The notes below the pieces were generated by a model. The model saw only the letters and a program-made list of their open reading frames with translations, searched no databases and was not told the DNA's origin. Position numbers and translations under genes: made by a program. From Antechinus flavipes (lineage: Eukaryota), in contig NC_067402.1 in the NCBI RefSeq assembly GCF_016432865.1, positions 116,994,001-117,058,000 on the forward strand: DNA of 64,000 bases. Direction: 5' to 3'. Of this stretch, positions 1-64,000 are shown in pieces. Each line of letters begins with the position of its first letter. The first letter of the stretch is position 1.

Positions 1-1555
1 TAGAATCAAAGAGAATCTTTATTGATCTTCTTCTTGTAGAAAGTAGAATTTTAGTTGAAACTTAACAGAAGTCAGGAAACCTAAGAGACAGAGATAAGGG
101 GAGAAAATATTCCAGGCTCGGGGGACAACCAATCAGAGAAAATGCCCAGTTAGGACATGGAGGTTCTTGTTCAAAGTTGAAATTGGAAAGATTCTCGTTT
201 GAATTCTGCCTTTACTACCAACTTTGGGGGTCTTACCAAAAAAGAAAGATTTCAGCAGATGATTTCTAAGTTTCCTATGAATTTTCATGGACTCTGAAAA
301 GGATAGAATGAGTCAGCAAGGGTGATAGGCATCATCTCTTGTCCCATAGAGATTAGAGATGTGGAAACAAGATATGGAATGACTTGGCCAAATTTTGTTT
401 TGATTCCTATTGATATCTAGGGATATGTCAGTCATTAAATTATTATGATCAAATTTCCTGGGATGACAAGAACAGGGGTTTTATCCTGGACTGGATATTT
501 CTTTCATAAAGGAAATTATCATTGTGGAACTTCCCTTCATCAGTGTAGGTCAGATGTACAATGATATAAGATTGTTTGAGATGTCTCAAGCATTTTAGTG
601 CAATTTTAATCTATAAAAATTAAAAACTAATTTCACTTATTAAAACTTAAAGTTTTAATTAGACTTTTGGGACACATTAGGTTATACTCTTCCAATGACT
701 TCCATCATTATTCAAATATCATATACTATGTTTAAAAAAAACTATATTCCATCAAGAAAGAAATAACACAAAGTTTTCTAAATCTGATTTCTTTCTATCA
801 TAATTAATGATACACTACCCTTATTGAAGAAAAATATTCCTTAAAGCACCCATTGTTTTGTAGAAATAAGTAAAAATGAAAAGTAAAATAGTAAATCATC
901 TTTTCTGACCATGAAATCAATGATATCCTTTGGGTGCAATATGGGTTTGTTATTTTATTTTACTGTAGCTAGTCAGATAGCTATCAGCCTGAATTTGATA
1001 TTTTAATACTTAAAATGTGTCAGGTATTGATCAGGATAATATGCTATTTTAGAGATACAATTATTTTGAAAATTATTATTAGAAATTCTAAAAATTTGCT
1101 ACACCAATGTTTCTGTGATGAAAAAAGGATCTAATATATTTCCAAATGAGAAGGGCTATTGACCTGACTGTCAGTGCTCAAAGAAGCAGTTTGAAAATTT
1201 GCTATAAATTCTTGTCATTTGTTAAATAACATTTCTCTGAGTTGGGGAAAGGGAAAAAAGAAACTTAGGAAAAAACATTAAGTGCTCAATGATCCCCAAT
1301 GTTATCGAAGCATATAAGAATGAAAACTGATCCTAACTGCAAAATGATGAAAGGATAACAATTTATTCCTTCATAAATTTCTACAGGGTAATTTCCACTC
1401 ATGCAAAAGCTCTTGGGTAGAATGGATTCTTTCTGTCTGAAATGTACCCCCTGAGGTTATAAACACATCTTCTTCTTCCTTGTGTGTAAAGTAATTATCT
1501 ATAGATACAAAGAGATATAGAATGTGAGAAATATTTCCTTTTATAGAAATGGGAT

Positions 1556-1690
1556 AGGTGGCAGTGTGGCACAATGGATAAAAGGTTGGTTTTGGAGTCA
1601 GGAAGACTTTGCTTCAAACTCTGTCTCTGTTATTATAGGTAAATCATATATCCTCTCAGTGTCCTAGACAACTAAGACTATTAAATTGAG
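1556..1690 (+). mobile_element. MIR-type SINE fragment
   Basis: ggcagtgtggcacaatgga...ggagtcaggaagac head and core. Dozens of similar MIR fragments elsewhere are not listed individually. Confidence 0.7.
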
Positions 1691-2269
1691 TTGGAGACAT
1701 TGTGTTGAGATGGATCAAATCTTTTTTTATTGCTTATTTTCATTCAACTTTATTTTATTTTTCTGAAAATCTCTCTCCGGCTCCTCTTCTTCCTACCCTA
1801 CTCCCAGCCCTCCCTTTTCCCATTGAGAAAACAATGAAAACAAAATCCCTGTTACAAACGTGGAGTATTCTCTCTATTGAGAACAAGGATCTTAGTAGCC
1901 ATCTAGCCCAATCACTGTATTTTACAGATGAGGAAACTGAGGGTTAGTTGAGCAATAACTTCCTTACAGTCAAATAGCTTGTATGAATATAGCTGCTTGA
2001 TTTTAAGTTCAGTATTTTGGGTGAGTCTGTTTTGTTTAGCTATACATGTTTGTAACAGGACTTTCCTCATCTTTTCTTTCTCAATGTGGAAATGATCATA
2101 CATATCATACTCTTGATTGTGGGCTGTACATAGTCTATACAAGGCTTTATCATGGGCCTTCCCTTCTCCCCTCTTTTTCCCTCTCTTTCCTTTTTTTTTC
2201 TTTCTTTCCTTTTCTCTTTCACTTTCCATTTACTTCCCTATCTCATTTGGTAATTCAAACAATTCTGGG

Positions 2270-2420
2270 AAGTGGGGACTATTATGTTGTCCATTTTATA
2301 GCTGAGGAAACTGAGACAGAGGTTAAGTGACTTGACAGGATCACAATCCACTAAATGTCTGAAAGAGGATTTAAATCCAGGTATTCCTGCTTTCAGATTC
2401 AGTACTCTATGCACTTTTAC
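2270..2420 (-). mobile_element. MIR SINE fragment
   Basis: ccattttatagctgaggaaactgagacagaggttaagtgacttg core. Confidence 0.75.
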
Positions 2421-2429
2421 TATCTACCT

Positions 2430-3420
2430 GTTTTCAAGCTCATATCACCATTAGCCCATTGTCCTTTAAACACCTCAAATTCAATATGTTCAACAAAGAA
2501 TTTATTGCCCTTCTTTCCAAACTTGCCTCATTTTTCTGATTTCTAGAAATAAAAGACACACCTGTCCTTTTAGTCACTCAGGATTACAATCTAAGAATTA
2601 TCCTTAAAGTTATCTTCTTTCTCATTTCCCCTTCACTCCTAGTATCCTAGCAGTTACCAAGTCTTGTCACTCAAACTCTATAACATCTCTTGCATGATTT
2701 GTTCTCTTCTTTCATTTCACATGGCTACTATCCTAGTCCAGGACATCATCTCATTTCCCATGAACTATTATAAATTGTGAATTTCTTGGGAGCAGAAGTT
2801 CTCTCTGGTCTCCTAACTAATCTCTCTGAATCACGTTTCTGCCCTATCCAGTCCACCTTTCACATATTGGCAGAGTGACATTTCTAGAGCATAAGTTTGA
2901 TGCTGTTCTCCTACTCAAAAAATTCTATGGGCTCTGTCACCTGAAGAATAAAATGAGAAATAATTCAATGGACATTTAAAGCTTTCCACAAGCTGGCTTT
3001 AGCCTATCTTTCTAGGTAGTATTCATTTCTATCCTTCATAGACTGTGTTCTTGCCAAACCAAGATACTTGTTTTTACTCATATATGACATTCCATCTTTC
3101 TCTGAATTTTTGCATAGCCTATCTCTCCTTTTCTCATCCTTGACTCTCAGAACACATATCCTCATGTATTAGCTAGTTCAAGATCTACTTCCAACAAGAC
3201 TTACCTCATTCCCTGAGTAGTAATAATACACTCTACCCATCATACCTTTTCCCCCATTTCTACTTTATAAGAATTTTTTATTTATATGTGTCCATGTATT
3301 TCCCCTAACAGAAGCTCTTTGAAAGAAGTAGTTATTTGTTTTTTTCTTTATCTTATCCATACCTGACACAGTGAATGATTGGCCCATTGAGGATACTTTA
3401 AGTATTTGATTGTTTGATCC
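2430..3420 (+). mobile_element. L2 LINE 3' region
   Basis: cacctcaaattcaatatgttcaacaaagaa..., ccactttcacatattggcagagtgacatttcta and an L2 3' end-like tail. Confidence 0.7.
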
Positions 3421-4030
3421 AAAAGTCTAGGCAAGAGACAATGAAAGCAGAAATACAGTCAACCAGTCCATTAACAAGAATTTATTAAGCACCTACAATA
3501 TTCTATACACTTTACTAAGAACTGGGGATACATTTTTTAAAAAAGTTCCTTGTCCTTTGGAGATTTATCTAATGAACTCCAGTGGTGGAAGTAGAATGGG
3601 GAGAAGAGAGAAGGGAATATTAAAGAAATATGGAGGGAGTTGAGTTAAAATGAAGGATCTAAATGATAGGCCAAATTTAGGTAAAAAGAAGGAGGAATCT
3701 AGGATGATGCTAATATTTTGAGCTTAGAATTCTGGGAGTATTATGGAAATCAAGAAAGAAACAAGATTTGGAATAAGTATCTTGGTTTGGCAAGAGCATA
3801 GTCTCTGAAGAATAGAAATGGATATTACCTAGAAATACAGAATATGAGATATTACATTTGAGCTACTGATAGTACTTTCAACTATCCTCTTTTAGAGATG
3901 CATTTTTCCAGAAAACTAAAGGGCATGTTGGTCCATAAGTCAGAAGAGAGATAAGTTTGATGCAGATTTAGAAGTCATCTAGTTATATAAATCTATGGTA
4001 GTAAATGAATTTAATTAGGAAGAGAATGTA

Positions 4031-4172
4031 GGGGCAGCTAAGTGGCACAGTGGATAGAGCACCAGCTCTGAAGTCAGGAGGATCTGAGTTGAAATCTGGT
4101 CTCAGACACTTAACACTTCCTACCTGTGTGATCTTGGGCAAGCCACTAAACCCCAATTGCCTCAGTAAAAAA
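4031..4172 (+). mobile_element. CORE-SINE (WSINE1-like) with (GA)/(GAGGGA)n tail to ~4250
   Basis: gggcagctaagtggcacagtggatagagcacc...gggcaagccactaaaccccaattgcctcag plus A-rich tail; tRNA-derived head. Confidence 0.85.
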
Positions 4173-4330
4173 AGAGAGACAGAGAGAGAGAGGGAGAGGG
4201 AGAGGGAGAGGGAAAAGGAGAGGGAGAGAGAGAGGGAGAGGGAGAGGGAGGATGTAGAGAAAGAATAGAAAAATCAGAATAGAATAATAGGAATGGTAGC
4301 TTTTAGATACTAAAAAAGATAAGCTACCAA

Positions 4331-4332
<2 letters not shown>

Positions 4333-4380
<48 letters not shown>
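4333..4380. repeat. (GT)24 microsatellite
   Basis: Read directly. Confidence 0.98.
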
Positions 4381-4383
<3 letters not shown>

Positions 4384-5999
4384 CGTGCGCTCAATTAACA
4401 GAAATCAAATATTGTGGAGCGATATGAGACATGACAAAAAACTATTGGACTTAGCAATTAAAAGGTTACTGGTAACTTTCTGAGAGAATATCTTCAATAG
4501 CATGGTAGGAAGTAGATTACAAATTACAAAGAATAGAATGTTAAGTGGTGAAAAAGTAATGTCTCTGAGCATATAGACAATTTTTTCATGAAGTTTAATG
4601 AAGTATAGATGAAGAGAGGAAAGAGATTGGTGGCTTCAGGAAATTAGAAAGTTTTTAATCCCTACAGAATCTCAAATATTGTTGCTTGTTAAAAGTTACT
4701 TCCTTTTCCATTGCAAGTATAAAAGTCATTTGACTTTTAGTTAAGGGATGGTGACTGTGTTATCTAGAGTTTTACATTTGTTGTATTTTAATTGGACCTT
4801 GTTTTTTGATTCAGATAAAACACTCTAATCCAAAAACATCATGTCAATGGTAGTGAATCTCCATGTCTAATGGATATTAAGAACACAACTTTTCTTTTAT
4901 TATCTAGGTTAGCTATTAATTCTGTAATAAATTTAATTCAGTGACTTGATACTTTTTAATTTCTTTTTTTCTATTCATAGGCTTTTAAATCTCAAATAAT
5001 GTGAAGCAATGATTCCCAAGGTTGATTCCATCTCTTGGTATGAGAATTTTCTCAATTAAAAGTTTCATTTCTTATACATTCTGCTCAGGCTAAACATTTG
5101 ATCATCTCAGAGGCAATCATTTTTTTAGTTTTAGTTCTTCTGAATATATTGTTGGTCCAATTCACTAGGAATTAATTCAAACACAGTCAAACAAACAATA
5201 TCCCTCCACAATATTACTTTATTCAAGAATTATATAAGTAGTGCCTCAACAATCCCTGAAAAGGGACAAAAGTTTCTACTTGAATGAATCCTTAGAGAAT
5301 ACCAGTGTCATCTTTGATTCCTTGTATCCTTTGTATTGTAATCAATTAGTTGATTAAGTCTGACATTTTAAGATCCTTCCTATCCTTCACAAATATTTTC
5401 TTCCCTTTTACCCATTCCCACTTTTACCACATTTTAAGATTTCATTGTATCTTGCCTGAACTATTGCAACATTCTTCTTTTACTTGGGATGCCTAATTCT
5501 AGCCTCTTTTTCATTATAACTGATAAGACAAATGTCAAATTATTCTTCTTAATATTCCTGAACGTGTCACACTTTTGACTTGATAACTTTCAAATGTCCC
5601 CATTACCTACAGATAAAGTCCAAATTCTTAAAACATTAAAAACCACAAAAATTGTTTACTTTTGTCCCAGTCTTCAGGAATACTAGTCTACAGTGTTTGC
5701 TTTGCTTTTATTAGTTTAGCAAACATCAATGTGTAAACCATCATAGTTGTTCTGTTTTATTGAAAAAATTTGTCTCTTTTCATTTTAACAATAATAGTTC
5801 ACTTACATATCTTTTGAAGATGTACAAAGCATTTATCTCTCAACTCCATGGAAAATTAAGTTATATCACATGAGGGAATGTACATTTTGTCATTCACTAG
5901 AGATTTGGCATTAAGCTATTTTCACTTGTTTGGAATTTTAAAAAATTTAATTTGTAAATAAGAGTAGAGGTGAAGGATTGGACTTCATCACCTGTGCCT

Positions 6000-7900
6000 T
6001 ATTATTTTGATTGTTTGAAGGATGGTGGGTTGAAGAAGATACTTGAATTATGGAGATAAATTAGAAGGGTATTGCAGTGATCCAGATGACAGCTGATAAG
6101 GTGCTGAATTAGGATGATGAAATATGAAAGATGTTATGGAGACTAAATCAAGACCTAGCAATTTATTGTATAAGGTGAATGAAAAAGAAAGAAGCATAAA
6201 GCTTGTACACAAAAGAAATAAGAATTGGGGCTTCATAGAGGAACATGAAAAGTTGTTTTAGATGTAACTTTGAGATTCTGGGTTAAGTTGTAAACAGTTG
6301 GTGATGTGGGACTAGAGTTCAGGGCAGAAATTACACTATATAGATGGCAGCTAAGTGGTGCAATAAATAGAACTCTGAGCCTGGAGTCAGGAAGACTCAT
6401 CTTCCTGAGTTCAGATCTGTCCTCAATCATTTCACTCTGTTTGCCTCAGTTTCTTCATCTACAAAAGGAATTGGAAAAGGAAATGACCAACTACTCTGGT
6501 ATCTTTGCCAAGAAAATCACAAATGGGGTCATAAAGAGTCAGGTATGACTGAAAATGGCTAAAGAATAACAACAATAGATATAGGAATTCTGTATATAGT
6601 AATGAATATTGAACTAATGAGAGTGGATGAAATTATCAAGGAAAAAGAGTTGAGTGAGAAGATAAGAGGACTCTGCATTAACTTTTATGGTAAGACTCAT
6701 AGTCAAGTATAGAAAATGAAAGATGACTTAGCAAAGAATATTAAGAACACTTCCTCAGTGGAAGAGATCAACAGTGACATAGAAGCTAAAGAAAGAAAAA
6801 ATATGAAGGAGAATGGAGTAGTCAATAGTGTCAAAAGCTATAGTGGGATTCTGAAAAAAGAGAACTGATGGAATAAGCAATTGAGATGATATTGTTAACT
6901 ACTGAGAGTTATTTCTATAGCGTGGTGAGTGTCAAAGCCATATTGTAATAAATTGAGAAGTAGGTGAGTAATGAGGAAATGGAAGAAACATGTATGAGCA
7001 TATTTTCCTAAAAGTTTGGCAGTGCAAATATGGTGTAATTTATGAGAGGACAGTGGGATTGAATGAAATTGTTTTTTATTGTCCTCGAATTTAAGAGTGG
7101 TTGAGATCTGTACTGATTTGTAGGGAGCAGAGAAAGGAAACAGTAAGCAAAAGAAACACACAGAGAGAATGAATGAATGAATGAAAGATTGAAGAAGTAT
7201 AATCTCAGAGACCCAGGAAGGGAATTGACAGCACAAATAAAGTTAAGTACCAATTTTTCCCCAGAGAATGAAGCACAAGAAAAGATGGGTGAGATTTTAG
7301 AGGTTAAATAGTGAAGGTGAGAGAGCTCACAGCAGGTAGCCTCCATATGCTCTATAAAATAGGAGGGAAGAAGAAAAAACTGTAGAAGTAGACTTGAGGG
7401 AATATTTGTTGTTGCCCTTGGTTCAATTTTTCTGAGGCAACTCCTATTCAGTAATTAAAGGCTAAGTAAAAATTAGTTAAAAGATGGTGTACTTTGCCTT
7501 CAAAGAAGAATTCATCTGGGAGGGGAAGATCCTCAGCATTTCTGTGATGGAGGTAGATGAGAATTGCAGAGAATGGAGACCATTTGGAGGAGCTGGTGAA
7601 TGGGTCATGACAGTCAATCTGGAAAGAATACAAGGATTGTCATTAAGCAATGTTCTCCTAGTTAAGCTTAGATAAATGAAGTTTATTTGGCTCTTCTGTT
7701 GCATGGGAGTAGGTGTGGAAAAAAGTTAATGGTGATTGACCAAGTGTTGAACATATGTGAAAGGCAAGTAAGACAAGGAAGTAAAAAGTGAAGGAGTACT
7801 TTGTGGAACTTGATGAGTGTAGTTTTAAGATTGTGAAGGGAGGAAAGTAGGCTCAGAGCCAGAATAATGGATTTAGAAAATAAAGTGGAAACAGAGGTTA
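6000..7900 (-). mobile_element. Fragmented L2 LINE (interrupted by the MAR1-like SINE)
   Basis: Antisense L2 motifs (attgcagtgatccagatgaca..., gagtagtcaatagtgtcaaaagct..., atagcgtggtgagtgtcaaagcca). Confidence 0.65.
6344..6575 (+). mobile_element. MAR1-like SINE
   Basis: CORE head followed by the RTE-type 3' end ctccagtatctttgccaagaaaa...ggggtcataaagagtcag...aacaacaa. Confidence 0.85.
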
Positions 7901-10581
7901 CAGGTCGGAATAAATGATGAGTTTAGAAGGAATGAGGCCAAAGGAGAAATGGGAGAAAAGTAATTATGGTGAGAATGGGGAATTTCAGAATTCAACAAAG
8001 AAAGGGAGGATGGAAAAGGAAATAAGCATTTATATAGCATCCATTTTTTGCCAAACACTGTGCTAAGTACTTTTACAAATATTATCTCATTTATTCTTTA
8101 CAACAGTCCTGTGAAATGGGTGCTATTAATGATTTCCTATTTATCCTGTTTATAGGTCATGGTTATATGTATTTGTTTGCATGTGGTCTCCTTCAGTAGA
8201 TTGTAAGCTCCTTGAGGGCAAGCTCATTTGCCTTTATAAAAAGTCACCAATATTTTAGCGCATTGTCTAGTGTAAGAACTTAATAAATATTTATTGACTG
8301 ATTTAGGCAAACAGAGATTGTGACTTTCCTATTAGTCACATAGTCAGTAAATATCTGAGATCACTATACCACCTAGCCTCAAGATCACATTTTAGAATGT
8401 TAGTAAAGTATAGGATATTTAAGCTGTGTTATGAGTGGTTGAAGTAAAGATGCAAAACATTGATCTTAATGAGGTTGCTGAATTGAAAGGCCAGGGTATT
8501 TGAGGGAAGCCACTTGTGTGTGAATGTTTTCTAGGATCAGGGTGGGATTTGGTCTGAAAAGAGACTTTGAGGGTTAAGTTTTATACTCATTAATAGAGGA
8601 GGGATAATTACCTGGACACTTATTATCACCAAGCTACTTGAGGGAGTCTGTTTTTCTGTGTGTCTTTTTGGCCATTCTTCAGTTAATGGATACTCTTACT
8701 CCTGAGCTGTATCTCAAAGTACCTCATGCCTGAAGAAGACTTCAAAACCTTATCCTTGGTGCTTAAACCAAACAGTCTTGAGTGCATTAAGAGTAATATA
8801 CTGCTAGACTCATAGCATTTTCGAGCTGTTTATCTCTCCCCGAGACCTTGAAAGAAGTCAAACAATTAAGAAGCTTTCTTTTCTGATCCTTTTGCTTTGG
8901 GGACTTTATGCTAGTTTCAATAACCTCTGAACAGAAACAAACAAAATCATAAATTTTCCCCTCAATTCCCTTGACTTACTTCCCTTTACCTGCACTCTCA
9001 GGAAAACAGAATGATTTCTGATTAAATTAAAAAAAAAAAAGATAAAGTGTTTGCAGTTAGAAAATCTATACATTTGCTCCTTGAAAAGAAAGAAATGAGT
9101 ATAGTACTCTTCTAATACATTTAGGTTAACAATAACATTTTCAGAGCTCAAGTGAGAGAAATAACACACTGGGTCCACTTTGAGCTGAGAAAGTCACACA
9201 CTTTAATCCTGCCGTGCACTTTGTGGCAAGTCCCAATTGTGCACCACATGAGCAGGTGAAAATATTATTGCAAGGGGTGTGATTACACTTATTTGAACCC
9301 CAGAATAAATTTTGCTTAAGCAGTACTAAAGAACCAATTACATCAGGTAAAAGTGTTATTTTACTTATGCTTCCTGAGAGGTTTAAAAAGAATCTATCTT
9401 GTCAAGGTATCGGTACTGAAAACATGCCTGTTCTTGATTTTCTTTTAAAGTTTCTATTTGATTTGCTGCTGATAAATTCATACAAATAATTAAAAAGATA
9501 TGTATGGTTACTTTTCTCTCTTCTCTGTTACTTGGTTTCAATCATGATGAATATTTTCTTGCATCCTATTTTCAAAATCCATTAAGTTTTATAACACAGA
9601 ATATTTTAAAACCTAGAGATCAAAGTCTTCTGCTACAGATGTCTGACAAGCTGAATAAAAAGGAACTGCATTTGATTAACTCAGAACCTTAATTTAGTGA
9701 AGTAATAAAGACATTAGCTACAGAGGTAGTGGCCATGTTTTGTTTCATTAAAATGTGCATATGCAGTAACAATGAATTTAGTTTTACTAAAGGCCTTTTG
9801 CATAGCACTATCATAGTGAGAACTATATATACATATATCTGTGTATATAGATAGATAGATAAATTGTTTCTTTCAGATTTTCTCCCTTCTATGACATCCA
9901 GTAATTATTACTATTAATAACAATAAAATTTCCTATTGTCCATGTTCACATCTCATTCCCCTAGCCTTTCTTTTCTTTTAATTTTTTAAATTTAAATATT
10001 TTAATAGTATTTGTAAGCTCTATCTGTGCAAGGCAATATACTAAGTATTGGGGCTACCAAGTCAAGATGAAACCATTCCTGTTCTTAAGAGGTTTACTAA
10101 CTATTGGAGAATATGAAGAACAGAGATAAGAAAAACACATGGATAAGTAATTACAGGGAAATTTCCAGAGAGCTAACAATTGGGCAAAATAGGAAAGACT
10201 ATTTTTTTTTTTTTTTGAGGAGGAAGAAGGAAATGACAGCTTGAGAGGTACTTAATAGCCTTCTAAGAGGAAGAGGTAAAGAGAAAATGCATTGCAGACC
10301 CTGGGAGTCATTTGCATACGGGCAAGAAGTTGGGAAAGGAGATGGACTATGGTTTATAGGAAATAGCAAGTAAATTTATTTGGTAGCTAGAGCCTGTGAT
10401 TTCACTGGTATAAGGGTCTTCCAAAGAGGAAAATGTGTACCGATGCATGTCAATACCTTTGCTACAATTTGTAGTCTTAAGAGTATTGCTTGGAAAACCA
10501 ATAACAGAAGGGTCATATATCCAATATGTGTCAGATATGTAATTTGAGCTCAGGTCTTCTTAGCTTTGAGGTCAGCTCTTT

Positions 10582-10953
10582 TTTTAAGTTTATTTTTTTA
10601 AATAATATTTTTCCAAATACATGCAAAGACAATTTTCAACATTTAGCTTTGCAAAACCTTGTGTCCCATTTTTTTCCCTTCCTCTTTTATCCACCTTTCC
10701 CCAAGACAGCAAACAAATCCAATATAGGTGAAACATGTACAATTTCATATTTGTCATGTTGTACAAGAAAAATCAGATTCAAAGGGAAAAAACATAAGAA
10801 AGAAAAAAAAAAAACCAAGCAAACAAACCACCACCACCACCACCACAAAAGGTGAAAATACTAGGCTTTGATCCACATTTAACCTCCATAGTTCACTCTC
10901 TGGATGCAGATGGCACTTTCCATCACAAGTCTATTGGAAGTGCCTTGAATTAC
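10582..10953 (-). mobile_element. 5'-truncated L1 3' end with 16-bp TSD
   Basis: TTGAGGTCA(G/A)CTCTTT at 10566-10581 and 10954-10969, poly-T head and marsupial L1 3'UTR pattern. Confidence 0.85.
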
Positions 10954-10986
10954 TTGAGGTCAACTCTTTATCAAATTAACAAAACT

Positions 10987-10988
<2 letters not shown>

Positions 10989-11050
<62 letters not shown>
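10989..11050. repeat. Compound (CT)n(GT)n microsatellite
   Basis: Read directly. Confidence 0.98.
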
Positions 11051-11053
<3 letters not shown>

Positions 11054-12071
11054 TGATAATTATATACTAATAGGAGTACATACATATCTCCTCCAGGAGT
11101 TTTTACCTTAGTATCTATAAATTTGTTTTAAAAAAAATATTTTGATGATGTTAACATATAATTGATTTCCTAGCATGTACACTATAGAATATAAACCCTT
11201 TGACAACTGGAGTTTATCTTTCTCTTTCTACACGGTAGCATTTTAAATGTTTAATGAACAATTCATTGGTTTACAATCATAGATCCCTTATTTCTTCTCC
11301 TTGTTCTAAGATTCTTGTTTTCTGCTATTGTTGTGCATTATATTCCTAAGAAGTTAATATCATAAAATTTTAGATATAGAAGACAGCCAAGATATGTAAT
11401 GCTGGAAAATCAATTATTCTCTTAGTTTTCTCATCTTAACATGGAGATAATGCCTCTTGCATTATCTCTTAGGATGGTTGATTGGGAATTAATTAAAGTG
11501 CCCTAAAAATGTGAACTTCTTTGATTACCTCATGGAAACCTCTGATATATGAGGAAACTGAGGATCAAGGAAGGGGAGCAGCTTGCTCGAAGACACATTT
11601 GAACTTCCTGATTCCCTGACTAGTAATTTTTTTCACTCTACATCTATAACCACTTTCCATGAGAGTATGTGTATGTGAATGTATGCACTAATCAAATGCC
11701 ATTTTCTCATTAACTTACATTATCCTTTCTAGATAGTTTATCTTAATTTCTGATTGATTTTCCAATTAAGTTTCTCCTTCTCAAAGGATTGCTACCTATC
11801 CTGGATGTTTGTGAAGAAAATACTTTGTGAATTGAAAAGCATGATATAAATGAGAGGCATCACTGGTATAGTTGACAGCCAGAAAGATCTGGGTTGGAGA
11901 TCTGTCCGTGGCACAAATTATCTGTGTGGCAATGATGCATTGCTTATCCTCCCAGTGTTCTAGCTCAGTCTGTAAATTATCAATGAATTGAAGATCATCA
12001 TCAGTGGTTTCTGTACTAGCAGACAAAATCCCTTGAATCATGGCAGCACAATACATTGGAAAGAACAATAG

Positions 12072-12770
12072 GAGGGCAGCTTGGTGGGGCAGTGGGATAT
12101 AGTTCTGGCTCCAACCATAAACCCTGATTTCTTCCGGAGTCAGGAAGATCTGAGTTCAAATCCAGCTTCAGAGACTAATTTGAGCAAGTCACTTAACCCT
12201 ATTTGTTAGGATTCTTACAAGGTGCTAAGTGGAATGAGGAGATAATGGTTAAATCTAGTTTAGCACTGATTTAATCCTACAACAAATAATGTTTTCCTAG
12301 TGATATAATGTGTGGAACATATAAAGAAAAGCTGTCAGGGCCAGAAAGAACAAGTGCACTAGAAGCTCTTGGAGGCTGAGACAGATTCATTCCATCGTCC
12401 ACCTTTGTTGTGCTGGAGGCTCAAGCACAAACCTTTGGATTTGGAGACATTTTGAGGAAGCTAGAGGCAGAAAGTGGCAGAGGCAAAGGACTAGTGGCAG
12501 GGAGCTCTCGGAACCAAGGAGAGAGATAGGCCTCTAAGAAAGCTAACTGGGCCCCAGGAAAAGAGACAAAACTTTGAAGGAGACAATAAAGGATCTGGAC
12601 TTTAACTCCTGGCTGCATTTGGGGAGATTACTGAACTGAAAGGAAGGCTACTCCTAGAAGCCCCCCAAGAAACCTGCTCCCAGAGAACAATACATTTAGA
12701 GAAGAATATTATACCTATTGCCCTCAAAAAAAAAGGATAAAAAAGGAAAAAAAAAGGAAAATGAAAAAAG
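12072..12770 (+). mobile_element. CORE-SINE (WSINE1-like) split by the solo LTR
   Basis: gggcagcttggtgg...gagtcaggaagatctgagttcaaatcc...gcaagtcacttaaccc | LTR | gccctc plus A-rich tail. Confidence 0.8.
12204..12713 (+). mobile_element. Solo LTR (class II ERV-like) with 6-bp TSD CCTATT, nested in a SINE
   Basis: Begins TGTTAGG and ends TTATA (decayed CA). CCTATT at 12198-12203 and 12714-12719, AATAAA ~125 bp before the end, and the SINE 3' end resumes right after the TSD. Confidence 0.85.
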
Positions 12771-14809
12771 AGCAAAAGAATAATAGTTCTAAAGTTAGAA
12801 ATATTGGGTCCCAGTCCAATTTTTGGTGCTTCTTTCTTTGTGATACAAATCATTTAATTTCATAAGACCTCAGTTTCTTCAACTGTAAAATGAGAATTGG
12901 CTTAGATGGCCTGTGAGGTCCCTTTTAGCTTTAGGTCTATGCTCTTGTGTACCTTTTATAAAGGCTGACAAGTAATTCTTTACATTCCCTTACAAAGTAA
13001 TTACTCTATTGTAGTGTTCTATTTCTTGCCCTGAAAGATGAGATGACTTTGATTTAAATTTTCTATCCTTCATGTAGAGTGAGTTTTGCAAATGTGACTT
13101 CTCAGATCTTGGGTTTTAAGAGGTGTATTGATTTGAAGGATGGTAAGCAGTCCAAATTGTGAATTCCTGAAATGGCCATGTAGCTCAAACCTGGGATTCA
13201 TCGATCTAAGCCATTTAAGTATGTTTATGGCACCTGTCCCACCACTGCTATTAGCAGCAGATCAGAGGATGGGAGTTGAATTATTTTGTTCTTCCTTATG
13301 ACTTGCCATTTATGGGGAGGCAGAAATGGAGGCACAGATGGGTTTTAGCTTATGTGGCACACTGAATCATAGGCTTTGGTTAAAAAAAGAATACTATTGG
13401 TGCCCATTTCTATGGCAGCAACAAAGCCGTTTTCGGAGGGTGAGGGGTAAGGGTGGTAAAAGCATAGCTTTGTAGGTGGTCTTGGCTAGATATTGAAAAC
13501 TTTGATATAGTAATGAGGCTTCCCTATGTTCTAAGTTATCCATGAAACTTAGGGGAACTTTAGATGATAAAATTAATCCCTTGGAACTTCATTACAAGCA
13601 TTCTCTTTACAGAAGTTTCAATTCTGTTTATGAACCAGCTAGTCCTCTAAGGTTTTCTTAGCTTTTGTAGTTATTTTGTTCTGCCTTTCAATCCACTAAC
13701 TAATTTTGTAGTAAATCCAGGAATTTGTCCTTATGGCTAAAAAAATATTGTTCAAATTTGTAAGTGACAGGATAATTTAGTGTAACAGGTAAAGAACTAG
13801 TCTTGGATTCAGCAATTCTTGGGTTCAAGCTTGCCTCTGAGATGTACTAAGGGACAATGTGAAGCTTATTTAGTCTGCCAGAGACCCAAGCAACTTTCTA
13901 AATTAAATTACAAAGGAGTTGCTGATCTATATTGGTGGAGAAAATTTCCCCCTAGGAGGTATCCTACAGGGATGAAATTAAGGATTTTCAACAAATATGA
14001 CAAACAAAAAATATTTTCACTTTGGTTCTGGGAGAAGGGGAAGGCAGGAACATTGAAATTGATGGTTTTGTATATATAGATATATGTTTTAAAATTAGTG
14101 TTAATTCAGACGATTTGATTATAAATTTAGTCAATCAGGATATTTGGTACCATATAGACACTTCTGAATTATGATTTTTTTAAAATTTCATAAATTTTAT
14201 CTCTGATCACTTAAGCCCATAGTCATCTCTCTCCCCTAAGAAGTACTCATTTCTTCTGCTCTCTTGGAATTTAATTCTTGTTCATTTGCACCAGGGCACA
14301 CCTACTAAAAGATCACAAATCTTCTCCATTGTTTTGGATCTCTGAATTCTTTTCAAGGCTCAATTCAAGAGAGAGCTTCTTTAAAGGTCTTTACTGATTT
14401 CCTTAGTCATTTCTATCAGCACCATAGTATATTTTTTATATATGCCCTGTCTTTGCTTATGTGTGAATGGGTTGTATTTCCCCCACTACTACTCAGTAGA
14501 ATGTAAAATCCATGAGGACAAGGATGTGTTCCTTTTTTATTTGTACTCTCAGGGTCTAGCACTATGTTTATTATATAGTGGGTAACTAATCAATACTTGT
14601 CGACTGATTGTGAATTACTCATTTTGCATTATAGTACTCAAATATGCACTATTTTCTCATACAATTTTTATTATTCTCTTGGACTGTTGTTTAACTCCTA
14701 TCATTGTGCATAATTTCTCTAATTAGTTAAGTTTCTGAGAAGTAGAAAAATCTATGTTAGTCTGTTAGACTTGTCATTATTTCCCAGAATGCCTAATTCA
14801 GTTTTCCCA

Positions 14810-15000
14810 CATGTGTTACTCTTGTTTCAGTCATGTCTTTGTGATTTGTGATTTGACTTGAGATTCTCTGGGCAAAGATACTGGTGTGGTTTGCTGTTTC
14901 TTTTCCCAAACTTCTTCAACCCACTTTATTGATGAGAAAACTAAGGCAAACAGGGTTAAATGACTAGGCAGAACACTCTATACATTGTGCTACCTAACTG
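14810..15000 (-). mobile_element. MAR1-like SINE
   Basis: Reverse complement of the MAR1 pattern (gcaaagatactggtgtggtttgc...gaaaactaaggcaaacagggttaaatgact). Confidence 0.75.
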
Positions 15001-16409
15001 CCTTTGATAAGGGCTTAAAAATATTTGTTCTTTGGAATGCATGAATCCTATGAATGAAATGATTTGGGGCATGTGTAAATACACATTATGAATCAGTGTC
15101 AAGGCCTGGAATGGAATCCCAAATTCCTCCTTCCTTTTTTCTGAAAAGTTAAATACAGGCTATGTCTTAATAAAATACCCATAATTATATAACTTCTCCT
15201 TCCAGAAAAATAAATGCAGACCAGGCTGACATAGACAAGGTGAAGCAGAGGGATGAGCAATTCTGTGATGTATTCAAGCAGGATAAATACCCAACCCAGA
15301 TAATTCAAGGCTAGACATCTCTGTCTACATCACCTGTCTACCTTGCTTAAAGCTGTCAGTAGAACTTTTTTTTTCTTCAGGCCTTCAGATATTTTGCTAG
15401 GAAGTCCTGACTGTGCAGTGATTAGTGGTTTCAAAATGCTATTCAAGACAGAATAGGTCTTCAAAAGGATGCTTAAGTAATTAAGGCAATTTAATTAAGT
15501 CTTCAATAATAATTTGAAAAGGCCAGTGTATTGTTCCCAGGAGAAGGTTACAATTCTAGTGTCAGGTTTTATAGTTACATGATGTATTTTCCTTAGTACT
15601 TAATTTCCTGATTTTCTATGCAAAAATTAAGATAGTAACTAACTTATAAGTAGGTTGTGGTCAAAATTTTTGGAATGATTTTTAAAGAAGCCAACATATT
15701 TCCTGAATATTTTAGATGGTATTTGAATTTCAGTTTATCTCAGCTCCTCAACCTGATTAACTCTTTCAGTCTATAGAAGCATAGATTATAGATTAAGTGT
15801 TAGAAAGGGAATGTAAATGACCCTCATTTACCACCAAAGACAGGAGATTTAAAAACTTGGCCAAGATTACAGGGAAAGTTAAATATGAAATCATTTCGAC
15901 TCCATAAGATGTTCATTCTACCATACTAATTAATGACTATTGTAGACAATGTACTGGTTGCATTCATGTATTGATAGTTCTGAAGTTTCCCATTGTCTCT
16001 CTTTCTGGTTCTCTCAATGAGTTGGGATATTACTCCATGGTGTAAAAAGAGTAAATTATCATATAGTAGCAAGGGTCACATTAGTACTCAAAGGATCTAG
16101 CTTGTATCTGGTTTCTCTTATTTCCTTCCCTTAGGAAAAGCACTTAATCTTTTGCAACTATGACTACAAAATGACCTCTCCCCCTCTCCCCACAAAAGAA
16201 AAAAAATCAAACCATATGACTTCTAAGATTTCTCCCAACTCTCAATCCTTCTCTGTTTGATGGGAAGATCATGGAAAGTTAGAAAGAAGTAAAATACTTC
16301 TCCCTCTTTTCTTCTTTTCCCTTCATCTTCTTCTAATTTAAGAGGATCTTTCTTTACTTTTATCCAGTTATTTGTAGCTGTGTGGTAATTCATAACCCTA
16401 TTTGTGTTT

Positions 16410-16618
16410 GTTTTGTTTTGTTTTTGGCAAAGACACTGGAGCTATTTGCCATTTCCCTTTCCAGATTATTTTATAGATGATGAAATCAAGGTAAATGGTG
16501 TTAAGTGACTTGCCCAGAGTCACATAGCTAGTAAGTGTCTGAGGTCAGATTTGAACTCACAAAGATGAGTCTTTTCTCATTCTAAGCCAGGAACTATATT
16601 TGCTGAGCCACCTAGCAG
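16410..16618 (-). mobile_element. MAR1-like SINE
   Basis: ggcaaagacactggagctatttgccatttccc...gagccacctagcagc. Confidence 0.8.
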
Positions 16619-17241
16619 CATCTTTCTTTGCTACTTGGATGAATAAAACCTTACAAAAGATTTCTAGATATAATGGCTTTATATTAAAAGAACATTGTCA
16701 AGTCCAAGGTTAACTGTTACTGATTTTCTGTTTAACAGACCCCTTGGAGGAAGACCACTCTGACCAGTATTGACTATAGAATGGATAGGATTTATTATAT
16801 GTTTTGTCCATTGAAGGGTAGAAGTTAATTTCAAAATTAAAGGAAGGATTTGTGTCACAGCCAATAAGTCTTGCCCATGACACTTAGGTTAGTTAAAACA
16901 AATAGCTAGTTTCCTTCTATTACTAAACTTTCCTCAAATTTCTTTCATACAACATTTTCCCAATTGTATCAAGGAAAAATAACTCACTATTTTAGGGGGA
17001 AAAGATTATGGGACTGTTGTACAGCTATATAATTGGTATAATTTTCATCTGAAGCAAGAATTAGGTATTACTTAAACAAGACTGCTTCCTACAGGTGAGA
17101 CAGATTTTAAAGAAACAAAATTCTCTTTGCAGAATCATTCTTTTATAAACTGTTCTCAATGGTTCTTTTAAAACCACAGAATTAATTAAAAAACACCAGC
17201 ATATCAACATTGCCCTCTTTTCCCCCCCTCTTCCTTTGCAG

Positions 17242-17377
17242 GTGGTGTTTGTATTGCTCAGTCACAGAAAATCCCCCGTGAACCAAGGCCTGGAGAATTT
17301 GACAAAATCATCAAACGTTTATTGGAAACACCTAATGCTCGGGCAGTGATCATGTTTGCCAATGAGGATGACATCAG
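17242..17377 (+). CDS. GRM8: GRM8 internal coding exon (136 bp; Venus flytrap domain, [46 protein letters not shown])
   Basis: Polypyrimidine tract plus ttgcAG acceptor at 17240-17241 and AG|GTactt donor at 17378. The translation matches the mGluR8 sequence I recall, and the phases join the next exon. Confidence 0.97.
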
Positions 17378-17866
17378 GTACTTATCTCTCTCTCTCTTTT
17401 TTTTTTTTTCTCAGTGGACTATCAGATCTGGTGACCTCCATTCTTTTTTCTAATTTATTCACATGTGTAGTAAAACTTTAGAAATTTAAAACATGTAAAG
17501 AAAAAGACTTTACAGTTATAGAAAAGACTGAATTCTGATCTACTGAGTGCTCATAGCTATCAAGCTCCTAAGGCTCAAGCTTTTCTCTGCTAAAACCTAG
17601 AAATTAAAAGAGAAGAAACAAATATGGATGATAGAGTGAAGGATGCAAATGAGCTTTATAATAAAACTTATTATCATATACTGAAGTTGAAGTCAATTAT
17701 ATTTCCTTAAGGAGATATGATTTAGATAGTTAAAATAATTGATTGACCAGTTGTGTAATGGTGACCTACCAACTATGTAGAACTTAATCCATTTAGTGTT
17801 CTAAGGCTTGTATTTGTTGAATTTCTTGCTAAACATTGTTGGTTTTATTTATTTTCATTTCTATAG

Positions 17867-18021
17867 GCGAATATTGGAAGCTGCCAAAAAAGTAAATCAA
17901 AGTGGGCATTTCCTCTGGATTGGCTCAGATAGTTGGGGCTCAAAAATATCACCTGTCTATCAACAAGAAGAAATTGCTGAAGGAGCTGTAACTATTTTAC
18001 CCAAAAGAGCTTCAATTGATG
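17867..18021 (+). CDS. GRM8: GRM8 internal coding exon (155 bp; [51 protein letters not shown])
   Basis: tatAG acceptor at 17865-17866 and G|GTAAG donor at 18022. In frame with both flanking exons; contains the mGluR WIGSDSWG motif. Confidence 0.97.
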
Positions 18022-19244
18022 GTAAGAAGGACACATTGTAATGACTGAGATCAATAAATGGATATGTTTCAGTTAAAGGAATAGAAGCTCAGTTGGATAA
18101 AGTACAATATTAAAATTGGAAAGAGAAGATTTATAACAATTCACTTCGAATGTATGAATATGCATATTGAATAGCTAGATCCATTGTACTGATTGACCAG
18201 TTGTTAACCAGGTAAGATACATATATGGATATGAGCAAGAAGACATTCACCACTCTGAGCCTCAGAGATATTTTCATAAATTGTGATTGAACATTATAAG
18301 CCTTCTAAAGAGGCCACATGGAATGGTAGAAAGAGGAACATCTTTTCTGGAAATCTGAAATGGGAGGTTTTTTTTCATTTGCTTTGAAATGGGAGCTGGA
18401 TATGGACAATGAACATTCCCTACTGTCGACTCCCTTGAAGCCAGGAATGGGAGGGAAGATGCTTTATTCTATTTTTTGTATAGTAATTAATGATCCTGTT
18501 ACCTTCTTTTCCTGAGCAAGCATACAAAGCATTCCTGAGAATTTCTGAGAACTTTCTCCTGCTTTTTTTCTTTTTTTCTTTCTTCTTTCTCTTTTTTCCC
18601 CTTCTCTTTTTCTCTTCTTTTCTCTTCTCTTCATTTCCCTTCCCCCATTTCCCTTTCCCATTATTACATCTTTCCCTTCTTCCCTATTCCCCAATTTCCT
18701 TCCTTTTCTTTAATACTTCCATTCCCAAGGTTAGTGGAAGGGAACAGATAGGAAGAAGAGTCTTGGAAAAGCTTTATTATAGTTAGGGAACAATGAACCA
18801 TTTGGTTTCATTTTGGAGGTAGCATGATGTTTTGATAAGAACATTGGGTTAGGAGTCAGATGACAGTTGCAGATTACTATTTTTAGATCTTGTCATCCTC
18901 ATTGTTTTTACTGACTTAAGCTTCTTCTTACTTTCTCTTATTTGTAAATATCCTACATAAGGTACCTATTCCCAGCTCTGCTGTTTTCTACATTACCTCT
19001 ATCAAGTCACTTCCCTTCCTCTATTGCTTTAATAATCTCTAAGGTCCCTTCTAGTTCTGAAGGTCTATGATTTGCACCTACTTTTTTAAAATATAGAAAT
19101 TGTTCATGCAATATAATAAGTTGCACTGAATTCCAAAATAGTAATTCATTCTGAATTGCAGCCTATAAGAAAAACCTGATTATTGTAGATGATTTTTTGG
19201 GGGGTAGGGAAGGGAACTAACAAACCCCTGTATTTTCCTTGGTT

Positions 19245-19470
19245 CTTTTTTGTTTTGTTATTTTTCAGTCTTGTCTGACTCTATGACTCCATTTGGGGTT
19301 TTCCTGGCAAAGCTACTGGTGTGCTTTGTCATTTCCTTCTCCCGCTCATTTTACAGTTGGAAAACTGAGGCAAGCAGGTTAAATGACTTGCTCTCCAGGT
19401 TCACACAGTTAGTAAGTGTCAGAGGCTAGATTTGAATTTTGGAAGATGAGCCCAGCATTTTATCCCCTGT
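19245..19470 (-). mobile_element. MAR1-like SINE
   Basis: ccatttggggttttcctggcaaagctactgg...gaaactgaggcaagcagg. Confidence 0.8.
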
Positions 19471-20093
19471 ATCATTTACTTGCTGTAATTTATTTTTTAA
19501 GTCTGAGTAAAGTCCTTCCTTATCTTGGCTGCTACTGGGACTATGCTGATTTGCATGCATGAATAGCAGAATATTATGTTATTTTAATCATTCGATTCTT
19601 TTTAATTGTTGAAGAAAGGAAAGTGGGATGTAGGATTAGTCTAATATACAAGTGGTCTGGAGGGGTCTAAATAACTTGTGACAGGACCCTAAAGTTCTGC
19701 CCACTTCTAACTATCTTTTCCATGTCCTGAGATGGTTTCAGAAATCCTCAACCTTAGGATCACTCTTTTGATTGATGACCTCGCAGGGTAATATCTATTA
19801 TTACCCATGATCATATTAATAAAGATCAGTTTGTCAGATTATCTGGAATATATGACACAACACTAGAATTGTATGATGATTTAAAGGTCTGCTGTGTCCC
19901 TCCTAACTTTGTGTTTGCTTTAAAGTCGGTGATTTCAGGGAGGGGTGATGTTGCTTTTGTCTCCATTTTTTGTTTGTTTGTTTGTTTTGTTTACTTTCTG
20001 TGTATTTTATCACATTGGGATGGTTTGGATTTGGAATTGTAATTTCATTTGTATAAAGGATTGCCAATGGAAATACTCTTTCAAATGCAGGTC

Positions 20094-20259
20094 GGTTTAT
20101 TTATTTATTTATTTATTTAATATTTGTTTATTTTTTTAAATTTAATTTTTATTTAATAATTACTTTATATTGACACTCGTTTCTGTTTCGATTTTTTTCC
20201 CCTCCCTCCCTCCACCCCCTCCCCTAGATGGCAAGCAGTCCTTTATATGTTGGATATGT
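20094..20259 (-). mobile_element. Young 5'-truncated L1 3' end with (TTTA)n tail and TSD
   Basis: ATGCAGGTC at 20085-20093 and 20260-20268, CpGs retained, L1 3'UTR motif cccctagatggcaag. Confidence 0.85.
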
Positions 20260-20492
20260 ATGCAGGTCTCTTTAATATATAGTCACAAACATTTCTTGGG
20301 AAACTGAGGGTGATTTACCCAAAGTAACAGCCAGAACTTGTTTTTAGCAATAAGTAGTCATAACTTACATGACTCAATGATCCACAAGAATATACAATTC
20401 TGTTTTGATTATGAATTTAATTTGATATTATTCTAGAAATAATAATTTCTAATATAATAACTTTTAAATTATTTCTTTCTTGTACATTATAG

Positions 20493-20630
20493 GATTTGAT
20501 CGATATTTTAGAAGCCGGACTCTTGCCAATAATCGAAGGAATGTGTGGTTTGCTGAATTTTGGGAGGAGAATTTTGGATGCAAATTAGGATCACATGGAA
20601 AAAGAAATAGTCATATCAAGAAATGCACAG
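20493..20630 (+). CDS. GRM8: GRM8 internal coding exon (138 bp; [46 protein letters not shown])
   Basis: tatAG acceptor at 20491-20492 and G|GTtgga donor at 20631. Contains the mGlu[14 protein letters not shown] motif; [14 protein letters not shown] is mGluR8-type. Confidence 0.97.
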
Positions 20631-20724
20631 GTTGGATACTTGAGTATTTTATTTGAAACCATTATTCATAATTACATATAAAATGAAAAAATCCTTATAA
20701 AAATGAATGGTGCCTTATTTATGG

Positions 20725-21070
20725 GTAAGCTGGACTTAGCTAGCTTAAGCTCTTGAGAGCTGATTTTAAACTATTCTGTATGAGCATTTACACCTGAAAA
20801 AGTGGGAACATCTACAAATTAGTGCTTGAAATTTTGGTGATTTTCCAGACATAAGAAAGTGATAGACATATAACCTACATCTAATTGTTTAATTTTTCAG
20901 AGGGGTGGAGGTGAAAAAGGGGAAGGAGAGAAGGATAAAATTTGAAACTCAAAACTTTAAATAAAAATGTTTTAAAAGATAGAGAAAATCTAAATAATGC
21001 AGATTAAATTTAAAAGTGTTATGGATACCTTTTTGATTTTCAGAGAGCCAGATGTTAAATTATTATTGGT
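20725..21070. mobile_element. Marsupial MER63-like hAT non-autonomous transposon, interrupted by a sense L1 tail (~20885-20985)
   Basis: gagagctgattttaaa...gagcatttacacc...aagaaagtgat...aataatgcagattaaatttaaaagtg...gagagccagatgttaaa, recalled from the consensus. Confidence 0.6.
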
Positions 21071-24000
21071 GAATTTTGCTATTTTTCTCCTTTGTTCCAT
21101 AGAGAATCTCCCACAGAGTTGAACTCATATTAGGCAATCAAGTAGTGCTGGTTAATTGAGTGTGTTTATGTGTTCAGCACTATCCTAAATAAGTGACTGA
21201 TAAAATAACTCTTTTAAAGATATGACTTTTGTCTACAAGAAGCTTATGATTCAGTTAGGAAGATAATTATAAAGTTTAGACAAAGGATTATTTAGGGAAG
21301 AGAGATACCAAGGTAGTCTTGAAGAGTTAAGAAAAATTCTACAAGAGAAGTGAAAGCATACATGGCCAATCCTTGAAGAATGGGTAACATTTGGCAAGAT
21401 GGAGATGAAAGAACGTTCCATACAATAATACACCAAAGACCAAAATGAGAATGGTGTTTGTTCATAAAACAATGAGATTAGTTGGATTAGAATAGAAACT
21501 TTCTGTTGGGGAATAGTGGAAAGTAATGGATACATTGTTTTTAGGGGACTTGGCATGAGCTGAAAGAGTTGAAAGAAAACTTTTTATGTTTGATCTCTTG
21601 TTAAATTTTACTACAGTCTCCAAAGATAAACATCAGGCTAATAGTGATGTTTAGTTATCTCCAGATTAATTTTTTCAGATTCTGGTTTATGTATTCCTAA
21701 TGATTTGGGGTGGAAAGATGACGAAAGAGCTGGTTGAATTCAATCAAATGCCTGGTTATTTTACAAATAACTTTTAGAAAGTGGTTATATAAACTCAGCT
21801 GGTTACCTTAGAATCATCTCCTGTCTGAATTCACATCATATCTATTCTTATTCTACACAACTCCCCTCCTTAAGTTGTATGGGGACACATATCCTATATG
21901 GCAGTGGCTGTGGGTATACTGAATAAATATGTCACTTGTGAATGTGGAATCAAACTACTGAATTTTCATGGATTCTGAATTTTATCCAGGTATTTGGCTA
22001 TTATCAAAATTGTATTAACCTGCCAAATTAGAGCTATTTCAGTGTAGAACAAAAAAGGGTGTTTAATTGATAGGCTAGACCAGATATACCCCCTAAGGTT
22101 AACTACATCAAGAGGCAGATTTTCGTGCAAATTCCATTATGGCTGTTCCTGAAATAATTTCGAGAATGGAATTTCATCAGAAGCAAATCCAAGAAATACA
22201 CACCTGGATTTTGTTGTTATTGTTTTGATTGTTAGTGAGGCTCTTTTTATTATTTTTATTGTTGTTGAGAAAACTTCCACAGCAGAAACTAGGCTGTGTT
22301 TGTGTCCTCAATTGCCATCACTTATAGCTTATGTTTCCATTTTTAGTTAGGAAATAAGGTCACCTAACATACTATTGATTAAAATGTTTAGGAGAATGAA
22401 GATTATAGGGCAGTTAAAAGTGTCCGTGTATAATTCAGCATTGATTTTTGCCTCCAACAGCCTCATTCCTGATTGACTAGAAATGTATCTATGAATAGAT
22501 GTTTAATTCAAATTTGACTTCAGGTTTTATGATGGTTTTGACAGCCTTAGCAGAAGTTTTTGAAATTAGAGAATCTTTAATATATCTTTGCCATATCCCC
22601 ATTAACAAAACAAGCAAGATTCATGTTAACGTTTTTGTAACACTTCCCACTTGGCGATGCTGGTCTCCCAACACTTGTACTGCCTTTGGGGCCATATCTG
22701 GATGACAAATTAACATGGCAAAAAGCTCAGTTCTCATAAGCTTGGGGACATCTTTTTTTTTTTTATCAGATTTCTAAAGCCAGAGATCTTTGAATTTTTG
22801 TAAAACACCTTGTGGAAAAGAGACGAGGTGTACTTTTTCTGAAAATCAAATGGTTTTTACTTTTTTTTTTTTTAGTAAAACAAGACTTGGCTTTTGGCTC
22901 ATGATAATTGTTACCTTTAGGGTGCAGGCCAAATTCCAGATGAGCAATGTTTCTCTTCTATTGCTCAAGACTTAATAAATTTGAAAAAGAGAATTATTTA
23001 ATCCTATGTAAAGTTTCCTTCATCTTCCTAAAGATGGAAAAACATCCTTTACTGATTATTGAGGTGATGGGTAAGATTTTGGTATGTCAGCTATATACAC
23101 ATATAGCTTGACAATTCTCCTTCATATGCAAACCCTCTGTCCCTTTCATCTTCACATTGTATACAAATCATCACTAACCATTCCTTTTGTCTCCCAGCTC
23201 CCCCTTGGACTAATCCATTTTCAGCACTGAGCATATAGTGGCCAAATTATAGCTTCAAACTGATTCTTTCCAGGAATTTTCTTAAAGATAGAAAGACTTA
23301 GATTTTAAAATTTTCCTTTAACTGGTGTCTTTTTCTAGCTAAGCAAAGGCATTTTGGAACTCGATCCAGCCCATCATGGCATCTCTCTCAGGAATTTTTT
23401 GGCTGAGAGCTCTGGCAGTACCTGCGCAAGGGGCTAGCCCTGATAATGTGTTGATGAGTCTTTCAGGGTGGGCTCCCTTCAACTTTCACATAGTCTCTGC
23501 CTTCTTTTCTTTAAACGTGAGCTCTGAGTCACCTCTACAATTTACTAGGACTATTCTTTTCCCTTCAGTCTTCCCCTTCCCCCACCAAAAAATATACCAT
23601 CTTCTTCCATTTTTATGTGCCTTGTTTGTCTTTTGAATTTAGATTGTGAGCCCAGCGGGCAAGGACCTTATTGCTTAGGGAGTACATAGTTGACACTCAA
23701 GTGCTAAATGGTTGTGAGCATATGCTAGTTAAAATGGCCTATTGATTCTTATTTATGATGATAGGAATAGCAACGATGGGAAAAAATGCAAGCATATTCT
23801 GCTCCTGCCAACTGACTACATTCTGTTCATTGAAGGAAACAGAAAATTTAGTGAGGCTTGGGATTGCTAGTGCTTCCTAGTGGTTATTAGGAAGGTTTTA
23901 AGCTCCACCCCAAGTTTTATCTACTGCCTAAGCAGCTTTTTTGTGTGATTGGAGGGGTTCTTTGGAAGGACAAAATCATTTCCTTCCCAAGTAGGGAGCA

Positions 24001-24289
24001 TGGAGGAGCTTTTGACCTAGATGGACTAAAAAATTACCATCACCTCTGCCACCTTATAAAATCTTACTTTGTTTCCTAACTCTTAAGAGGAAAAAGAAAA
24101 TCAGTATTTGAAAATATATCCTATATATCTCTCTGTACATTTCCAAGATGAGAATGTATTCATACTTGCTACTCTGTAACATATGGGTGTGTGCATATAT
24201 GTGCATGTATATTACATGTATATATATATACATTTTCTATATATATTCAATATATATTTCATCTACAATAAATGAAAGAATAATTACTA

Positions 24290-25240
24290 CGAACTTACAT
24301 TCTAACAGAGGAGAAAACAGGAACATGCATAAGTATAGCAATGAATATAATGTGCCTAAAGAGTTAATCCTACCATCAACAAATATTTATTAAGATGTAT
24401 TAGGCACTCTCCAAAGCACTAAGGATCCAGAGAAAAGCAAGAACATAGTCCCTTCCCTGAAGCACCTGACATTCTGGAGAGGAGAAAACATGTAAACAAC
24501 AATGTGCATATACTATTTATACAATATAAATGGAAAAAAAATATCTCAGAGGGAAAGTGCTAGTTGGGAGGGAGGCTAATGGGAAAGTTAAAGAAAGGCC
24601 TTTTGCTGCAGCTAAGTTAAAGCTTAAAGGAAGCCAAGAGGCAAAGATGAGGAGGGAAAACATTACAAATATGGGCAGCCAGTAAAAAAAGCAAGAAATC
24701 TGGGAGATTGTAATGCCTCTGTAGCTAGAAATTATACTAAATTAAAGGGAATACAGGTTGTAAAGGTACAAAGAGGCCAGGTTCTGAAGCTCTTTAAATG
24801 CTAACAAGAGTATTTTAAATTTGATCCTGCATGTAAATAGAAAGCCACTACCATTTATTTAGTGGAGGAAGTAAAGGGAAGGCATGGAACCTGGTCAGAC
24901 CTTAAGCTTTAGGAAGATCAGTTTGTCAGGTGAATGGAAGATAGAGTGGAATAGGGAGGGATTTAAAGCAAAGAGGAAGCCATTGCAATAATTCGGGAGT
25001 AAAATAATAAGGTTTTACACTAGGCTAGCATGTGTGTGAGTAGAGAGAAGGGGATTGATATGAGAAATGTTCTGTAGGTCGAAATGTCAAGAGTTGACAA
25101 CAGAATGGAAAGATGAAAAGAAAAAAAAAATATTGAGGAAGTTTCTGTCCAGTTGCACTGAGTAGAGTAGGAGAAAGGAGCTAAATATGGTCTGTCTTTT
25201 GGGTAATCCAAAAGAATAGCAATTTCAGGGGAGAGAGATG
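24290..25240 (-). mobile_element. L2 LINE 3' region
   Basis: catcaacaaatatttattaag...taggcac tail and tggtcagacctt...aggaagatc motifs. Confidence 0.65.
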
Positions 25241-27379
25241 GCCCCAATACATCCTACCTTACTCCTCCCTTCCAGTTTTACGAGATGCTGCTTCAAGTAG
25301 GTGAAGAAGTAGTTTGTGGGAATGTTCTGATAAATATTTTTGTTTTGTTTTGTTTTCCTTTGTTTTAAGGAAGAGGAATTCATTAGCATTGTTATAGTTA
25401 ACAGGAAAATGGGAAGAGATCAAAGAATAGTGAGAAAGTGGGGATATTGAGTGAGGGGATCTATTGGAGAAGACTACATGGTGCAGGGTCAAAGGTGCCT
25501 GTCTGTGCAGTGTTCTGGATGTTTGCTTTGGTCACTCATTCAGTCAACAAGCATTTATTAAATACTTGATATGTGTAAGACACCATGCAAGGTACTGAGG
25601 ACACAGATGCAAAAAATACAATCCCTGTCCTCAAGGAATTCTCATTTTAATAATTTGAGCTTTCCCTTCTCTAAAGAGATGTGAGATAGAAGTGAAGTGA
25701 AGGAGCAGATAATAGAAAAAGATGTCTGAACAATGTGAAATGAGGAAAAAGGGAACTTCTCTTCCATCCCAAATCGATTGATATTTTTCCTTACTTACAA
25801 TTTAGATTGCTAAATTGCAACTGAGAGAAAAGTTATATCACTTAAAATCAGGAGCTTTTACTCTGAGCATGGCTCAGGTTCATTACTATGGAAGAGAGGC
25901 AATATGAGGTAGTACATAAAGGGCTGACCTTTGAATCAGAAAAAGCTGGTTCAGGTGCTTCCTCTGACTATGGGCAGGTCATACCTAAGAAATTTTTGAA
26001 ACTTACAGATGAATTTCTGATCTGCATTGATGATTGCGTTTCCAAATCTATAATATGTTATATATCAGTGAAATCCAAGGGCCATACTGAAGGGAGATAA
26101 AGGGAAGAAAGAGGAGAAAAGGCCTGCACAAGCTATTCAGATCTCTTTGTAAATCAGTTTCTTTTAAGAAAACTGCTATATAATAATTGTAAAAAAGGGA
26201 GGAAACAAACTTTTAAAAAGTATCTATTATGTACTAGTTAAGGTCTTTACAAATATCTCATTTTGTAATGAAAACACATAATGATCTGTCTTTTAAGATC
26301 TATCAAAATGTAAGTCATTATTATTATACTAGCTGGGGGAAAAAACTAATTGAAAGGGGAAAAAAAGGCCTTTAATGTTTCCAATTCATAATTATCTATG
26401 TCCTGCTGTTCCTAGCGGGCTAGGGGTGGCACTTTTGAATATGCACTTCTTAGAGACCATAGAACTTTGGGCATGGATCTTGCCACCTGCTGTGAAAGAG
26501 TCCTAATGTAGAATCCCCTCATAGCTTACTCCTCCTACTCTATTCTAAGACTTTCTCTTGTTAGCAAGCCTGAACTTAGCTTCCCATCCCTTCTTATGAT
26601 TGTCTTGCTAGGAGAGAGCCTTCCATCTGCCACCCTCCACATTGAAATGGCCAGAGACTTCTAAACTGCTCAGGGTTGGGACAGGCAAGGTACTGAAGTG
26701 GCAATGCTACATAATCTCTAGGATGTAACAATGAAAACAAATCCTCTTTGAGAACCCAATGAAAAACAATATAAATGTAGATTTTAAACATGGTACCAGG
26801 GGATGATGGTGTTCAGTAATCAGTGAATCAAACCTTTGGTTTGACAGCAAATTAAAATTTGCCTGATGCACCATAGGTCTATATGTTACTACAGTCATTC
26901 TTCCTACATCTATATTTAGCAATAGAGTCAGTCATCACAGACTCTTAAGACAGATAAGCTGACAGAATGCTCAAGTTGCAAGTCAGTTTTCTAACAGAAA
27001 AAGGTCATGCATGAATGAATCATTTAAATTATTTTCTGTGTTTAGTTTCTTATTTTTAAACTACCAATATTATTTTCAGATTATTTAAAAGTCTATTAAA
27101 ACATGTTGGACTAGGTACTATGGGTCATAAGTATGGAACAAGAAGAGATGAGGAGAATTGTTCAATAAATGACAGTTAATTCTACTTAATATTCTTTATC
27201 CTACCAGTGGGGGTAAAATATTTATTTAAATTTGATTCAACAAATATTAAGTATCTTCTTTATACAACCCCCCCCCCACTATTCTAGACCCTGAGCATAC
27301 AAGATAAAAAAATCATATTCCTTTAACATAAGAAACTTACAATCTAGTAAGAGGATAAGATATCTATGTAAATATTATA

Positions 27380-27584
27380 ATTTTTGTTATTATTGTTCAA
27401 CTATGCTTGATTCTTTGTGATCTCATATGGGATTTTCTTTTCAAAGATACTGGAGTGGTTTGCCATTTCCTTCTCCAGTATATTACAGCAAACAGTCACC
27501 CAGCTGATTAGTGGTGGAAGCCAAATTTGAATTTGGTTTGATCCCAGACTCATTGTTCTATCCACTGAGCCACTTAGCTGCCTT

Positions 27585-27585
<1 letters not shown>
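27380..27585 (-). mobile_element. MAR1-like SINE (core deleted)
   Basis: caaagatactggagtggtttgccatttccttctccag...ccactgagccacttagctgcc. Confidence 0.75.
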
Positions 27586-27587
<2 letters not shown>

Positions 27588-27634
<47 letters not shown>

Positions 27635-27658
27635 ATATTATATATATATATATATATA
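27588..27658. repeat. Interrupted (TA)n microsatellite
   Basis: Read directly. Confidence 0.97.
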
Positions 27659-28559
27659 AAGATCAGGTCATATAAGAAATCAAGCATGGTACCTTGGGAT
27701 GGTCAAAGAGAAAAGGATCACTTGTGGCTTGAACAAAGAAGTGATCAGTTTATAAGCATTTATGAAGCACTTACTATAATGTCAGGTACCATACTTAACA
27801 CTGAGTATACAAAGAAAGGATATTGTTTCTGTCCTTAAGGACAGAATATTCTAATTGGATACATACCTGTGTATATACAAGTCATATATAAAGAGAATAT
27901 AATCTTGGAGGAAAAACACTAGCAGTCAGAGGAATGGATGCCTGAAGAAAATAAAATTTAAGTTTCCTTAAAGAAAACCACGGGAGTTAGGAGGCAGAAG
28001 TGAAGATGCATTACAAACACAGGGATGTAATGCAGGCATGGGGTTTGGCCATGGTATGGTGTTTGGGAAGAACTACAAGTATACCAGAGCATTTGGGCTA
28101 GAGTAAGTTGTGTCTGATTGGTTCCTGTAAGAGGAGCTTCCACTCTTTCCCAAAGAATAGAAACTTAATGAGAACTGAAATAAGCATTGTGTAGTATTCT
28201 ATAACTAAGGCTTTTAAAATGAGAGACATCCCAGCATAATGATCAGAGAGCTGTCTTCAAAGCCAAGATTTGTTTCAAATCCAGCTTCTGCTACATACTT
28301 ATTTTGTGACAATGGGAAAGTAACAACCTACAATTCTCTAGGCAACTTTCTAAGACTATAAATTGTAAAAATTATAAGATTGGTTTCTATTCTTATAAAT
28401 GTTAGGTAAAATATGGAGGAACTTTTTATTTGTTTAATCTTAGTCCATTCTAAGACCTGTTATGCTTTATTGCTTTTGTTATTTTTCCCCTCTATAGATA
28501 TGGTTTGTTTTACTTATACTAAGTTTGTTCCTAAAAAAATTTGATGTAAACTAAATTTA

Positions 28560-29620
28560 AAAAAAAATTAAACTTTAATTGTATTTGAAGGGTGACTTGA
28601 TATTTAGAGGATATACTTGTAACTGGGTCAATATCAGGAATATGAACACCTTTGTGTGTATATGAGGTAGAACAGAGGAGTAGGTTATATGAATTGAGTA
28701 GGTAGAGGAATTAGGAAGTTAGTATTTTTGAAGATATATATACTGAGGTCTCCTTATATGAGGATGGAAGTCAGGCTATAGAAACTAGGTACTGAACTCT
28801 TTCAGGAAGGAAAGGGAATATCCTGGAGGGTTGGCATATATTAGCTACTAAAATCTGCATTTGTTGGTAAACTTAGATTAAATGAATCTTGAAGGGGGAA
28901 AAGATTCTAAGATTATTCAGTGATGAGGAAGGAGAGAGAGAGTCTGGAAATGGCAATGAAGAACAAAGAGTATTCCAATTCCCCTGCTGTGACAAGTGAA
29001 TCAAGAGTATGAATTAAAGGATAATACTGGAAAGGATGGCCTGAGATGCCATGTTCTCATGTAGGAGCAAAATCTTAGAAGCAGAAGGTGGAAGGAGTAT
29101 AAAAAGAAAAAAAATCTAAGATTTAAAGCAAATTTGCTAATTATTGAGTAGGCATTTCAAAGAGCACAGTGGGAAAAGTGAATAAATTTGAACTATTAGT
29201 GGAAGATTGAGAAATGTAGAAGTAAGGGAAAAAGCAACAAGAGATGATTAATAGAGGTTGTACAGGAATTCATATAGGAATGAGGAATTCAAAATCACTG
29301 GGATGAGGAGAGTAGAAAATTTAGGAGTATACCAATTATGAAGAAATGAATTCAGGTAGAGTATTAGTAGCTGGAGAGAGGTCTCTTGAGGGAGATAAGT
29401 GATTAGATTGTTCAAGAACTTCCTTGAATGTTAAACTTGATGACAGTTGATGATGTTCTCAAGTTCAGGAACAGGAAAGTGTAGACAAGGTATAGGAGTG
29501 TCTGGAAAGTAGAAAGAAGCTGAAAGTACTAGGTGGCTCTGGTTGGGCATTCCTGGTTCTTTGGAGAACAAGAGAAAGAGGGTGATGTCAAAAAGTGGAA
29601 GGATCTGAATCCAGGGCTGA
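28560..29620 (-). mobile_element. L2 LINE ORF2 remnant
   Basis: Purine-rich antisense L2 pattern (ggtgatgtcaaaaagtggaaggatctgaatccaggg). Confidence 0.55.
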
Positions 29621-31500
29621 CACAAAGCTACCTAGAAAAACCATGAATCAATGGGTTTGATCATCAGAACCCAATTATTTTCACCCAGAATAGCCACAAG
29701 ATAAGTTTTGTATGATTATTTGCAAATATCTATATCTATCTATTTATCTATATATCTAATGATTAACTAGAGAAATTATTTTTAAAATATGATTGGCTCA
29801 GTGGACCTCATCACTAATACTTTGCGGACCATTCAGAGCAGTTTAATGTAGTGAAAAGAACACTAGATTTGGGTATTTTTTTCCCCAGGTTTGTTGCTAA
29901 CTAGCTGGGCAGTCACTTATTTTTTCTAAATTTTAATGCCTTATTCTGTAGAACGGATGGATTGAATTGAATTAGCAATTTGGTGTAGTAGAAAAGATAC
30001 TAGATTTGGAGTAAAAGACCAGGGTTCAGATCCTAACCTGCCCACCACTTTTGTGAGTTTGAGCAATCTGAAATATATTATGTCTGAATTTCCTCTTCTG
30101 AAAAATATGGGGCTTCAATGATGTCAAAATTCTATCCCATATAGATACCTTATGATCCTAAATCTTTCCTCATGGGAGGGCATAGGTTGTTATGAGGGAG
30201 GAAGCATCCTATTCAGAATGAGTTCAGAAGTCCATTCCAAGTAAAATTTTACAATTTGATTTTCATGTGTCACTAATGACCTATTTTTAAAAATGTCTTC
30301 AGTATATTTTTTGCTTCTTTGCATTACACAAATTCACATCACCCATTTCTTTGCATATTTTTTTTGCAGACAGATACAGGTGCATTTGTGTACATTACTT
30401 TAAATCTCCTAATTAAGCTTCACATTTTCATATTTTCATGATGAAGCTATATATTTTCATTACCTTATCGTTTTAGTTCATATTTAATCAAGTTACTCAC
30501 TAGTTGTTGAAAACAACACATGGAACATTGGCTGCCCCAGACTTCTGATTGCATATTCTTGAACTTTATAGTTTTTGACAACTTCTTTAAATGATCTGTA
30601 TGGTACTTGAAATTTGTAAGTAAACTTTAGCACAGTTAACCATTAAAACTATCAGCTAAGCTTCATAGGCAGTTGATAACTCTTAAAGGAATTCTAACTA
30701 TAGCACTTAGTATAATATACATACATATTTAATGAGTGCTAGTTCTCACTGATACAATACTTCAGAGCTTAGAAAGTATTATTTTTACAGGAACTCCCAA
30801 GTCAGTTAGCTCAAGTAATGTTATCTCTTTTACAGATAAAGGAAACTGAGGTCTAAAGATTTAAAGTAAATCTTCTAATCTCATACAGTTTTTAAATGAT
30901 AGAGCCAGACATCATTTATATCTCCTCATTTTGACAGATCTTTATCTGTTATATCTCCCTTAAACACAGAGATAGTATCTTTCGTTTTATCGAATTTAGT
31001 GGTTCAATGTTTGCATCCTGTTTTGTACTATACTGGTAAATCACTTAAACTAACTTTTATTCTCTGTAAAATGGAGACAATAATAATACTTTCCTTACAG
31101 TATTGTTGTGAAGATAAAAAGTTAATATAGCACTATGTAAATGTTACCTATTATTGTTTCCCCAGATGCAACAGCTTATTTAAAATGAATTTAAAAGTTG
31201 GGCTTGCCATGGTCACATTCAGTATTTTCTTTCTTTCTCTTTTCTTCTAATTTGGAATTGGTTGTGGATTTCATTCTACCCACTCAGTGATCTAACTGCA
31301 CAGAGAAAGCTGATTCTGAAATAGCTATTTTATTGGCAGTCTGTCATTTCTTGTCTGTCAAGATAAAATCAATTGCATTGTTGATGATATTCTTCAGTGC
31401 TTACCACATGCAGTACTTTATAAATCTTCTTGAAGAAATTACTTATGATGTAGTTGAGTTCCAAATCTATGTATCCAGTTTTCTTTCTCACCTGAAGCAC

Positions 31501-32905
31501 TTTGCTGTACCAATAATGGGCTGCTAGGCATTTTCATTTGGATATCTTATAGCTCCCTCAGACTCAACTGGCCCCAAAGTGAATTCATTGTCTTTCACCA
31601 GCCCTTCTCTTATTTTTCCTTATTTCTTTGTAGGGTATCACTATCACCTAAATTCACAATACTGGACCATCTTTTTCTTTTCCTACTCCTTTACCCACCT
31701 ACTGGGCAGTTGGTGATTTAGGGCTGGATTTCAAAAGAGAGATGAGAATTGGATTTATAGAAGTAACTTGCATAAAGATGATAATTGAATACACATGATG
31801 ACATTTATTAAAATATCAAGATGAATATGGTATCATTACTCCATTAATATATCAACTCGTTGGTCTTTGGACCAAAAGGACATATTAACAACACCAGCAG
31901 TTAAACTACTGTGAATAGAGAAGATAGAGTTATTTGGTTCTTGAAATCCTCTTCTCTCTTTTCCAATCATCTGCCATAAGGACCATAGAAAGTAGTAGCA
32001 ACTCACATTAATCTTGCACTTAGAATTTGTAATGAACTTCATATACATCATCTCATTTGAACCTTACAAGAATCTTTTGAGAGATGTGTATAAACACTGG
32101 ACCTATGATTTCATTGATGCTTCCATGGACAAAATGAGAGAACTCATCTATGCTAGATTACTGATTGTTAAGGGACTTGCTTGAAATCACACAGCCAGCT
32201 TGTATCAGGAAGTTTGGATTCAACCCCAAATCTGCTTGCTTCTGAGTTCAACTCTTCATCCACTATCTACCACAATGTTTCCACCTGTAAGAAGTAGATA
32301 TTACAGGCATATCATTCTTATCCATTACTTAAGAAGAACAGCTGTTTTGTTTCTTTGTTCTTTGTATTCACTTAGTCTGGCATAGTATGTTGCCCATGGC
32401 ATACTTGTTGCATTGACATTTCTAAATGATGACAGAGACTCTGTGAGGTCACATAGCTTGGTACACATTTAAGAAATGACAGAGGTGGGATTGAAACATG
32501 GGTCTCCCTGACCCTTAAGTCCAACATTCTTTTCACTAGGCCATCCTGCCTCTAATTCTGAAAAAGAATGATTTTTTTTTCCTTCAGTAAATTTTTTGTA
32601 TCTTTTTTCCCCATTTGGCCAATTCTGGTTTTTAAAGGTGTTGTTTTAATGAAATTTAGTCTTTTTCCATTTGGTATAGTTTGCTCTCTCATTTAAAGTG
32701 CCTTTCTGTACCACTAATGTTCTGCTGGGCATTTTCATTTGGATGTCTTGTAGCCCTCTCAGACTCAACAAGCCCCAAAGTGAATTTGCTGTCTTTCACC
32801 CCAAAACCAGCCTTCTCTTAATTTCCTTATTTCTTTGGGCATCACTATCATTTAGGTACACAATACCAGATTATCTTTTTATTTTCCTACTCCCTTACTT
32901 ACCTG
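31501..32905 (+). repeat. Direct duplication of a ~200-bp L2-like segment: 31501-31702 and 32703-32905
   Basis: Shared idiosyncratic sequence (ggcattttcatttggat, ctcagactcaac, gccccaaagtgaatt, ttcctactcc), roughly 80% identity by eye. Confidence 0.85.
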
Positions 32906-33310
32906 CCACTCAGGATTGTGACCAGATCTGAGTATGGGGCAAAGCAACAAAGTCCTGCCTCAGTGCTTACAGAGGTCTGTTTAATCTTCTGATGCATTGT
33001 TTGACCCTCTTATGATCTGTTGGCTGAGAGATCTGGAAGCACCCATGACACTGCCATTCATGATTCAGTGGCTCTCAATGCCTACTTCTAATTTACTGGG
33101 CCTGCACTGAACTATGTTCCACTCTCACCCAGATGCCTCAGACCTTTCCTGCCAACCTTATAAATTGTTTTTGGCTGGAAAAGTATTTCACTCTCTCCTT
33201 TAAGGGGTCTTCCTGCTCCAGGTTTTGTTTTAGGATATTATTTTAAAATGTTCAGAGAGGTTTTGAAGAGAGCTGAGTCCCTATCTTTTCTCAACTATCC
33301 TGTCTTTGCC
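32570..33310 (-). mobile_element. L1 5'UTR/ORF1 fragment interrupted by a duplicated L2-like segment
   Basis: 33170-33300 resembles the L1 5' end at 51440-51600; 32570-32700 resembles antisense ORF1 (ccatttggccaattctggtttttaaagg). Confidence 0.6.
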
Positions 33311-36300
33311 TTATGAGAAAGTAGTTTTTTAACTGCTGTTGAAAATAACATCTTTTGTGTGTACACTTTGAAGTAGTTGGTTGGCCAGTGTGTCTGACTA
33401 TTGTAATGCAAATTCACCTTTGTAGGGAGGTGACAGCAGGCTGAATATTTGGTGATGCTATTCAACATATGAATTTCTTTTAACCAAAAGTCTTATGGCT
33501 ATTGGGAATGTTTTTACCTGTTTAGTAAGTTACATTGTTGCAACCAAATGGTTAGATTTACATATTTTCATTTGGAAAATTTTGATTCTTAGTATTGAGG
33601 AAGTTTATACTCTCATAATTAGCTACCTTAACTTTCATAGGATCATCAGTTTAGAGTTGGAAGAGATCTTAGAGATGATTAGATCTAATACTGTTATTTT
33701 ACAGATGAGGAAACTGAGGCAAACAGGGTTAAATGATTTACTCAGGGTCATACAACTATTAAGCATCTGAGACCCAGAGTAACAGCTATTCCTAATTTGA
33801 AGCAGGATTTGAGCTAAAATCTTTCCATCTCCAGGTCTAGTGATCTTGCTGCCTTAGCTGCCTCCATTTTGTTTAGTCCTGGGTAGAATTCCATGTTACA
33901 GGATACAGCTGTCTCCTAGCCATCTAGATGACTTTCAGGAAGAAAATCAAATCTGTTAGTTAATCTCTTAGTGACAACATTCAGTTGTCTGCCAAAGAAG
34001 AGCCAAGACTAAAAAGATGCTTATTTGGCAGACTGTAGGAGTGTTATCTAAAACTGAGAACTCTGGAATCTGCCAGAAAATAAGAGTACAAATTAAAAGG
34101 AAATACAAAAGCCTGTAGCCAAGGGGAGGACAGGAGCCATACAGAGAACTTCATGCTTTACTAAGCAAGTGGAATGGGTGCAAGAATGGTTTTATTAGCA
34201 GCAAATGTGGCCTTGTTCATTGAATATGAACAGGCTTATTAGCAACTCTAATGAGTGATCTTTTCTTTATCCCTAGTCATAATGACAAGAAAGTCAGAAG
34301 TCAGGTGATAGTTACTGGGACTCACCCACCCAAAAGCAGAAGCTGTGGGATAACTACTACCCTTGGTTTAGCCAGCACTGAGAGCAGATCAGCAGTTGGA
34401 CAGAGAATGCTTTATGCACGCAGAGCCAGCATTTGATTTTTTGTTTGGGGAACAGAATGATGGAAAGATTCGAAGTGTCAAATAAACCCCTTCAACTTTA
34501 AAATGCTTTGTTTTGGTGCTTCTGTTTAAATATGTGCTTGATATTCTAAGACTTCATGACATTTTATACTATAGGAGTTTTATAGGAGATAGAGTATGAG
34601 ACTTACTGTCAGGGATTCCTGAATTTGAATTTTGCTCCAGGTACTTATTAGCTGGATGATCTTAGGCAACATCATTCAGCCTTAGTTTCCTCATCTTTAA
34701 AATGGTGATAATAAATGCATCTGAGTTATTCTGAGGATCAGTAAGATAACACATATAAAACACTTTTCAAACCTTAAAGTATTATCTATGTGTTATTGTT
34801 TTATCCTCCTCATTACGATTTTTTTTTATTTAATGTGCATGGGGTACTTCCTGGTATAGACATTTCCTCCACTGATGCAAATAGGCAACTCAATTAATTT
34901 ATAATCTTAGTTGTGTGGAGCACTGAGAAATTAAATGACCCCCTTATAAAGAAGCTCATTGTAACCCAACTGGAAAGTCAGAGACAGATTTTAACCCCAA
35001 GACCTTACTCCAAGTATAGCTCTTTAATCATTGGTAGAATATAAGTTCCTTGAGGACAAGGAATCTCTCACATTTATTTATATTAACATCCACAGAGCCT
35101 AACTAGCGTCTGATAGGTACTTAATTAATGTTTATTGATCAATTTATAGTCCATAATGTCTTAGGTTTCAGCATTTGATTTTATAAATCAACTCAGAACA
35201 ATCATGCATGGTTATTCATTATTTCCATACTGTACTTCCCTCTCCTCTTGTTGTAGAGAGTTCTCTACAACAAATATAGTGGTAAAGAGACCAACAACAT
35301 CATTATTTGGGTGTGTTCATTGGTTCAGCAAAATTTTCATTTCTTTTCTTTTCTAAGCTTGATTATGATCTGTCATTTCTCTCTCTGAGAGTGAAGAATG
35401 TTTTAAAGAACCTTCTCTAACTACTGAATATCTGTGTGGGGCAGAGAAGTCCTTTATTTCTAGCTTCTGCAAACTCTAATCTGTACTTGAAGTAATTGCA
35501 TGTAGATGTTATAAGTCATAGGATTTAAAATCAGATGTATCTGATATTATCTTATCCACCCCATCATTTGAAAATGCAGGAAAATAAACCTACAAAAGGT
35601 CAAAAGATTAGTTCCTAGTGATGATAACAAGGTTGGAATTCAAACTCAGTTCCTCTTCCTTAAAACAAAGTGTTCTTTCCAAAATATCATAATTTCTTCT
35701 AATATGAGCAAGAGTTAATTAAAAAAAAGTAATGATTTTATAAAGAAGCTGGAAGTTAGACTTGCAAAGAGAAACCTGTAGCAGAACATTTTCAAGACAA
35801 AATACAAAAGAAAAAGATCACCAGTATTTTGCTGCTCTTTGTGAAAGGAGGTACTATGGTATAAAGAATACAGACAAATGAATAAATTGTTTGGTCTTGA
35901 TTAGTGGAGACGTGGTTTGAATTCAAATCTCACTTCTGATATTGAATGTCAATATCCTACATTGACACCTAAGCCACCCAAATGGTGGAACAGAGTGCTA
36001 GATCTAGAGTCAGGAAGATGAGTTCAAATCCTGCCTTGTATATTTATGAGCTTAAGACATTTGCAAACCTTAAAGCTGAATATAAATGTCAGTGATGATA
36101 AAATGACAAGTCATTTTTCTATGACCCAACTAATTTTCTATCACTTATCTATTGTATTGCAAGTATTTGCCAGTTTTGTAGAAGTTGTAATCTGTACTGT
36201 TGGAGTGATTTTTTTTTTTTTTTGTAAAACCCACAAAAGGTCTTTAATGACTTTTTATTTAAGATATCATGCTACTAATCTTTAAGCATTAATGCATTCA

Positions 36301-37075
36301 TGAACAGGCCTGGAAATTAATGAACTCTGGTTTCCCATGGATTTTCTCATTAACTTCTCTTCTCTATTCTCCTTGTCTTCCTTACATCATTGGTGACATC
36401 CAAAGGCGTGTTATAGATCAACCTGCTGGCATTGTCACCATTTTTCAGCCATCGTTATAGATTTAAAGAGTTGTCTTAATTTGGAACTTTCATCAAATTT
36501 AATTGAAATGTCCATGTAGAATTAAAATAATTCAAACTGTATATTCACAGTGTAAGCAACTGTGAAGCAGCAAACAAAAAAAATGCAAAAGTTAGGTATG
36601 TAAAACAGTACTTGAATTCTGGTACACAGTTTCTTTTTATTGGGTTGAGACAGCATAATTTTTAATAGAAAAAAAAACAGAATTTGTGCAAGAAGATCTA
36701 AGTTTGACTTACTACTTAGAAACTATGTGACCTTTGACAACCTATTTTGTGTAGAGGTAGGTGACTCAGTGGCTAGAGAAGGACTCTAGTCAAATCTGGC
36801 TTCAGATTTTAATTTCTGTGACCCCGGACAAGTCACTTGATCTTTGTTTTTTTCATTTGCAAAATGATAATAATATAACATCTTCAAGAAGTGTCCTGAG
36901 GGCAAAATGAAATTACATTTGTATTTTGCAAACTAAAAAGTATGAGCTACTGTTATTGTTATTGTTAGGATGATGCTAATATCTCTAAACTTTAGTTTCT
37001 TCATTTGTAAAATGATAATTGCGAAAGTGTCTTCAGATATAATGGAAAGAACACTGGCTAAAGAAAATAAAGAAA

Positions 37076-37332
37076 GGTGGGAGTGATAATGTTTGAAATC
37101 TCAGCTATCAGGGAAGCTGTGGCTGGAGGCTCTCTTGATCTTAGAAGTTTGGAGTTGTACTAGGCTATGCAGATCAGCAGTCCTTACTAAATCTATACTG
37201 GGGTGCCTAAGGAGGGGATAGCTAACCCAGACTGGAAATGGAGAAGTCAAAGATCCTGTGCTCTACAGCTGTGCAACCAGGCTACTGAGACCACCTATAT
37301 TTCAGCCTACATAAAGAAGGGAGACTTTGCTT
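37076..37332 (+). pseudogene. 7SL (SRP RNA)-derived retroposed copy, P7SL-like, with purine-rich tail to ~37410
   Basis: Colinear with remembered 7SL: ctcagctatcagggaagctgtggctggagg, ggctatgcagatcag, gcctaaggagggg, ggaaatggagaagtcaaa, tttcagcct...gagactttgc. About 35-40 nt of the S domain is missing. Confidence 0.85.
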
Positions 37333-37629
37333 AAAAAGAAGGAAGGAAGGGAAAAAGAGGAAGGGGGAAAGAAAGGAGAAGAAGGCAGAAAGAGAAGGAG
37401 AAAGAAAGGAGGAATATTGGCTTTGAAGTCAAAGAAATTGGAAAAATCTGCCTCTCTTATTTATTAAATGTAGAGATTGGAATAAATTGACTTTGGGGGT
37501 CTCTTCTAATGTATAACCCTGTGATTATCTGGGAGGAAATAATTAAAAGAGATAAAGTATCTAAAGATTTATGTATGTGTGTTTGTATGTATACAGACAT
37601 GTATATGTCTACTCTGTGTGTATTTGTAT

Positions 37630-37875
37630 GTGTTCTTGTTCAGCTGTTCAGTCATCCAACTCTTTGTGATCCTGTGGACATACCACATTAATACTTTCCA
37701 TGGGATTGTCTTGGCAAAGATATTAGAGTGTTTTGCTATTTCATTCTCTAATGGATTAAGGCAAACAGAGTGTAAGTGATTTGCTCAGAAATATACAGTT
37801 AGCAAATCTGAGGTCAGATCTGAACTCAGGTCTTCCTGACTCCAGACTCAATACTCTATCATCTGAGCCACCTAA
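37630..37875 (-). mobile_element. MAR1-like SINE
   Basis: gttcagtcatccaactctttgtgatcc...ggcaaagatattagagtg...gactccagactcaatactctatc. Confidence 0.8.
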
Positions 37876-37882
37876 TTTCCTT

Positions 37883-37886
<4 letters not shown>

Positions 37887-37922
<36 letters not shown>
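37887..37922. repeat. (AC)n microsatellite
   Basis: Read directly. Confidence 0.97.
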
Positions 37923-37925
<3 letters not shown>

Positions 37926-38224
37926 TGCACACATGCACATGCACATATATTTCTATAACGTGCACACATATAATATATAGCAATTTACATACATGTGTAT
38001 GTATATTTATACAAATATATACTTACATGTACATAAAATATATATGCCAATTTTTATTTTGTTGCTATCATATAATCTAAGCAGTTCTTAATGTATAGTG
38101 CTCCAATAGTATATTAGTGATCAGAAAAAAAAAATTAAGTTTTGATTTTGTCCTTCAAGCTTGTGAAGGTAAATAAAGATACTCCTACTCTCTTATATTA
38201 TGGTTAAATCACATATAGTGTATT

Positions 38225-38690
38225 GGGTTCAAGTCTAGACACCACATTTTAGGAGCACATTGATAAATTGGAGAGCATTTAGAAAAAGACAACCAGAATG
38301 GAGAAAGGTCATTGAGTTCATGCCCAAAGGAAGCTTGAGTTAAAGAATTGGAAGTGTATAAAAGAGAATGAGTAGCTATAAAATATCTGATTTCAAAAAT
38401 TTGAAAGACATAGGCATTAGATTTTATTTTATTAAGTGCAAGAAAGTGGTCTACCAAATCAGGACCAATGGGTAGGAATTATGAAAGGGCAAATTTAAGG
38501 TTGATGCCATGAAAAATCTCCTGACAATGAAATTATTCAGAAGTGGAATGGGCCATCCCAACTGTTGAAAGGAATTGATAAGTATGTTCTTTGTTGGATA
38601 GATTTGGAGGGAATTCTTTTTCAGGTGTGAGTTGCACCAGGTGAGCTTTGACAGTCTTTCCAACTCTGAGCATCTAGATAATTGTGTTAT
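38225..38690 (+). mobile_element. L3/CR1 LINE 3' fragment
   Basis: caccacattttagg...attgataaattggagagc...cagaatgg and ctttccaactctgag 3' end. Confidence 0.7.
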
Positions 38691-41600
38691 GGTCATAAGA
38701 TCAATTTATACTTGGCATTGAATTAGGAGACATCTACGTGTGTTCCATCACATTATAACTGAAGCTTACTGAAGCCCCAAAAATGATCTATACAAGAAAG
38801 ACTTCCCATAATGGAACTAGAAGTTGAGCCAAAGTCATGAGATTTGAAATACAGTCTTTTTCTCTCCTTTGTCCTCATGACTATGCTTGGTTTGGAAATG
38901 TGGGTAAACTATAGCATTATAATGTCCATATAGTGCCAGTGTCTTCTGGTTATTAACTGAGGAATATGAAATATATCATTGATCATGAAAATTATCCAGC
39001 AATGTTTCTTAAGCATGCTCATTTAAAAACACATGCAGAGTCAATTATTGGTGAAATTTTGAATTGCTTAGCCATTTTAGAAAATAATTTGAAATTGTAC
39101 CAAAACTAATAGGTTTGTATTTACAAAATGTTTACATCACTATTTTCTATATTGATGAAGAACTGGAAGGGATTTGGTGCTCAATAATTATAAATGATTG
39201 AATACATTGTGACACATGAATGTAAAGGCATATTTCATTATAATAAATAACGAATATGAAGAACTCAGAGAAACTTAAAGATTTTAATGAACTGATGCAA
39301 AGTAAAAGCATAATTAAGGGAACATGTTTTGGAGTGGTCACAATAATATAATAGAAAAATGCTGAAAGCCTTTAAAACTCTAATTAATGTTAGACACAAT
39401 TGTGTCTAGAGAATTGATGGGAATGAAACATACCGTGTGCCTCTCATCAGAGTGATATGGAACTGTGGGTATGGTGTGAGACATATATTTTCAGTATTGG
39501 TCAATGTCTGGTTTGCTTGCTTAATTCTGTTTCTTTTTAAAAATAGTGTTTTCCTTGGGGTGAAACAATTGTGGGGAGCTATTGGGAAGTGACTAATATT
39601 TGGCAAATTTCAATCAAAAATTAAAAAAAATGTACATAACCCACATACACACAAATATACACACAGATATGGAAATGTTTGTACCTACAACTATATCTGT
39701 ACCTGTATCTGCATTTGTAGCACTAAGGTCTGTGTGGAGTGAATGTCGGAAGTAGTTCTACTATCTGGCCTCCTAAAAACAAAATGAAATACACCTAAAA
39801 AGAAATGAATATATACCTAGAAAAAACAAAAAATAAAAACATTAATATAAGAATTAGATTTTCTCTGAGAATGCTGTATTTTAAGAATAGAATAAAATAG
39901 TTCCCCACTGAAGAAAGTAATTATCTTTCATTCCTTAAATTGCCAGTGCCCTTCCTAATCTTTCATTCCTTAAATTAGTAAGGGCACTGACAATATTTTA
40001 TTGTTACATATAATTAAGTTGAATTTATTGGCTCTGAGCATTTTAAGTCCAATAACACTTTGGGTGGCTGTAGAAGTTCCAGTAGTTGGATGAAACAGAA
40101 AGGAGCATTGTACTCCCTTGTTTCTGTCAGGCAGTAAAACTCATCACTCAGCTTTTTTCCCCTTCTGTGCCTTTCAAAGACATATCCCTTATCAGAAGGA
40201 AGCAGATTCTGAGATTCTCTGAGCAGGTGTGGCCATGGCATTCCCACTGAGCCAGTTACTTGGCAAAAATCTATGAGAGCAGTGGAAAGAATTTAGGACA
40301 ATATACCAGTCTTAGGTATTAATGTAACTGATGACTAGGAGGTAAGGGAGGATCTTCCGTGATTTGAAGCAAGGTTTGGATACAGGAGTAAAAGATGATT
40401 AGCAAAACAACCTCAGAGACATTTTAGATGGTTTGGGAAAAAAAAAGGAACACTCATTGACCTTGAGTGGAGAAGGAAGGAGATGTTATGAGTGATGCTG
40501 AAAAGGGAGCCTGTTGATATTGAAGGCAATTTTGTCTAAGGTAAATTACTTTATCTGATATTAGATAGAATGAAATCTTGTATTTTTGTTGTCCCAGTCT
40601 TTTTCTTGGAGAACTTAAGCCACTGAAGCCCAGAGAAACACAATAAGTAACAGTGAGTGTGGTATTTATGTTTGTGATGACCAATTTACTTATACGTCCC
40701 TTTGGCTATGAACCAATGATGTGATATAACTGCTGCTTTCTTCTTCTCCTTCTCCTTCCCTTTCTCCCTTGGGTGGGTTTTTCTTAGATCTTTCATTTTG
40801 GGGAAGGATCCAGAGGAGGAATCCTTCATTCTCTGAACTCTATAAGTACATCTCTCTCCTCTCACTTTTCCTCTTTCATGGGTTTTCTTCTCTGATTAAA
40901 ATCTTCAAAGACAAGGAAATCTTTATTTTTGCTTGTATTTTTATTCTTATTGCTGAGATTTGTACTTGACATATAGTAGTTAAAAATATTTGTTAACTTG
41001 ATTTGGCATAAAAGATAGAAATGGAGATGATGTTGTTGTGATGTTTTTGATGCAGGAAATTCTTAGATGAAGAAATTCCCCATACTTATGCAAATTGGCA
41101 CCTTTTCTGCCACTTGTCATCTTAGAGAGTTTTCTAAGGCACAAACTGACTTGTATAGGTCACACAATCTATATGTGTAGATAGATGGAATGGATTCTAG
41201 GATGTATGTTGTTCTAACTTTTTCTTGGAGAATTTAAGTTACCGAAAACCAGAGAATCACAGTAAATCATAATCAGTGTGATATTTAGGAAAAGTCAACT
41301 AGATATCAGCTTCTTCTACCATTTAGATGGTACTTACTCATGCTTCTATTGACTTGTCCTAAGTCAAATTATAGAATCTACTTCCTTTGAGAGAATCAAG
41401 CAATTAAGCCAATGAAAAGCATGCAAAGAGAAAATATATCCAGTTTCTAGACTGTGGATACCAAATAATTGTATTAAAGATAAGCAATTATTTGGTTTAA
41501 TTTATAGACTTTCTTTAGTCATAGACCAAAGGTTCTATAGAAACTGTTTTCTCTTTAGTTTAGATGGTTACCTATGAGAGGGGATCATAGAGTCCTGGAA

Positions 41601-43618
41601 ATCTTTAAAATGAATGAAATCACTGCAGCCTTCAAATCATCCTGCTGGCAGTTCAAGATCCCTGGCCTCCAATTCACATTGAAGCATTCTGTTTGCAAGG
41701 CCTGCCTCTCTTGATGGCTTAGCCTCTTTATTTCTGCCTGATGCTGACTGGCTGATTCCCTCTTCAGTAGTTATAGTTTTTTATACATTGCTTTCAAGTA
41801 CTTCTTTGAAATGTGGCCTTGCTGGGCAAGAGTTACCTGCTTACTTTCTACTGCTGACCTGCCTTATTACATGGAGTCATATAACTGGAGTCATATAACT
41901 TAGCTAACCTCACCCTTATTATAATGGTAATTTATAAGCATCACAATAAAAGATGGCCTAGCTAGAAGCTTAGTTTCTGCTTGGGCTAATTGAGCATAGC
42001 TAAGGCAAGTAGTAGGATTCTGGGGAAAATTAGAAGGCTTTAGCTATTATACGAAATCTTTCATATAAACCACCAAGTGATTTGAATAGTCATAGTGGAA
42101 ACTTCTTACTATGGCTTTCAACACATATAGGGGTTGGTTCCTATTCCCAGCTAAGAATCTAAAAATACTTCCTCAGCCTTTCTTGGTCAAATAGATGTCA
42201 TGTCAGCCCAAATCAGAACCACAAAATCCTAGGGTCTCGAAATTGGAGAAAGATTCAAAATTCACTTAGGACAATCAATATTTAAGATGGAATCAATCTC
42301 ATCTACCAAGTTTAGCCTCTAGTTGGAAATCTCTGGTGAGCAGGAAAATATTACTTTGTGAGAGAACAACTGTTAGTGTTTTTTCCTTTGGTGACAAGGA
42401 ACTATTACTTTCAGAGAGCAACTGTTAGTGTTAAAATTTTTTCCCTTGTACATACCAAAAATATGTCTCTGTAACTTTCATTTGCTATTCTTAGTGTCCT
42501 TTAGGTGTATACAAAAACATGTTTGCGCCTCTATTTGTCAGATATTCAAATACTTGGAGGCAATTATAATTTGTCTTTTAAGTTTTCTTTTTTCTAGGCT
42601 AAATATTTTCACCCCTTTTGGCAAGTCAGTCAATAAGGATTTATTAATTGCCTACTATGTGCAAGTAAAATGTTAGGAATAGGAAGAAAGGCCAAAGACA
42701 GATAGGACCTCAGAATTTAATGGGGAGAAAAATAGCAAAAAATGAACAAACTATGTATCAAATAGAAATAAGTTACAGAAGGAATTAATAACATTGTTTT
42801 TTAGATTTTGGTCAGGAAGTAAAGTTCATTGGCTTTTAGTTTGAAGAATCTGTCTTTTTCCTTTCTTGAAAAATGGAACATTATTTTCCAATTTCTAGTC
42901 TTTAGAAATTTCTTCCATTTTCACTGATATTTCAAATATCACCAATAATGACACAGAAATTATATTCTCAAGTTATTTTACTACCCTTGGCCGAGTTAGT
43001 TGAGTTCATCAAGTATATTGCGGTGCTGTTTTAGCATTTATTCTTTTAGTTTAGGTTTCCCTTATGAACAAAATACTTGTTTTATGTTTCTTAAGCAAAA
43101 GTTCCCCTTGGGAGAGAAAATCAAAGTTAAATAAGGATTGAGTTGATTTACCTTCAATTCCTTATTTATTCATATTCTATCCACCTTATTTAGTGGTCCT
43201 TTCCCAGGTCTTCTTTCTTTTTTCTCTAAGAGAACTACAGAAGCCTGATTGTTATATTTAGCCTTCATTAAAAACCTAAGTCAACTCTGGACTTTAGTGC
43301 TGGGGATTTGTAAGACTGTTTATCTGTTAGATGAAAAAGTAATATAGTATGGTGGATTACTAGATTTAGAGTCAGAAAGACATGGATTCAAATCCTATAC
43401 AGACAATTATTAGATGTGCAACTGTGGGCAAGTCCCTTGAACTCTCATTGTTTTTTTCACTTTAAAAATGAGGATGAAAATACTTGTGGTATCAACCTCA
43501 TGGAGTTCAGTTCATATCAAAAAAGATAAAGCACATTGTTATAATAAAGTTTTTCCTGTCAGATTTATTGACTGTGTAACCCTGAGAAGGTCACTACATT
43601 TCTCAATATATTTTATAT

Positions 43619-43890
43619 TGGTAGTTCTCAAACATTTTGGTTTAGACTTCAACTATTATAGAAAGTCATATCATATTATAGGAAGTTGGCATTCTTGAAA
43701 TTATTAAAAACTCCCTTCTCTACTCCCCAACAAAAAGTGGTTGTTTATGTAGATTACATCTGTAAATATTTACTGTATTATAAATTAAAATGTCAATATT
43801 ATTTTAAAGAATTTTGACTTCATGGATCCCTTTAAAATGTATCTGAGACCCTGCGGACTTTTTGGAGCACCACATTTTGAGAACTGCTAC
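43619..43890. mobile_element. hAT-Charlie MITE (MER33-like)
   Basis: Terminal inverted repeats gtagttctcaaa (43621) and ttgagaactgc (43877-43887), with Charlie-type internal motifs. Confidence 0.7.
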
Positions 43891-44281
43891 TGTAGACAAC
43901 TCTCTGACCATAAGTTTAAGAGAAAGTGCCTGTTTGTTAGGGAGTTACCTCATCTAGGAGTTCTCTATACTGATGAAAGTACAGGTCCAGTCCCAATCTT
44001 TATTCAATTTCTATTATCCTTTTCCTTTTCTTACTTAAAATGTTGATCTATTCAAAGGGAATTCAAAGTAAATGGAATGCTCCTCCCTCCTCCCCACCTT
44101 ACTTTATTAATATTTTAACCGAGTTCAGGATGCTTTTAACTTTTTTTTAATCAGAAAAGTTGAATTAAGGACATGAAAAGAGAGAAGCAAAATGTTACGG
44201 CTATAAATTTCTGGGTCAATCCAAACATAAAAGGCATTAAAGAAAATGTCAGCTACGAGGCCAGATGCAGCCTGACAAGAG

Positions 44282-44286
<5 letters not shown>

Positions 44287-44337
<51 letters not shown>
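44287..44337. repeat. (AC)n microsatellite
   Basis: Read directly. Confidence 0.97.
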
Positions 44338-44339
<2 letters not shown>

Positions 44340-44639
44340 TTTGCTTGTTTTTTTTGAAAGCCCCAAATTCAAAACTAAATTAAAAATTGAGCTGACCTTT
44401 CTCCCTTGGGGCTGCAGATGTCACTGCTGTCCAATACAGAATCTTTGACTGTGAGAGAAAGAGAAGTCATAGATCTCTAGTGTAAAATGAAAGAGTCTAC
44501 CTGCCAAATCCTTAAAATGACCTGCCATAGTTTTACAGGAGAGTGACAGCATAATTGTTTAACAACCCCTGTGAGTGACTACAAATTCCTGAATATTTGC
44601 TTGTGATGTCTCATCAACTTTATCCTAAGGAGCTGCACA

Positions 44640-44822
44640 TATGCATCTATTTATCTGTCTGAGTATTTATCTATTTGTCTATCTGCATATATATCTATAT
44701 CTCTCAGTCCATTTGTCTTTGTTTGCCTTCTCTGTCTTTATATCTGTCTGTATCTGTCTGTCTATTTGTCCATTTGTCTCTGTCTATTTGTCTTCTATAT
44801 AACTCTTTGTCTCATCTCCTCA

Positions 44823-44864
<42 letters not shown>

Positions 44865-45040
44865 ATATATATATGTCTGTCTGTCTCTATATATAACTGT
44901 CTGTCTCTGTCTGTCTATATATCTATCTGTCTTTATCTGTTTTTATATGTCTCTCTGAATCTGTCTATATATGGCTTTCTCTGTCTTCTGCCTATATATC
45001 TAAGTGTCTCTCTGTTTCTGTCTAAATGTCTCTCTATCTA
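44640..45040. repeat. Degenerate (TCTA/TCTG)n low-complexity tract with a pure (CT)n core at ~44825-44862
   Basis: Read directly. Confidence 0.92.
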
Positions 45041-46260
45041 AATCAATTGTTTCTGTGGCTTTCATTTCTAGTCAGAAATAATTATTGAGTGCCCTCTTTC
45101 TCAAAAACTATAGAAAGGACAAGGAAGAAATATGATGGGGAAAAAGACATAATTTCTTCCCAATAGTGGATTATATGTTAGTTGGGTAGACAACATAATA
45201 TCATAACAATATTTATAAGGAAGTTTACCAATGGCTATAAATTAATGAAGTAGAAAAAGAACTCATAAATAATAAGGGATAAGGAAAGATTAGAGTGAAA
45301 TACATTTAATCAGAGAAAGCAGTCTGAAGGTCACTAAGAAGTAACCATGTAGCAACATTATGTGAGATAATTCTATAAACCACAAATGATTATTAAATGA
45401 TCAAAAGGATTCTTCACAATTATATACCCACACATATGTGCATATCTATCTATCTATCTATCTAACTATATATATATATATGAATATATGTGTTTAGTGG
45501 GAGCAGATATGATTTTGTAGGAACCTAAAATACTTAGTTTATTTATCACCCACAAAAAGGAACATTTTAAAATGTAGACAAGGACAAGAGAGAGAGGCCT
45601 TCTTAAGTTCTAGGTAAATGTGAAAATATTAAGCCTGGAAATTTATGAGTTGTGTGAATGAAGTGACTTTTTTTCCCCTAAAATACATTATTGGTAAGAA
45701 AAGCTGAAAATGACATTACTGAGACATTAAATAGGTTTGAAGACCTTTCAAAGGATGGAAATTTTATTCATGAACCAGGAGTCACTTCTTTTAGATCCTA
45801 GAGCAGGGGTAAAACAATTTTTTTTTCACATGAAATTGTAGGCAATTAATAGTGTGAATGATTTAGAAGAGGAAAAGAGCTTAGAGATAGAGAAACTAGC
45901 AAGTTGGCTATTACAATAGCCTAGCTGCAAAATGATATGATGTTAGGTGAACAAATAAAAACTGGGTAGAGCCAATAAGATAACACTATTGGGAAGAAAT
46001 TGTATCTCTTTTCCCCCCTCATAACTCTTCTTTGTCCCTTCTATAATTTTTGAGAAACAGAGGACACTCAATAATTATTTCTGACTAATTAGAAATTAAA
46101 GCCACAGAAACAATTGAATTAGATACATAGAAAAATATTTAGACAGAGAAAGATAGACACTTAGATATATAGGCAGAAGACATAGAGATCATATATAGAC
46201 AGAGACAGACGTATATAGACAAAGACAGATAGATATATAGACAGAGACAAACAGTTATAT
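44891..46260. repeat. Old inverted duplication: 44891-45168 vs 45984-46260 (roughly 80-85% identity, ~815-bp spacer)
   Basis: Manual reverse-complement alignment, e.g. caattgtttctgtggcttt, gtcagaaataattattgagtg and atttcttcccaatagtg. Confidence 0.9.
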
Positions 46261-46407
46261 NNNNNNNNNNNNNNNNNNNNNNNNNNNNNNNNNNNNNNNN
46301 NNNNNNNNNNNNNNNNNNNNNNNNNNNNNNNNNNNNNNNNNNNNNNNNNNNNNNNNNNNNNNNNNNNNNNNNNNNNNNNNNNNNNNNNNNNNNNNNNNNN
46401 NNNNNNN
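46261..46407. other. Assembly gap (147 N)
   Basis: N run. Confidence 1.
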
Positions 46408-46930
46408 GATATATGGATACAATTAATAATAACAATAATAAAGGAAATGTTACAAAAATGTTAGCCTTAAGAATCCTGACATTAGTTAATTGTATTATGA
46501 AAGGTAATAATAATAGCAACAATAATGAGGGGGATTTAATATTTGCAAAGCACTTTCCATAGAATATCTCATTTTATCCTCACATGAACATTGGGAAGTA
46601 GATACTATAATTATTTCCATTTTACAAATGGGGAAACTGAGAAGACAGAGTTTAAGTGACTTGCTCAGCATCAGACAGGTAGCAAATTTTGAATAAGGAA
46701 TTTGAACCTAGGATTACCTGATTCCACATCAAGCATTTAATTGATGAATCTATAATTGCTCGTGCTTCATCCTTTCTGTTTAGTCATTATAATCCATAGT
46801 TGATAGCACTAACATTCTTCTATTATTATTACCTTTCATAATACAATTAACTAATGTCAGGATTCTTAAGGCTAACATTTTTGTAACATTTCCTTTATTA
46901 TTGTTATTATTAATTGTATCCATATATCAT

Positions 46931-47079
46931 NNNNNNNNNNNNNNNNNNNNNNNNNNNNNNNNNNNNNNNNNNNNNNNNNNNNNNNNNNNNNNNNNNNNNN
47001 NNNNNNNNNNNNNNNNNNNNNNNNNNNNNNNNNNNNNNNNNNNNNNNNNNNNNNNNNNNNNNNNNNNNNNNNNNNNNNN
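46931..47079. other. Assembly gap (149 N)
   Basis: N run. Confidence 1.
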
Positions 47080-49479
47080 ATATAACTGTTTGTCTCTGTC
47101 TATATATCTATCTGTCTTTGTCTATATACGTCTGTCTCTGTCTATATATGATCTCTATGTCTTCTGTCCTATTTCAGATGACATCAGCTTGAGGAGCGAA
47201 TGTCTCTCTTACTATGCCAAACTAGATCAATAACTGTTAATTTTATTTATTTTTAGGCTTTTAAAAATTAATCCATTTATTTTAATAAATACTGATTTAT
47301 GAATCATGTTGGGAGAGAAAAATCAGAACAAGAGGGAAAAATCACAGAAGAGAAAAAAAAGTAAATATAGCATATGTCACTTTACATTCAATCTCCATAG
47401 TTATTTTTCTGGATGCAGATGGCATTTTCTGTCCAAAGTCTATAGGGATTTTGTTGGATCACTGAACCACTGAGAAAAACCAAGTCATTCATAGTTGATC
47501 ATTGCACATTCTCACTGTTACTTTATACAATGTATTCCTGGTTCTGCTTGTTTTGCTCAGCATCAGTTTGTACTGTAAATCTTTGCAGGCCTTTCGAAAA
47601 TCAACTTGTTCACCATTTTTATAGAACAATAATAATCCATTGCCTTCATATATTTCAACTTATTCGGCCATTCCCCAATTGATGAGCATTCATTTTCCAA
47701 TTTTTTTTCCACAAAAGAGCTATTAGAAACATTTCCCTTCTTTATAATTTCTTTGGAATACAGACCTTCATTCTTGGTATAAATCCCATTTGGTCATAGC
47801 ATATTATCCTGTTGATAAGTTGCTGTAATCTCTTTGCTAATATTTTATTTAAAATTTTTGCATCAATATTCATTAGGGAGATTGGTCTGTTATTTTCTAT
47901 CTCTGTTTTGATTCTTCCTGGTTTAGCTATCAGTATTTTATTTATATTATAGAATGAATTTGGCAAGAAGCTTTCTTTGCATATTTTCCCAAATAGTTTA
48001 CATAGTATTAGAATTAACTGTTCTTTAAATGTTTGGTAGAATTCACGTGTGAATCCGTCTGGACCTGGAGATTTTTTCTTAAGGAGTTCATTAATGGCTG
48101 GATCAATTTCTTTTTCTAAAATTGGGACAATTTAAGAGATTCATTTCCTCTTTTGTTAATTTGGGCAATTTTTTTTGTAAATATTTGAACATTTTGGTTA
48201 GATTGTAAGATTTGCTGACATACACAGTTGGGCAAAATAGCTCCTAATTATTGCTTCAATTTCTTTTTCATTGGTAGTAAATTTACCCTTTTTATTTTTA
48301 ATGCTGGTGATTTGATTTTTTTCTTTCCTTTTTGTAATCAAATTAACTAAAGATTTATCTTTATTTTTTCATAAAACCAATTTTTAGTTTTATAAATTAG
48401 TTCAATAGTTTTCTTAATTTCAAATTTATTAATATCTATTTGTTTCAGGATTTCTAAATTAGTATTTAATTGGGCATTTTTAATTTGTTCTTTTTCTAAC
48501 TTTTTTACTTGCATGCCTAATTCATTGATCTCCTCTTTCTCTATTTTATTCGTGTAGATATTTAGAGAAAATTTCCCCAAAGAATTGCTTTGGCTACATC
48601 ACATAGATTTAGTATGTTGTCTCATTATTGTCATTGTCTTGGATGAAATTATGGATTATTTATGTAATTTGTTGTTTGACCCATTCATTTTTTAGAATTA
48701 GATTATTTAATTTCTGATTGGTTTTTAGTCTATTTTCCCTGGCCCTTTATGGAACATAATTTTGTTTATACTGTAGTCTAAAATGAAGCATTTATTATTT
48801 CTTACTTTCTGCATTTGAGTGAGGTTTTATGCCCTAATATATGATCAATTTTGTGAATATGCCATGTATTGCTGAGAAAATAGTATTTTCCTTTCTGCCT
48901 CTATTCAATTTTCTCCAGAGGTCTATCATTTCTAGGTTTTCTAGCATCCTGTTTACCTCTGTAGTTTCTTTCTTGTTTATTTTGTGGTTAAATTTGTCTG
49001 ATTTTGAGAGGGGAACATTGAGGTCCCCCACTAGAATAGCTTTGCTGTCTATTTCTTCTGAATTGACTTTATATATATTTTCTAAGAATTTGTATATTCT
49101 ACCACATAGTGCATATAGAATTAATAAGTTATTACTTTATTGTTTATGATACCCCTTATCAAAATGTACTTTCTCTCCTTATTTCTTTTAATGACATCTA
49201 TTTTTACTTTTATTTTTTCTAAGATAAAAATTACTACCCCTATTTTTTTTCCCTTCAGTTGAAGCATAATAAATTCTGTTCCAGCCTTTTACCTTAACTC
49301 TGTATGTGTCTCTCTGTGTCAAATGTCTTTCGTGTAAACAACAAATTGTAGTATTCTTTTTAAATCCATTCTGCTATTTGCTTCCATTTTATGGGAGAGT
49401 TCATCTCATTCGCATTCATAGTTATGATTGCCAGCTCTGTGTTTCCTTCTATTTCATTTTCTCCCCTCATATGCTTTTG

Positions 49480-50541
49480 TGTTGGAATCCTTACTAACTG
49501 CTAAGTAATTAGAGTAGATCTAATCTTACAAGAAGATGTTTTGGGCAGAACCTGAAACAAGGTACTAAGTAGAACTAATTAAGACAAGGCTTGTGTTCAC
49601 ACCTTTACTCACTGGAGTCCACAAGTATGCTAGCTTCACAAAGTACACTTTCTACACCTCCCTTAAAGCTCATTGGGCCAGAGAGCACTATGGGAGAAAA
49701 CCCATAATCCCATTCTCTCAGAAGAGGCAGATAAAAGGCCAGCGATGAGGGATCTATGGCAGAATACATTTTTTCCTCTTGGCTGGCTGATCGCGCTGGA
49801 CTCGAGAGGAACGACTCTGGTGCAGAGAACACTTTGACGGATTTCAGTGGAGCTACGCCAGAAGCCCTCTCCCTGTGGCAAAACCGTCCATTCATTATCT
49901 TTTATAAGGCTCAGCTAAATTGACACTGGGCACCGAAAAGGCAAATCTCTTCACATCCTCCTTATCCAGAGGAATGGAATAGAAACAATCCTTGATGTCT
50001 AATAACCCAAAGAGGCCATTCTCTAGGAAGCTGAGTAGGAGATGGAAGTCCAGGCTGAAGAGTTCCCATAGTTTCCATCTGTTCGTTCACTTTTCTTAAA
50101 TCAGTGAGCATCCTCCATTTTCCCGATTTCTTTTTTACAACGAACACTTTGAGGGCTTCTGGTGTAGCTCCACTGAAATCCGTCAAAGTGTTCTCTGCAC
50201 CAGAGTCGTTCCTCTCGAGTCCAGCGCGATCAGCCAGCCAAGAGGAAAAAAATGTATTCTGCCATAGATCCCTCATCGCTGGCCTTTTATCTGCCTCTTC
50301 TGAGAGAATGGGATTATGGGTTTTCTCCCATAGTGCTCTCTGGCCCAATGAGCTTTAAGGGAGGTGTAGAAAGTGTACTTTGTGAAGCTAGCATACTTGT
50401 GGACTCCAGTGAGTAAAGGTGTGAACACAAGCCTTGTCTTAATTAGTTCTACTTAGTACCTTGTTTCAGGTTCTGGCCAAAACAACTTCTTGTAAGATTA
50501 GATCTACTCTAATTACTTAGCAGTTAGTAAGGATTCCAACA
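49480..50541. mobile_element. Palindromic class II ERV-derived element: inverted LTR halves flanking an RT fragment, 6-bp TSD
   Basis: Starts TGTTGGAATCC and ends GGATTCCAACA, with CTTTTG at 49474-49479 and 50542-50547. 49480-49869 is the reverse complement of 50151-50541 apart from 3 substitutions and 1 homopolymer indel. It is CpG-rich relative to the background. Confidence 0.93.
49870..50150 (-). pseudogene. Betaretrovirus-like (ERV2/ERVK class) reverse transcriptase N-terminal fragment with two +1 frameshifts
   Basis: The minus strand translates [92 protein letters not shown]. This carries the class II RT motifs [20 protein letters not shown], IDxKDCF and LPQG. Confidence 0.95.
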
Positions 50542-51699
50542 CTTTTGTTCTCTCTTTCCACCCTTGACCCACTCTATCCACTAACTTATCTTCTATAATC
50601 CTCCCTCTTATATTAGTATTGTTTTTTCAACTTATCCAGCCCATTAACTTACCAACTTCTATCACTCTCACCCTTTCTCTTACCTTTCTTTCCTTAGTAT
50701 TGCTGCCTTCCCTTATATCTAGCTTTTCCCTCTTTTTTATACTTCCCATTTGGTTGATTCTAGTTTTGAAGGTGCTGTTTTCTTCAGTGTTCTTTTTTTT
50801 TTTTTTTTTTTGCATTTAGACAATTGTATTTTTTAAGGAATTCCTTTTCCAAGAAATTGACTCTCTTTTACATACCTCATATTTCTTTCCCATTTTTTCT
50901 TCTACCTCTCTTATTTGTTTTTTAAAGTTTTTTATGGGCACTTCTAAGAAGCCTCTTTGGGCTTGAGACCAATTCATATCCCTCTTTGAGATTTCCTCTG
51001 TGGACATTTTGTCCTTGTCTGAATTTGTATTTTGGTCTTCCCTGTCACCATAGCAGCTTTCTACAATCAAGGTTCTTTTGTTTCTTGCTCATTTTCTTTC
51101 CTTTTATTTTGGTATTTTCTCTTTATTTTTTTTTTCTTTTTGATCAAGCTCTGTTCCTGGGAATAAGGGTGCTGTCCCCAGATTCCTATGCAATTCTGGA
51201 CCTTGGCTTTGAGCATAGTGGCCCCTTGTGATTACAAGGGGTAGCTTTGTCTGCTCTTTTCAGGAAACAGCCTGGTTTCCCCATATTTGCATTCTGAGCT
51301 GAGACTGGGGGCTGCCCATCTGAATTGCTCCTCTACTTAGCCAGCACTGAAGATCTATGGTTGATTTGCTGTGATTAAGACTGTCTCACCAACTTTCTAA
51401 GAGTCTGTTTGAGCTAGGCTGAATACTCTTCTTACCCCAGTGAGACTGACCTTTCTTGAAGTTTTTCAAATTTATTTTGAACTGGAGAATAGTTTCATTC
51501 CATCAGACTCAGTTCAAAGACTTTATTTCATATGTTTTTTGAGGGAAACTGGGAGACCTCAAGCAAGTTCCTGGCTTCACTCTGCCATTTTGGTTCCACG
51601 TCCCAAAAGATTCAATAACTGTTAAGTTTTAAAAAGGTTCATCTGTATTTATTTTTACATTAAAACTTGCATTTATTAATATTTTCCCAATCTAAAATT

Positions 51700-52050
51700 T
51701 CCTGTTTTCCTGTTTTCTCAGTGTATTTATTTGCCCCATTATATGTAAACATTCAACATTCATTTTTGTAAGATTTTGAGTTCCAAATTGTTTATCCCTT
51801 CCTTATCTCCTCTTCTCTCCCAGATAGCAAGCAATCTGATATGTTATACATGTACAATCATTTTGAACATATTTTTATATTTCATGTTGTTAGAGACAAG
51901 TCAGGAAAAAAAGGGAAAACACCTCAAGAAAGAAAAAGGAAACAATTTTTTTTTAAAGTTCATAATAGTATATACTTTGATCAGTATTTGTTCTCCCTTT
52001 GGATTCTGGTGGCATTTTCCATCCCAAATTTATTGGAATTGTCTTAGATC
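51700..52050 (-). mobile_element. L1 3' end fragment
   Basis: Marsupial L1 3'UTR motifs (cattcatttttgtaagattttgagttccaaatt; cccagatagcaagcaatctgatat). Confidence 0.75.
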
Positions 52051-52729
52051 ATAACATGGTTCATCTTTGTTGAAACATCTTCTAATAATTTTATAGCTGA
52101 ATAATTGTTTTGAAAACATTCATTTTTCATGAGAGGCAAATAAAATAATTGTTTTTTAGATTCTAACAATATTGTATTTGTTGCCCTCCACCCCAAAACC
52201 ACATAAAACCTAAAACATTACTTCATTTAACAAAGATTTAGTGACTATAGGATTATCCTACATAACATTCAGGCCTTAATTTTTTTCCCATAATATATTG
52301 TCATAGCATTATAGATAACCCCACCTTGTTAGAAAGGGCCCCATTGTTGAGGCATTTCTCCATAACTAGCCTTGGTGAATGCCAGCATTCTATATGAGTC
52401 TTTATGCTGCCCACCTCAGCCATAGGTATAGTCCAGATTTTCCTATTTCTGTAATAAATAACTGAGACCAAAGTACATATACTTCCCACAGAGACACTAT
52501 GCAGGTTACAACTTAACAGGGAATGAAAAAAAAATCAATGATGGCTAAAGCTGAAGGCATTGCTCAGCTGGCAGATGCAGGAGGATATAGTCAACAGTGT
52601 CAAATGCTGCAAAGAAGCCAAAGGCACAAGAAAGTGCAAAAATATATATCCTTATTTATTTTCTAGGAGCTTATAGGTCACTTGGAGGACACAAACAAAA
52701 TTATAAGTCACAATAACAAAAACAAGTTT

Positions 52730-52904
52730 NNNNNNNNNNNNNNNNNNNNNNNNNNNNNNNNNNNNNNNNNNNNNNNNNNNNNNNNNNNNNNNNNNNNNNN
52801 NNNNNNNNNNNNNNNNNNNNNNNNNNNNNNNNNNNNNNNNNNNNNNNNNNNNNNNNNNNNNNNNNNNNNNNNNNNNNNNNNNNNNNNNNNNNNNNNNNNN
52901 NNNN
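52730..52904. other. Assembly gap (175 N)
   Basis: N run. Confidence 1.
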
Positions 52905-55900
52905 AATGGATGCCTGGATCTTATACTTTGTCAACAGCTATGATAATTATGATAATACATTGCATTGTGTAGGATATATTGCTTTGCGCTAAGAAGAAAA
53001 AAAAAACTATTATAAAAACATAGAAAAATAAGAATATATATTTTTTTCCAAAAGATCCCAAACACTTTTATAGTATAATTTTCCAGAAGGGAAATCATGT
53101 AGATATAATTACAGTTAAGTTCTCTGTACATTATTGTTTACTTTTAAAAATAATCATGCATATTCATAGCTAAATTGTTAATTAGCATTCTGAGGGATTT
53201 TTTTTTTTATCAGCAAGAGAGATGATGAGCTTGGGCAAAAAGAATATGATAAAGATCTGAGAAAGCTGATATTTAACTGAGAATTTTACTGGTTGATTTC
53301 TCCCCAATGAACATGAGCATTAGAGCCTCATTATCATGTCTTTCAAAAGACAAAGAGGACAAGTATAAAATGATTTTTCAAGATAAAAATATTTCAAGGT
53401 CTTAAGAAGAGAGTTTAGAAATTTATTTTTCTTAAAACAGTTGCTGAATCTAATGAATGAAACTAGAGGCAAATTACGTTTTGGTGTTATGCACACTCCT
53501 GGAGGGCAAGGCTGGTTTTATTTTTCTATGTGTATTCCTTGGGTCCTAAGTCAGTACTTTCCAAACTTCCTTGCCAATTTATTTCAATTGATTGATATGT
53601 AAGATATTGCTCTAGGAATTATAGGGGACACAAAAGATAAAAAGTTACTTTCTGCCTTTTGTGATGTGAAATTTGGTAGAGAAGAGATATAAATAACTTC
53701 GGTACAAGGGGGAAAAGACGGGAATGAACATTTATGTAATGCCTAGTATGTTCTAGGCACAAGAATTAATACAGTTGATTCTTCTCCCTTTTATGTCCTT
53801 TATTAAGGATAGGATATAACAAATGGCAAATGATTTGTACCAATGGAATCTATAGTTAATATAGAGAGTATTTAAAGTAGTCTGGAAGATTGGGTAAAGT
53901 TTCAGCAGAGAGATGAAGAAGATAAATCATATATATGCATGTAAGTTTGTGTTTAATCTTTAATTCAAAGACTGCTAATTAGGAATTTGTGATAATTCTA
54001 AGTTAAAATTTATAATGGCCTTCATTTCTCTTCTTCTCCTTTCTCTTTCCCTTACCTATCCCCTCATTCTTGCCCATTTGTAAATTTGATTTGTGAGGAA
54101 GTATGATTATCTTAAGAGAAAAATAAACTGTGTTTAAGACATAGAAATATTGGATCTACTACACAAAGGAACTTTGGAAATCATTGAACCCCATTTTACT
54201 AATGAAGACATATCCCTGATGGGCACAGTGTAATTTTTGGATATTAAAGAGGGATTATTGCAAATTATTTTCTTCAGTGATGAAATGATTTTAGTAGGCA
54301 GATCAAAGGGATTGATAAATCTTTAATAAACCTGTGTGACTGTGTCATATGTACAATCCACTGCTGAGAAAGTCTGAATTTGAGTATTCCATGTCAAAAG
54401 ATGAAGCAGGAAGTCTTGCTGTAACTATGAACTTAAATATTTCAAACAGCAAAAATAATGGCATACTTTAAGCTATGGTAAGGTGGCACTCAATGTGATT
54501 CTCCAATCCTCTTCCCACAAGAGAATTTGAACATATTGCAGAGAACAGGTTATGCTACTTCTATCATCATATTTTTTAATCAAATTGAGTTCCATAATGA
54601 ATTACTGTAACTGTGAAAAATGAAATGAAGTCCTAGAATTCATTTTCATTCAGTGGATCATCATATAATCCAGGGAACAAAAAAAGATAATTAGTCTCTG
54701 ACCCAAGGAAGGAAAGGAACAGGAATGTTTCTTTCCCAATTTGTTCTATTTATTCTATCCTTATTTCTGCATGTCCTTAAAAACTTTGCAGATACTTCCT
54801 TAACAGTTCCCCTATTGCTGCTCAGGAATAGAGGGCAGGTGATTTAGATAGAAATGTGATTCATTAAAAGAAATTGTTGAGTTTTGTGGAGGGGAGTGGG
54901 GTGGGAAAGAAGAGTGGATGAAAATTCCCCTTAACCTACTTAGTGGACTTTTTACATGTAAGTTTGTCCAGTTAATTAGTATCAATCCTCCATAGTATGA
55001 GTTTAAAGTTTTTTATGTTACATGGAATAACTTAGTAAGTCAAATTCTTTCTTTCATGTCCTACATCTCCATGCTGAATATATTTCAAAAGTGAGGATGA
55101 TCTTTGAGGAAGAAAGCATGGGATCCAAGGATTTACTTCTGATTTCCCTACATAAGCAAAAAAAGGTGGATACTTCCAGAAATACAATCAAATATTATAA
55201 TTTTAAAAGTTTTGAATCCTTCATTTACTTTGAAATTGTATATTGTGAGGTCTCAAAGTATGTTACATCCGCAATAGATAAAGCTTTAAATATGTCATTC
55301 TCCCCCTTTTCCTTTTTGATCACAGAAAAACTGTGGGAAACATAGATATTCTAAGGCTGAGGAAAAGTACTTTTTTCTGGATGTACCTTCACTCCTTCCC
55401 CCAAAAACCTAATCAGTGTTAGTCACATAGTAGGTATTAAGTACCAATTATCAACTGAACTTTGATCTCAATGTACTTTAAGCATTATAACATTTGGCAA
55501 AGTATGTTTGTAGAAAAATATTCTTTCTCCCTTTCTTTCTCCTCCCTCCAATTTTTTCCTATTCCTTTTCTTTTCTTCCATTGCTATATATATGTATCAT
55601 CATATTATCCCATTTTGCCCTCTCCTTTTCATTTCTCTATTTCTTTTTAATGTGGTATTTCATTTCCTCTCCATTCTTTCCTTTATTCCCTTTGTATCTT
55701 TTTCTATTTCCTCCTTCTCCGTTATATATCTTCCTGTTTTTTTCCCTTTTCTCTGTCCCTTCCTTTAACCATTATTTCTCCCTTATTCCAAAATCTGTTA
55801 TTTCAATGAATAGTGAAATAGTAAATCAATTAGATACTGAGCTTTACCATAATATGAAGAATTTCTAATTCTTTTCCCACAGATCATGATTTATTCCTAA

Positions 55901-58563
55901 GAAATATACACATCAATTGCCAGAAATTCATAAAATTTTCAGTCAATACATCAAAATTTCAAATTAACTTCTAGTAGATTCAATAAGAAAGCACCCAATT
56001 TCTTATTTTGCTTCATTTATTGTAGAACAAAGTAGTGATAGTTTGGAACAAGGCTGAATCGGGACACTATAAGAAAATGAGTCATGTAAATGAGTTTCCA
56101 TTTCCTAAGATCCAGTCATTTGAGTGACTAAAGTTAGTTGGAGCTCATTGGATTGCATAGTTACGGGTATTCTGCTGTAACTCTCTTGTTATTATCAAGA
56201 TTACTACATTGCTGCCTCTTTTTTCCTTTCCAGTCTAATCAATCCCAGAAAAGTATAGGTACATGCATATCAACATATACACACACACTGTACCAAACAT
56301 TACATCTAAATCCAGATTTTTAAAATCCCATAAATTTTAATGAGATCATAACAACAACCAGTTAAGAAATTCTTTTTTTCTTTTTATACCAGGTTGGTAG
56401 CTTTTATGGATATTATAGCCTAGGTTTTATGTATTTATTTGGTGCTCTTAAGAAAGGTGTGACACTTTAAAAAATACATTTTATGTCCTCTTTTCTTCTT
56501 AAGAAGGACATGGTAAGTGGAAGTGGGAGCAGCTGAGCCCAGGCAGGGTAGAGATGCTATGTTGAAAGATGCCTTGAGGCACAGCTTTAGACAAGGTGGC
56601 ACTCTTGTGAACTGCTGGGAAACCACAGCAGCTTAAAGGCTGGCCTGATGTGCTGCTATAAGGTACCATTTCTGAGCAAAGCCTGCAAGCCAGGAGAGTT
56701 AGGGTCTCAAAAAATGGGCTTTTCAAAGTGCAGCTGCATCCACAAAGAAAGAATGATCCTCACATGATCACAGTGTGTAAAGGACTTTTGTTTCTTCATT
56801 AGATTATTTTGGCTTTAGCTGAACACACAAGACATTTCCAGGGAGTGGTGTCTTGCTGAAGAAGAAGCAATGAGAAGAAAGGCAGTAAAAGATATATTTT
56901 ATATAAGCTACAGATTCCAAGAACTTGATCAACTGCCACCAAAAAGGCTATAATTGCTAGCAAATTCATTAATTAATATTATGCTTGTATTTTAATTGTC
57001 AATTAAAATTTATTTAAACAGAGATCTTCTTAGTGCATTACATTTAGGTTGTTTATGGCTCACAGCAAAAGACCTTGTGTTTGGACTTTACAAGTAAGAG
57101 AACTGCAAATGTTATATGTTCCTTAATAATTTTCAGAAAATTATACTTTTTGTGAAAGTAAAATACCATGGCCATATACACATGGATGTTTAAATTTAAT
57201 TGAAACAAAGGTCTTACTTGTGGCAATAAATTATTATATATTTTTTTATAAGTAGTAATTGCTATGTGATCACTGTAAACGATTCAGAACTTTTTTGAAC
57301 TAAACCTGTGGTTTCCTCAATGAGAAGAAACTAACCAATATAGGTAGGTAGCTTCTCTGTCACTCATTCTTGGAGCTGCATTGAGTGAGAATTTCGTTGG
57401 ATTTTCAACAATACTATTAACATAGGGTTTTATGTATGTATTTAGGGTTCATATTAAGGGGAGAAGATCTATCTTGCTGATTGAGTGGAATGAAATGGAA
57501 GCTAGACTATAGCTAGCCTCTTGTTTTGGATGCCAATAAAAAGTATTTTTGAAAATGGAAATCTAGTTGTATTTTGATTGCATTCTCATTAGTTAAGTCG
57601 TCAAATAAGGTAGTCACATTTTAAGATTGTTATAGTATTTATGATTTAATTTCCTTTTAATTATACAAAGAGAATCATGATATTCAAAATTTATATAATG
57701 AAACAGCCAGTTACACAAAGTTACTTTTAAAATCTGAGGAGGTTGAGGTAAAGAAAGGGATTATGGGAGTAGCATGCCCCATATACAGTCAAAAGGAGTT
57801 CTTTAGTCCTGATGGTTTACTTAAATTGGTTTTCTTTGTTACATGCTTGTACTCAGTGATAGTGGTTTTTTTTTTTTAATTGGAGAATGTCTCTAATGCA
57901 AAAACCAAAAGTCTTTAATACAATAAACAGAAACAAAGACACTAAGACAGTGTTTTCCAATGTAGGGAAGAGAAAGGAAAAGTTAGTGATGATTTTTTTT
58001 AAGGTTATAGAAATGTGGAGATTAACTTTGTTTTTTCATAGTCCTTCGCTGGAATTGCCTTAAGAGTAAACAGTCACCCAAATGGCATAACTTCATGGAT
58101 ACTTAACAGATTCCCTGGTTTCCCCCCATGCCTTTTTTGTTCAGCTTGTTAATGATTTCCATAATTACAGCTTCATTCCTTTGTCCCCTGTTAACACAAA
58201 TGGTCTTTGGGAAAATAATACATTGACCTTAAATTTATATTTAAAACTCAACAAGTTCTTCAGATATTTTTCAGAAACTAGATTTTTCTTCAGAAAGAAA
58301 ATATCTTCAGATATTTTAATAGAAAACTGAGTCTGCTGCATACCTGAGATGGAAATAAATGCTCTCCATTGAGCACCATCTAGGAGTGATGATCACAAAC
58401 TTTACCTCTTCACCATTTTGCTCATTCTTATGGGAGAATAGAGGAATTTTCTGGATCAGTACATAGCATATCACTTATGTTTTCCAATAGCGAGCCCCAA
58501 CATCTTGCCTAAGCTCACAAGGGCAGCTAAGTGGAAAATGGTTGCTTATAATGGTGATCTCCA

Positions 58564-58681
58564 CAGCTGCCTCTCAGTAAGACAGCAGGCGGCAAAGTCA
58601 TTTGGCTCAGCTGCAAATGAAGCAGGGATAGCCCTCTCTGGGCACCAATAAGACAACAATGACATTTGTCCTCTGCAGCTG
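58564..58681. promoter_or_regulatory. Candidate intronic enhancer: six E-boxes in 118 bp
   Basis: CAGCTG at 58564, 58608 and 58676; CATTTG/CAAATG at 58599, 58614 and 58663; SOX-like AACAAT at 58655; sequence not recognised as a repeat. Confidence 0.35.
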
Positions 58682-58914
58682 TTGTTTCCTTTCTGTTGTG
58701 AACAGTGCCTTTCCCCTTAAGAAAAAAAAAAAAACTTTCTTTAATTTTACATTCCTCCCTCCCAAACCTACTTTTCCTTAAGCAAAGCAAATTTCCCAAA
58801 CTTAGTAATCCCAGCTACCATTTTTTTCTACCTAAGGTAAGGAGAGACTTTTTTTCTTTATGCTGAAGAATGAATGTGCCATGAAATTAAAAAAAAAAGA
58901 TATTTTAAACCAAG

Positions 58915-59115
58915 AAGTCTTAACCAAGAGACTGCAGACCCTTTATGAAGTTTGTCTGTAAACTCAAATGGGGAAAAATAAGACATCTTTTTTTTACTAA
59001 CCTGTCTAAAATTTAGTGTTTCCTTCAATTGTTTAAAAATGTTATTCTGAGAAGAGGTTTGCTAGAATGCCAAAGGGATCCATGACATACAAAAAAGGTT
59101 AATAATTCCATCTCT
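58915..59115. mobile_element. hAT-Charlie MITE remnant (MER3-like)
   Basis: End motif gccaaagggatccatgacatacaaaaaaggttaa. Confidence 0.55.
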
Positions 59116-60689
59116 AAACATGCCTATGATTAAAAACAGTAGTAATAAGAATTTTATGAGAGAAAAAGGGTGAGTTTTATTTGCTAAACATCAAAAGAAA
59201 AAGCTAGCTAACACAACCTAGTACAATGCCTCTCCAAGGTTTCATTCAGTGAACCTGACAGAGGAAAATGTGTGAGAAATGTGGTTGCCAACAGTAGAGT
59301 TTGAATGGAAATACTAAAAGTTATTGCTATTTTTGAACTAGATCATCATGTGCAGGTGCCCCAAATTGTATAACCCTTCCCTAGGGCCAAAGGTCTGGCC
59401 TTGGTAGATACAGATGAAATAGCTTGCTCTGGGCTGAGTTTTAACACATGTCATCACTGCTCAGATTCACTTTCAGAAGCATTCTTTGCCCAGACATAGC
59501 AAAAGACCTTGTTGGGGATCCTCATATAGGCAACTCTGGACAAACAGGCATTTCACATTAATTCATTCTGACTTGCTTTCCAAGAAGGTTAGACATACAC
59601 CTGGGGTCAGTGGGTCTCACAAGGGAATCTATGTTGACAAGGACCAGTTTTGAGCCTAAATGCTTGATACTCCTAGAAAACAGATTGAGTTATCTCTTCT
59701 TTTGTGCATTGCCTCCATCTAGATTTGTCTAAGCAAGTTTCCAAATTTAAATGTCAGTATAACTTGTGTCCAAGATATCCCACTGTGGATAGTAGGGTCT
59801 CCAAATCTTGCACATTAAACAAAGTTTTCAAAAAGGATGACTTTTAATTCTACCTACAGACAATATATGATACCTCTTGCAAAATATCAAATAAATCCAT
59901 GAAAATAGAGAAAAAAAGAACTTAAATAGATAATCAGCTGCTCTCCCTTCCTCCATCTCAGAGGAAACTGGACTTGGGATTGTTTTTCTGGGCAACTCTT
60001 TACAATTCCATTGAGTCTTTCTTTTTCCCAGAGTGTTATAAAATCTCCCTATGACTCATAGTATCTTCCTGTGCTGTAGACTGCTCTGAATGATAAATAA
60101 GCTTTGGAGCTTGTTAAACCATTTATTCTAGCCTTGTAAAACAAAACCAGAGAGGAATGTGCAGGAATCCCAAATCTTAGTTGAACCCCTGATTTCTTCC
60201 TGGAGGTTTGTTATAGCCCTTTAGTTTCATGTATTCCTCCATGCTACACTCTGAAAGTCACCAAAGGTTGGCTGGTTTGATCCCTTTACAAAAAAATGTC
60301 ATTTGTTGTTCTGATTCTGCTTAAGTCTTCTTTCTTTAACCAGATTTCGTCTGTTGTTAATGCAAGTGAGAAGGATCTTCTCCCCACTTTTTTTTTCAGT
60401 TCCTTTGACAGTGTGAAAACAGCAAGTTTTATAGTATTTGAAAGCATTTTTCTTGAAGGCTTAGGTTGATAACATTCTGCAAAACATTTCCATGATGCTG
60501 TAATTTTGTTCATGGTTCCAAATTAATGTGCTAGGAGCTTTCTCTTAAGAAGATTTCATATATAATAATATTTGACAGGTGGAAGCCTTGTTTAGATGAG
60601 TAAAAAAAGTATTGGAAACTAAAATTCTAGTACACTTCTATCAGTTAGCTCTGTGATATTGAGTGATTCACTTAAATTCTTTTTTGAAA

Positions 60690-61050
60690 GTTAATTTAAA
60701 AAAAAGATTAATAAATATTAATTTTTTTTCTCCCTTTCCTTCCTAACCTACTGGGGCAGGTGGAATCTCTGGAACAAACATGTATAGTTAAGCAAAACAA
60801 ATTTCCAATTTGGCTATGTCCATTTTTTTTTTTTTTTGCATTTAGTTAATCACATTTCTTTGAAGAGATAGCATTCTTTATCAGTCCTCCAGAATGATGG
60901 TTGGTTATTATGTTGATTAGAATTGTTAAGTTTTTCAGAATTTTTCATTTTTTAATAATATTGTTCTGCTCACTTCATTGCTCATTAGTTCATTCATGTT
61001 TTTCAAGGTTTTTAAAATTATCTTCATCATTTTATGCCTTCTATCAACAT
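60690..61050 (-). mobile_element. Older L1-type 3' end fragment
   Basis: Motif ttgttctgctcacttcattg...agttcat...tcttttcaaggtttt with a T-rich head. Confidence 0.6.
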
Positions 61051-61269
61051 TTGTTGAATTAGATATGAAAAAGTTTTAATATTTTATGAAAATAATTTTG
61101 ATATGAGAGAATCCCTAAAAGAGTCTCAAGGATCGCTGTGGGTCCCTGTATCATATTTTGACATTTTGGAGCAAAATAGAAGAAACAAAGCCTCTTTCTG
61201 TAGCAAAATCAAAACAAAACTTTTCAGATTTTAAAAATCATTTTTAACAATATGTAGGTAACTATATTG

Positions 61270-61400
61270 TAAGTTTTATATTTACCAATTATTTTCTTTT
61301 TCTTTTTTATTTTCAAATACTAATATCTTTTTTATTTTTCAAAATATGTACAAAGATAGTTTTCAACATTCACCCTTGCAAAATGTGATGTTCCAATACA
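61270..61400 (-). mobile_element. Short L1 3' end fragment
   Basis: caaagatagttttcaacattcacccttgcaaaa motif with a T-rich head. Confidence 0.7.
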
Positions 61401-62399
61401 TTGTAAATTTTTAGAAAGAAATATACTTGATTTTCATTTTTTTAGTAGAACTCTAATTCCTATTTCATGAAACACTGGAACAAAGTTTGGAAATGGTTAT
61501 TGGGAAGTTTGAATTAAACCTAAGTATGCTAGTGACCTCTAGTCTTTCTATTATTATTAAAGATAGTATGAAATACTCCCAATACAAATACATGTTAATA
61601 CTTAGAAAAAACAATAAAATGAATGCAAATTATAGAAATATCATTCATTTATCTTTAACTTCTCTTTGTTGGAGATGAGTCTTCATTTCAGCTCTTCAAA
61701 ACCTACAGAACAGATTGCTTGAGAAATTTGTGGCAATGTTACTTCAGTAACTTGATTTTTTAATTTACAAGCATTCCCTCCAGATCTCACAGTGACAGCA
61801 GATTTATAGAGCGCTAATAAAAGAATGTACTGAGTGGAAATATTTCAAGTTTGAAATTGCATATAGTAATGACTTACACTAGCAAGAGTCCAAAGCTATA
61901 GAATCCAACATATGGGACTGAATTTCAATTAATTATTGGGATTTGGGAAATAATAAATAAGGATATTTTAACCCCCAATATAGAGAAATATAGGGCTTAT
62001 GTCAGAATGTAGAATTTGATTAGGAAACAAGGGCAGAACCAGTGATTTCCTTATCTTGCATATTATCTACTATATCCATTTCTTCCTCCAACAGAAAAGA
62101 TGGTATTTTAGGCATCTGGGTAAAAAAAAATCTTTGTATGTCCTATAGAGTACTTTTATGGACAGTAACTTCAATCAACTTCTGTTGAGTGAATGAATTG
62201 ATGAACAGTTCTATAGGAGTGGAGCCCTGCCTGTTGAGACTGACATCTATTACTAGAGAGCAAAGTCCAAAAGGACAATGGCCCTTAAATATTTCTGACA
62301 TAACTCCCACTAATTTCTCTCTTACAAATAGTGACTTGTGGGCTTTGCCTTCTGATTTTTTGGGTCCCTAAAAATTATATGCCCACTAAATACTGTTTT

Positions 62400-62710
62400 T
62401 TTGCACTCTAAGGTTCACTCTTGGCCAACTAAAATCATTAATTCCTTCAATATTTAAAGAGTGTAATCTTGAGGCTCTTCAAGATCCTATTTTTCCTTTT
62501 GTACACATGCATCCCTTTCTTCCAAACACCATGGTTTTGTTAGTGCCCTGTCTAAAATATGACCCTCAGGAATGAGCAAAATATTCAAGATGTGGTCTGA
62601 GCAGGATGGAGTTCAGTGACCACCTTAGTACTAGATATCCTGCCTCTCTTAATGTAGTCTGAGATTGAATTTGTTTTTCTGGAAGCCTTATCACATTGTT
62701 CATTAATATT
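62400..62710 (-). mobile_element. L3/CR1 LINE fragment
   Basis: aatattcaagatgtggtctgagcaggatggagttcagtg...ctcttaatgtagtctgagattgaatt motif. Confidence 0.65.
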
Positions 62711-63352
62711 AAACAAGCCCCCTTAACCTATTTTGTTCCTCATATTTTGTACAGACTATAAAAAATAAAATTTCATTTTAACAAAATGAGATAATATTTC
62801 ATTTTAACAAGGTGGGAAAATAACCTTGTCATTTTGCCCTGTGTGTGCAACATTTTTTTAGACTAGCTAGAGGGAGTCCTCTTACTTTATTACTTTGACC
62901 ACCTATCTATCTTCATCCTTATGAGGTCACATCAAAACTATTGTGTCTGCATTAAAAGCTGTTTCTTTGTATGGTCTTAAAGTACAATGCAATCCTTTCA
63001 GTCACTCAGTAGCAACTAATGAAAGTTGAATCAACTAGAGGGATGTTTAACATAAGATGATGGCTATATTAAATTTTACTTGGAAATATATTAATATTTT
63101 AAAATAGCAATAATTGACATTCCAAATATTATTTATTATTAAGTGTACAACAGTTATACTTCTGAAGTTATTAAAGATTAATACTACTTTAAGACTTTTG
63201 GGACCCATGATATATCTGAAATATGTTATATTTCAAATATGGATCTTTTCTCACCAAACTATAGCCATTTCTATATGAGGTCAAACAGGTCTTCTTGTAT
63301 TCACATCTCTAGTTCATCTAGATTGACACATATATTTAATAACTATTTCTTT

Positions 63353-63497
63353 AAAAAATTTTTAAGACTTTTTAAATTGAATTTTTCCCAAAACATATGC
63401 AAGGATAATTTTTCAACACTAACTCTTGAAAAACCTTGTGTTCCAATTTTTCCTCCAATTCCCCCACCCCTTCTCCTAGATGGCATGTAATCCAATG
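63353..63497 (-). mobile_element. 5'-truncated L1 3' end with probable TSD
   Basis: TTAATAAC(T/C)ATT(T/C)CTTT at 63336-63352 and 63498-63514 (15/17); same L1 3'UTR pattern as 10582-10953. Confidence 0.75.
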
Positions 63498-64000
63498 TTA
63501 ATAACCATTCCTTTCTCAACTATTATGCACCTATAAAAAAGATCAGGCACTGGAGATAGAAAAATAGAAAACATATCAATCTTGAATCTTAAGGATTTAC
63601 AAACTAGTAGATGAATAAGATATAAACAAAAACTATAATGTGAATTAAATTGTAAGAAGTATATAGGACATGTTAAAGAGAGTAGAAAGCATGAAACATT
63701 CCTAATTGATAAAGGAAAACTTAAAGAAAGTGTTGGTCTATCATTGAAGGCTTGAAGGAAAATAGTTATAGTAAGCATTCCTTCCTTACTAGACACATTC
63801 CTTGTGGACAGCATGAATGTTAAGCATGGGAATGGCCCAGACCACTGAATAGATACTGGAAAGAGAAGATCAGGGAATTAGGACATTAACATTATGTATA
63901 ATTTTTATTTTTATTTAATTCTCATTTCTAGATACATTCTTTCCCCAGAACTCCTATCCCCACTTTTTTATTCTCAGTACCTTACAACATGTCTAGAAAT

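Follow-up and report, generated by a model that had tools for sequence, protein, structure and literature searches.

A single-copy endogenous retroviral insert with two outward U3 ends in Antechinus flavipes and its place in a recurrent class

In the 64,000-nt stretch of the Antechinus flavipes genome analysed here (the window), positions 49480-50541 hold an insert of 1062 bp with TG...CA termini and an exact 6-bp target site duplication (TSD), CTTTTG, on either side. It consists of two inverted arms enclosing a piece of reverse transcriptase (RT) sequence, with neither a primer binding site (PBS) nor a polypurine tract (PPT). The insert, its termini and its TSD are as given in the original prediction, as are the inverted arms of 390 and 391 nt, which we found to differ at exactly the three substitutions listed there and in one T-run indel. 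Aligned to a full-length parent endogenous retrovirus (ERV), a comparison that the prediction itself had proposed, the arms correspond to nt 1-390 of the 589-nt LTR of a young, env-less class II ERV, and they are 99% similar to 40 scored family copies. The left arm carries a TATA-like GATAAAA at LTR nt 251.

Table 1. Parts of the insert and its flanks, in window positions
Feature	Position	Strand	Basis
Left TSD, CTTTTG	49474..49479	+	read directly in window
Left arm, LTR nt 1-390, sense, U3 end outward	49480..49869	+	similarity to family copies, PPT position, full LTR length
Left junction, antisense RT TCCCTGTGGCAA in place of LTR nt 391-402 TCTCCGYGGCAA	49870..49881	+	parent alignment
RT fragment, 278 nt, frameshifted, parent internal nt 2822-3097	49871..50148	-	98.6% to natural parent copy
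Right junction, GAACACTTTGA, 11-nt copy of arm nt 348-358	50142..50152	+	
Right arm, LTR nt 1-390 (391 nt, one T extra), U3 end outward	50151..50541	-	
Right TSD, CTTTTG	50542..50547	+	read directly in window

The sequence between the arms had been described as 281 bp of RT. Its identity stands, with RT residues readable on the minus strand in two different frames; its extent was slightly overstated, as RT accounts for about 278 of the 281 bases between the arms, aligning with parent internal nt 3097-2822. The two T at 50149-50150 match neither RT nor LTR nt 391-392 and belong to the right-junction 11-mer, which has its source at 49827-49837 and of which the first 7 nt also fit RT and the last 2 fit the LTR. 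We infer that this copy is a snap-back insertion. At the left junction, TCCCTGTGGCAA and TCTCCGYGGCAA form an imperfect repeat, and the breakpoint lies 18 nt from a PBS-to-RT hotspot of the family that is described below. The sites of the arm differences had been correctly listed; two of the four match common family haplotypes and do not look like decay, with A57/G66 (found in 80 of 275 LTR starts) in the left arm and T57/C66 in the right. Both arms have A37, which only four other copies genome-wide possess.

Because the PPT precedes LTR nt 1 in the 3′ LTRs of near-identical family copies, both insert termini are U3 ends; the TSDs of these copies point the same way, and the orientation originally proposed is upheld. 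That proposal had leaned on a related solo LTR at 12204, whose similarity at the start (about 40 nt) is real; with one further 54-nt stretch at 87%, its kinship is too distant to be of use for the U3 assignment. AATAAA, which would help to place the R/U5 limit, was not found in LTRs of the a type. A TSD of 6 bp, as originally expected, is the usual size for the parent family, in which TSD sequences are diverse and show no target-site preference. The natural parent Pol has 7sr6 as its best PDB match for RT (E 2.7e-151) and 7usf and 3jca as matches for integrase, which we take to be HERV-K RT and MMTV integrase, respectively. These matches, together with the tRNA-Lys PBS, PPT, TG..CA ends and 6-bp TSD of the family, place it in class II (betaretrovirus-like). 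Family members measure about 6.7 kb with LTRs of 405-797 nt and are often nested within one another. By gene layout, the only level of comparison, the likely parent family is MEBrv 3 of Dasyuridae, a class II, gag-pro-pol, env-less lineage with very high copy number and near-identical LTRs, for which 7.3 kb and a 469-nt LTR are given; the available part of that account does not contain the word 'inverted' (PMC11334065).

The insert is not alone in its architecture. Among 70 convergent U3 pairs, 28 were bounded by an exact 6-bp TSD, where 0.12 would be expected from re-paired flanks. This control was used because inverted repeats survive reversal, a reversed-sequence control having given 10 hits against 25 (one of the 25, L198, was set aside as non-family); a further U3-U3 locus at the hotspot, L269, stands outside the 28, its U3 start departing from the pattern. 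In a run chosen on flank letters alone, 4 of 58 insertions were U3-U3, and two-U3 products make up roughly 3-7% of this family's insertions, a rate that comes from samples and not from a direct genome-wide count of pairs. U3-U3 pairs numbered 4 in 96 loci and U5-U5 pairs 0 in 40, a difference that is not significant (p=0.32). Many of these elements have two arms of different LTR types, and in one a Lys3 PBS is joined to a Lys1,2 PBS (see L028, L079, L163 and L174), which indicates that two genomes took part. The studied insert is a single-copy member of this recurrent two-U3 class.

Two stereotyped strand-inverting junctions recur in the family, both starting from the end of an 18-nt tRNA-Lys1,2 PBS copy (for the Lys1,2 identity, see the table in PMC1084362): one leads to an inverted PBS and the other to antisense RT. 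The PBS-to-antisense-RT junction has 205 copies, with 0 in the control. Thirty of its loci were fetched and proved varied in LTR type and far end, and the hotspot occurs also with other LTR types and in older copies. Among 24 hotspot loci examined, five were U3-U3 (four with an exact TSD, one with 5 of 6 positions) and nine were U3-U5 with a second inversion. Only 13 of 55 PBS-PBS junction loci contained a U3-U3 pair with an exact TSD inside the fetched stretch, so that junction numbers do not give the number of U3-U3 elements; among the remainder were U3-U5 elements inverted twice, elements of greater length, near-TSD cases and older LTR types. By hand count, 79 a-type U5 ends followed by the 18-nt PBS continued into normal leaders (37), antisense RT (26), inverted PBS (6), tRNA-like sequence (5) or other sequence (5). 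Three of the five tRNA read-throughs have a T-to-A change at the m1A58 position, and HIV is reported to show both this read-through and this change (PMC12657518). Counted by eye for a-type U5, 11 of 13 normal proviruses have a variant PBS, whereas 17 of 19 junction sides have the tRNA-type PBS; in Pol-encoding copies the variant is mismatched to the tRNA copy at its 3′ end. The frequency of the class, the 18-nt distance to the 205-copy hotspot, the snap-back copy and the family haplotypes had all gone unnoticed in the original prediction.

These observations suggest that the insert, a single-copy defective ERV, was probably formed when two plus-strand LTR DNAs copied each other during reverse transcription, the product then probably being inserted by the viral integrase. 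All steps are deduced from junction sequences, and the minus strand is taken as the growing strand, every microhomology in the insert lying on the already-made side. A plus-strand strong-stop DNA (the LTR plus the 18-nt tRNA-Lys1,2 PBS copy) would fail its normal second transfer, and its 3′ end, GTGGGGC, would anneal to GCCCCAC in sense RT, probably on intact genomic RNA, and be extended as antisense. A second plus strand, ended at LTR nt 390, would snap back, copy 9 nt of itself and anneal through AGTGTTC to the antisense RT extension; mutual extension of both strands would then leave a blunt U3 end on each side. One strand would in addition jump about 230 nt (LTR 391 to PBS) from one imperfect repeat, TCTCCGYGGCAA, to the other, TCCCTGTGGCAA. 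Integrase would finally join both U3 att sites to the host, giving a product that, having no PBS or PPT, would be a dead end. A plus-strand template switch had been proposed originally and fits the PBS-end junction data, and the junctions at the exact PBS end speak for the reverse-transcription stage. The variant PBS of Pol-encoding copies may contribute to two-U3 products; it would not be their sole cause, because the hotspot is found also with other LTR types and in older copies. Against this origin, the contrast between U3-U3 and U5-U5 pairs is not significant; the insert retains no PBS, so that descent from a hotspot product is argued from the 18-nt proximity and the repeat; the ending of both arms at nt 390-392 is not explained; and A37, present in both arms, is more easily reconciled with a single template, or with later conversion, than with two unrelated ones.

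The last two points are accommodated by an account that we consider unlikely, in which a longer U3-U3 element integrated first and the nt-390 trimming and 9-nt snap-back arose afterwards, when the chromosomal copy broke at a cruciform and was rejoined by end joining of the polymerase-theta type. Both arms would then share an LTR end position, the rare A37 would reflect arm-to-arm exchange, and synthesis-dependent microhomology repair typically leaves templated insertions in inverted orientation. The insert is young, however, with 2-4 differences in 390 nt; the 5′ LTR of another copy, L061, is also broken at nt 390 with no inverted partner; and U3-U3 elements with long near-identical arms survive, as in L075 (494 nt at 100%). 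Less probable again is replication-fork switching in a normal U3-U5 provirus, whereby the U5 end was swapped for an inverted copy of the provirus's own 5′ LTR through a short terminal inverted repeat. The U3 start does share 4-7 nt with the reverse-complemented U5 end, the TSD would be kept, and A37 in both arms fits one template; yet identical arms are predicted, whereas many elements mix LTR or PBS types. Fork switching also leaves unexplained the junctions at the exact tRNA-copy end, the tRNA read-through and the difference in PBS type between normal proviruses and junction sides, and would require four switches at the studied insert.

Palindromic chimeras are a known artefact of long reads, and no junction-spanning read or contig was seen, which counts against the reverse-transcription origin and leaves a fold-back read or mis-joined repeat as a slim chance. 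Among the matches listed for contigs of four sequencing runs none bridges a junction, which counts neither way. A contig of run X20 fits 49389-49480 perfectly while its other 263 nt leave the window, which on match coordinates only resembles an empty site, and at the place where the insert lies in the studied locus, L189, a paralogous copy of that host repeat, shows TTTTTG just once. An artefact would also have to produce an exact TSD, non-identical arms set apart by family haplotypes, and 28 comparable loci each with its own TSD. Least credible is an origin by two opposite insertions at one site followed by deletion, or by a self-amplifying MITE-like derivative: double insertions are described for Drosophila transposable elements in the portion of 10.1101/158386 consulted and the family often nests in its own copies, but integration does not yield PBS sequence at inner junctions, TSDs vary and show no site preference, the 28 elements are all differently built (single-alignment coverage between any two at most 0.72), and the genome-wide junction search that had been proposed found each 24-25-mer once, with 1 mismatch allowed. 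MITE-like amplification of the studied insert, suggested originally should it prove multi-copy, is thereby refuted, the insert being single-copy.

DIRS elements and MITEs share long terminal inverted repeats with the insert, and TRIMs its small LTR-derived size. The insert differs from DIRS1, MITEs and TRIMs in having no tyrosine recombinase, a TSD, no amplification, inverted LTRs and no PBS or PPT. It had correctly been held not to be a solo LTR (both ends are LTR nt 1, which also sets it apart from a canonical provirus with direct LTRs and one U3 and one U5 end), a TRIM, or a DIRS element, the parent encoding a retroviral integrase. In autointegration, LTR termini become linked to the viral interior, whereas two-U3 inserts have their LTR ends joined to host DNA and their points of inversion within the LTR or at the PBS; the inversion circles that autointegration produces reportedly also hold an inverted segment of retroviral DNA (Shoemaker, 1980). 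In the parts available to us of two accounts of HIV-1 (PMC12657518, PMC9278108), aberrant transfer of the second (plus) strand goes to the minus strand and yields defective proviruses with collinear deletions; neither two-U3 proviruses nor a fixed inverting hotspot is mentioned, and 'inverted' and 'inversion' are absent from the portion of PMC12657518 covered. In integrase-independent insertion of Tf1 and HIV, as far as the consulted text of PMC11042837 goes, a single-stranded PBS copy at the cDNA 3′ end likewise anneals to a short PBS-like sequence; there the partner is chromosomal and most HIV cases are LTR-truncated with no TSD, whereas here the partner is viral and a 6-bp TSD flanks two exact outer ends. 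No earlier account of two-U3 inserts was found in the full-text literature searched, in which 'two U3 ends' and 'U3-U3' did not occur and, among the papers listed, neither did 'inverted LTR'; most subscription and pre-2000 retrovirology lay outside its scope, so a prior description is possible.

If the reverse-transcription origin is true, these loci would preserve a record of errors in strand transfer, and of plus-strand synthesis from two genomes, on a scale rarely reached in infection experiments, and a betaretrovirus-like integrase would carry out concerted, TSD-exact germ-line integration with two U3 att sites. We suggest more tentatively that the lineage might have a built-in side pathway, in which the 3′ tail borne by plus-strand strong-stop DNA would prime readily at two fixed sites (the partner PBS and the 7-nt RT site), giving hundreds of germ-line two-U3 inverted repeats with convergent promoters as well as antisense-pol copies; integrase in vivo would be able to do without a U5 end, and the element would seed its own sources of dsRNA and antisense RNA. 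Such inserts would be missed or mislabelled by annotation tools that search for LTRs in direct pairs, and other ERV-rich genomes may thus harbour the class unrecognised; existing assemblies suffice for counting it. By estimate, one mammalian genome would in this way have gained a few hundred young inverted repeats of great length whose LTR promoters face each other, and which might give rise to hairpin or antisense RNA and to breakage.

The TG...CA termini, the target-site duplication (TSD), the inverted arms and the arm differences listed in the original prediction were all seen in the window, the arms being three substitutions and one T-run indel apart. Two of these differences fall at arm nt 57 and 66, where the two variants are common family haplotypes, while A37 is shared by both arms and is otherwise found in just 4 copies. 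This combination suggests two templates and a switch, or later conversion.

Features of the window insert (window coordinates)
Feature	Position	Strand	Remarks
Insert	49480-50541, 1062 bp		First bases TG, last bases CA
TSD			CTTTTG flanking the insert on each side
Inverted arms	49480-49869 and 50151-50541
Middle of insert		minus	Encodes a frameshifted RT piece

Both components belong to a young, abundant class II ERV family. For the arm, 40 scored copies (of 2509 candidates) match at 99%, as do 40 scored copies (of 1451 candidates) for the RT piece, and the first 25 bases of the LTR occur exactly 11,119 times in the genome searched. Solo LTRs of the family are 589 nt with 6-bp TSDs, and its natural proviruses of about 6.7 kb carry gag, pro and pol and lack an env-sized frame; non-autonomous 3-kb forms are also present. 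The best solved relatives of the parent Pol are 7sr6 and 7usf/3jca, which we take to be HERV-K RT and MMTV integrase, respectively. The layout resembles that of MEBrv 3, judged from its published description (PMC11334065). Because the polypurine tract (PPT) GAAAGGGGGAGA lies immediately upstream of the arm's first base in family 3′ LTRs, and the primer binding site (PBS) comes after LTR nt 589, the arm corresponds to LTR nt 1-390, and the insert has U3 at each outer end, as had been proposed. Elsewhere in the window, 12204-12713 is an older solo LTR, a distant relative with an apparent TSD CCTATT and AATAAA near 12587. A 109-bp, 100% inverted AT-rich repeat (46408-46516/46820-46928), flanked by N stretches and adjoined by an 83% inverted simple-repeat pair (44891-45168/45984-46260), is unrelated to the ERV.

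Each junction of the insert occurs once in the genome, so the window element itself has not been amplified, contrary to the multi-copy possibility raised earlier. One of the LTR loci retrieved first, L028, proved to be another U3-U3 insert, which has a TSD of its own and contains a PBS-to-PBS junction. U3 termini were then sampled through a flank pattern symmetric under reversal, and in the first 100 of the 222 rows 4 termini had an opposite-strand partner with the complementary TSD. From a continuous run of this list all 58 loci were fetched, omitting five GGGGGG-flanked rows as probable PPT variants; 4 (6.9%, 95% CI 1.9-16.7%) were U3-U3 elements with exact 6-bp TSDs, 1 was U3-U3 with a 5-bp TSD, 46 were U3-U5 or solo LTRs and 7 were not classifiable. 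Extrapolating from this run, we estimate that U3-U3 elements account for some 3-7% of insertions, which would be a few hundred loci; the range allows for the fact that either end can bring such an element into the sample. Across 286 loci, many of them picked through junction searches, an exact TSD was present in 28 of the 70 convergent U3 pairs, against 0.12 expected. Among the first 100 termini listed for the LTR's first 25 bases there were 5 convergent pairs: 2 with exact TSDs and non-viral DNA inside (L087, L111), 1 near miss and 2 in which one side carried a PPT. Among 40 U5 termini no pair was found, a contrast with U3 that is not significant. The U3-U3 elements range from 471 to 4117 bp, with no structure common to any two.

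Within the U3-U3 element L111:501-1911, a full-length 5S rRNA copy (655-773; Rfam RF00001, 63.6 bits) begins immediately past LTR nt 178 and is followed by about 560 nt absent from other loci; the copy may reflect capture of cellular RNA. L275:2622-3092, a chance find in a flank, is a 471-bp U3-U3 element with TSD GTGTCT, whose fold-back point is a natural TGGGA/TCCCA hairpin of the LTR. Outside this ERV family, L198:933-7144 spans 6.2 kb, has inverted 15-nt termini and is flanked by TTTAAA on either side.

Head-on PBS junctions gave 68 matches versus 9 in the control (48/46 versus 0 with a tighter pattern), the commonest form being a full 18-nt PBS with a GGGC overlap with its partner's inverted PBS. 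PBS-to-antisense-RT junctions numbered 205 versus 0, with a hotspot where GTGGGGC, at the end of the PBS, can pair with GCCCCAC of RT; LTR types and far ends vary among 30 fetched copies. Among the 24 hotspot loci inspected, 5 have U3 at both ends and 9 have one U3 and one U5 end together with a second inversion; the other 10 have unclassifiable ends. On the 3′ side of the hotspot most of the U3-U5 loci return to sense sequence, which would fit synthesis on an RNA template before the minus strand had passed the hotspot, though selection against long palindromes could produce the same pattern. In L267, L268 and L269 two hotspot junctions face each other inside a single element, L269 having U3-U3 ends and an exact TSD, and L067/L068 hold a tandem LTR-PBS-(inverted PBS-U5)-PPT-LTR unit twice, 698 bp apart.

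The junction 18-mer is the Lys1,2 PBS (table in PMC1084362). By hand count, 79 a-type U5 ends with this PBS continue into antisense RT (26), inverted PBS (6), the a-type leader (26), other leaders (11) or other sequence (5), or read through as TCGAACCC or ACGAACCC (5). The sequence TCGAACC is the complement of the tRNA T-loop. In HIV delayed transfer, read-through with a position-58 change has been reported (PMC12657518). A variant PBS is present in every Pol-encoding copy showing a full PBS (3 of 6 long-Pol loci; 1 is truncated and 2 have no visible PBS) and, by eye, in 11 of 13 normal a-type proviruses; against it a tRNA copy would be mismatched at its 3′ end. The two arms are of unlike LTR types in many elements, and in L163 a Lys3 PBS is joined to a Lys1,2 PBS. 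Given the PBS/tRNA junctions, mixed arms and L163, we assign the inversions to the strong-stop stage of plus-strand synthesis, in which two genomes took part.

In parent internal coordinates, the RT piece of the window insert extends to nt 3097 and the hotspot lies at 3115. LTR nt 391-402 (TCTCCGYGGCAA) and antisense RT (TCCCTGTGGCAA) form an imperfect direct repeat in a hotspot product, separated by about 230 nt, and a skip from one to the other would yield the left junction. On the minus strand, the right junction runs from LTR nt 390 into AAAGTGTTC, which reverse-complements arm nt 348-356 and shares its final 7 nt with RT; with the minus strand taken as the growing strand, all homologies lie on the finished side. 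The model does not account for both arms stopping at LTR nt 390-392. A provirus 5′ LTR (L061:1068-1457) likewise breaks at nt 390, joining mid-PBS, and nt 390 may be a recurrent stop site.

Because the class has 28 TSDs independent of one another, as well as junctions derived from tRNA, an assembly artefact is an unlikely source of the insert. Among the contig pieces listed, none bridged a junction. A contig of organism G matches the left flank up to 49480 and then diverges, resembling an empty site, and a host repeat paralogue has the target in single copy. In its proposed origin the insert is akin to the aberrant products of plus-strand transfer described for HIV (PMC12657518, PMC9278108), and the Tf1 integrase-independent route shares PBS-tail annealing, whereas the window element has exact ends on both sides (PMC11042837). 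Solo LTR, TRIM, MITE and DIRS categories all fail to fit it. Integrases take U3-U3 donors in vitro. Searchable full text, which leaves out older and subscription literature, yielded no description of two-U3 proviruses forming a class in a genome. The interest of the finding lies chiefly in the class-level result.
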